The notes beneath the pieces were generated by a model. That model was given only the letters and a program-made list of their open reading frames with translations, was not told where the DNA came from and searched no databases. A DNA stretch of 46,711 nt from Thelocarpon superellum (Eukaryota): assembly GCA_026025795.1 (NCBI GenBank), contig JAPEUG010000101.1:1-46711 (forward strand), written 5' to 3'. Position numbers and translations under genes: made by a program. This document shows, piece by piece, positions 1-46,711 of this stretch (position 1 is the stretch's first letter; every line of letters begins with the position of its first letter).

Positions 1-1559
1 GACGGGGAGGAAGTTGGAATTAGCGTCAGACTGTTTTGAAAAAATGGCATTGAAGAGGATACTGACTCCAGACACAAAGGCCGCGTCAGGCACGTCTCAG
101 GCCCATGCGCCCTTGCCTTGCTTCACGCTGTGGATACTGTCTAGAAATCTGCAACAAGAGCGTCAGGAAACAATTTCCTCCGGCCACACAGGTTTTTTTT
201 GGCTTCTCTCGAGGCAATGCTGGTCATCGATTGATCATGCTCAAGATGTGTCAGACGCACTACCATGCCTCACTCATACAGGAATGCTGCCCTGATAGTA
301 CGTAAATGCGCTTTTGAGAAGCGGCTGGTGGTATCAGTGCATAATCGGTGGATTTGGGCAGCTCCAGCCAGTATTCGAACCTTACTGCGATCCGTCGTGG
401 ATTCACATGTCCTGCTTTTACTTAGAGCAGGATATTTGACTCCACGACGGATTGAATCCATCTCCAAATACTACGTCCCACCATGTCGGTGGCCCCGATC
501 CTACCGACTGCCAAGTCCACACCGTAACCTAGGCGAAGTGAGGGGACATCATTCGGTGGTGAGCCCCATCATGACCTGGCCTAAAAATACTTTCCCGCAA
601 TAACCAGACCCTTGGCGCGTTCCACTGGCTGGAGAAGCCCGAGGAGATCGACTGCTCCTGCAGTTAACCTGAATTGTCCACAGACCCACCCCTACATTGT
701 AGATGCGTCCAAAGCCCAAGAGCTGAGGCGATTGCTCATTCTTGCACAGCCGTCGTCGTTTCCTTTTGCCCCTCGTCAAAATGGCTCGATAGAGACGGCG
801 TGGGAATGGTGAGATGTTGAGTTGTCAGAGTTCGGACTCATAAGTCCCGGTATTACCGCCTGCTGGTCAGTCGACAAACATTGACTCATCCTTGCTGGAC
901 AATCCGCAAGCTCAACGAGAAGGACGAGTACATGGACAAGTCCGCGACGAGTACTCGCGCCAACTCGACACCTCCCGTGATCAGGCCAGAGGCACAGGCG
1001 AAGCTCGCGAAGCGAGGGCACTCGGCTGCCTCGTTAAAGGACCCACGCGAGCCGATCTTGCTCCTGGACCGATAACTGGGCCTATCCCTGGAGAGACCCT
1101 GGTAGCAGGCACTCCGGATGCTGCCATTTCGCTAGGAATAGCTGGCTCGGGCCCTCTGGCCACCGTCTCTGGTGCGCCGTTGCTTTCTTAGCTCCCGAGC
1201 CTAGAATTGCGTCGCGTTTCTTCCCGAAATTTCTTCTCCGCGATCCGCTTCTGAAGTGACTCTTACTCCGTGACGCGAGCGATCGCGAGGTGCCCAGCAT
1301 CTTCACTCGTCCTGTCAAACGCAGGTGGCGTGGCGTCCCCGGCGTCGTGCGGAATCTTTGCATTGGATCGCCAAGATATGATTCCGCGGTGATACCACCG
1401 TTCGTCGTCCACCGCCCACTCGTGCGCGTCAGGTCACAACAGCCGAGGACCCACGGCATCAGCCATTTGCCGACCTGTATGCCCCTCGAGTCCCTCGCCA
1501 ATTGGTGCACCTCGGATTGCTCTCCGTTGTGAGCGCGTGCGCGTGCGGCCATCCTCACC

Positions 1560-3880
1560 ATGGCCACGGTCAAGGACGCCGTCAAAGAGACGCTGATCGG
1601 CACGACGCGAGAACCACAGCTGTCAGCGCAGACCCAGGCGACCTTCGATAAACACTCCCGCAAAGATAGTGACTCGGGCGAGCGGTACATGTCCGAGGCG
1701 GACTTCGTGGATGCCATTGCACCCATCGATGAGGATTACGTATGTGCCCTTCCCCCAAACGTGGCGTGCCGCCGTCATGGCGTCGCCCAGTCCTCGACCG
1801 ACACGATTGACCCGCGTGCGTTGGTGCTGTAGCATAAGATCAAGCGCGAGCAATATGCCATCTTGTTTGGCATCGCCGATCGTCGCAAGACGGGCCAGAT
1901 CACGCTCCAAGACTGGGCGACCTTCGAGAACCTGCTGGCCAAGCCGGACGCCGAGTACGAGATCGCCTTCCGACTCTTCGACGTCGCCGGCACCGGCACA
2001 GTCAAGTACGACGACTTCCAGCGCCTGTATCAGCTCAACAAAGGCGACGATAGCATCCCCTTCGACTGGGACGGCGAGTGGGCCAGCTTATATATCGGGC
2101 GGAGGAAGAAGAGGCACGACCTGAACTATCACCAATTCTCCCAGATGTTACGCGGCCTGCAGGGCGAACGGGTGCGGCAGGCCTTCCACCTCTTCGACCG
2201 CGATGGCTCAGGCTACATCGAGCCGGGCGACTTTCAGCGCATCATCCTCTGCACCGCGAAACACAAGCTCTCGGACCACCTCCTTGAGAATCTCCCGTCG
2301 CTCTGCAACATCTCCACGAGCAGTAAGATCTCGTATGCCAACGTCCGCGCCTTTGAGAACATGATTCGCGAGATGGATCTGGTCGAGCTCATCATCCGCA
2401 ACGCCGCGGGCAAGAGCGACGACGGCAAGATCACCCGGACCGACTTTCTCAACGAAGCCGCGCGCATCACCCGCTTCTCGCTCTTCACGCCCATGGAGGC
2501 CGACATCCTCTTCCACTTCGCCGGACTCCACGAGCCCTCGGGTCGACTAGCGCTCGGGGACTTCGCCAAGGTCTTGGATCCGTCGTGGCAGAAGCCCGAT
2601 TGGGGGGGCTCATCCGGCGCTGAGGAGGTGCCTGGTCCCGCGGCGACCTTCTCGGGCGCCGGCATTCTCCACAGCGTGCTGGAGTCAGTCTACCACTTTG
2701 GCCTTGGCAGCGTTGCGGGCGCCTTTGGAGCCTTCATGGTCTATCCCATCGACCTCGTCAAGACGCGCATGCAGAACCAGCGCAGTCAACGGGTGGGCGA
2801 GCGACTGTACAAGAACTCGATCGATTGCGCGCGAAAGGTGATCCGCAACGAAGGCTTCCGCGGTCTCTACTCCGGTGTCCTCCCACAGTTGATCGGCGTG
2901 GCGCCTGAGAAAGCGATTAAGCTGACGGTGAATGATCTGGTGCGCGGCCATTTCAGCGAGAAGCAAACGGGAAAGATCTGGTGGCCCTACGAGATCTTGG
3001 CCGGTGCCTCGGCCGGCGGGTGTCAAGTGGTGAGTGCCTGCGTCGATGTCGGGCGGTGACGAGGGCCTAACGCAGACGGGTCCAGATCTTTACCAATCCC
3101 TTGGAGATTGTCAAGATCCGGCTCCAAGTGCAGGGAGAAGTGGCCAAGAACGTCGAGGGGGTCCCTCGACGCTCGGCCATGTGGATCGTGAAGAACCTGG
3201 GTCTGATCGGGCTGTACAAAGGCGCCAGTGCGTGCTTATTACGAGATGGTGAGCCTGACGCAGTGGTCTCCACCCCCTGCGCCTGGATCGACGCTGACCT
3301 CTGCGTGTCAGTGCCCTTTTCCGCCATTTACTTTCCTGCGTACAACCACCTCAAACGAGACTACTTCGGCGAAGGCCCAAGCAAGAAGCTCGGCATCCTC
3401 CAGCTCCTGACCGCCGGGGCTATCGCCGGCATGCCGGCCGCGTATCTGACCACGCCCTGCGACGTCATCAAGACGCGATTACAAGTGGAGGCCCGCAAAG
3501 GCGAAACGAGATACACGAGTCTCCGACACTGCGCGACAACCATCTTCCGCGAGGAGGGCTTCGGAGCCTTCTTCAAGGGTGGCGTGGCCCGCGTGCTTCG
3601 ATCCTCGCCCCAATTTGCCTTCACGCTCGCGGCCTACGAAGTTCTCCAGACCACCTTTCCCTACCCGAGCGGCGGCGACGACGCGAAGAAGGCGAGCATC
3701 GGGCGCCTCGAACCGGGCGTCGGTCTCTCCGAGGCCCGCGCCCCCTTACCTCACCTTCGCAGCCGCAACGCCATGAAGATCCTGCTCGACCTCGACGAAA
3801 ACTTTGGAATCCCCAAATATCCGACCCAAAAGAGCTGGCTGTCCATTCCAGGCCTGAGTCCTAAATCTCCCACCGCTTAG
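1560..3880 (+). CDS. AGC1: Mitochondrial aspartate/glutamate carrier (aralar/citrin-like, N-terminal EF-hands)
   Basis: Spliced exons 1560-1739, 1833-3029, 3086-3248, 3312-3880 (GT-AG introns, frame preserved). EF-hand loops ([26 protein letters not shown]) and three carrier signatures PxD/ExxKxR ([30 protein letters not shown]). Confidence 0.96.
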
Positions 3881-4182
3881 ATTGCGTTCGCACATCTTCT
3901 TCGCTGCATCACCCATGAGTAGTAAGAGATCGAGGCCATCTTGATTTCCTTCGTGGCTGGTGATGAGTCATGCCTAGTCATCCTCTCGACTGATCCTCTG
4001 CACCGCCCTTGGTTGTGCCGTCGCGCCCGAGTGCGTATACAAGTCTCACGCGGAGCGGAGTCGAGCAGAATATAGACACAATGTACGAAACGCCTACCGG
4101 AATCGCATGGTAGTAGGAGCAGTGTTTGAATATGGAGCGCCACCATCACTCAACTCAGTAAACAGAGAGGCCCAGGCGACTT

Positions 4183-4346
4183 CTAGTAGTACTACTACTG
4201 AGGTAGTAAGATGCTTCATATACTTAGCTAGCTTAGTAGTAGCAGCAGCAGCAGTAGTAGTAGCAGTAGCAATACTATTGTAGTAGCAGTAGCAGTAGTA
4301 GCAGTAGTGGTAGTATAACTACTACTACTACTAGTAGAAGTAGCAG
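4183..4346. repeat. Compound (TAG/CAG/TAC)n microsatellite between convergent genes
   Basis: Runs such as tagtagtagcagcagcagcagtagtagtagcagtagc and actactactactagtag between the 3' ends of AGC1 and the PQ-loop gene. Confidence 0.9.
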
Positions 4347-4494
4347 TCGCCTCGAATCCGCCAAAGGCGAGTCACGGGGCTGCGAATGCTTCGAGTGATC
4401 TCTCCCTAAACTCCTCTACCCTCCTCGAACCTTCTCTATTTCCGGCTCCTCTTCCGCATGCTCCCATTCCTCCTCTCCAAACGGTGCTCACAGA

Positions 4495-5525
4495 CTAAGG
4501 TTCCGCATCGTCATCCCCTTCCATTCGCAACAAGGGTCGAAAGGCGTCGTCGGGCTTCTCTCGTGCATGACGATAGAGACAGTAATGCTGCACGACGAAG
4601 ATGACGTCGAAGAAGATGCTGATGTTACCGAGGCCCAGCTTGACGGGGTTGCCGGTCAGGCCAGACCAGTCGTTTTGGAGCGACGAATCCAGGACCAATT
4701 GTAGGATGGAGAGGACACCGCCCGCGACGTCCAACAGGATCTGGTGGATGCTCCATCCGACCGTGGATTGCCGCTTATAGTTTACCCACGCCTGGGGGAT
4801 GTACTTGACGATCGTGATCACGAGCTTCACATAGCCAAGGGTGTAGATCTGTGGCCGAACTTAGGACCCGAGTGGCGCAGGAGCGACGGCGAGCCTGTGC
4901 ATCAACTTACCACGTCAATCCACGCCCACTCTGCGGCGTCATGTCCGCCATGGGTCGCTACCATGAGGCAAACCAATGCCACCGCCGTGATACAGCTCAG
5001 GATGATGGCCATGACAGGCTTGCTAATCCGCTGCCCCCGCTCACGCTTGAAGCCCCAGCAGAAGAACTGCGAGTATACCAAGATACTCAGCACTACGGCG
5101 TGTAGTGCAAAGGCGAGGTCGTTGCCGCGCACCGTTGGCTTTGGCGAGACAGGATTGCGGATCGCGTACTGGCGACGGATCTCGGGTGAGTAGAGGAAGG
5201 CGGCAGTCGAGATGCCATAGCACAGAAAGCCGAGGACATTGATCGTCGGGAAGTCAACCGCTAATCCCACCGTCGACTTTCGTCGCCAGTTCAGCAGCGG
5301 CTGCGGATAGAAGGAGAGGCTCCAGCAAAGGACACTACAGGTGACGCGTATCAGCACTGTGGCGCCCGAGGGCAGGTCGGGATATGGATAAGGTGGTCCT
5401 ACTAGGTCCATCCTAGAACACTGCGCATCTCGTCAGCCCGCGTATGGCTTGGTTTGCGGCCACACTTCCGAAGAAACTCACCGCGAGACCGCGTTGGCCA
5501 GCTGTTCGACTCCTGAGTCCACCAT
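4495..5525 (-). CDS. Cystinosin/ERS1-like PQ-loop lysosomal/vacuolar cystine transporter
   Basis: Exons 5525-5482, 5420-5403 (18-nt mini-exon), 5334-4911, 4848-4495. Spliced protein [32 protein letters not shown]...; two PQ loops (SFYPQ...RRKSTVG, KYIPQ...[10 protein letters not shown]) and the GNPVKLGLG motif. Confidence 0.93.
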
Positions 5526-6278
5526 CGCAACGACGGTCCGCTACCAACAAAGTAACCAACTGAATCCCCACACACACGTCTTGAGCACCTAGATAGAACG
5601 ACGCCCTCTCTGCGGGCGATGTACTGCTCCGTCACATAATGGATACGGCCCCGACCTCCGTATTTTAGGAGGAGATGCGAGCTTGATTCTCAGAAGGTGG
5701 TCAGATGTTCAGTCCCGCGTGGATCTACCACTGACTAACGTCCTCGGCGATTTGCTGACTCAGCAAGCGACGACCTGCCATCATGTCCCCAGCGAAGACT
5801 CCCGGCACAGAGATTGATGGGCCACTCTACGCTGGACTTATCGAATGCGATTTCACTTCTTGAGATCTTCATCTGGCGTCAGCCAAGAACGGATCCTATC
5901 TCCCCTGCAACTGCGAGGCAAGCGGGTCCAGCAAAGGGTAATTGTGCTGAGTCATCATCCAGGACCTGCAAGTGTTCTTGACGCGGTGCACACAAGTTGG
6001 GATTAGCGCCCTAGACGCCGATTCGCCAACGCTGGACGAGTTGAGTTCTGTCATATTTGCTTCACCCGGCGCGTGAATGTTACATCCCCTCGTTCTGCCC
6101 TTTGTCCTCTGCGCGATGCCTCTATGATCTGGTAGGCTCATCCTCAGTGAGCAGGCTCGGGAGCCGACGCTCTGATTCCTATCAGCCCCTCTCACGCCAC
6201 AGTGTCCAGAGCCGTGCCCTCGTCATCGAGAGGAGGCGGACCGGACGCTGCGGGCTCCGTGCCACTCCACACCACCCC

Positions 6279-9200
6279 ATGGCGCCCCTACCGCCGGCCT
6301 CCCGTCGGCCAGTCTCCTCTCTGAGTCGGAATCGGGGACGAGGGAGACCTCGAGCGCGGCCCGGCGCGTCATCAGCCGCGCATCCAGGCGGGCCCAACGG
6401 CTCGGCCCCACCACCTATGAAGAAGAGACGATACATTCCTGGAGGTCCCGGTGGCGGTGGCCGTTATGTCGACGTGGATGGCACCGAGACTCCAGTTGGA
6501 GGCACCGGTCCGGGGGGGTATGCGTACGCAGGAGTGAGGGCTCGCGTCGGACGGGAAAGCCGAGCAAATGGAAGCAACGCCGCCCACCCACCGACCTATT
6601 CACGTCGGAGAGAGCGAACGGCCCCGCAACCACGATACAGCTCTGCCGCAGCGGCCGCGGCAGCCGTCACGCAAGGAGATGGATACAAACCACGCGAGGA
6701 GCGGGGATGGGAAGAATTTCACCCGGATCTTGATATCGAGGCACGCTTCCCCATCTACTCCTCCCACGAGGTCGACGGGACCGCGCTAGCCACGAGGACC
6801 GCCACGCCGCCCGCACCTCACGAAGCCTCTACACAAGAGGAGACGCGAGCCACCCCCACTGCAAACGGCATGAATGGGCACCGGACGCCGAATGGAGACA
6901 CCTCGATGCCTTCGCCCCAGCCGGCCGTGACCAATGGAACGAGCGTGGAAGAGCCAGCACAGGCCGAGTCAACTGAGATCCTCTACGTTGAGCCCAAGCG
7001 AAAGCGCGCAGGTCGTCCGATCCGGCGCTCCGAACTTCTACTTCACGAGCCCGCTACCCCCGAAACCCCCAAAATCATTCCTCCTCCCGGTCCGAACCCC
7101 CGCGAGAGACTCACCCTCCCCAAGCCCTCCTTTCGCCGCACCGATCCCTTCTCCTTCTTCGAATCCAAAGCCACAGGACAGCAACGCTATGTCGACCGGA
7201 CCATGGCCAACGTCGGCTATCAAGAGAGCGACATCTTCCTCCGGCCCGTGTCGCGACTGATTCGCGTCGCCGAGGGAAGCATGGAGGAAGATCTCGATCT
7301 CGGTCCCGGCTTCGGCGCCGACGGCGAGCACAACACAGCGTTGGGAGGTAGCGGCGTGGGCCGGGTGGAGTATGACATGGACGAGCAAGACGACAAGTGG
7401 TTGGCCGTTTACAATGCGCTGCGAAAGACGGCGGAAGTCGAACCCATCACGCGCGAAGTGTTTGAGATCACCATGACCAAGATCGAGAAGGAATGGCACG
7501 CCTTGGAGAAAAGTGGGTAGCCTTCCAAGCACCGAGGCCATAAAACGGTCCGCTAACGTGCATGGCCTTCCGCAGGGATCCCCAAGCCCAATCCCAAACC
7601 TCCACAAACGCATCGACCCCGATCGAGTTCCGCCGCCGCCGTTAATGGCGAACCCTCCAGTGCCGCTGGCGAAGAGCAGGATAGCAAGTGTGCCATCTGC
7701 GATGACGGTGACTGCGAGAACACCAACGCCATCGTCTTCTGCGATGGCTGTGACTTGGCCGTGCATCAGGAATGCTATGGCGTACCCTTCATCCCCGAAG
7801 GACAATGGCTGTGTCGCAAATGCCAACTGATCGGTCGGGGAACACCGGTACGTGCAACACGAAAAGGCGATGCGAACCCGCGACTTGACTGATGTCTTTA
7901 GACTTGCATCTTCTGCCCCAACATCGACGGCGCCTTCAAGCAGACCAACTCCTCCCGATGGTCTCATCTCCTCTGCGCCATTTGGATTCCGGAAGTCTCC
8001 CTGGGCAATCCTACATTCATGGAGCCCGTCATGGACGTGGAAAAGGTGCCTCGACAGCGCTGGAAACTGGTTTGTCCTCCGCGCCTCGCTCCTGCCTCTA
8101 CCTGTCGTCTCTTGCTCTAGCTGACGCATGAATGTGAAAGACCTGCTACATCTGTCGACAGCGGATGGGTGCTTGCATTCAATGTGGCAACAAGCAATGC
8201 TTCGTCGCCTTCCATGTGACGTGCGCACGACGGGCGCATCTCTTCCTCAAGATGAAATCCAGCCACGGAGGACCAGCGACGCTTGACGCGGGGGTCTTGA
8301 AGGCCTACTGCGACAAGCATGTTCCCGCCGAGTGGCGCCGTGACAATGACGTCGATGCCGCCACGACCGACGCCCAAGCCTTCTACCACCATACGATGCG
8401 AGGCCGGCTCTGGGCCGACAGTCAGCACTCGGCGCTGTCGTACATCCCCTCGGCCTCCGAGACGGCGCCGACGACGGCCGAGACGCCTGGTCCTTCGACG
8501 GTGGCGCGGATCAATCTCGCCATGGGCAGTAACAAGCGCCGGCGCCCACAGCCCGCCGCCACGACGTGGAAGCTCCCGTCCGGCGCGCCCGTCATCCCCC
8601 AGGTCGTGTACAACTCGGTCGAGAGCTCGTTGCAGCGCTTCATGATCCGTAAGCGGAAGGAATACGCGGCCGAGGCCTGCAAGTACTGGACGTTGAAGCG
8701 TGAGGCGCGACGGGGGGCGGCCTTGCTCAAGCGGCTGCAGCTTCAGATGGAGACCTTCTCGTCTATGGAGATGACACGGCGCAATTTTGCCGGCATGGGC
8801 GCGGCCGGCCGGCCGCGCTTACAGCGGCGCATCGACTTTGCCACCCGCATGCTTCAGGACGTGGAGCGAGTGCGGCTGCTGTGCAACAAGGTGAAGAAAC
8901 GCGAGCGTGTCAAGCTCGAGAACGTCGAGACGGAAAGAAATGTCATCGACGCCGTCTACTTTCCCATCGCGCCGCTGCTGTGGCCCATCCTGGAGCGCGC
9001 ACAGAGGTCGGTCACGCGTGCCTGCATTCGGTGGTGCGACTGCTAATGCGCTACGGTAGTCTGGACGGAAAAGGCGTGTTCTTGGCTGGCTTTCGTACCG
9101 TGCGGACCAAGCTCGAGGATCGTGGCTACACGTCCGTCGCCCCCTTCTCAACCGATCTAGGCGCCGTCTTTTCCGCCGTTACGGGGCTCGACCTGGTCCC

Positions 9201-10020
9201 GAAGGCAGCTGCGGACGGCACCGTCTCCGACGCTGTCCCCAACGTCCGCGAACTGACGGCCGAGCAGAAGGATCGGCGGCGACTAGCTAAACGCATCGTC
9301 AAGGCCATCCAAGGCATGTTGGAAGAGGCGATGCGGAAAGAGGCTGACCTGGCGGGAAAGCCCTTTGAGAAGGAGCTGCGCGAGCTAGACATGCTCCTCG
9401 ACACAAGCATGCTCTCGCGGCGGGGCTCACTAACGGCCTCGCTCGACGATGAGGGGATGGTTGATGGGGTGACTGCCGTGGAAGGCCTGTCGTCAGGCTC
9501 CCTGCTCGGGTCCCTGCTCGGATCCGACGATGCGCGCAAGCGACCCGGCGCGGCGCCATTGATGGTCTCTAACCCTGGCGACGCCCTTCCCGTGGAAAAT
9601 GACGGAGTCCCGCCGGACGGTCATGGGGCCGGTGGGCCGACTGCAGTCACGGCGGCCGTGGGGTCCACCCAAGTGCTCGTTCCTCCGACCCCACCCTTAA
9701 GCTCGGAAGAAGACCTGCTTGCACCGCTCTCGATGGGGGGCATTCCTTGGTATCTCGAGCCATTCGACCCCATCGGCACGACCATCCACGAGGAGCGGTG
9801 GACGGGGCGTGAGGTGGTGCGCGGCATGAGCGAGGAGCTGAGTGAGATCGACGACGAGGAGCTCCGAGGCATGGGCGACATCGAAGCCGATCTCAATGGG
9901 GATGAGGACACGCCAGGACCAGATCCGCACGGCGACAGCGTATCCGCCAGTAAGCCGACCGGAGCGTCAGCTCGATCCAAGAAGGGTCGCGCGAATCGAC
10001 GATGGCGTGGCTACCGGTAG
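6279..10020 (+). CDS. NTO1: NuA3 histone acetyltransferase complex subunit Nto1 (EPC-like region + PHD/Zn-knuckle/PHD PZP module)
   Basis: Exons 6279-7512, 7576-7847, 7902-8069, 8141-9006, 9060-10020. [11 protein letters not shown] motif; [62 protein letters not shown]...[35 protein letters not shown]. Confidence 0.94.
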
Positions 10021-10243
10021 GACCTCTCCGTTCGAGTCACGGCATGGGAGGGAAGGGAATGGGCGGTCACCGGCGAACATGGGCATGAGATGGCGCTCTC
10101 TCTTGTACACTATAGCTATGCTTTACCTACCTAGCATCCTGGCTCTGCGAGTAGCCGAATCCACCTACCCTGACTCCGGAGTACCTCTTGATTGTCTCAG
10201 TTGCAACCTCCACCGTGGGGCGTTGCGACGCATCAAGCCTGTA

Positions 10244-10251
10244 TCACGTGA
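10244..10251. promoter_or_regulatory. TCACGTGA E-box (Cbf1/bHLH-type) upstream of RRM gene
   Basis: Perfect palindrome ~470 bp upstream of ATG 10716, with a second TCACGTGG ~24 bp downstream. Function is inferred. Confidence 0.4.
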
Positions 10252-10715
10252 TTGGATCCGTACACATCACGTGGCTTTCTAGGCGGGACCCGCCACTCGT
10301 CGACTGCTCTGTGTGTCATACGTACGCTGGACCGTTACACCAATCAGATGCTCGCCTGGCAAACGCCTCACGAAAAGGCTTAGGCTGGCGAAATTCGTCG
10401 GCCTCACTTGACGCACACTCTCCCACACACTCTCCCACACAACAACGATCATCCGCCCCAATCCTCCACTTCCACCATTCACCTCATCGCACCCTCCTCC
10501 CGCCACATTCCTTCACCTGGCATTCGCCTGAAGTCCCAGGTCTCCCGTCTTTCATCTTTGCGACCCGTCCACCATCTCGCACGTCCTCCTGCGTCGTGGG
10601 CTTCGTCAGCTCTTTTACGCCACTTCGTCCGGGCCATTTTCGATTCTTGTCGTCGTCGCCCTGTGCCTTCTCTCAGCCTTCCTCGCCTCCCCGTCCACTG
10701 CTTGCTTCCCTTGTG

Positions 10716-11760
10716 ATGGCTACCATGGATTTTGAAAACGATAACCGTGGCTACGATGGTGAGTTTGACGTGTGCGAGGCCGCGTGTTGACATGGCCACC
10801 GCTAACATCGCCTCGGTGTGCTTCAGACGAGCCGCGTTATGATCGCGATCGAAGTGCCTCTCCCCGCCCCGCTCGTCGCGGAGACAGCCCGCGTGCCGCT
10901 CGAGCGCGGAGCGCGTCGCCCAACGGCAACGGACGCGTGGACAACCGGTGCGTGAGACGCGTGACAACATGGGGTACGACTGATCGCTGACTCTTCCCGC
11001 CAGTGGGCCTCCGCCGGATGGCCGCTCAAACGACGACCGAGATGCCTCGGCGCGCAACCCGGGATCAAATTTGTTCGTGACGGGCATCCACCCACGTCTC
11101 TCGGAAGCCGAAGTGTCTCGTCTCTTCGAGAAGTACGGCGACGTGGAGAAGTGCGCCATCATGCTGGACCCGCACACCAAGGAGTCTCGTGGCTTTGGCT
11201 TCGTGAAGATGGTGACAGCTGAACAGGCAGATGCTGCCAAAGAGGGCCTCCAGGGTGAAGTGTTTGAAGGCCGCACACTGAGCATTGAGAAGGCTCGTCG
11301 ACAACGCCCGCGTACGCCTACCCCCGGCAAGTACTTCGGACCGCCCAAGCGAGGTGAGTGGCCATGTTTTCTTGTGACGTTGAAGGCGGCGCTGACGGTG
11401 GGGACAGACGACTTCCGTGGACCGCCGCCGGGTCGGTACGATCGCTACGACGACCGCCGCCGCGGCGGAGGCTACGGCGGCCGCAACGACGATCCATACA
11501 GCTACCGTGGTTCCTCCGGGCGCTACGACGATCGCGATCGGTACTACGGCCGCCGTGAACCGCGTGATGACTACGCGCCGCGGGGCATCGACCGCTACGC
11601 CTCAGGCCGTGACGACCGCTACAGCAGCCGCGGCGATGAACGTCGTGGGGGGGGCTACGCCGACCGCGACGGAGGTCGTGCGGGTCACTCCGGTGCATAT
11701 GGCGAGCCGCCGGCCGGAGGTAGATATGACGACCGTCTTGACGATAGGCACTCCCGTTGA
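10716..11760 (+). CDS. Single-RRM SR-like (transformer-2-like) RNA-binding protein
   Basis: Exons 10716-10758, 10827-10947, 11004-11353, 11408-11760 (alternative ATG 10725). RNP2 NLFVTGI, RNP1 RGFGFV, EKARRQRPRTPTPGKYFGPPKR, RS/RD/RGG-rich tails. Confidence 0.92.
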
Positions 11761-13339
11761 ACAAGGTCGGACGCTGATCAGGCTCAGGTGCGGATCGCCC
11801 ATGAACGTGATCGCGCCGATGCCACATGTGCGAGATCTCTCTCGACCCCGCATCTTCCGCGTCTTCGGCACCTGTGCTACTAATCTGCTACTTGCTCTCT
11901 TTCGCCCGTCCTTGTTGTGCGGCACCGTACGACTGTGCGATCCGGGCCTTCGTCTACTTTGCGCTACACTTGGACTGTCGCTCTCGCTCTCGCTCTCGCT
12001 CTGGCTCTGGCTCTCCCATCTCGCTCTTCCATGTGACTCAGGCAACGGCGGCGGCGGTCAGGACATTTCGGCGATGCGATGACGACTCCGCACCTGAACC
12101 TCGGGTTTCTCGCATGCGCGAGCGCGAGCGCGATGTCGACGGTGCGCTACGGGCGCGGGTGCGGACCGACTGTCTTTCTTCTCCTGCGTCGTAGTCGACT
12201 CATATCAACCTCGGGCGGATCCGAGCGACTTGGCCGCAAATCGTCCTAGGGATCATCCACCTCCTCTCCGCTAGACGTGACTGCGCCCTGTCCTATCGTC
12301 TCTCCGTTGTATTACTATCGCTAGTCAGCTTCCATACTCGCTCTACGCCCTAACACCTCTCCCACCACTCGACCGGCTTTCGCTCCGCCCGTAAACCAAG
12401 CGCGCCGCGTTACCACCGTGTGCACCACTACTGACTCTCGCAACACGACGTCACTCCGTCGCGCTCCTGGTCCTCATTCCTGCGCCACCTCCGACCAAGG
12501 GGCGACCCGTGTCGTGGCGGTCGTGCCACCAGACGGAATGAACCCGCTTGCCCCGGCGCCCTTGCGTCGTTGCATCGTTGATGATCTGCGGCAGTGCAAC
12601 AATGGCAGGGTGGCGGGCCCTTGCCGCGGATCATGGCCGACGCCATGTATCCCCACCACGGTGAGCTCGATTCTGGCTATCGCTGACAAAGTGCTGCGGT
12701 TTCTTTTGGTCCCAGACGGGATATTTCCCCCCTTTCCCCCTGATCATCAAGGCTGACTGGATTTCGGAACCACTCGATTATCCTTGGGTCTATCCAGCCG
12801 CTGCACGACGTCGACCTACTAGAGGCCTCGCGCCATCGCGACCAGGCGTCCATAATTCTGCCTGCGGATGATGGCAGAGCAAGCACCACCGCGTCTCTGT
12901 GGACAGTAAAATGGTGACGAGCGTGACTCGCGCCTACGACAAGTACATCTCACATTGCGACCGGGCATCTGTCCTTCTCCCCGCTGCGCGTCCAGACCGT
13001 GAAGCTCAAATTCTCTTACACTAGTTCCCGGCGTAGTCTAATCATGAAAGCTGACCGCTTACGCGGTCCATAAGCCACCAATAATGTGGACGTGGATGGA
13101 TGGATGTGACCCGGGCGTAGTACTACTACCCCTAGTAGACGCAAGGGCCTTGTCACGCCCTGGTCCCTCGCGCCAGGACTAGAGATAACACGCCGATCGT
13201 CCTCGTACCACCGCTGATGGCCTGCACTTGGACATGGCCCCGGGCACCTTCCTCGGTAACTGTGCTTGTTTGAGATGGAACAGACCGCACCTGGCACATC
13301 TCGGTAGCCCATCACCCAAGTCTGAGGGCCGTCCCTAGA

Positions 13340-13347
13340 TCACGTGA
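13340..13347. promoter_or_regulatory. TCACGTGA E-box upstream of YTA7
   Basis: gaTCACGTGAct about 1 kb upstream of the YTA7 ATG. Function is inferred. Confidence 0.3.
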
Positions 13348-14331
13348 CTTGACCCACGCGCCAGGGTCTCGAAACGGGCGCGAGGCAAGTGGCACGCCAA
13401 CCCGCCGGTGAACATGGCGGCAGTTGACAGGCACCGACCTTATCGACGATAAGCTTTCAAGCCTCATCTTTGGCATCAGTGACATCCGTCATCGAGGGCC
13501 ATCCGATGCATCGACCTCCACGGCCGTGAGGCGCCCGGTCGCCGCCCGTGTGTTGCACCGGCGCAGCTGGGCACCGGGCGGCCCATGAAGCCGGGGGCGA
13601 GACGATGCCGCGGGCGCGATGACGCGTCGCAAATTCATGTTCTGAGGGCTGGTCGATATCATGGATCGTCAATGTTGATGAAGCCTCGGGACAAATCATC
13701 GTCTTGGTCTTGGCCCTTCACTCTCTACCCGGGCCCACCGGCAGGACCTTGGTCGTGAAAGCGTGGGAATAAGCGCAGAAAATGGCCCTGGCAGCCAATC
13801 AGCTATGGCGGAGGCTGGCTAGCGCGGTATCCCGACTAGCGTCGCACCAGGCGAGCTCCTCGCTCTCTTCCTCCTTCCTGCTCACACCACGTCCATACGG
13901 AGGACTTCTCAGTATCTCTAGCACACGATCGTCTTGCAGGGAACCAGCACAGCACAGAGTGCCTCCATTCCCCGCGTCCGTTACACCCAAGCTCTGTCGA
14001 GGCGCTCCAACCCGACCCTCTTGAGTGGGCGCCCTCGTCTATCGTGACTCTGCGTCCCGCCCAAATTGACGACCTCGTATACCCTCCAGACCTACCAACG
14101 TCGCGTTCTTGGGAGGCCGTCGAGCGACGCCCCAGCACGTCGGGTCATCTAACGGGCCTGGTGCATCGTGACCTCCGCCGCCTGCTCCGTGGACCGTTTC
14201 GCCCAACACCACCTCTCGGGCCAGTCTCGTGGGAGCAGCCAGAGCAAGAAATGGTGTTGATCTGCATCACCCTGACCGTCTAGATCCTCTCTCCCAATCT
14301 CGTGCGCGACCCGGGCTGGCACGCTCCTCAG

Positions 14332-14390
14332 GTGAATCACTCGCGAGGCGCTGGCACGGCGATGATGCTCATGCTGACGTACCTGGTGCA
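14332..14390 (+). other. Probable 5'-UTR intron of YTA7
   Basis: cag|GTGAAT...GCTGAC...GGTGCAG| ending 8 nt before ATG 14399; its 59-nt length matches other introns here. Confidence 0.6.
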
Positions 14391-14398
14391 GCGTCACG

Positions 14399-17300
14399 AT
14401 GCCCCAAACCAAACGAAAGCACGATCTTGTCGACCCGCTCAAGTCTGACTCTGACGATGAGGACTATGATGATCACATCATCCGCACTGGCAAATCCAAA
14501 CCTTCCCGCAGCCGGCGGCGGAAGGCAGCCAAACGGAAGCGCACCAACGACGACTCGGAAGAGATCGAGAGCGAAGACGACCTGGACGAAGAGAGCTTCG
14601 AGGACGAGATCGAAGAGGACGAAAGGGTCGAAATCGACGAGCGGACCGGTCGACCCAAGCGATCGACGACTAAAAAGCCGGTCACGTATGAGGAGAGTGA
14701 CAGCCCGCCCGAGGTGGAAGACGAAGATGAAGACGAAGAAGATGATGAGCCCAAGTCAAGAAGGCCGATTAAATCCCAAGTAATCACGCTAAAAGTCAAG
14801 ACGCCCAATTCCTCGTCCGGGCCCAACGCAAGGAGTACGCGACTCACCAGCGTCCCGCGCGGCCGTCAGTCCGTCAGTGTCGAACCCCTTTCGTCCGGCA
14901 CCCGCCGCAGCGGCCGACTCCACCATGACGACCAGGATCCCATCATCGCCCTAACCGCCTCAGGTAGGCATGCCGAAGTCATCCGCATGGCCACCCACAG
15001 TCCCGAGGCCGGCCCGATCAGACGAACACGAGGTAGCAAAGGCGTCAAGATGCCCGCCGGGCGCCCGGCCGCCTACGACGATGCGGCCGATGAGCCGAGT
15101 GACGAACAGGAGGCCGGCGACGCCGGGGCAGAGACGAAAGCCGATGAGGATATGGACGACCCAGATGTCGGCACAGTCCAGCCCGACACGAAAAGAGCGG
15201 CGTCCAGGGACGAGGGAGAGGGCCCAGAACTTCCGGCGGGGGACCTCGAGGTGGAGCCTGAGGATGCCGGGGCCGTTGAGCCTGACGAGGACGAGAACGA
15301 GGACGAGGACGAGGGCCCCGTTTCCCGAGGGCGACGCACAGCGCAAGTAGGTCGACGCATGCATCCCGCCCGGTAGCACCAGACAATGCTAATGATACGC
15401 AGGCGGCAAGATCGACCGAGCGAAAGTCTGCGCGGAGCTCGGGCCGGTCGCGGAAGGGCGGCGCGCATGAACCCAGCAGCGACTATGAGTTCCGACCAGG
15501 TGATGACGGCGAGGAAGATGTCTCGAGCTCCGACGCGTCATCATCATCCCCCCGCAAGGCCGCGGCCACCGGCGATGACGAAGATGACAGTAGCGGTGGG
15601 CACCGAGCCGGACGTATGCGCAAAGGCAAGACCCACACATCCTCTGCTGGCCAAGGCCGTCGTGGGTCGGCGTCGGATCAGATCGATGAAGAACGGACCG
15701 AGGAGCTACTTGAGGAGTTGGAAGAGCTGCAGAGCCATCGTCCGCGCCGCGCTCGGCGGGCCGAAATTATCTTCAACGACGTACCGAAGCTGCGCAACCG
15801 GAAAAAGAACGTCGACTACCGCATCATGCGGCCCGACCTGCTGCCCTCCGAAGAGGTTGAGCCAGTGCAGGCACCCACCCCGTCGCGACGTGGCCGGGCC
15901 GGTGCCGGGTCGTGGCAACGAAGCCTCTTCTCCACCCAAGGTCCCTTTGGCGGCGCCGGCGGTCTACCGCCCATCTTTGGCGGGCCTGGTGGCATCGGTG
16001 CGGCCGCTGGGGCAGACTCGGACAGCAGCGACGATGAGCGCGGCCCTCGCGCGGGCGGCTTCGGGGGCGTCGGCATGACCCCCACCTCCGCCGCAGCGCC
16101 CGGCCTCCTTCCGCCCGTGCCCGCGCACAATGCCGAGATGCAGGGCGCCGGGGGCACACCCGCCAATCTCGGCAAGATCAAGGACCGCAAGGCCCTGGCC
16201 GATGCTGATCCGCTCGGCGTCGACGCCAACGTGAGCTTCGACAGTGTGGGCGGGCTCAAGGATCACATCAACCAGCTCAAGGAGATGGTCTCTCTGCCGC
16301 TGCTCTACCCCGAGATCTTCCAGCGCTTCCACGTCACGCCGCCCCGCGGGGTCCTCTTCCACGGCCCGCCCGGCACTGGTAAGACCCTCCTCGCCCGCGC
16401 CCTCGCCGCCAGCGTCAGCTCCCACGGTCGCAAGATCACCTTCTACATGCGCAAGGGTGCCGATGCCCTGAGCAAGTGGGTCGGTGAGGCCGAACGTCAG
16501 CTTCGGCTGCTCTTCGATGAGGCGCGCGCCAACCAACCCAGCATCATCTTCTTCGACGAGATCGATGGCCTCGCTCCGGTGCGCTCAAGCAAACAGGAGC
16601 AGATCCACGCCTCCATCGTGTCGACCCTGCTGGCGCTCATGGATGGCATGGATGGGCGCGGCCAGGTCATCGTCATCGGCGCCACCAACCGTCCGGACAA
16701 CATCGATCCCGCCCTGCGTCGTCCCGGTCGCTTCGATCGGGAATTCTACTTTCCCTTGCCCGGCGCGGAGGAGCGACGCGCCATCCTCGACATCCACACC
16801 AAAGGCTGGGAGCCCGGCCTCTCCGGCGACTTCAAGGACCAGCTTGCCGACCTCACTAAGGGCTACGGCGGTGCCGACCTGCGCGCCCTCTGCACCGAGG
16901 CGGCGCTGAACGCCGTGCAGCGCCGCTACCCGCAGATCTACACCTCCAACGAGAAGCTCAAGATCGATCCCAGTACCATCACCATCACTGCCAAGGACTT
17001 CATGATCTCCGTCAATAAGATCGTGCCCTCGTCGCAACGGTCTACCTCGTCGGGCGCCGCGCCCCTGCCCAAGCAAATGGAGGCCCTCTTGCAAGTGCCG
17101 CTGAAGAGGATCCAAGATCGCCTGACCGAGATCCTTCCCCGGAAGAAGAAATTGACCGCCCTGGAGGAGGCACAGTTTGAAGACTTTGAGGATGCCGACG
17201 GCGGCTTTCAGCGGGAGCGACTCCAGCAAGGTAAATTAAACCCTCCTTTCATCTCCCATCGTGATGGGCGTCGGACTGATGAGATGCAGATTTCGAGACG

Positions 17301-19625
17301 TCGCGCATCTTCCGCCCACGGCTTTTGATTCGCGGGACGATGGGCATGGGACAGCATCACCTGGCGGCAGCGCTCCTGAATCACTTCGAGGGCCTACATG
17401 TGCAGTCCTTTGACCTACCTACCCTGCTGAGTGACTCGACGCGGGTATGGCCTGGTCGTCCTTGTCTGTTGTGGATCGAGCTGACCGTCGCAGTCTCCCG
17501 AGGCGGCCGTGGTCCAGCTCTTCGCTGAAGTCCGCCGTCACAAACCCAGCGTCATCTACATTCCCAGCGTCGACACGTGGTATCGGACCATCGGGCCCAC
17601 CGTCATCTCTACCTTCCTGGGCCTCTTGCGCACCTTGTCGCCCACGGATCCGGTCCTACTCTTGGGCATTCTGGAGAGCGAGCCTGAGTACGTTGACAAG
17701 GCGATGCTGAAGAGCTTGTTCGGCTTTTCCAAGCACAACCAATTTGAGCTCGAGGGACCGGACAGGGTGAGTGCGCGTTTGCGTCTTCTCTGCGTCGTGC
17801 ATGGTCCAACAGATGCTAACCGCGTGGGTAGGCGAGCCGCCATCGTTATTTTGAGAACATCGCGAGCTACCTACGCAAACCGCCCACCGAGTTCCCCGAT
17901 CCGGAGCACCGGAAGAAGCGCGTGATTGAGACGCTCGAGATCGCACCGCCGCCGCCACCGCCCAAGCCGCCGACGAAGGAAGAGCTCAAGGCACAGAAGA
18001 AGCGCGATCGGCAGCTGCTGAACCTGCTCAAGATCCGCATCCAACCCGTCATGGACCAGATTAAGCTCAAGTACAAGAAATTTCGCACCGGCGTCATTGA
18101 GGAGGAACAAATTCGCTATCTCTTCGAGGAACAAGACCCCAATCGCGCCACCTCGGATCTGGTGCCGCCCTCACTGTTCCGACCCTTCGAGAAGGCACAG
18201 GACAAGGACGGGGTCGATGGCTTAGTCGAGGTCGAGTCGCAGAAGTTCTACTACAACCTGAACATCGTCGCGATCGAGGAGCGGCTGTCCAACGGCTACT
18301 ACAAGCGCCCCAAGGACTTCACCGCCGACATCCGCTGTCTCGCCAAGGATGCCCGGGTGAGTGGCGACCGTGACCGGACCATCAAGGCCAACGAGATGCT
18401 CGCCAACGTCGAGGTTGACATGACTGCGCTGGAGAGCGAGCCGTACCTGGCCGACTGCGAGAATGTGTACCTGCGCGAAGTGCAGCGGGCCAAGGATAAG
18501 GTTGAGAAGTATGCCCGACAACAGGCCCTCGAGATTGCGACGGACCCCGTAGTCGGAGGAAGCTCAGCCTCGCTAGAGACGCCGGTCTTGGCCATTGCAG
18601 CTCCTGTCAGTGGGTCGGAGCAGCTGTCGACGGGTCCGATCGTGCTTGGGGAGGCGGTTCCGCCCGTCTCGACGACGACGCTGCCGCTGACGCCATCACG
18701 GCCGTCCCTGCCAAGCTCGCTTTCGAACGGAGTCTCGACCGGGCCGGCGCACACGGACGACTCGGTGCAGGTGCACGCGCCGCAGAGCAACGGCTCGTCG
18801 GTCCCCTCACGGCCAGAGGGCGACGTGACCATGGCGGATGCCGATGCTGCTCCCGCCCGGACGGCTCCGGATCCGACGGCGCCCGGGGTCTCGGCGCGGT
18901 CCAATCCGAGCGCGGGCACAACGCAGCGGTCGATCATCACGGCGATGCCTGCAGGATCTCAGGCCGAGGATTTTCTCAACGACGCCTCGACGACGACGTC
19001 GGGCAAGAAGACGACGTCGGAGTCTCACCGCTCGTCCGATCCTGGGAACACGCAGAGCACGAATGGGATCAAAGCTGCCGGCACGAAGGAGGTACCCGAC
19101 TATTCGGGGGTGGTGGCCAAAGCCAACGGCGATTCGCAGTTGCCTGATACACAAGGTACGCATCTCGCGGCCGAGGACGACGATGGTCATGATGGCACCC
19201 CACTCACAGATACAGAAGTGCCCTCGTCGCAAGGGAGCGGCCAGCCGGGTAGCCAGCCGCTCGCCATCTTCCAAGTGGGCTCGCAACCTCCCGTGCCGGC
19301 GTTCGACGCGCCGAGTCGCCCAGCGCCGGCGTCCACCATCCAGGCGCTGCTGAACAGCCCGGCCACGGAGACCCGACATCCCGAGTGGATCTTGGATGAG
19401 ACCTACATCGGCAGCCTGCACGACGAGTTCACCAACCGCACCAGCGGCTGCTCCATCGAACAGCTGGAGCAAATCAACACGGCGCTGATGGACTCCATCT
19501 GGAAGCAACGTGGCGAGTGGAACCGTACCAAGGCCGGCACCGAGGTGATGAACGTCTTCAACGCCATCATGCAAGACATTGAGGAGATGCAGGAAGTGCT
19601 GCCGGCCAGTCTAGCCACGCAGTGA
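14399..19625 (+). CDS. YTA7: ATAD2/Yta7 AAA+ ATPase with bromodomain-like region (histone chaperone/segregase)
   Basis: Exons 14399-15346, 15403-17230, 17290-17444, 17494-17766, 17832-19155, 19216-19625 (last 60-nt intron is in-frame, slightly less certain). Walker A GPPGTGKT, Walker B IIFFDEID, SRH PALRRPGRFDREF, Yta7-typical YMRKGADALSKWVGEAERQLRLLF; acidic N-terminus; bromodomain-like IEERLSNGYY. Confidence 0.96.
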
Positions 19626-21424
19626 GCGACGGGCCACGGCGGGGAAGGAGAGGCACGACCGGTAGGGCGGGGCGTGTTTTTGCGTGATCTGTGTTGTTCT
19701 TTGCGCCTGTACTAGATAGAGCCTAGACCGTGTGTTCTCTAGTTGTACGTCTTGCGCGCAGCGGTACGATCGGGGCCTCATCTCTTCGTGGCAGGATAGC
19801 CGCAGAACATGTCTTCACTCTCACCCACGCATTCAGAGATAGAACATTGGCCAATGCTCGGCATCCACTGCCGGCATCCACTTTACTTACCGCGATCAGG
19901 CATACGCTTCCTGATGTGCAGATACTATTAGAACATAATCAGCGATTGGTCATAGGAGGGTGCAGCAGGAAGTATCGCTTCAAGGGTTCCCACATAATCA
20001 GTATGAGGAGACCCAAGCAGAGTTTGAATAATTAGCCTTGATACTATCTACACTGTATCCCCGCTGGAAAACAGCCTGCGGCTTGGTGCGGAATCACGTG
20101 ACCTTTTCGAGGGTTTTGGACGGAGTAATCACGTCGCTGTGTTATAGTCCTCCAGCACGTGCCCAGATTTGCTGATGTCTCTGCACTTCATCTACTCCAC
20201 CAAAGCGTCAGACTATTCAACTGGCGTCCCCTGGACAGCATTTGGGAGCAATGGCCATTTCCAACATGAGAGGCACGCCGCTGAGGCTGTGTCTCCAGGC
20301 ACGTGAGAGGGACGTCGGCAATTCCGCCGGCACAACATCACTTTACTCGCACGACTTGCTACTCGTACGGCCGCGCAGGCCGTACGAGTGATGGTGCAGG
20401 CACACGAAACCGTCAAACGTCCCGAGTTCCTGGCAGTCGAAAGGCAGGTACGAGCGGCAGTGTGGGATAGGCACGGCGGCGATCGACCGGGTTCCGGGCC
20501 TTGCCAGCCCTGTGCTTCGCCGAGCTCATGCCCTTACGCATAGGATTGATGCGACAGTTCCACGCCGATGCTCGCTCGCTCGCTCGCTCGCGGCTCCGCT
20601 CATGCGCACGGCAGAACGTGGGAAGCAGGAACCAAACCACGCTCGGTCCCGTTTCAGACATTCTGCTGATGTACAATTCCCTGTCCTTGAATCTTACGAG
20701 AGCCCTGACCGACTCTTTCGAGGCACGACAACTACGCGGATGGCACGAGTATAATCGCTATCCCTCCGCACCAGGGTCAAGCGACGAAGGACTTGGCATT
20801 CTGTCCCATTATTACCGCCGGTCGGGCAGCTGTACTCTGTAGGGCACGCCGTAATCCGTCAGGTAGGACATGACGAGTATCCGTCGTACGAGTGACGACT
20901 GGAGCCGCGCCGCACTAGCGCGACGGGGGCGTACGGCATCGGGGGCCGGCAGGGATCTGGGGGCGATGCACGCACGAATGGGCATTGCGTGCAGCAGATC
21001 CCGGAACCAAGCCCAGCGGTCGGCGCGCTGCTGGGAAGGACGTGGATGGTTTCAGCGCGAAGGCGCGAGAGCGTTGCTGGGGGACGAAGAAGGAGGGTGG
21101 TCAGTGCGGGTGCGAGATGAACATCAGGGTGCCCCCCCTCTCCCCCTGGGCTCTAGCGAGGGTCGTGCCCTAGTCAAGCATGAAAAAGTTCAAGGTGCGG
21201 CAACGCGGGTACGAGTCGTCCGTGAGCCCTTCCTGGTGCGAAATACGACCGCCGCCCACCACGCCTCCGCGTCCCACGCAAAGCGGCGGCAATAACAATG
21301 CACGGTGAACAGCAGCGCTCCTGATAATATTAGCCGTCCTAATCCTCGTGCCGGGCACGAGTGATCTCCAGCGCGCTGCCCAGTCCCGATCGCGCCGCTT
21401 CTCGATCGCTTCGATAGCTGAGTT

Positions 21425-21515
21425 CGGTGGTCGGTCATCGGTCGTCGGTCGTCGGGTCGCGGTCGGGCGGTCGGGCGGTCGGGCGGTCGGGCGGGCGGTC
21501 GGTCGATCGGTCGTC
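21425..21515. repeat. (GGTC/GGGC)n simple repeat
   Basis: cggtcgggcggtcgggcggtcgggcggtcgggcgggcggtcggtcg in the long intergenic region upstream of PDE2. Confidence 0.8.
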
Positions 21516-23125
21516 GCTCGAGGTGCCTCGCCTGTCTTGACGACCCTCGCAGCGATGCCGAGTCCGGTGCTTGGTGCGAGTGCTTGACCTGGTTCGCCTA
21601 GAGACAAAGCAAGTCCCCCCGTAACTTGCACAATAGTTCGAGTCTTAGCGCGGCGTGTCGGCCACTCATACCAACCTTCCAGAAGGACGCTTGTCCCCGC
21701 CGCTGAGGCGATTGGCAGGGCACGTCGCCTGCAGCCAACGCACGTTGGGATACCCCCCTTCTCCCCCGGTCGCAGGCTGCGGCTGCTGCTGCTGCTGCTT
21801 CATGGGTCGCTGCTGCCCGCCGTCCCGCCGCCCCAAGGGCTCGCTATACAGCCTCGTACCTACTTCCACCGTGCATGCTGTAGGTACCGTGCCATACCAG
21901 CACAGGATGTGCGACCCACCGACCCCACGCACCGGCCCCGAGTACTCGTACCTGTAGTCCCCGTCGTCCCCGGGTGAGGACAATAGTCACCAATCGCAGA
22001 GAACAAGTGCGGAACAACTAGCTCCAAATCCCGCCGTACCCACCGGTCAACGGACTCGACCGACGCAACGACCGACACCCCATCCGTCGCGCAATACCGT
22101 CCTGACTAACGGTGCTCGTCTCCCGCTACCGCCGTCTCCACCACCGCTCGCTGGGGCAGGCAGGTACCATCCGCGGCGATAGTCCGTCGTCCTGGTATAC
22201 TAGCCGCAGACAGAGGCCTCGCCACTTCCCTCTCCGCGCCCGTGGACCAGCCGCGACCCGCCAGCCGGCAGCCCGCAACCCGCAACCCACAACCGACTTC
22301 GACTCGGCCAGACCGTGGCTTTCTCTCCGCTCTCACGCTCTCACACACCCGCATGACTCTCTCCCCCAGCGCCCACGACGTCAAACCCAACGGCCGCCCT
22401 CACCCACGACCCTCCTCCCCTCCGTCCCGTGCCCGAACCCCCGGGTGCGGTCGTGCCCGGCCGATCGATCCACGTCAACGTCAACGTCCACCTCCACCTC
22501 CCGCCATTGACCCGACCTTTCCTCCCCTCCGCCCGACGGTCGAGTGGCCGCGGCGGTGACCCGGATGGTGCCAATTGCTCCACCGCCAGCGTGTGTGCGA
22601 GCTCCCGTGCGCCCTCGGGGTTCATCTCTCCACGTGCTCATCCCTACCACCACCACCACCGCCCTCACCGTTGTCGCTGGCGCTCTCTCGCGCCCTCATC
22701 TGTAAATCAAGCGCCGCCCCGCCATCGCTCCGGACGCTTCCAGCCCGGCGTCGGCTGCTCCGCGGCGCACGACTGAGGTCAAGCGCCGCGATCGCGATTG
22801 CTTCATCCGACCATCAGACCGCACCGTGTGCCCTCAGTTCCCCGTTCGTCGCGCTCCGCACCGCTCGTCGTCACCCATCCTCAACGACCTGCTGCCACGC
22901 CGACTCCACATTGTCCCCCAACCATCGCGCTTGCCCCGTCGGACACCATCCGTGGTTGTGTCTGGCAGTGCGCCCTTCGTCTCGGGCGACCCCTCCCTCC
23001 TCCCCCCTCCTCCCACCCGCTTCGACGGCGCGCCAACGTCCGTGACGTTGACGGTGTTATAATTCTGTCCCCGCATACGCCATCCATCACACCTATCTCC
23101 CCATCACCCGTTGTATGGACGCGCC

Positions 23126-26100
23126 ATGGCCTCGACCATAGATCACTCGACGTGTAATGTCATCTACGTCGATCGGAGAGCGAAGGAGGATCGATTGGTC
23201 CAGCGGGCCGAGGTGACGCCATCGACCGCGACCGACAGCATCGGCTCATCATATTTCGACGTTGGGGTTGAGACTGCTGAGGTTGCGGCGAATCTGCAGG
23301 CCCTTCTAACAACCTTTCAACAAGGTGAGTAATGCGCTTCTTCCTCTCCCTCTCCCTCACCTTCCCCTTGTCACCGGCATCATCTGCTGACTCTAATCAG
23401 TCCATCTCTGTGCGTCCGGCGCATCATGTCGAGCCACAGCTGCGGAAATCGATCAACAACCAAACTCCGATCTCAATCCCACGTTGGTCCTGATCGAGAT
23501 TCCGCCCAACGACGAACCCGGCGGTGCTGTCCCCAACGGGACCACGTCCTCGGACTTCGACAGTCGGCATGACTTCCCCACGTCCCCGGAGGTGGAGGAC
23601 CGTTCCTTTTACGGTGTCCGTTTGCTCCGCTGCATTGCCGTCGAGACTCATTGGCAGAGTCTCTCGCGGCTCTTCGTCCCCATCGCTGTCGTCTTCGACC
23701 GCGGCCAGCTGTCGGCCAAGGCGAGCGGGACGGGCTATGCGGCCTCGGGCAGCATGACCCATGAGAGCGATGGTACTGGACGTTCATCACGGACGGCGAC
23801 CTCCTCCCTCGACACGGGTCACATGTTGCGATATCTCGATGCCGGCGCTGCCGACGTCGTCACCACCCCGTTCAGTCGCGAGCGCATCGCCGGCCTCGTG
23901 ACCCACGCCTACCGCGCTCACAAGGAGGCGGTGAAGGAGCAGAAAGACTTCCTCGCCGTGAAGCGGGTGCGCAAGCGCTCCTGGGTGGGGGTGGACGATG
24001 CGAAGCCGTATGCGTATCTGCGAGAGGCCATGTAAGTCGAGTTCCAACGCCAGGTGGCTGTTCCCCCACGTGTGCTGATCCGTCTTCAGGGTTTCCGGCT
24101 TGATGGACGGGATTTGCAAGCCCCAGCCCGTCGGCGACGGGAGAGAGCAGCCTTTGCTCTCAATTCGGCGGGAACGACATGACCGCATCGCGCTGGCCAT
24201 CGGGCAGTGGGCCTTCCCGGCGCATGAGTACTCGGATGACGAACTGTTACATGCCGCCTTGCTCATGCTGCAGCATGCGTTGAGCATGCACGATCTGGAG
24301 CCGTGGCGGCTAACGACAGGTGAGTCGTCGGATCCAAGCGGGGCCATGGATGACCGGGCGTGGTGGACTAACGGACTCCTTCCCCAGAACACCTGACCGC
24401 CTTCTTGATCGCCACGCGCACCGCGTACAACTCATTCGTCCCCTATCACAATTTCCGCCACGTCGTCGACGTCCTGCAGGCCGTCTTCTACTTTCTGCTC
24501 CAATTGGGTAGCCTCCCGCCCTACCCACCACACCCCCCCGCCAAGCATTCTTCCTCAACCTGCCACATCGCCTCCATCCTCCGGCCGTTCGATGCCCTCA
24601 CCCTGCTCATCACGGCCATCGGTCATGACGTCGGTCATCCGGGCGTCAACAACGCCTTCCTCGTCACGCTGAATGCGCCCCTCGCGCAACTGTATAACGA
24701 CCGGTCCGTGCTAGAATCGTTTCACTGCGCTGCCTTCTCGCAGATCCTCCGGCGATATTGGCCGGCCTCGTTCGAGTCGGCCGACATGCGGAGAATGCTC
24801 ATCAACTCCATCCTCGCCACCGACATGGGCCTCCACTTCGACTACATGCGCAAGTTGGCGCAGCTCCAGGAGACGTTACGCGCGCCGGCGACCAAGGAAG
24901 CGCCCAATGACAGATATCTGGAGGAGCAGCGCACATTGGCATGCTCGCTGTTGATCAAATGCGCGGACATCAGCAACGTGGTACGTGTGCACATTTCGTG
25001 GGGGGGCGAGTCGCCGTGGACCAAAGACTGACACTCCTAGGCGCGACCTCACAACATCGCGGCTCAATGGGCGACGGTGCTCACGGACGAGTTTGCGCGC
25101 CAGGCGGCCATGGAAAACGATCTGGGCATCCCGTCGGCGCTCTTTGCTCCCCCGGTGCGAGATTCCGTCCTCGAGATGGGGAAATCACAGATTGGCTTCA
25201 TGAATCTCTTTGCCCTCCCGCTCTTTCAGGGCGTGACGGGCATCATGCCGTCGATGCAATTCAGCGTGGATGAGCTGCAGGACAACAAGGCGACGTGGGA
25301 GATGAAGATTGAGCGGGAGAAGGCTCGCAGTCGGTCGCGAAGTACGGACGGGGAGCGGCTGGCGGAAGCCGTCACGTCGCCTCCGCCGGAGAAGCTTGCC
25401 AGCGTGGTGCGGGCGCCAGAAGCGCGTCCGCCCGAGATCGTGGCAACGCCGGCCCAATACGCTCCCTACCGCGTCCCACAGTCGCCCGATCGTTCGGCGA
25501 ACGGGTCGCGGCGGTCCTCCCTCAACACCACGCATCCCGTGGCGTCACCGGACCGGCGTCAGGCAAGCCGATCCTCGGCGGGGTCGCTCATGTATACAGG
25601 GCAGCTCCCAGATATGGTGTCGCGTAACTCGTCGGGCGCGCTCCCGGTGACGACGCCGCCATCGCTGCGAGCGCGACGCTCCTCGACCACTGTGCCGACG
25701 CAGCTTCAGCTGGGCATTTCTGGGGGCGAGGGGCGACGGACCAGCGGCGACCACTCGCTGGTCGCGGTCTTGGTCACGTCGTCGGGCCGGTCGTCGAAAC
25801 CGAGCGATGGGCACTCGACGCACCGCGCCAATGGCAATTCCTCGGAGAAGAGCTCGGCGCCGTCCTCGACCGAGTGGCAATCGCAGGTGACCAGTCCGGT
25901 CAACGTGACTTGCTCGCCCACGACCGAGGGCACGTCCTTCCTTGGGCAAGATAGTCCGGACCGGGCCGACTTCGACACGACCCTCTGGTCGCCGCCGCCC
26001 GACGATCGCAGCGAGCGCAGCGACAAGGCGGGCTACACAAACGGGACGGCGCACGACACGTCCAAAGGCGTGCGACATCGATCCTCGCGGTGGCGGCTGA

Positions 26101-26150
26101 ATTTCTGGAAAAGCAAGCGTAAGACGTCCATGGAGGCACTCCGGCCATGA
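23126..26150 (+). CDS. PDE2: High-affinity class I cAMP phosphodiesterase (Pde2/PdeH)
   Basis: Exons 23126-23324, 23401-24031, 24090-24319, 24388-24980, 25041-26150. Catalytic motifs YHNFRHVVDV, HDVGHPGVNN, SVLESFH, LATDMGLH, IKCADISN, QIGFM. Confidence 0.96.
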
Positions 26151-26923
26151 CAAGATGTGCCTGTGGGAGTACCGCGGACGTCTGTCGATTTCACACACGG
26201 AGTCTTGTTTTGGGATCTGGGTCTGGCGGGAGTGACGAGGTCTGGCGTTGATTGATAATGCGAGGCCATTTCACGCCTCATAACACGTGTGTATGTGGGT
26301 ATGTGGGTATGTTTGTACGTGTGATGGGAGGATGAGGATCTTGGTGCGGGTCTTTGGGGGGGCCCCCCCGCCCCCGTGGTGGTCCTTCACTTGCAGCCCA
26401 AGGGGCGGATTGTCATCCGCGGAGCATCGACTCTCACACGGTGCACGACTGAGCTCTTCCCGGCGTTGCTCGGCACAGACAGCTTGGGGGAGATTTCGTT
26501 GTTTTCCCTTTCCATCTCTCTCCATCTCTTTCCCTCTGTCGCTTCTCCAAGCTCGTCCGTGTCCGGTGGGTCACCAGCCTTGGGAGGGGGAGGGGTGGAG
26601 GCAGGGAGGGATAGGAGGGATGATTGTGTCATACGGCGTCTCAATAACTAGACCTGTATATTAGTCGCGGACCAGGTCAGCAGGCCGGCACGCGGGGTGT
26701 GATTGGGTTACTGTGATGACTGCGGTGGGGAGAAGGTCGAGTCGAGCTGGTCTACGACGAGAACATCTCTATCACTCCACGTATCACTTTCATCGCTTGT
26801 TCCGATCATCTGACGTGAGACACGAGGGAGAGGTGAGGGAATCTCGCCATCGTCTCCCATACGTAGAGATACCTCATCCAGCCCTTGGGACAGCAACCGC
26901 GTCTTCACGCCAACACACTCAGC

Positions 26924-27542
26924 ATGGCGGCCACGACTCCGAGAGCGTCAAGCCCAGCCATTGGCACCAGCGACGAAGCCTCCTCACCGCTCGCGTCGCC
27001 GCGTCTCCCTCGCGTCGCCATCCACTTCTGCACCCAGTGTAAATGGATGCTGAGGGCTGCCTATGTACGTGATGATGTCCATCTCCGTGCTCGGTTGCAC
27101 GTCGCATCGGCCCAGCCAGCTTCCATCTGATCTTATGGCCCATCTTAGCTCGCACAGGAGCTTCTGTCCACCTTTGAAGGTGTCCTTGGCGAGGTGGCGC
27201 TCATCCCGGATTCTGGGGGCGTCTTCGTCGTCGAAGCCTTCTACCTTACGGCCGCTCCCTTTCCCGCTGGAGAGGGCACGGCGCAGGAAGCATTCTCGGA
27301 TTCACATCTCGCTCATCGTGTCCTCTGGGATCGTAAAGCGGAAGGTGGCTTTCCAGGTTCGTTTCTACTCTCCTCTCTTCTCTCTTCTCTCTTCTCGTCC
27401 GCACTGATTTGCAGGGTTGATCGTGGTGACAGAAACAAAAGAATTGAAGAGACGCTTGAGAGATCTCGTCCAGCCGGGTCGAGGCTTAGGTCACGTTGAT
27501 CGAGGAAAGAAAGACGGCGGTGGGCAGTGCCCCAGCGAATAG
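26924..27542 (+). CDS. Rdx family (SelT/SelW/SelH-like) thioredoxin-fold protein, Cys-containing CxxC form
   Basis: Exons 26924-27064, 27149-27356, 27433-27542. PRVAIHFCTQCKWMLRAAYLAQELLSTF...EVALIP..GGVF...LWDRKAEGGFPETKELKRRLRDLVQPGRGLGHVD. Confidence 0.92.
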
Positions 27543-28776
27543 ACCGTCGATTCATCCACATCACTGCCACACTGCTAGTCTCCGTGGTCACTTTATCGTT
27601 CGCTCGCCTGCCTCTGGCATTGTCGTCATCTGTAATGTGCAACTATTCAACCACTCGGGCGGGATCCAGCTGGTCTGTATTACCACCACATACTGGGCAT
27701 GCATCCACATCCACATCCGCCTCCACGTCCACAACCGCCTCCACATGTCGTTGATGATACCCCGTTTTCAGTCGGCAGCACGACGGTATTAACGAGGCTT
27801 GTAATTGATGCGCAAACAATAACACCCCCCCCCAACAACACCATATATTCCACTCAGGTATCCACCATCACCCAACTGCCCCAGCAACAGAAGCACTCGC
27901 AGTTGGCTTGTCGAGCCTCTCGCGTCAATAAACGCGCGTCCACAAGCATGCATAGTACCACAGGTCCCACCCTCCCTCCTCCTATCTCGTTTCCTGAACC
28001 TTGTGTCTATCCCGTCGCAGGCGAGGATGAGCATCCTTCAGCCCAAAGCTAAAGCTGTCGAAACCAAATCACCCTGCTTGTAATTGCTCCTCCCGAACTG
28101 ACTCCCTACCGCGCTTGGACAGGATGCCAATCCGGCATGCGACTTTTTAACAATCAGCTCAGATACGCACGGAGAGGTCACGGAAGTCAATGTGCGGACT
28201 ACCCGTTGGACTGGACGGCTACGACTACACTACTAATCGGCCCGGCACTTCCTGGCAGAGTTGGGGCTTGGGGCTGGCGGTCGGCTGCGTTAAGTGCGAG
28301 TCATCCATGCTCGTGCTCGCACACCCTCCCCATCCTCCTGCGGACGGAGACGTGGGATGTGAAAGGTCGATGCTCAATTGACTTCCCCGCGCCTCCAAAG
28401 GCGACCTTGCCGTGTTCCGCCGTCACCGTTGTTAGTGGCACAGATCAGGTTTTATTTCCCTCCCCACGCCAGGCAATCTCCATGTCGTCTCCCTCTGGTG
28501 GTGTGGATGGGAAAGACGGTTTTTGGAGGAGCGCCTCGGAACGTCATGCCGTTCTCTTGAGCCGTGTGTACGAGGACCGTATCGCTTCTTTTCCCATCTG
28601 CCTCTTCCTCTTCGATACCCTCTCGCATCAGATCACCCCGCGGCGCGATTGGACGCGATCATGGTGTGCTTGGGCCGTTGATATGGCTCATCCGGTCATG
28701 TCGACATGATACGGATCGCGACGGGCAAATGTACGCATGCATAGATGGATAGATCAAGAAGAGTCTTTTCTTGAGA

Positions 28777-30215
28777 ATGATGAATTCCAACCTCACTCCT
28801 CGTCTCCTCACCGTCCTCCTTCTCGCCTATGCATGTGTCGATGTCGGCTCCAGCTTCCCCACGCTGCTCTCCAATCCGCGACATGGTTTGGATCGTCGAG
28901 ACGACGACATGGTCAGTGCGACATCTTTCCATTTCCTTTGGGCGCTCTCCCCTGCGAGGAGTCAGTCGGCACCCCGAGACCTACGGAGGGGACCCGCAGC
29001 CCAAGACCAACCCAATACCACGCGGTGTAGTATGGTCTAGAGCTGACCGGATGCGTAACATAGGCGCTCAGATGTCAAGAAGGAGACTTTGATGTCGCCT
29101 TCTGCGGCGCCACGTCCGTGGGCCTCACCTGCGACGAGACCGGGCACAAGACCTACAACGAGATCAGAGGTCAGCGACAACGACGCTGGGCCCGCGCCGC
29201 GTGCGAAGCATCCTGCGACTGTCCGAATGACAACGGTGAGGATGGCCCCCGCGGGGATCTGACTGCGAACGAGGCTGAGAACGGATGTGGAAACGCAGAC
29301 AGGAACGGAGCGGAAGAAGGGGGTGCAGACGGCGACGGAGAGCAGATGGTCTCCGAACCAGGCACGCCGCAGCGAGATCCACCCTCTCGACCCGCCGTGC
29401 CCGCCAACTCGGGCAACCCGGTGATTCATGGTGACGTGCACGGAACGAGTGGAGGAGGGGCCGGGAACGAACATGATGACGGGATGGATTATGAATACGA
29501 CGACGACGACGATGACGATTCGACGGCCACATCTTCGGGGGTTCCCCCACCTCCCCTTCCTCGACCATCCTCTTCCTCTTCACTTCCCGGAAGCCAGTGT
29601 GGGATGAACATCTCGGACATGGGGGCCGGTGCCGGTGCCGGAGCCGGCTCAGGATACGGAGCCAGCTCGGCCACGACGAGCGAGAACAACGCTGTGATGG
29701 ATGAGGCCAAGGATCCAATCACGCCCGCAAAGAAAACAGACGCATCGCAAAACAAAGCGTCGGCGCCAGGATCGTATGTAAAGTCCGGATCAGGATCTTG
29801 TTCGATTGACGAAGCCAGCGCGTCCAACGGATACAAGAAGCCCGTGAGCAGACTGGGACGCGTGAGGACAGGGCGGAAGAAGGAGGCCGCCACGGAAGCG
29901 ATTGTGAATACAAGTACCAACATGGGCACAGGCATCGGCACAGGACTGGGAACGGGAACGGGGACGGGAACAAGCTCGCGCAAAAACAAAAGCAAAAGCA
30001 AGAGCATACTGTGGAACAGGCGCAAGTCCAAGTGGTTGGAATACTGGCATCGCGTTCACGGGCACAGTTATCGAGTGACTTCTTCCGTCTCACCTCGTTC
30101 TCTTCTTCCTTCTTTTCGTGTTCCCTTTCCTCTTCCTTTCCACCCTCCTCTTCCTTTTCCTTTTCATCCTCCTTTTCCGCTTCAATTTCCTCGTCATCCT
30201 TGGCTCGGTCTCTGA
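28777..30215 (+). CDS. Putative secreted protein: signal peptide, 6-Cys domain, long low-complexity tail (orphan)
   Basis: Exon 1 28777-28911 (MMNSNLTPRLLTVLLLAYACVDVGSSFP...LDRRDDDM). Intron 28912-29063 (GTCAGT...GCTGAC...TAG) splices in phase 0 into the 29064-30215 ORF. Motif C-x9-C-x8-C-x23-C-x3-C-x-C. The 3' end is uncertain. Confidence 0.65.
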
Positions 30216-30509
30216 GCTCCGCCGCGCTGAATGAATTGAACTCAACCAGGACTTGGACCAGTTTGCGGTTTTACTTGCATGGGCACAGCATGAGCGTGAT
30301 ATGTGACTGTACATCTCACGGGCATACTACCTATATACCTCGTACTAGTAGTGACTTCACGACCGAAGAATCCATTACATCTACTTTGTTCAGGGCGATG
30401 ATTCACCTTGGATATTTGCATCATCGGTCCTGTCATCACGCCGTGTTATTACAAGCAGCAGCGTGGGGTGACCACACCGAGAAGCGCATATGTTCCTTTA
30501 AGCAGCAGT

Positions 30510-30546
30510 GATGGCAATGGTAATGGCAATGGCAATGGCAATGGCA
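30510..30546. repeat. (ATGGCA)n hexanucleotide repeat
   Basis: gatggcaatggtaatggcaatggcaatggcaatggca. Confidence 0.85.
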
Positions 30547-31409
30547 GAGGTGCTGATGCGGATGGTGGAGTAGGAAAGGGTGGTAGTAGTGTGTGTGAGA
30601 ACTAATTATGTATCCTGAGAAAGATGGGAACCGAGCGGGACTACTCTTGTCAAGGCAAGGAAATGGAAAGAGACATCAAAAAGTAAGTCACAGGTCGACA
30701 CATACAGGGATTTGCACTATGCATTTCGCACGGAGAGAGAAGGGGGAAGTCGAGGGAAGACATGAGAGTGTACAGACACACAGAATAGGTGACAGCTCAA
30801 GTAAGTCTTGTGCATGCGTGAGGATGAGCGGGTCAACGGACGAATGGGTGAATGGACGAATGGGCGAACGGGTAGAAGGACAACCATATGTCAAGAAAGC
30901 TGCTGCCATGACTATAGACTACCTTATTCCCCTTCACCTTCATCATCCTCCTCCTCCTCTCCCATCTCGCCGCGTCCACTCCTCTCTTCGGCTCTCCCTC
31001 TTCCTCCCCTCATCTTCCCTTCTCCCTCATCCTCCTCATCCTCTCATCTCCTACCCCCATCCTCCTTCGCTTCCTTCCCTCGACAATAGTAGCAGCGTCA
31101 CTTCACAGCATCGACAACAGCAGCAGCAGTAATCACAATCTTCAAACAAACCATCTCGTAGAATATCGACATCGTACCGGCATTGTAGCCTAGCCTAGCG
31201 CAACGGGGTGGAGAGGAAGAGGTGGTGACGAGATGAAGGAGGTTCGAGTATGGAAGGAAACGAGGCGATGGCACGACAGACAAAACGCAACGCCAGGGTC
31301 GAGGGATACGAGTGCGACAAGTGGGACGACACCGACAAGGACGAGAGGTACACCGTATGGAGATCAGTCAATCGACCGGAACCGGGGATTAAGACGCAAC
31401 GCAACAACG

Positions 31410-31840
31410 CTACATGATGGTGCAGCATTTATCATTACTTTGTGGTGCATAAGGATCCTCCCGTCGATCAACCTGTTGCCGGAGATCATCCTCGTCAGTC
31501 GCACGTCTTTTCAGGCGAGGAAGCGCTTCGGGAGGGAGGAGGATGGGGATGATGCTTACCGGTCCCCAAACTTGCGGCACCATGAAATCTTTCGTCGAGC
31601 TCGTGTAGTTGATCAATCTGTTCAATCGCCGTCAGTGGCCGGCCGACACGAGTGACGTGGACAGGCGGAGAAGACGCACCCCATTGCGGCTTCTGATACT
31701 TTGACTCGCGGGCGATCCAAGTCTTCTCGCAGGCGAAGATTCAACTCTGTCAACCGCCGCAGCTTCAGATCCGCCATACTCTGCTTCTTGTTCTTCATCT
31801 GGTTGGCATCGCCGCCGGCTCGGAGCTCGTAGTTAGGCAT
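31410..31840 (-). CDS. Heterotrimeric G protein gamma subunit (GpgA/Ste18-like)
   Basis: Exons 31840-31680, 31617-31560, 31472-31410. [62 protein letters not shown]...CCTIM, ending in a CCaaX prenylation/palmitoylation box. Confidence 0.96.
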
Positions 31841-33316
31841 GGTGCGGGTGTAGGCCCAATGGCCTGTCTTCCCTCGGCCGAACGGAGATGGTGTGGACTC
31901 GCGGACGAGAAAACGCTCTCGTCACGCTCGTCGGCGGTCGGCGGTCGGCGGTCGTCAGTCTCGTCGATCGTCGTAAGCCGATCGCGATTCGATCGAGCGT
32001 GTCACTGATGATGGAAGGCGGACCTGGGACAGAGAACGATGAAAAGCGGCGTTGCGACCGTTATCATCCACCTCGGGACCGAGTCGCCGCGTCGGGCCTG
32101 CGGTCGCGCGAGTGTGCAGGGCCAAGGGGGTACGCTCGCGACAGCGTCGACGGAGGATCCTCTCCCTGCCTCGGGCTCGTCGTGCTCGTCGCGCGGGCGA
32201 AGGGAAGAGGCTCGATGGCGAAAGGGAGCTGTCAGGCTGGATGGATCGTCGGTGCAGCGCGCGTTGGGGGTCGCAATTGAACTCGGGCCAAGGTGGACGG
32301 CGGGAGGGCGAAGAGGTTACCCGGGCGCCAGGTGCCTTGCCGCTGCCGGTCGCAATCACAGTCGAGCTCAAGTGGTGCGAGCGTGACAGCGATGAGCGCA
32401 GAGATTCGATCAATTGGCAGTCTTCGCTTCTCCACGTCCTCGGTCACTGCTGAGCTCGTCCTTCCAGTCTACTCGTCACGGCTCGAGGGGGGTGGGTGGG
32501 AAGGATGCCAGGGACGAAGCTATTGGTGCTGCAGTAAGTCGGTCGAGTCGAAACGAGTCGACCTGGGTCGATCGGAGTAAAGCGGTCGGTCGGGAACGGG
32601 TAACGGGTAACAAGCAGAACTGCAGAGCGCAAAGTGCAGCGCCTTGCTCAGAAGGCCTCCGTACTCCTACGAGCCACCGGGCCTCCCGCTGCGAGTGCTC
32701 AGGACTACCTTGACTACGACCAGCCTGACCCGGTGCTAGCAGCACTACTCAAAACGGGGTGCGCCGTCCGCCCTCCGCCCTCCGTCGTCCGGTCTCAAGT
32801 CCCAAGACACTCCGTGGACGCGTCGTGCTGGTATAGTACGGGACTTTCATGGCATCGTCCAGCTGCCAAGTCCCACCCTCGCTCGGGCTGCCTGGTTGGC
32901 CTGTTCGCCTCTCGGCTTGGGCTGTCACCCGTGCCATCATACCACCATACCTGCAAGCCTTTGCGCTCCCGTCGCCGCCTCGCTTTCTCCCTCGTACTCG
33001 TTCTCTGATACTTCCCACTTACGACGTCTGGCAAGTTACCCCGTAACTAACTAACGTCCTCCTCTACGGTACCCACCATGCTAGAGGGCCTCTAGTGCCA
33101 TCGTCCGCGGACCGGGCTACTCATATTCGTCCCCCCTTGGCTGCTTAACACCACTGGTCCTTCGACTAGTAGCAGCTGGCCGGCGCCCGGCCCGGCTGAC
33201 CAATAACACGCAACAGCCTCCCTTCAAGCCTTTCTTCTCTCCTTTCCACCACCCCTACCCCCAACCTTCCTCCCGCGCACCAGAAGACCCGCCAACCCGT
33301 TACCGAGCGGCCCTAC

Positions 33317-33324
33317 TCACGTGA
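33317..33324. promoter_or_regulatory. TCACGTGA E-box in divergent G-gamma / eIF3a promoter
   Basis: Perfect palindrome ~530 bp upstream of the eIF3a ATG. Confidence 0.35.
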
Positions 33325-33852
33325 TCCTTGCGCCTGTTCGGGACCTACCGTAGTTACGCTGCCCGTAGGAGCACGGTACCGGAGCATTCAGCCCAGGCTC
33401 ACGAGTATTCATTCGCCGACCGAAGCAGCGCTGTTCGCTCTCATTAAACCAGGTCAAAGAGAAGTCGCCCATGGGCGTTGGCAGCGTAGTATGCGAGCAC
33501 CCATCGCCACCCAACACCGAAGTAATCCTGCTGGGTTGGACGTGACTGCGCGAAAACCCTTGGGTCGTTAGGGTTGAAACGCGGTGGAATGCAAGGCGCG
33601 ACTGCCTAGCGCACAATGCCTCTTAGACTTTGACGTCTCGGCGTATCAGGATCAGGCGAGCTGAGGAGTTCATGGAAAGTCTGTTCACTTGCAGAAGTCA
33701 TCGTGCAGGAATCTCACAGACGTACGCATTCCAAGGAGACCCTGCTGCTTCATCCCCACCATCGCCATCATCGCCATCACCATCGCTCGTCACCTTCGGC
33801 CCACCCCGAACTAGTCTTTCGAGGTGGTCGGACCACGAGTCGTTGGCCCAGC

Positions 33853-36800
33853 ATGGCTCCTCCACCTCATGCCAAACCGGAAAATGTGCTCAAGGCAAGT
33901 CATGTGGCGCCCTCGACGCCGTCACGTCTCGTCCACTAACCATTCCGCCCTCGACAGCGAGCACAAGAACTCATCGCCGTTGGCCAAGCGCCTGCGGCGT
34001 TGTCGCTCCTCCATGAACATGTCACGTCCAAGCGGTCGCGAAACAGCCCCATCACCTCGCTGGAGCCGGTGATGATCTTGTTCGTCGAATTGTGCGTCGA
34101 CCTCCGCAAAGGAAAATCAGCCAAGGATGGATTGTATCAATACAAGAACATTGCCCAGAACACCAACGTGGGCACCATCGAGGTAGGTCTTCCGGTGTCC
34201 ACCTCATCACTGTTGCTCACCACCTTCGGCATTGCAGATGGTCCTCAAGAAATTCATCGGGCTGGCTGAGGCAAAGGTCACCGACGCGCAAGCCAAGGCC
34301 GACGTCGTGCACTCGTCCCTCGAGTTGGCGACCAGCAACATCGAGGACCTGGAAGCCACAGAGACTCCCGAGTCTATCCTCCTGTCCACGGTATCGGGCG
34401 AACAGTCGCGCGATCGGACCGACCGTGCCATCGTCACCCCCTGGCTCAAGTTCCTGTGGGAAACCTATCGGACCGTGCTCGACATCCTTCGCAACAACGC
34501 GCGCCTCGAGATCATGTATCAGACCACCGCGCTGCAGGCCTTCCAGTTCTGTCTCAAGTACACGCGCAAGACGGAGTTCCGGAGGCTGTGCGAGCTGTTG
34601 CGCAACCACGTGCAGAATGCGGCCAAGTATTCGTCGCAGATGCACGCCATCAACCTCAACGAGCCCGACACCCTGCAGCGCCATCTCGACACGCGCTTCC
34701 AGCAACTCAACGTCGCCGTCGAGCTCGAGCTCTGGCAGGAGGCCTTCCGCAGCGTCGAGGACATCCACACTCTCCTCAGCCTGAGCAAGCGTCCGGCCAA
34801 GAACATCATGATGGCCAACTACTACGAGAAGCTGACCCGCATCTTCCTCGTCAGCGAGAACTACCTCTTCCATGCTGCCGCCTGGAGTCGCTATTACAAC
34901 CTCTTACGCTCGTCGGCCAATGTCGTAGCCTCGGGCCAAAGCTCCAAGAAGGACAACCCCGCCGTGTCCGAAGGCGACATGACCCGCGCCGCCTCCTTTG
35001 TGCTTCTGTCCGCCTTGGCCATTCCCGTCATCAGCACCTCCCGATCACGCGGCGCTCTGGTCGACGTCGACGAGGCCAAAAAGAACAAGAACGCCCGCCT
35101 GACAAACCTACTGGGCATGTCCCAGGCGCCGACGCGCGCCGTGCTCTTCAAGGATGCCATGAGCAAGGGCTTGCTCAAACGCGTGCGGCCCGAGATCCGC
35201 GAGCTGTACAATATCCTCGAGGTCGACTTCCACCCGCTCTCCATCTGTCAGAAGATCTCGCCCATCCTGCAACAGATCGGCGCCGAACCTGAAATGGAGA
35301 AATACGTCCTGCCCTTGCAGCAGGTCATCTTGACCCGCCTCTTTCAGCAGCTGTCGCAGGTCTACGAATCCGTCCAGCTGAGTTTCGTCCATCAATTGGC
35401 GCAATTTCCCGAGCCCTTCCAGGTGACGTCGGACACCATCGAGAAGTTCATCATGAACGGCTGCAAGAAGGGTGACCTCGCCATCCGCGTCGACCACGCC
35501 ACTGGCGTCCTGACCTTTGACTCGGACGTCTTCTCCTCCGCCAAGGCGCTCCACGTCGGCTCCGCCGCCGGCAGTGCGGAGAACGAGGCCAGCTCGGTCC
35601 AGAAACTCCAGAGCACTCCCTCGGAGATTGTGCGGACCCAGCTCACGCGGCTGGCCAAGTCGCTCTACATCACGTGTCAGTATGTTGATCCGACGTTCAA
35701 CGAGAGCCGGGCCACGGCCAAAGCGGCTGCGTTCGCGCGCACCCAGGCGGGCGCCGAGAAGGAACATCAGGAGACGCTGGCGCGGAAGACGGTGATTGAG
35801 AAGAAAAAAGAAGCGGCGTCGAGTGCCTTGGCGCAGAAGGAGAAGGAAGAAGCGACGCGGAAGCGGATTCGCGCGGCGCAGCTGCAGGAGGCGGAGAACC
35901 AGCGTCTGGCCGACGAGCAGAAGGAGCGCGAGCGTCGCCGGCTCAAGGCCGAGCAGGACCGGATCCGCCAGGATGAGCTGAAGAAGCAGCTCGAGGACCT
36001 CAAGGGGGGGGTCAAGGGGCTTGATGTGGGCGAGATGGACCTGGACGAACTCGACGGCAACCGTCTGCGGGCGATGAAGCTGGCTCAGCTGGAGAAGGAG
36101 AAGAACGAGCTCAGCGAGCGCCTGCGCATCACCGGAAAACGCATCGACCACCTCGAGCGTGCCTTCCGACGTGAGGAGGTCAAGCACCTGCCTGCGGACG
36201 CGCACGAGCAGAACGCGCGCGATCGTGCGGCGTACGATCGGTCCAGGGCCGAGACGCTCCGGGAAGCGGAACAGAAGCACAAGGAGGACGTGGCGCTGAA
36301 GCACCGGCTGAGCCGTTTGGTGCCCACCTACGAAAGTTTCCGCGCCGACGTCGAGGAGCGTCGACACGAGGAATTTGAGTCACGGCGAAAGTCGGCCAAG
36401 GCCAAGCTTCAGAAGCAGATGGATGAACGTCGACGCGAGTTCCGGGAGCGCAAGGCGCGGGAGAAGAAGGAGCGCGAGAATCGGAAACGCGCGCAGCGTG
36501 AGGAAGAGGAGCGATTGGCGCGTGAGGCTGATGAGCGTGCCGCCAAGGAGGAAGAACAACGACGACGCTTTGCGGAAGAGAAGGCAAAACGAGAGGAAGA
36601 GCGACGGTAAGCCCGAAGCAGAGGTATTCCGGGGTCCTGTGATCTTGTGACTGACGCAGCGCTAGGAAACTCGATGAGACCGCGGCACGACAGCGTCAAC
36701 GCGAGGAAGAGGCGGAGGAACGTCGACGACAGGCCAAATCGGAGGCGCGACCGGTCGAGCGGCCCGGCCCACGTCTCATGGAGCGGACGGACTCGACCGA

Positions 36801-37266
36801 GCGTCCTCCGCGTCTCGCGCTGGCCAGTGCCACGGGCAAGCCCAGCTGGAGAGAGCGCGAGGAGGCAAAAGCGGCCGGAATCGCTCCGACCAGCGCTGGA
36901 CCTGCCCCTGCCGCAGCCCCTGGCCCCGCGCGCAACGGCAGCGCGGAACCTGAACCCTTGCGACGCGGAGGCTATGTCCCACCCGCTCTCCGCGGCCGCA
37001 CCGAATCTCCGGCCGCCAGCGCCCTCTCGCGGTCCAGTTCCAACGCCTTCCGGAACGACTCTCCACGCGACGAGTCGCCGGCGGACGGACCACCGATCAG
37101 ATCGACGCCTAGCTTCACGCGTGGAGGACCACCACGGGATGAATCTCCCGCCAACGGAGGCCCCATCCCGCGATCCGGCTCCGGCCCTCGCGATAGCCCT
37201 GCTCCTACCGAGGGTGGTCCCGCGAAGTATCGCCCTGGAGCCTTTTCGGGACGACGGGCGGCGTAG
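33853..37266 (+). CDS. TIF32: Translation initiation factor eIF3 subunit a
   Basis: Exons 33853-33894, 33958-34182, 34238-36606, 36666-37266. Spliced N-terminus [60 protein letters not shown] domain and a long charged coiled coil. Confidence 0.97.
33895..33957 (+). other. Non-canonical GC-AG intron (intron 1 of eIF3a)
   Basis: AAG|GCAAGT...ACTAAC...GACAG|CGA. Removal joins NVLK to RAQELI, the conserved eIF3a N-terminus. Confidence 0.9.
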
Positions 37267-37529
37267 AGGTGGGGATGTGTCTGATGGATTCTCGTCATGC
37301 TCCACGGTTAATCCACGGTCAACGTCACGGTCGCTGCGTGCCCATACTTCCTTTCAGCTCTGCCCCATAGCGGTCCTTTCTTTCTGTCCACCGTTCCAAC
37401 CGTCGCCTCATCCTCTGATGTCTCTCCTCTCCCCCTCTCGCCAAGGGATAGATGGGATCCACCCGGTTCGTTCCTCTTCCATCTTCCTCTTTTCCTCTTG
37501 TCTCGTTCCTCTCGTCTCTTCCCGTTCCA

Positions 37530-37561
37530 TCTTTCTTTCTTTCTTTCTTTCTTTCTCTCTC
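37530..37561. repeat. (TTTC)n/(TC)n pyrimidine microsatellite in eIF3a 3' region
   Basis: ctttctttctttctttctttctttctctctc; a (CTATC)n run is also present near 37809-37832. Confidence 0.85.
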
Positions 37562-38150
37562 GTTCTTCATCTCTCTCTCTTGCGCATTCCTCATCTGTAT
37601 CGTATCTTGAACAGTGCAGTAAGCAATCATCCATGAAGGAGGCAAGGAAGCAAGCACGGGTAGTTCCCCCGCAAGTACGAGTAGTCTGTACGACTGAGTC
37701 ACCAACAAAGGACTGGCTTCAAGTTGCATCTAGGCCGTGGTATGGTATGGCATGTATGGCATGGAATGTGTATATTTATATGAACCTTGGCCATCATTCT
37801 ATGCGCGCCTATCCTATCCTATCCTATCCTATCCGTTTCAATCCGTTTCAATCCAATACTTCGACTCTGATGCTCTTCCTCTCTCACTCTTCTTTCCCTT
37901 CCAATCTTCTCTTTTCCTCCCTTTCCATCTTGTTCCTTTGCCACGCCACGCCACGCTCTCCACAACACCTCCGTTTCTATACACTCGTCCTTCCTGTAAG
38001 CATACATGCTTCCGTGCTTAGTGCTCACGTGCTCCGTAATCTTGATGGGCATGTATTCGTCCTGATCGAGGCGCGATCAAACACTCGAAAAGAGAAAAAC
38101 GAGAAATGAATTACCCGATGGATGGCATCACACATGACTCAATACCCACA

Positions 38151-38152
<2 letters not shown>

Positions 38153-38181
<29 letters not shown>
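38153..38181. repeat. (CTG)n trinucleotide repeat
   Basis: About nine uninterrupted ctg units just past the stop of the minus-strand hypothetical gene. Confidence 0.9.
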
Positions 38182-38198
38182 GTGGGATGGCTATCCCA

Positions 38199-39521
38199 TC
38201 AGGCAGCGCCAATCTCAGCAGCGCCTGGCGTAGCAGGGACCGAGGAGCCCACGGCACTGCCAGCCCCAGCGGAAGCGGAAGAAGCGGAGGCGAGAAGCGC
38301 GGTGCGCCAACCCTGGCACACTTCCTCGAAGCCGCCGACGACGTCGCGGCACACGCCGCCGCATTCGCGCTGCGCCAGTCGCGTCTGCCAGTCGCCGCGC
38401 TCAATCCAGCGAATGCCCTCGTCGATAGCATCGTTTTCGCGCCGCAGCGCGTCAACCAGCTCGCGTGCCGTCTTGAGCTTACGTGTCGCTGCTGTGGTCG
38501 TCTGCCGTGACATGTGCAGCGTGTCGGACAGGTGGTCGAGGGTTGAAATGAGGTCGGCGGTGTGGGTCGAGAGGTGTGAGAGCGAGCTCAACGCCGCCGA
38601 GGTCGGTTGCGGGATGGAGCTCAGAGCGCCGGTGACGAGGGGGAGGAGGGTGGTGATTTGCTCCGACGACGGTGGAGGCGAGAGGGGCGACAAGAGGGTG
38701 AAGGCTAGGGAGTGCAGGGTCCGCGTTTGATGTGCCAGGTGCGTTGAAAGCGCCGTATGGGAGGTGATGAGTCTGAACAATCAGTACCTGCTGGATCCAA
38801 AAAGGTGCTCCGCCGCCTACCGTGTCGCCCCGTTCTCCAGGTTGGATTGGGGCCCTAGATCCTTGAGGCTCCGGACGACCCGGTCCACCACGTCGTCCGT
38901 CTTGATCCCGTTGCTCTCCGTCCCTCGTCGAGCTAGACTTTCGATCGCAGCCAGACGTGCTTCGAGCGATGCGGAAATCCCTGACCTTTCCTCGTCCGAC
39001 TCATTCCCGTAGTCTGACCCGTCATACATCGACACCTTTCTTCGATGTGTCGGACGGTGTGCGGTCGGTGATGGTGTCCGCATCCCGTCGTCATCGTCCT
39101 TCCCGCCGGGAGATGAAGCGACGTCAACGCCACTGTCGCGTGGAGGGCGCGGATGACCGTCGTGGCCATCTCTCCGCGAGGTACTCGACGGCGCCTCGAG
39201 CTCCATCTCGTCCGCTCCCTCGTCCTCTTCATCCCAATCATCTGCCAGCTCGTCCGCCAGGCTGCCGAGCCCATCAACGCCCACCGCCGTTCCATCGAGA
39301 TCGCTGGACATGCTTTCGCTCGCCACCAAGCCATGTGAGAAGCTGGCCGCCGGCGATCGAGGCGCCATCATCGAATGGATCGAGGATTTGCGGCTGTGGC
39401 TTTGTACTGGACTGGACTGATTCGAGTACGGATTTGGAGAGCTAGGTAGAGTGACGGAAACGTCCACGTTGGACGGATGGCGCCGCCGGGCGGGCGTCCG
39501 CCGGGGGGAGGAAGAAGACAT
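38199..39521 (-). CDS. Fungal hypothetical protein (disordered N-terminus, helical/coiled-coil C-terminus)
   Basis: Exons 39521-38821 and 38772-38199 (48-nt GTAG...CTGAT...CAG intron) join LENGATR to LITSHTALSTHLAHQTR. C-terminal WIERGDWQTRLAQRECGGVCRDVVGGFEEVCQGWR looks like a conserved block; no function recognised. Confidence 0.82.
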
Positions 39522-40189
39522 GGAGGTGGGTGAAGGCGCAGCGTGACAGTTGGGCCGGGAATGTCTCGCTCTCGACGGATAGGCGCAGGGGGAGAGGTTA
39601 CCAAGAGGCCTTTCCTGCAACGATCACTCGATCCAGCTCTGCCCCGGTCGGTCACTGCCGTGTGGCCGTACGAGGAAGCGGAAGGGAGCGTCTTGGTCAA
39701 GCTCGGGGACTCCACGAAAGCTGCCCACGCGAATCCCTAGACCCCAGAGACTGACCCGAGCGATGTCAAGTGCCTCGTCGATAGCTCTCCCAGACTCATC
39801 AGTCATGGCTAACAGGTCTGGAGCAAGATGAGTGCAACATGAAGAATGAAATCCCGTCGTCTGTGCAGCGACTCGGGAGAGGAGACAAAGAGCGTGTCGT
39901 CGCGCTTTGCGTCAGACGGGCTTCGAAGGTCGCATCCGTCGAGAGTAGACTGTCGACCATCGTTCGGAACGGGGGTCGCGTCTGATTGGACGACAACCTC
40001 AACATTTGCCGTCGCTCTCGATCTTGTTGTGGCGACCCCCCGGGAGTCTCCGCATTGACCAACAACATCGGCAATCCGATAGCTGGTGATTACAGGAGCG
40101 CTAGTCTGAGCTGGATGGGATCTCTGTTGATATTGATGGTGAGGTAGTGGACGGTGGATCTGCTCCGTGATAGGGTCGTCGTCCTCACG

Positions 40190-40990
40190 ATGTCGTCGCT
40201 CCGACCCTTCCACCCACTTGACCTCTTCAAGTGCAACCTCACGAACCTCGACAGCCTGACCGAGAACTACGACATTGGCTTCTACCTCTCTTATCTCGCC
40301 CGTTGGCCCTCCCTCTTTACCGTGGTGGAGGGTCAGCGAGGAGAAATCAACGCGTATAGTATGTCCAACTTTCCTCTCCCACCGCCTCCCCCTTCCCTCC
40401 CCACCTCCTCCCAATCGACTACCCTGCTGCATCTACACATTCGCACACTAACGCGCACGACCAACGCCACAGTCATGGGTAAACTCGAGTCATCTCCAGC
40501 GGGATACCAACACTCGCAGCACTATTTGCCCTGGCACGCCCACATCACCGCCTTGACGGTAGCACCGGCGTCGCGACGACTGGGGCTGGCCCGTCTCCTC
40601 ACACAGAGTCTCGAGCGCGCCGGCGATCAGTACAACGCGTGGTTCGTTGACCTGTTTGTTCGCGAGAGCAACAAGGTCGCGACGGGCATGTATAGAGGCA
40701 TGGGGTATGTAGTCGTTCTCCGAGCCACCGAGCTTCTTCACCAGTCCACCTTGGTTCGACATAGCTACCTTTCCTCATACCCTCCAACATACATGACTGA
40801 TCATTGTCTTTGCACCCACAGGTACAGCGTCTTCAGACGCGTCGTCGGCTACTACAGCGATGATCCGACGGGAAAAGCGAGCGGCGAGGACGCCTTTGAC
40901 ATGCGGAAGCCGCTGGCGCGTGATAAGACGCTCAAGCATATCCGCGAGCGTGGCGAGGATCATAGAGTGTGGCCGGAGGACGTGTGGTAG
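40190..40990 (+). CDS. NAT3: N-terminal acetyltransferase B catalytic subunit (Nat3/NAA20, GNAT)
   Basis: Exons 40190-40358, 40473-40704, 40822-40990. NLDSLTENY, YLARWP, MGKLE, PWHAHITALTVAPASRRLGLA, FVDLFVRESN, GYSVFRRVVGYY, EDAFDMRKPL. Confidence 0.96.
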   Translation: MSSLRPFHPLDLFKCNLTNLDSLTENYDIGFYLSYLARWPSLFTVVEGQRGEINAYSMSNFPLPPPPPSLPTSSQSTTLLHLHIRTLTRTTNATVMGKLESSPAGYQHSQHYLPWHAHITALTVAPASRRLGLARLLTQSLERAGDQYNAWFVDLFVRESNKVATGMYRGMGYVVVLRATELLHQSTLVRHSYLSSYPPTYMTDHCLCTHRYSVFRRVVGYYSDDPTGKASGEDAFDMRKPLARDKTLKHIRERGEDHRVWPEDVW

Positions 40991-41229
40991 TTCGTCATCT
41001 GGGCGATCCTTGTGGCATGGGCAGGACATACATCTGTACCTTAGCGGGCGTTTCGTTGTTTCGACGCACCACAATGACACTCAATTCTACGACCGTCCAG
41101 TTCTACTCCTGCTCTTACGGTGCAAAGGTCTCGAAACACAAAAGCTTGTCGTACTGCCACGACCTATCCTATTGCTAACTACCGCGATGGTCGATGGCAA
41201 AGGACGCTGGCATTACACCCACCCCTTGA

Positions 41230-41854
41230 CCCCCGAAGCCGAGAAACAGATGGTTTGCCAGACCAACTGCTGGCTGCGCAGGGACACGAGGAAGATATGA
41301 GACCAACGCCCCTCCCCCCTTCGATCGATCGAACACAAGGAAAAAGCAAACGCATCGCTGGCATTAACCCACCCCCCGGAGCCGCGCAACGATTGGGTTG
41401 CCAGACCAATCGCTGGCTCCGCAGGGGGGGCGAACACGCCGCCCAAAAAGACGAACCAAGGAGACGGCCCCCCGGAGCCGAGGAACGGTTGACTTGCCAG
41501 GCCAACCGTTGGCCCCGGCGGGGCCCACACGGTGACAAAAAGGAATGAGAGAGAAGGAGAGACAGAGGAAACGACCCCCCGGAGCCGCGAAGCGGTTGGT
41601 TTGCCAGACCAACCACTGGATCCGGCGGGGCCCACAAGGCAAACCAGGGCCAAGGAAATGACAAAAGGAAACGCCCCCCAAAGCCGCGAAACGGATGGCT
41701 TGCCACACCATCCGTTGGCTTCGCAAGGGCAAAAACGCCCAAAGAATAGGACCAAGGAAAGACAAAGAAAAAACAAAGGAAAGCGGGAGCACACTTGTCC
41801 CCGGAGTCACGAAACGAATGGCTTGCCGGACCATCCGCCGACTCCGCAGGGGCA
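41230..41854 (-). repeat. Array of six diverged ~55-60 nt stem-loop repeats separated by variable U-rich spacers (putative structured-RNA cis-element array)
   Basis: Copies at ~41230-41283, 41372-41430, 41466-41525, 41575-41630, 41673-41730, 41796-41854. Plus-strand consensus ccccGGAGCC-gcgaaa-CGGWTGGy-TTGCCAG-ACCAWCCG-yt-GGCTCC-gcagggg, with compensatory substitutions in the stems. Confidence 0.88.
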
Positions 41855-42002
41855 GGCATGCTCCCTAGAACAAAACAAAACAACAAAGGAAAGAAATCCC
41901 CCTCCCCCGCTCCCTCCCCCACCCCATCGAGCCCTTCCTCTGATGAAGCTTGGCGCGAGCAAGAGCACCTGGCCCGCATCGCTCCACACACCTCCGGCTC
42001 CC

Positions 42003-43847
42003 CTAACCGGAGGTGATGGAGGCGACGTGCACCAGGCGCTGCTGCCCGCCCATCTTCACCATCACCACCAACTGCTGGACCCCCTCGCCGGGATCGGCGA
42101 GCTCCCCGTCCACGCCGGGCGGCAGCGTCCAGGCCTCCAGCTTGATGCCGGCGGCGTTGGACGGTGACGCCGGCGTGGCACGCGGCGAGCCCGCCGGCCT
42201 GGCGAGACCCAGCAAGAAGTCCAGGCCGCAGGTCGGACACGAGATTGCCAGTCTCGTGCCCGTCTGCGCCGCGTGGAGCGACACTGTCCGCCGAAGATTG
42301 GCCAGACAGTGCGCGTGGGCCGGCTCGATGGCGAGCGACTCGTCGACGGCCCCGTCCGTCGCCGCGTCGCTCTGGTCAGGACGCCCCTCGGACGCCTTGG
42401 CCAGGACCGCAGACGGAGAAGAGCGCCCACCGAGGCACTTCTCCCGCTGAATCATCCGGGGGAATCGCCAGAAACCCCCCGATGGCTCCCTCGGAGCCGA
42501 CGCCTTGGACGGAGTCTGGGACGCCGAAGTCAAATGAGCCCGAAGGCTCACCTCGGACGCCGTCCCGACGTCAGACGCCCGCGCCGCCGGCCCGCTGGAC
42601 GGCCCGAACCTGGGCCCCTCGGTCGGACGAGTGGCCTCGCCCAGACCCCTCTTCCGCCCGAGAAAGTCGGGTTCAAAGACCCCTAGTCGCTGCGCGAAGG
42701 TCGGCTTTGCCAGAGCCGCCTTCGACACGAGCGGCGTGGGGGCCGCGGGGGTGTCAAGCCCGATGGACGGGTGGCCGACGCTGCCGTCGGCCACGGCCAA
42801 CCGGTCTTGACACGCGTTGCACAACCAATGGTAGCAACGCAGGCACATCAGACTCGTCGTCTGACTGCAGCAGGCGGCCTGGCAGGCCGCCCGCACCACG
42901 GGGGTCTTCAGCTCATCTCTCGCCACAAGAGATGACCGAAGGAAGCCGTCGACCCGCTCCCGGGTCGTGCTGGGTGGGGGCGCCGGCGTCGTGCCCGGGG
43001 CCGAAGAGGTGACTGGGGCCGCCACCGAAGGACAGCGACCCCCCGACGGTCCCGCGGGCGGCGCCGGGCGAACGGCCTGCCGCTGTTGCCGCTTGGGTGG
43101 CACCAGCGGCCGGGACTCCTCCACCCGCGTCCACACCCGCTTCTTGGCCGCACTGATGCCCTGTTAGCGGATCTCGCGCAAAAAGCACGGGGGCTCGCCA
43201 GCTTACCCGCCAAATTGAGACTCCAGGAGCCTCACCCGGTCCTTGATCGCTCCATTGAGCGGCGGGAAGTGGGAGAACCGCATCCCGGTCCGGACGTCCG
43301 ACGGGATCTGGCGGTATGAGAACCCATCGAACGGTTTCCCCAACATGCAGTTGTTGTAGTGCGACGAGTGGGGCACGTGGATGGAGGAGAGCGCCCGGTG
43401 ATCGTGGCGGAATTTCTCGGCGATACCCTTGGGGTTGGCCAGCCATTCGTACGGCTTCGTCCCGTATGGGAGGGAGGCCCGCTGGCCTCGTCGCTCGAAG
43501 CTTGCCACGCGGTTGATCACCGTGCCGTTGGACTGTTCCGAGATTGCCTCGGAGACAGCGCGGGGATGTTCGATGAACGTGCTCATCCGTTCGCGCAGGG
43601 AGGGCGCCGTGTTGGATCGCGTGCGACGACTGGAGTCAGCTTGCGCTGTTGCATCGAGCCAGGTTTTCGACCGCTCAAAGGCTTGGACCCGAGAAGCCAC
43701 GTATCCGGGCTTGATCGAGGCCGCCGACGAAGATGGTGGGCCGCCCGGACGCTCGATCGCTTCAACCCGAGCCACGACGGAGCCAGACTTGTTGGATGCC
43801 TCGGACTGCGAAAGCGGCGAGACTCGTCGGCTGGAAACGTGCGACAT
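42003..43847 (-). CDS. Orphan ~596-aa protein with repeated VxxRVxxFE-like motifs and Cys-rich (Zn-finger-like) segments
   Basis: ATG 43847. Exon 1 43847-43207, intron 43206-43153 (GTAAGC...GCTAAC...CAG), exon 2 43152-42003; the splice fuses two long ORFs in frame. Contains CQAACC-x7-CLRC-x4-CNAC and HAHC...CPTC. No family recognised. Confidence 0.65.
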
Positions 43848-44204
43848 CGTGCCAGAGAAGTGGAGAGTGGATGTCGCGTGGGAAGACGGGAGAGATGAAT
43901 CGAGCTTCTGCGGAGCTGAATGCGGCCGCGATGTGGAGATCCACGTGAAGAACCGACGCGCGAAAAGGCGACGAGCGGAGAGAGGATGTTTGAGGAGACG
44001 GCGTATGAGGAGCCAGGAAGACGCGACGCTAGAGGCGAGGCGGAAAAATGACGTGAGAAGAGGCGTCGTGAGAGAGGTATAGGAGACACGAAGTCGGGAG
44101 TGACTTCTCGAGGAGGGACGTTCGGAGTAGAACGTGTACGGCGGCAATGCGTACGATGATGAGTTCCAAAATACGTGACGCACACAGAGGCAGAATGCGG
44201 TTCC

Positions 44205-44640
44205 GACGCGTAGAGAGATGATGCGGAGGGGGCGTACGATCTCGGCGGATGGAAAGGCAACGGGCAGAGAATGTTCACACGAGGCAGGCGTAACCAGGTA
44301 ACGAGTCCACAATGGCGTTGCGGAAGACGTAGATGGATGGGAGAAGGCTGCGTGCGGACACGATGCGTGGAGGATGAAGGTACGTATAGTCTCGGAGGCT
44401 GAGGAGACGACGTGGAGAGGATGGCGATGCGTGTGATCTCGGGAAAAGATGAGACGACGCGGAGAGGATATTCACACGAGGTAGGTATAAACAAACAACA
44501 AAGTCCACAGTGGCGGTGCGGAAGACGGCGATGGATGGAGACTCTGCGTATGGAGACGATGCGCAGAGGACGAAGATGCGTGTGGTCTCGAAGAATGAAG
44601 AGACGACGCGTACACAGTTGATGCGTGCGAAGAGAATCTG
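44205..44640. repeat. Diverged ~200-bp tandem duplication (two copies plus partial third)
   Basis: gagaatgttcacacgaggcagg...agtccacaatggcgttgcggaagacgtagatggatgg (~44267-44340) versus gaggatattcacacgaggtagg...agtccacagtggcggtgcggaagacggcgatggatgg (~44465-44538); both units end ...gtctcg...gagacgacg. Confidence 0.8.
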
Positions 44641-45347
44641 CGCTTGGCTGATGCGGACAGAGAATGCAACAGAGAGATCACGCGTGCACAGAGAGGATGC
44701 GTACAGCGGCGATGAGCACGGCGGCGATGCAAACGCGGATGGCTTTTGAGTGATGGCGGTTGCGCTGATGGCGGTCAGGCAGACGGCGACCAGATTGAGA
44801 GCACGGTTGAAATGTGCGTCTGTAGGAGCGGATGCGTGTTCAGAAGAGATGTGTACACAGCGGGTGGAGGCAAGTCGGTCTGTGGAGGAATGATGTGCAC
44901 AGAGACAGCGGGCAAAGAGATGACAAGAGTCGTGGCGTTATGAAGATATGAAGGCCTGGCGGCCTGGATGTTCGGAGGCTTGGGTTCTTGAAGTCTTGAG
45001 ATCTTGAAAGCTTGAGGCTTGAGTCACGATGCGTGAAGAGAAGATTTTTGGAGAGACGTGGTGGGATGGAAGAACGGTGGAAGGGGAGGCAAGCGATGGC
45101 ATGATAAGGACGCGGGAAAAGGTAGACCAGCGATGTTGTGTTGGGCGCGAGGGAATTCCCCAACAAACCAGCAAGGTTATGTTGACCTCTCTTTCGTGGA
45201 AGGAGCGATTCAGGATAGGAGAGGGTGATCTGGAGGCACGAGATAGTAAGAGGATTGTGATTTGGACGTCGACATAAACTATTCTATACAGTGGCAGCAC
45301 CGATTCGCCGCACCGTTCTTTCCCGAACCTGCTCTATCTTGCGCATC

Positions 45348-46197
45348 TTACTTCAGCGCAGCTTGCAGACTCTCCAGGACCTATTGGCGGTGTCAATAGG
45401 AGGTATCGTATACTCCATCTCCGAAGTAGATCAACATACCTCCAGTTCGATCTTCGCCTCTGCGATGTCCTGCTCGCTGCCGCTCCCACCAGCAATCTTC
45501 TGTGCCTCGCTGATTTGCGATCGAACAGCCTTATAGTCCAGTCATGTGGTCAGCGAGGATGCCATAGACGGTCGATACAGGGAGCGAGATCTTACGTCTG
45601 CGCTAAAGTCTTCGAGCGGGAAACCCTCCGCGGCGTTGATGCTCAACTGCGAGCCAGGTTGGACGATGGCAAAGCCTCCAGACACTGCCAGATGTATAAC
45701 GTGAGCATCGTTCCCTTCAGCCATCGTTGACGGGCTGACAAACAGAAGTATTGCTTGTTGCCACCGCTTTCCTCGATGATCTCCACCAGTCCGGGCTTCA
45801 GTTGCTCGATTGAGGGCACATGGTTCGCAAGCACACCCATCTCGCCCGACTCAGCCGGGATATTGACTTGCACCCTGTGTACGAGGTCAGAGAATGCGGT
45901 CTAATACGCAGGCTCGAGATACGTACACGTCGGTAGACTTGTAGATCGACTGGAAAAGGTCAAGAGGTCAGCAACAGAGGGACTCAATCTTAGACGTCTC
46001 ATCAGACACGATGGGTCGAACGGTGTGCATGGTCGCCCAGCCCACGTCGAACTCGGTTCACGTACCTCATGTGGGAGAGCTAGGGAGAGCTTGATCTTGT
46101 CCGGGACGGCCTCGGCATAGCCCCGACGTGGCAATGGGGCAAATTGCCGTCGCGGCAATGATCGGAGAGCTATTCTTGCGAGTCGGAGGGAATTCAT
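45348..46197 (-). CDS. ATP16: Mitochondrial F1 ATP synthase delta subunit
   Basis: Exons 46197-46066, 45949-45927, 45874-45744, 45684-45596, 45529-45440, 45380-45348. Presequence ...RRGYAEAV; QVNIPAESGEMGVLANHVPSIEQLKPG, LSGGFAIVQPGSQLSINAAEGFPLEDFS, EAKIELEVLESLQAALK. Confidence 0.97.
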
Positions 46198-46307
46198 GAT
46201 GCCAGATGAGGGGTTGATTGCTCAGTCGGAGGATGGAAGTGCGACTGGTCTCTGCGTCGGATGTGTGTCGTTGCTGAGGTTTGAGCAAGCCAACTCAGGT
46301 ACATCAG

Positions 46308-46328
46308 TCACGTGAACCGGTCACGTGA
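46308..46328. promoter_or_regulatory. Tandem TCACGTGA E-boxes upstream of ATP16
   Basis: TCACGTGA-accgg-TCACGTGA, 110-130 bp upstream of the ATG. Confidence 0.55.
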
Positions 46329-46711
46329 TTCTCCGCTGCGCATTCTCTAGAGTACGTGTTGGCCACCACCTAAATCAAGACGAATTACCATTCTGAAAAC
46401 TTCGTCTGAGTTCAAGATAGACACCTGTCAAGAGAATATCGTCATTGTCTACAAACAGAGGTGAAGAATATCGTCCAAAGTTGTCCTGACAAGCCACATG
46501 GGAGCCTGTCCCAAATGGCGCGGGTCGGTGAGACTACTGCAGCTCTATCTCATGCACGGTGGTTTATGCTACTTCACGAAAGCTTGAATGTGGTCATGCG
46601 ATCTTTGCGCCCCCACACTTGTGAGCCAAAAGATGGAGGAGAGACGGGCGAAACAGCCAAGAGGGGTGGAGCTGCTCCAATGCCCGATAGGCTGGATAGC
46701 TCAGCGTGTAC

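Follow-up and report, generated by a model that had tools for sequence, protein, structure and literature searches.

The stretch of DNA analysed here, referred to as the window, comprises 46,711 nucleotides from Thelocarpon superellum. Its minus strand carries a gene of two exons, two hairpins within the coding region of this gene and, past the stop codon, a tandem array of six hairpin units, of which u6 is the first and u1 the last in the RNA. The features are listed below in the 5' to 3' direction of the minus strand.

43206..43847, minus strand: exon 1 of the orphan gene, with the ATG at 43845-43847; GC3 0.771
43152..43205, minus strand: intron of 54 nt (GTAAGC ... GCTAAC ... CAG), read directly, with the frame kept across the junction
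42003..43151, minus strand: exon 2 of the orphan gene, with the stop codon TAG at 42003-42005; GC3 0.837
~42678..42744, minus strand: hairpin h8 in the coding region, a long interrupted stem with a CUGGCAA cap, including UCUGGCA; 14.6 bits
~42227..42268, minus strand: hairpin h7 in the coding region, with a CUGGCAA loop, a 1x2 internal loop and a 5-bp lower stem; 11.6 bits
41226..42002, minus strand: putative minimal 3' UTR of 777 nt, including the pyrimidine-rich spacers, as delimited by the stop position and the array
41904..41934, minus strand: G-rich tract, a G-quadruplex-like motif between stop codon and array (regular-expression match only)
41794..41855, minus strand: unit u6, loop CCGGCAA, heptaloop probability 0.89; 72.1 bits with the array model
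41671..41732, minus strand: unit u5, loop GUGGCAA, the sole loop without C at position 1; 79.3 bits
41572..41633, minus strand: unit u4, loop CUGGCAA, including UCUGGCA; 79.0 bits
41465..41526, minus strand: unit u3, loop CUGGCAA, C-G closing pair; 79.3 bits
41369..41430, minus strand: unit u2, loop CUGGCAA, with a U x C mismatch at the closing position that leaves a 9-nt open loop; 80.7 bits
41226..41287, minus strand: unit u1, loop CUGGCAA, upper stem with one U-U mismatch; 79.3 bits

The orphan gene (CDS 43847-42003) looks real, with GC3 values of 0.77-0.84 and a canonical 54-nt intron. Among 1.84 billion representative proteins its product found only itself at E values up to 0.001, the self match was likewise the only one among 7998 scored candidates, and a Pfam domain search found no domain. 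The ESM Atlas model of the protein has a pLDDT of 0.38 and no structural neighbour with a TM above 0.26. Judged from these comparisons, the gene would be lineage-specific and appears to be species-specific. The G-rich tract downstream of its stop codon corresponds to a TCCCCC repeat on the plus strand.

The array occupies 41226-41855 on the minus strand and sits between two convergent gene ends. Its six units are 62 nt each and align gap-free over 62 columns, 25 of which are invariant, with a mean column identity of 84%. A repeat search delineated a 54-nt core in six copies (starts at 41230, 41373, 41469, 41576, 41675 and 41798), with 74-81% identity to the reference copy, and the start-to-start spacing of the units is 143, 96, 107, 99 and 123 nt. 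The inter-unit spacers are 34-81 nt long and pyrimidine-rich on the minus strand (U 46%, C 26%, G 22%, A 6%). A 20-base pattern taken from the invariant columns matches, with up to three mismatches, only the six units in the window (0.00 matches in 100 shuffles). The earlier note had described a six-copy hairpin array with non-identical spacers about 150 nt past the stop of the orphan gene; all six units lie where it placed them, the first begins 147 nt after the stop codon, and the stems it quoted (CGATTGG/CCAATCG, GGTTGGT/ACCAACC, CGGATGG/CCATCCG, and GGAGCC/GGCTCC versus GGAGTC/GACTCC) can be read in the sequence. The consensus it gave contained a bulge and, although an interruption does exist, the segment written as 'AR' pairs with 'UU', giving a 10-bp upper stem. 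All six units retain the resulting architecture, a 23-bp three-helix hairpin in which 4 nt on one side form an internal loop. A coding tandem repeat was considered and rejected: two of the five periods are not multiples of 3, the units lie in different frames and the array is past the annotated stop.

When this single 23-pair structure is laid over the six units (138 cells), standard pairs fill 92.0% of the cells on the minus strand versus 80.4% on the plus strand, and only 33-57% of the cells pair in slid-structure controls. The minus strand has 17 G.U cells, in 11 pairs, versus a single A.C cell, and its fold is the more stable one in five units and equally stable in the sixth. Compensatory changes, affecting both sides of a pair, are found in six pairs, compared with 2.3 +/- 1.1 in shuffles (six are reached in 2 of 500), and in the upper stem 4 of the 10 pairs show them; the covariation is modest but present, and is based on six paralogous copies at one locus. 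Substitutions at paired sites are roughly balanced (13 C>T and 9 G>A), and with this balanced input the G>A changes would have survived only where pairing was kept. The G.U asymmetry, the compensatory pairs and the better folds support a constraint that acts on a minus-strand RNA hairpin, which is what the earlier note had claimed.

Conservation within the unit is highest in the loop. The loop consensus in the array is YNGGCAA, with CUGGCAA in four of six units, and pairwise identity reaches 0.90 in the loop (5/7 columns invariant) versus 0.71-0.83 in the stem arms; both arms of the upper stem have drifted equally (0.73 and 0.71). The spacers, with an identity of 0.466 compared with 0.464 +/- 0.011 after shuffling, are no more alike than shuffled sequence. 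Since the loop is the best-conserved region while the spacers equal shuffled sequence, the loop is likely what is read. When h7 and h8 are included, GGCAA is invariant in 8/8 loops, and hence also CAA at positions 5-7.

The two coding-region hairpins have stem sequences unrelated to the array. The upper stem of h7 is about 11-12 bp long and its heptaloop probability is 0.73, whereas the stem of h8 consists of 5 bp, a 1-nt bulge and a further 6 bp, with a heptaloop probability of 0.84 and a fold z of -3.81. Two CUGGCAA-capped hairpins arose in none of 5000 dinucleotide shuffles of the CDS (one hairpin in 67 of 5000), and none of the 20 CNGGCAA heptamers elsewhere in the window caps a hairpin. 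Counting against the minus-strand reading, h7 and h8 fold slightly better on the plus strand (-35.2 vs -33.2 and -40.5 vs -38.1 kcal/mol, respectively). Because these two same-loop hairpins lie within its coding region, the array most likely belongs to the mRNA of the upstream minus-strand gene, an assignment made from sequence; all six array hairpins form locally when 41000-42002 is folded. Of the options raised earlier, the 3' UTR of the upstream gene is favoured over the small-RNA precursor, which the higher conservation of the loop than of the arms does not support.

In yeast and flies, proteins of the Smaug/Vts1 family recruit the Ccr4-Pop2-Not deadenylase, leading to mRNA destabilisation and/or translational repression. 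The Smaug recognition element (SRE) has the published consensus CNGGN0-3 (searched as N0-4, with loops of 4-8 nt) at the 5' end of the loop of a non-specific stem, with CUGG preferred (PMC4053848); the position of CNGG at the 5' end of the loop is also given in PMC2895634, and a G at position 3 and complementarity of positions 1 and 4 in PMC2683727. The yeast SRE 'uCUGGCa', closed by u...a, reportedly binds the SAM domain of Vts1p in stable complexes (PMC2275152), and yeast selection (SELEX) work describes SRE loops as tetra- or pentaloops. According to PMC4053848, Smaug binding is predicted best by 5-nt loops and progressively less well as loops get longer, the 3' part of the loop is reportedly not touched by the SAM domain, and multi-copy precedents comprise eight SREs in the Hsp83 ORF and two in the nanos 3' UTR. 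A VTS-1 protein is present in Neurospora, another filamentous ascomycete (PMC10512220).

The hairpins of the locus share with the SRE (PMC4053848, PMC3045596, PMC2683727, PMC2895634, PMC2275152) a covarying stem of arbitrary sequence, a loop that opens with CNGG (G at position 3, complementary positions 1 and 4, CUGG preferred) and a loop length within CNGGN0-3, and, as in the Hsp83 and nanos precedents, several copies would be present per mRNA, here in the ORF and the 3' UTR. A stem of at least ~4 bp without fixed sequence is found in 8/8 hairpins (the upper stems of the array have 10 bp), and seven of the eight loops begin with CNGG (CUGG in six, CCGG in one), the exception being GUGG in u5. 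In u2, CNGG is not strictly loop-initial owing to the U x C closing position, and both u2 and u5 miss the strict SRE definition; in the six hairpins that pass it, the heptaloop conformation has a probability of 0.68-0.89. The loop is 7 nt long in seven hairpins and open at 9 nt in u2, and UCUGGCA is contained in four of the eight. Of the 1950 CNGG sites that the window contains, 12 reach an SRE-conformation probability of at least 0.3 (computed after a pre-filter for stems of at least 4 bp), and half of these (6/12) fall in this 1.5-kb stretch. The fit is not perfect. While 7 nt is within CNGGN0-3, it is longer than the optimal 5 nt, and the pentaloop register, in which a U-A pair closes CUGGC, has a probability of at most 0.001 in free RNA, which counts against an SRE. 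The G that is preferred (not required) just 5' of the loop, as part of a G:C pair, is found in 0/8 hairpins (U in six, C in one, A in one). The heptaloop with its invariant 3' CAA also departs from the published SRE, as does the arrangement as a tandem, covaried six-copy array of 62-nt, 23-bp three-helix hairpins. The invariant CAA and the 23-bp stems exceed what an SRE needs (a stem of ~4 bp) and, because the CAA is kept in every loop though this part reportedly lies outside the contacts of the SAM domain, whatever reads the loop may be more selective than Vts1 or may not be Vts1 at all.

Our preferred reading, to which we assign a probability of about 40%, is that the array together with h7 and h8 forms multivalent candidate docking sites for Vts1/Smaug on one mRNA. 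The minus-strand mRNA of the orphan gene would carry eight hairpins, two in the CDS and six in tandem in a long 3' UTR, and each would display the heptaloop CUGGCAA (more broadly YNGGCAA) as an SRE-type loop on a stem of arbitrary sequence. Vts1, the fungal SAM-domain protein of the Smaug family, would dock multivalently on these loops, and the bound mRNA would be destabilised and/or translationally repressed. After tandem duplication, compensatory changes probably drove the stems apart, and this would at the same time keep the folding of each copy local. The analysis shows the hairpins themselves, their bias towards one strand, the covariation, the conserved loop and its agreement with the SRE consensus; that the array is transcribed, that Vts1 reads it and that regulation follows is what we infer.

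The alternative that fares best, although we consider it unlikely, also holds the hairpins to be functional mRNA elements, but has them read by a different factor whose specificity covers the entire YNGGCAA heptaloop, the long stem or both. Such a factor might be a new RNA-binding protein, a double-stranded-RNA-binding protein or the orphan protein itself, with possible roles in localisation, stabilisation, protein sequestration (as a sponge) or condensate nucleation. It would account for a GGCAA conserved in all loops, including the CAA for which the known SAM-SRE contacts have no need, for the retention of the 62-nt three-helix architecture with its one-sided 4-nt internal loop in 6/6 units, for the absence of the preferred G 5' of the loop and for a loop beyond the SRE optimum. 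It comes, however, without a known candidate reader and without anything similar in Rfam; the exact SRE fit of the first four loop bases in 7/8 hairpins would be a coincidence, and the invariance of CAA inside the array may partly reflect shared ancestry. A related and similarly doubtful proposal is that the locus represents a new class of structured eukaryotic cis-element, namely a 62-nt three-helix hairpin with a GGCAA heptaloop, covaried copies in the 3' UTR and seeding into the CDS of a young orphan gene, that would act as a platform or sponge of high valency towards an RNA-binding protein. The reader could then be a Vts1 of extended specificity or another protein, and its binding could, in place of simple decay, bring about sequestration or the formation of condensates.

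It seems improbable that the array is a minisatellite, a neutral tandem repeat whose palindromic DNA unit has no RNA function and owes its pairing to events at the DNA level, for instance gene conversion among the copies or template switching in quasi-palindromes. The copies are indeed in tandem and in one orientation, the spacers have short motifs in common and therefore whole units were duplicated, and only the six paralogous copies support the covariation. The region is moreover GC-rich, with palindromes common; for instance, the array model gives 16.6 bits to a plus-strand hairpin at 42859-42910. Pairing at the DNA level would nonetheless be strand-symmetric, yet G.U outnumbers A.C 17:1 under balanced C>T and G>A changes, the loop is kept better than the stems while the spacers have decayed to the shuffled level, and two non-tandem hairpins in the CDS present the same loop on unrelated stems. 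By the usual thresholds, a RIP-like dinucleotide bias is also absent (TpA/ApT 0.18, (CpA+TpG)/(ApC+GpT) 1.29).

That the array is a polycistronic small-RNA precursor, microRNA-like or siRNA, with hairpins diced to ~21-25-nt products, we regard as very improbable. Hairpins of ~60 nt (here 62 nt with ~23 bp), about 100 nt apart and in one orientation, do recall microRNA clusters, but the conservation is inverted, with the loop conserved and neither arm kept as a 'mature' strand; h7 and h8 have only the loop in common with the array, and the sole microRNA family match in Rfam is at chance level (16 bits vs a gathering score of 76, E 7.6). The least probable explanation, which we would hardly entertain, is a mobile-element remnant (MITE, foldback or Helitron-end-like sub-terminal repeats) or viral-derived sequence: C/G runs flank the hairpin units and an orphan gene is adjacent, but the 46.7-kb window holds no further copy (best outside minus-strand match with the array model 18.0 bits, E 0.19) and no transposase or reverse-transcriptase domain is found nearby, viral contigs gave no match and metagenome contigs one chance match (6.4 bits), in scans that need an exact match to 20 fixed bases and can detect only close relatives, and a sequencing-run contig, perhaps from the source of this DNA, has a depth of 146 across the array vs 131-171 in the flanks, a comparison in which diverged copies would not raise the 31-mer depth. 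The single metagenome-contig match is itself single-copy, and the sequencing-run contig has no joints and no variants within the array. Two further sequencing runs contributed just short pieces at low depth, all of them outside the array.

Several other identities were rejected. An Rfam 15 search over 40500-42500, as suggested in the earlier note, gave three matches, all at chance level (E 4.1-8.8, 13-16 bits vs thresholds of 55-76), and no family reached its gathering threshold; ARAGORN found 0 tRNA genes over 40900-42900. The earlier impression that this is no known fungal element accordingly holds as far as Rfam families go, but not for the loop, which fits the published Smaug/Vts1 recognition element consensus. 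An H/ACA or C/D snoRNA cluster is rejected, with no Rfam match and no pocket or boxes seen, and so are Zn2Cys6-type CGG palindromes as DNA binding sites, since u1 and u2 have lost the CGG triplets through covariation and the genes on either side converge on the array. Although the spacing of CUGGCAA is anticodon-loop-like, mimicry of an anticodon loop is rejected, as u5 and u6 break what we take to be positions 32 and 33 of the tRNA numbering. A U1A-type loop on the plus strand is opposed by the strand evidence, and a loop-complementary UUGCCAG partner in the same transcript is rejected, the three plus-strand CTGGCAA sites lying elsewhere.

In the literature searched, we found no comparable tandem SRE array, no comparable tandem stem-loops with RNA-binding proteins in fungal UTRs and no comparable hairpins or ncRNA in lichens. 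The ASH1-type zipcodes of budding yeast consist of several hairpin elements over the ORF and the 3' UTR and are read by She2/She3, which are restricted to budding yeasts; they are alike in that structured elements with a small conserved loop motif extend across the coding region and the 3' UTR, and differ in their motif, in their reader and in the lack of tandem duplication. In CsrB/RsmZ-type sponge RNAs and engineered MS2/PP7 arrays, many hairpins with the same loop are separated by unstructured spacers and bind one protein multivalently, and the designers of non-repetitive MS2 or PP7 arrays vary the stems on purpose to let every copy fold independently, which parallels the covaried stems described here. 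These systems are, however, bacterial or synthetic and have other loop motifs, whereas the present array follows a eukaryotic protein-coding frame.

If the array were a neutral palindromic minisatellite, it would be of little consequence. If the docking-site reading is true, the locus would pack Smaug/Vts1-type sites very densely into a natural array in a filamentous ascomycete associated with lichens, a group in which the targets of this repressor family are essentially uncharted, and post-transcriptional control would be built into a gene without detectable homologue. The locus would likewise parallel, in nature, the non-repetitive stem-loop arrays of engineers, having tandem copies whose stems drifted apart by covariation around an unchanged protein-facing loop, and would offer a clean case for how selection maintains RNA structure after duplication. 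Finally, a CAA without exceptions and a stem of this length suggest that recognition here depends on more than the CNGG loop of textbook descriptions.

The minus strand at 41226-41855 carries six copies of a hairpin-forming unit (u1 to u6, with u6 first in the RNA and u1 last), which constitute a real, non-random and strand-specific set of RNA hairpins. In a repeat search, the copies share a 54-nt core with 74-81% identity to the reference copy and start-to-start spacings of 143, 96, 107, 99 and 123 nt, and with their flanks they align without gaps over 62 columns (25 invariant, mean column identity 84%). A 20-base pattern built from the invariant columns occurs, with up to three mismatches, only at the six array sites in the 46.7-kb window, a fungal contig, and never in 100 shuffles. 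The six-copy array proposed in the earlier note is borne out. Searching the window with R1, a model of the unit, revealed no further copies, the best minus-strand match outside the array scoring 18.0 bits; in exact-pattern scans, metagenome contigs yielded a single chance match (6.4 bits with R1) and viral contigs none. The array-spanning contig of the sequencing run X1, possibly the source of this DNA, has a depth like that of its flanks (146 versus 131-171), a measure in which diverged copies would not show.

All six units adopt a common fold, composed of 6 bp, a 1-nt bulge, 7 bp, a 10-bp upper stem and a 7-nt loop, and interrupted by a 4-nt internal loop that lies on the 3' side only. Of the 138 cells of this 23-pair structure, standard pairs take up 92.0% when the minus strand is read and 80.4% when the plus strand is. 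The difference comes from wobble pairing: on the minus strand, 11 pairs hold a total of 17 G.U cells, versus one A.C cell. The minus strand is the more stable in five of the six units and equally stable in the other, its folding z-scores against shuffles range from -2.1 to -4.8, and when the 1003 nt downstream of the stop codon of the adjoining gene are folded whole, the six hairpins form as separate local structures. Six pairs, including one U-A to A-U transversion pair, are altered on both sides, where column shuffling gives 2.3 +/- 1.1 and attains six in 2 of 500 cases, and sliding the 3' partners by 1-3 columns as a control lowers pairing to 33-57%; the covariation comes from six paralogous copies and two independent hairpins at one locus. 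The minus-strand structure and the covariation claimed from the sequence both hold, and the stem examples quoted for them were verified by reading the sequence. The strand asymmetry is not due to mutation bias, since changes from consensus at paired columns comprise 13 C>T and 9 G>A, the latter retained almost only where minus-strand pairing persists. Dinucleotide ratios, set against the thresholds in general use for RIP, gave no sign of RIP-like decay (TpA/ApT 0.18, (CpA+TpG)/(ApC+GpT) 1.29).

The array adjoins an orphan gene encoded on the same strand:

43847 to 42003, minus strand: annotated coding sequence of the orphan gene (protein P0001), 596 aa, one intron
about 42227-42268, minus strand: h7, a hairpin with an 11-bp upper stem inside the annotated coding region
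about 42678-42744, minus strand: h8, a second hairpin inside the annotated coding region
40148-40990, plus strand: intron-containing gene for a GNAT-family acetyltransferase (PF00583, E 9e-09)

P0001 is labelled as a hypothetical protein from a metagenome-assembled genome of Thelocarpon superellum. Its gene looks like a real coding gene, judged by sequence features; the 54-nt intron starts with GTAAGC, has its branch site at GCTAAC and uses CAG as acceptor, and the GC3 values of exon 1 (0.77) and exon 2 (0.84) are like those of well-supported frames of the window (0.75-0.83). Among 7998 scored candidates the protein matched only itself, and the same held at E up to 0.001 for a set of 1.84 billion representatives. 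No Pfam domain occurs in it, and its Atlas model is unstructured (pLDDT 0.38). In its N-terminal half, residues of about 25-215 (43206-43847, minus strand) contain four copies of a motif resembling RVxA(F/I)ER, followed in exon 2 by a Cys-rich stretch, CxxC-x4-CxxC. The array starts 147 nt past the stop codon, close to the ~150 nt first estimated, which implies a putative 3' UTR of 777 nt or more; PMC12810187 quotes means of 84-268 nt for fungal 3' UTRs. Transcription presumably continues through the array, and the hairpin set very probably belongs to one mRNA. The acetyltransferase and orphan genes converge on the array; the former ends ~235 nt from u1, and convergent transcripts could overlap. 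Between the stop codon and the first hairpin, the putative 3' UTR contains a G-rich, G-quadruplex-like motif (41904-41934, minus strand), on the plus strand a (TCCCCC)n repeat, and the Logan contigs of X1 break at 41866-41928. Elsewhere, a long (TAG)n microsatellite of ~38 copies occupies 4234-4347.

Hairpins with the array loop also occur in excess within the orphan gene itself. Following a published search for Smaug recognition elements (SREs), we scored all 1950 CNGG sites on both strands of the window for the probability that each begins, on the 5' side, a hairpin loop of 4-8 nt; stems of 4 bp or more flank 196 of them, and 12 reach a probability of 0.3. Six of these 12 are on the minus strand at 41261-42713, two of them, h7 and h8, lying beyond the array. 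The loops of h7 and h8 are exactly CUGGCAA, and both hairpins share the layout of upper stem, small interruption and lower stem, on stem sequences unrelated to the array. Among 94 GGCAA sites in the window, ten have 6 bp or more of stem flanking a loop of 7 nt, eight of them being the array units, h7 and h8. Two CNGGCAA-capped hairpins arose in none of 5000 dinucleotide shuffles of the coding sequence and one in 67; elsewhere in the window the heptamer CNGGCAA occurs 20 times, never capping a hairpin. Counting against the strand argument at h7 and h8, their plus strands fold slightly better, because the complementary loop can close further. That a common loop is borne on unrelated stems, in every case on the coding strand of a single gene, is the strongest evidence for a reading of the loop and for the array being part of the orphan gene mRNA. 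A GC-rich plus-strand hairpin antisense to the coding region (42859-42910; loop CUGGCAG, 9-bp stem) is the region's top R1 match at 16.6 bits, its minus-strand loop being CUGCCAG and so not of the CNGG kind. Outside the orphan gene, the window has just two NNGGCAA-capped stems of 6 bp or longer, among them a GGGGCAA-loop hairpin closed by 8 bp at about 46124-46154 (plus strand).

Conservation within the unit peaks in the loop, where five of seven columns are invariant and pairwise identity is 0.90, compared with 0.71-0.83 in the six stem arms and 0.63 in the internal loop; the hairpin loop reads CUGGCAA in four units, CCGGCAA in u6 and GUGGCAA in u5. Rfam contains no matching family (best E 4.1, all scores far under gathering), there is no tRNA-like gene at the array, and a literature search of main texts outside subscription journals found no description of such an array. 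A coding repeat was ruled out, two of five periods not being multiples of three and the units lying in different frames. The nearest known kind is the Smaug/Vts1 recognition element, and this family accounts for most of the signal. SREs are described as CNGGN0-3 (N0-4 in the search) opening a hairpin loop from its 5' end, the stem being non-specific; CUGG is preferred, a G 5' of the loop is favoured, five-nucleotide loops predict best, and there is no SAM-domain contact to the 3' part of the loop (PMC4053848). Further descriptions give CNGG at the loop 5' end (PMC2895634), a G in the third loop position with complementarity between positions 1 and 4 (PMC2683727), and a tetra- or pentaloop on a stem of 4 bp or more, preferably closed by a G:C pair (PMC3045596). 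According to PMC2275152, the yeast SRE 'uCUGGCa' and the Vts1p SAM domain form stable complexes. Seven of the eight hairpins start their loop with CNGG and six with CUGG, four contain UCUGGCA, their stems are arbitrary and their loop length is within the consensus. However, the loops are of 7 rather than the optimal 5 nt (a pentaloop register has a probability of at most 0.001 in free RNA), the base 5' of the loop is never G, and u5, with GUGG, and u2, whose closing position is U x C, fall outside the definition when it is applied strictly. CAA is invariant in all eight loops and the 23-bp architecture is kept, both beyond what an SRE needs; functional hairpins in which another factor reads the full YNGGCAA heptaloop, the long helix or both are a somewhat unlikely reading.

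The array spacers (34-81 nt; 46% U and 6% A on the minus strand) are globally no more similar than shuffled sequence (0.466 versus 0.464 +/- 0.011), and they share short CU-rich motifs, namely UYUCCUUGG in three of five and three repeat families (D3, D5 and D7), from which it follows that duplication copied whole units, after which the spacers, unlike the hairpins, decayed. An extra 31-nt flank (41205-41235 and 41356-41386, 74% identity), found only at u1 and u2 among the units, suggests that a longer unit, of 143 nt, was duplicated later at the array 3' end. The shared motifs of the pyrimidine-rich spacers (41288-41793, minus strand) could be sites of a second, single-strand-binding protein. 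Given the wobble asymmetry and the two non-tandem same-loop hairpins on unrelated stems, a neutral palindromic minisatellite is improbable. A small-RNA precursor, with long hairpins whose best conserved part is the loop, is very unlikely, and a mobile-element remnant, with no other copy in the window, is slightly less likely still, some probability being left unassigned.

Our preferred, tentative reading (probability roughly 0.4) is that the hairpins are putative docking sites for Vts1, the fungal Smaug-family SAM-domain protein, and would represent an unusual, extended, tandemly amplified SRE variant. Several SREs per mRNA, in ORF and UTR, have precedents (eight in Hsp83 and two in nanos; PMC4053848), a VTS-1 protein is reported in Neurospora (PMC10512220), and the Smaug family recruits the Ccr4-Pop2-Not deadenylase in yeast and flies (PMC3468468). 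Vts1 would dock on the hairpins of the orphan gene mRNA and, as a Smaug-family member, may recruit Ccr4-Pop2-Not, and the eight sites could thereby mediate high-avidity repression or decay of this mRNA.

Follow-up and report, generated by a model that had tools for sequence, protein, structure and literature searches.

Few natural messages bear a structured protein-docking site in many copies. Where such messages occur, as with nanos, Hsp83 and the bacterial sponge RNAs, the post-transcriptional control tends to be strong and switch-like. The sponges CsrB, RsmY and RsmZ are bacterial small RNAs with GGA loops that are bound by CsrA/RsmA. The A-repeat of Xist, a mammalian long non-coding RNA, is a platform for protein recruitment and has SPEN as its reader. 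Smaug and Vts1 bind hairpin loops headed by CNGG and recruit the Ccr4-Pop2-Not deadenylase to the messages that carry them.

The Smaug/Vts1 recognition element (SRE) is defined by a CNGGN0-3 loop on a non-specific stem, and the SAM domain makes no contact with the 3' part of that loop (PMC4053848), so the 3' loop bases are free in the published element. The yeast SRE pentaloop used for the Vts1 structures is uCUGGCa (PMC2275152). Recognition involves G3 together with complementary bases at loop positions 1 and 4, loops of 4-5 nt work best, and the predictive value of the element declines with loop length (PMC2683727 and, for loop length, further sources). The best second loop base is U, and a G just 5' of the loop, giving a G:C top pair, is a preference and not a requirement. 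Two SREs are present in the nanos 3' UTR and eight in the Hsp83 ORF, a precedent for several sites in one message. Vts1 with a SAM domain is reported from filamentous ascomycetes (bioRxiv 10.1101/2023.08.19.553964).

In this work, a group of hairpins with SRE-like loops was analyzed in Thelocarpon superellum, a lichen-type fungus. The window, that is, the whole stretch of DNA that was analyzed, comprises 46,711 nt (contig JAPEUG010000101.1 of assembly GCA_026025795.1), and the finding concerns a single locus in a metagenome-assembled genome. Here, we report eight hairpins at one orphan gene, six of them in a tandem array and two in the coding region, which makes the observation larger than first noted. 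Their structure is backed by covariation, and their loop is conserved beyond the published Smaug/Vts1 consensus.

Hairpin array and orphan gene

The array consists of six diverged tandem copies of a bulged hairpin of ~60 nt, located by repeat search at 41227-41854. With an identity between copies of just 74% and irregular spacing, it escaped Tandem Repeats Finder; a second repeat search did list it. On the minus strand, the six copies have apical loops of the pattern YNGGCAA, and GGCAA is identical in all of them. The loop is CUGGCAA in copy 1 (41227..41286; loop 41255-41261, with an ensemble probability of the exact 7-nt loop of 0.81), in copy 3 (41466..41525; loop 41494-41500, closed by a C-G pair, fold energy -45.9 kcal/mol, z -4.26) and in copy 4 (41573..41632; loop 41601-41607). 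Copy 5 (41672..41731) has GUGGCAA at 41700-41706 and is without C1, and copy 6 (41795..41854) has CCGGCAA at 41823-41829. Copy 2 (41370..41429) also contains CUGGCAA (41398-41404), held within a loop of 9 nt because of a U.C mismatch at the closing position; the probability that its 7 nt are unpaired is 0.50, and that of the exact 7-nt loop is 0.00. The stems of the array hairpins are roughly 22-24 bp long with small bulges, and when the 903 nt 3' of the stop codon are folded in one piece, all six hairpins are part of the minimum-energy structure.

The five spacers of the array, 36-83 nt each, fall on the minus strand within 41287..41794, a range that also takes in copies 2-5. Pyrimidines make up 67-83% of four of them on this strand and 54% of the 83-nt spacer, and UCCUUGG is found in three of the five. 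When model R1 was run over the window, the six copies scored 75-87 bits; a 19-bit match at 6613-6673 was discounted as lacking the GGCAA loop, and nothing else convincing was found in the window. In the raw data, a Logan contig of 973 letters from the likely source run (X1) spans 40936-41865 with no differences, and three moss-metagenome runs provide coverage of the flanking parts only and not of the array. At 41866-41928 the Logan contigs from X1 are interrupted.

On the minus strand, the array follows the stop codon of the orphan gene at a distance of 149-776 nt. This gene (P0004, 596 aa) has two exons: exon 1 (43207..43847, ATG at 43845-43847) and exon 2 (42003..43152, stop codon TAG at 42003-42005) are separated by a 54-nt intron at 43153..43206 (GTAAGC ... 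GCTAACAG ... CAG), which the deposited protein reads across. The codon-use score is positive in the frame of the gene only, and GC3 is 0.84. For the encoded protein, a word-based search and a full HMMER search of 1.84 billion representatives retrieved the protein itself alone, the best Pfam matches (E = 0.19 and E = 1.2) were both under the cut-off, and the ESM Atlas held no look-alike. The protein is predicted to be mostly disordered, with a pLDDT of 0.38 for its own model. The region upstream of the gene is made up of ~197-nt tandem repeats. The array is probably part of the 3' UTR of the orphan gene. The first-pass annotation had assigned six copies with these loops to the 3' UTR of an adjacent orphan gene, and the copies, their position past the stop codon and the lack of homologues were all recovered; its suggestion that the gene might be selfish or toxic finds no support in a predicted mostly disordered protein without a family match.

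Two further hairpins of the same loop type were found on the minus strand within the coding region. Hairpin A (42688..42733) has CUGGCAA at 42707-42713 (z -3.26, P 0.77) above a 5-bp apical helix followed by a 1-nt bulge and more pairs, and the loop is read in frame as Leu-Ala-Lys. Hairpin B (42227..42268) has CUGGCAA at 42245-42251 (P 0.70) above an 11-bp apical helix and a 5-bp lower helix, and is read as Leu-Ala-Ile. The stems of both are at least 16 bp long and unrelated to the array stems. Hairpin B had already been detected by a scan that needed CNGG alone, and hairpin A came from a scan that needed GGCAA. In the ensemble, with 100 nt of context on either side, the exact 7-nt loop is formed with a probability of 0.63-0.93 in seven of the eight hairpins, that is, in the two of the coding region and in every array copy except copy 2. 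A palindrome at 42868-42900 was considered as a possible source of a loop complementary to that of the array and was dropped, its minus-strand loop being of 3 nt with z = -1.26.

Evidence for selection on stems and loop and for the sense strand

The array stems are under selection for structure, with compensatory changes that keep the pairing. Standard pairs occupy 131 of the 144 stem cells (91.0%), compared to 85.0 +/- 1.4% after shuffling, and both-sided changes are seen at 7 of the 24 pairs, compared to 2.9 +/- 1.2; none of 500 shuffles was as high in either respect, although shuffle controls applied to paralogues may overstate structure. At those seven pairs, 11 cells have changed on both sides with the pairing kept, which agrees with the earlier description of the stems as variable. 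As a control, shifting the 3' partner by 1-3 columns lowered the pairing to 33-55%.

Wobble pairs, fold energies and the gene layout point to the minus strand as the functional one, as the first-pass annotation had chosen. The RNA fold of this strand is more stable by 3.7-9.4 kcal/mol in all six copies; paired cells amount to 91.0% on the minus strand versus 81.9% on the plus strand, and G.U cells number 14 versus 1. Beside the 14 G.U cells of the minus strand there is 1 A.C cell (p = 0.014 under a composition-corrected null).

The loop itself is selected, as indicated by its invariant columns and by the recurrence of the same CUGGCAA on two unrelated stems. Among the unpaired columns of the array, five of the seven in the loop are invariant, as is only one of the 16 outside it (Fisher p = 0.003). 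CTGGCAA heptamers are presented as 7-nt or 9-nt hairpin loops in all six cases within the orphan gene versus none of five elsewhere in the window. Over the whole window, NNGGCAA-loop hairpins number 10, against a shuffle mean of 4.1 and a maximum of 10 in 200 shuffles; the signal is their clustering, with 8 of the 10 located within 1.5 kb on one strand. Generic CNGG hairpins show no enrichment in the window (37 observed versus 38.6 shuffled), and CNGG hairpins with stems of at least 6 bp occur only twice in the coding region.

Fit to the SRE and candidate readers

Like SREs, seven of the eight hairpins have C-N-G-G on the 5' side of the loop, with G3 and with the bases of positions 1 and 4 complementary to each other, copy 5 (GUGG) being the exception; the same seven match the CNGGN0-3 consensus, and six contain the prototype CUGGC. 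U is the second loop base in 7/8, UCUGGCA occurs in 4/8, and all eight stems reach the 4 bp demanded of an SRE, with apical helices of 5-11 bp and longer whole stems. Several copies per message, in both ORF and 3' UTR, are a further common feature. There are also differences. The loops are 7 nt long in seven of the eight hairpins, the upper limit of CNGGN0-3, and 9 nt in the remaining one (copy 2, with CNGG one base inside the loop), whereas SRE loops work best at 4-5 nt, a length found in none. The preferred G 5' of the loop is found in none either, the base there being U in six hairpins, C in one and A in one. The stems of roughly 16 to 24 bp with bulges extend far beyond the SRE minimum, and the six copies, whose SRE status is putative, form a tandem, covarying repeat array, unlike SREs. 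Finally, C5, A6 and A7, free in SREs, are invariant in all six array copies and are also present in hairpin B from the CNGG-only scan; in hairpin A, CAA is true by construction because the second scan demanded GGCAA. Since the SAM domain skips the 3' part of the loop, the SRE consensus alone is an insufficient explanation of these bases.

The first-pass annotation had proposed five SRE-like sites in the array. Taken strictly, this holds for copies 1, 3, 4 and 6, whose closed loops begin with CNGG; copy 2, with its 9-nt loop, is a borderline case, and copy 5 does not qualify. The annotation's identification of the loops with the Smaug/Vts1 element stands in part: the formal match to the consensus and to CUGGC holds, while the loop length, the base 5' of the loop, the fixed CAA, the missing C1 of copy 5 and the lack of enrichment of generic CNGG hairpins do not fit it.

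The best explanation appears to be that the sense (minus-strand) transcript of the orphan gene carries all eight hairpins as cis-acting RNA elements, with two of them in the coding region and a tandem row of six in a long 3' UTR. Every hairpin would present a YNGGCAA loop on a long stable stem, and the set would offer multivalent docking to a single loop-specific reader, for which the SAM domain of a putative Vts1/Smaug orthologue of the fungus is the best known candidate. Binding would then lead to strong repression or fast decay of the message, or else the message would take up Vts1/Smaug as a high-capacity sink. Judged from sequence features, a docking array with Vts1/Smaug as its leading candidate reader is the foremost of the readings considered, at a confidence somewhat short of even. 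If the hairpins are true SREs, no other natural SRE cluster so far described in fungi would be as dense, and this would hint at a Vts1 in filamentous ascomycetes that recognizes a larger part of the loop than its yeast counterpart.

In its general design, the proposed array resembles the CsrB/RsmY/RsmZ-type sponges, which likewise appear as a row of hairpins with the same short loop motif and unstructured linkers, and multivalent capture of one RNA-binding protein may be common to both. The array does not belong to that family: the host is eukaryotic, the loop is another one, and the array is joined to a coding message. A further analogy may be drawn to the Xist A-repeat, with its several GC-rich hairpin-forming cores and pyrimidine/U-rich spacers; core, loop and reader differ, and no homology is implied.

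A tentative but serious alternative keeps the same docking array and assigns it to a factor other than Vts1 that reads the whole YNGGCAA heptaloop, the CNGG being coincidental; such a reader may perhaps use the long bulged stem as well. GGCAA is present in 8/8 hairpins, including the three bases that are free in the SRE consensus, and position 1, required in SREs, is the position that varies in copy 5. The enrichment concerns the exact heptamer and not generic CNGG hairpins, and the loops of 7 instead of 4-5 nt without the 5' G point the same way. A full-text literature search for CUGGCAA/CTGGCAA gave nothing relevant, and Rfam 15 returned no match at gathering scores over the whole window and, at 41000-43900, only three chance-level matches (E 0.76-5.3), none on the array hairpins. 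Against this, an arbitrary conserved loop would start with C-N-G-G by chance in only ~1 in 40-60 cases, the commonest loop form contains the prototype CUGGC, and there is no second named candidate for the reader. The six array copies are also paralogues, so that their loops may be alike partly by inheritance and not by selection. Vts1 stays ahead as the candidate, with another heptaloop reader close behind; if the hairpins are not SREs, they would represent a new hairpin-loop code with another reader.

Alternative explanations and searches for relatives

The remaining explanations are all improbable. The stems, 22-24 bp in the array and at least 16 bp in the coding region, are much longer than a loop-binding protein needs, which would suit substrates of an RNase III/Dicer-type enzyme, whose cut in the 3' UTR would destabilize the message or release small RNAs. 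The conserved loop could then be a positioning signal, as in yeast Rnt1, where the cut site is measured from a conserved loop. However, the known fungal RNase III loop signal is the AGNN tetraloop, which is absent from these hairpins, and small-RNA clusters keep their arms and drift in the loop, the reverse of what is seen here. We regard both this cleavage and the positioning role of the loop as quite unlikely.

An equally small likelihood is given to the absence of any RNA function, in which case the array would have arisen recently by tandem duplication of a palindromic unit of DNA, either a slippage product or a MITE-like element, and the similarity of the copies would reflect recent common descent. 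The locus is indeed prone to duplication, as the repeats upstream of the gene show, the gene is an orphan, the element is absent from relatives in the collections scanned, and the shuffle controls carry the paralogue caveat given above. When metagenomes were scanned with a degenerate pattern of 29 letters that fits all six copies, 14 single matches were obtained, about the chance number, none of which was a full-length match to model R1 (the best were two identical 19-nt partials, 12.2 bits, E 0.7), and the same pattern had no match in viral contigs. Duplication alone does not account for spacers that have decayed to 42% identity next to hairpins kept at 74%, for the 11 cells changed on both sides with pairing kept, or for non-Watson-Crick pairs that are nearly all G.U and on one strand. 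The same loop is also found on two unrelated stems, which are not copies of the unit.

A slightly fainter prospect is that the loop mimics a tRNA anticodon loop (7 nt; pyrimidine-U-GGC-A-A) and represents a new kind of eukaryotic mRNA element, not an SRE. The general anticodon-loop pattern fits C-U-GGC-A-A, found in six of the eight loops, and UGGCA is retained in seven. The routes conceivable, with the same low expectation, are pairing of UGGCA with positions 33-37 (U-G-C-C-A) of tRNA-Gly(GCC), or decoy or capture of a tRNA-modifying enzyme. To our knowledge, no eukaryotic mRNA element pairing with a tRNA anticodon is known in fungi; pairing would leave the C at loop position 1 (7/8) unexplained, and a tRNA gene for comparison is absent from the window, where ARAGORN found no tRNA or tmRNA genes. 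For the enzyme route there is an ascomycete precedent, since the tRNA deaminase (ADAT, Tad2/Tad3) acts on stable mRNA hairpin loops in filamentous ascomycetes, as described in two reports, which also record a strong preference of the editing enzyme for U directly 5' of the target A (PMC11156358, PMC9600606). The present loops resemble those anticodon-loop-like substrates in their stable hairpin setting, but their A's follow C and A in all eight hairpins, and by this preference an A-to-I editing site was rejected. If the mimic reading were true, the fate of an orphan mRNA for a disordered protein would be coupled to tRNA status.

In Ire1 stem-loops of the HAC1/XBP1 type, the loop is 7 nt long, its first base is C, and its third and sixth bases are G. 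The sixth base is A, not G, in all eight hairpins, and an Ire1 cleavage stem-loop was therefore rejected. Judged by title and opening of the abstract, the Thelocarpon papers among the matches listed are taxonomy, survey and other unrelated work, and none is on RNA elements.

Least probable of all is a function on the plus strand, where the 3' UTR of the convergent gene for a GNAT acetyltransferase would extend into the array and carry its hairpins with UUGCCAG loops: although the array starts only 237 nt past the GNAT stop codon (40990) and the hairpins fold on that strand as well (z -2.3 to -4.0), the plus folds are the weaker ones in every copy, unpaired cells rise to 18% from 9% on the minus strand, the single G.U stands against 14, the two extra hairpins lie within the coding region of the opposite gene ~1.3-1.7 kb beyond the GNAT stop, and a GC minimum resembling a 3'-end zone precedes the array when read from the GNAT side. 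This minimum (41050..41200, 47-50% GC), situated between the GNAT stop codon and the array, is a putative shared 3'-end zone of the GNAT and orphan transcripts. At the other end, the interval between the stop codon of the orphan gene and the array contains a G-rich tract on the minus strand (41898..41925).

A tandem array of covarying hairpins

Six inverted-repeat units of about 60 nt each are arranged in tandem on the minus strand, at positions 41227-41286, 41370-41429, 41466-41525, 41573-41632, 41672-41731 and 41795-41854 (copies 1 to 6), with start-to-start distances of 96-143 nt. The units share a common minus-strand fold: an outermost helix of 4-6 bp followed by a 5'-side bulge of 1-3 nt, and an inner run of about 16 bp that is broken by a 3'-side bulge of 4 nt and topped by a 7-nt loop. 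Copies 1-4 have the loop CUGGCAA, copy 5 has GUGGCAA and copy 6 has CCGGCAA, exactly as listed in the first-pass annotation. GGCAA is invariant across all six; in copy 2, the heptamer is contained in a 9-nt loop owing to a closing U.C mismatch.

Several measures agree that the array structure is beyond chance or common descent. In the six-copy alignment, standard pairs occupy 91.0% of the 144 pair cells, compared with 85.0 +/- 1.4% for shuffled 3' partners (none of 500 shuffles as high), a test in which paralogous rows may outscore shuffles even without structure. Two other results are independent of this caveat: pairing-preserving changes on both sides were found at 7 of 24 pairs (11 cells), against 2.9 +/- 1.2 in shuffles (0/500), and sliding the partners by 1-3 columns reduced pairing to 33-55%. 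Every copy is more stable than its own dinucleotide shuffles (z from -2.3 to -4.3). Hairpins share 74% pairwise identity and spacers 42%, and invariant columns are concentrated in the loop (5 of 7 there, against 1 of the 16 unpaired columns elsewhere; p = 0.003).

Fold energies, pairing, G.U excess and gene layout all point to the minus strand as the functional one, as had been proposed at first pass. The minus-strand fold has the lower energy in all six copies, by 3.7 to 9.4 kcal/mol, and pairs 91.0% of cells versus 81.9% in the mirror structure of the plus strand. The non-Watson-Crick cells of the minus strand comprise 14 G.U and one A.C. Since the hairpins are rich in G and U, the null for G.U was set to 0.63; under this composition correction the excess is less striking but still significant (p = 0.014 by cells, 0.04 with each pair column counted once).

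In the inter-hairpin spacers (41430-41794, minus strand), the heptamer UCCUUGG recurs in three of five, with UCCUUGU in a fourth; this could represent a second, linear motif or simply reflect the pyrimidine-rich composition.

The orphan gene and hairpins within its coding region

The array lies downstream of a minus-strand gene with two exons. Exon 1 (641 nt, ATG at 43845-43847) is separated from exon 2 (1150 nt, TAG at 42005-42003) by a 54-nt intron at 43206-43153 with the signals GTAAGC, branch GCTAACAG and CAG, and the deposited 596-aa protein, P0004, spans the exon junction exactly. The frame looks coding from its composition: GC3 is 0.77-0.84, near the 0.83 of eIF3a, and no other frame has a positive codon score, the training set for which was small (two conserved window genes). 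P0004 had no Pfam family above the cut-off and no look-alike in the ESM Atlas, and its sole match was itself both in a word-based search and in a full HMMER search of 1.84 billion representatives; its ESM Atlas model is largely disordered (pLDDT 0.38). The earlier suggestion that the gene is selfish or toxic found no support in this analysis.

The N-terminal half of P0004 (residues ~24-213, exon 1, 43207-43847) carries three to four copies of a hydrophobic-x-x-R-V-x-x-(F/I/L)-E-(R/S) motif, for which no family match was found. Residues ~303-330 (about 42850-42940) form a cysteine-rich stretch, C-x3-CC-x8-C-x2-C-x4-C-x2-C, with only a sub-threshold RING-finger match (E = 0.19).

The array starts 149 nt and ends 776 nt past the stop codon, and is followed by a GC minimum (47-50% at 41050-41200) and then by the stop of a convergent GNAT gene at 40990. 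From this layout, we infer that the array is part of the 3' UTR of the orphan gene. A G-rich tract with runs of 3-5 G (41898-41925, minus strand) separates the stop codon from the first hairpin and could form a G-quadruplex; the Logan contigs of the source run are interrupted there (41866-41928).

Two further CUGGCAA loops were found on the sense strand within the coding region, both read in frame as CUG-GCA-A. Hairpin B (loop 42245-42251, 11-bp helix) was obtained by a scan for loops of 4-8 nt that carry C-N-G-G at their 5' edge and are closed by 6 or more pairs; hairpin A (loop 42707-42713, 5-bp apical helix continuing past a 1-nt bulge) was added by a scan for NNGGCAA loops, in which GGCAA is required by design. 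Both fold long in context, with exact-loop ensemble probabilities of 0.70 for B and 0.77 for A, and their stems are unrelated to those of the array, so they are not copies of its repeat unit. A CPTC of P0004 adjoins hairpin B.

In the window, CTGGCAA occurs 11 times on both strands (5.9 expected); all six occurrences on the sense strand of the gene and its tail are hairpin loops, versus none of the five others (p = 0.002). Hairpins with NNGGCAA loops number 10 over the whole window, against a shuffle mean of 4.1 and a maximum of 10 in 200 shuffles. The signal is their clustering, eight of the ten lying within 1.5 kb on one strand. Two plus-strand hairpins, at 44143 (loop GCGGCAA, 7-bp stem) and 46138 (loop GGGGCAA, 8-bp stem), are off the sense strand of the gene and fall within the shuffle-expected number. 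The coding region also contains a GC-rich palindrome (42868-42900), which was rejected: its plus-strand score with the covariance model of the array hairpin is weak (15.7 bits), and its sense fold, with a 3-nt loop, does not improve on shuffles (z -1.26).

Candidate readers of the loop

We conclude that the hairpins are real, as are their covariation, the constancy of the loop and the link to the sense strand of a single orphan mRNA. The array and the coding-region hairpins probably constitute a multivalent docking platform for a single reader specific to the loop. Vts1/Smaug, the reader proposed at first pass, is the best-named candidate for this putative role, though a tentative one. The consensus of the Smaug recognition element (SRE), CNGGN0-3 on a non-specific stem (PMC4053848), is satisfied by seven of the eight hairpins; CUGGC is present in six of eight, and UCUGGCA, corresponding to the yeast SRE uCUGGCa of the structural work (PMC2275152), in four. 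[quoted passage not shown]

Other features fit the Vts1/Smaug proposal poorly. The SAM domain touches the loop and the 5' stem, leaving the 3' loop part uncontacted (PMC4053848), whereas C5, A6 and A7, free in the SRE consensus, are invariant here. The best SRE loops have 5 nt, longer ones being gradually worse (PMC4053848), and Vts1 binds loops of 4-5 nt that have G in position 3 and complementary bases in positions 1 and 4 (PMC2683727); the present loops are as long as the consensus permits or longer. CUGG is the preferred motif, and G preceding the loop is better than A, C or U (PMC4053848), with a strong G:C top pair in selected Vts1 ligands (PMC3045596), but none of the eight hairpins has this G, copy 5 lacks C1, and the stems far exceed the needed length. 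Generic CNGG hairpins in the window are at chance level (37 observed, 38.6 expected). A candidate factor other than Vts1, reading the whole heptaloop, is the less probable possibility, ranked close behind. The mechanism put forward at first pass is therefore supported in part. The elements are SRE-like but set apart by the extension of their invariant loop, by stems that are long and bulged, and by their arrangement in a tandem covarying array.

The boldest reading, which we consider improbable, is likeness to an anticodon loop: the loop matches the general shape, and its UGGCA is complementary to positions 33-37 of a tRNA-Gly(GCC) loop. Ire1-type 7-nt loops require G at position 6, which is A here, and the AGNN tetraloop of Rnt1 signals is absent. 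Fungal ADAT editing acts on stable hairpin loops and wants U before the target A (PMC11156358; PMC9600606), a U that these loops lack. The hairpins had no match in Rfam. Searching with a degenerate pattern that accommodates each of the six copies returned 14 single matches from the metagenome collection, none matching the covariance model, and no matches from viral contigs; neither set yielded a relative.

The locus and its host

The window comes from the ordinary nuclear DNA of a filamentous ascomycete; Thelocarpon superellum belongs to the order Thelocarpales (Pezizomycotina). The gene products include eIF3a, a GNAT acetyltransferase, a mitochondrial carrier with EF-hands, an EPL1/PHD protein, an AAA ATPase and a phosphodiesterase fragment, the introns are short with fungal signals, and one protein is deposited as a hypothetical protein from a metagenome-assembled genome of this species.

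Upstream of the start codon of the orphan gene, tandem direct repeats at 44232-44608 consist of ~197-nt units, 71-89% alike, with ~47-nt sub-repeats, so the whole locus seems to have been shaped by local duplication. Two copies of a C/T-rich 22-nt tandem repeat (40369-40412) within the long ORF carrying the GNAT domain might correspond to an intron of that gene or to a low-complexity segment in it. Runs of one moss-metagenome study contain low-depth contigs that match the flanks at 40100-41017, 41929-42054 and 42902-43300, each piece showing 0-5 differences; coverage in the runs sharing words with the locus is limited to these flanks, the array lying outside it. Those samples seem to contain this fungus or a very close one.
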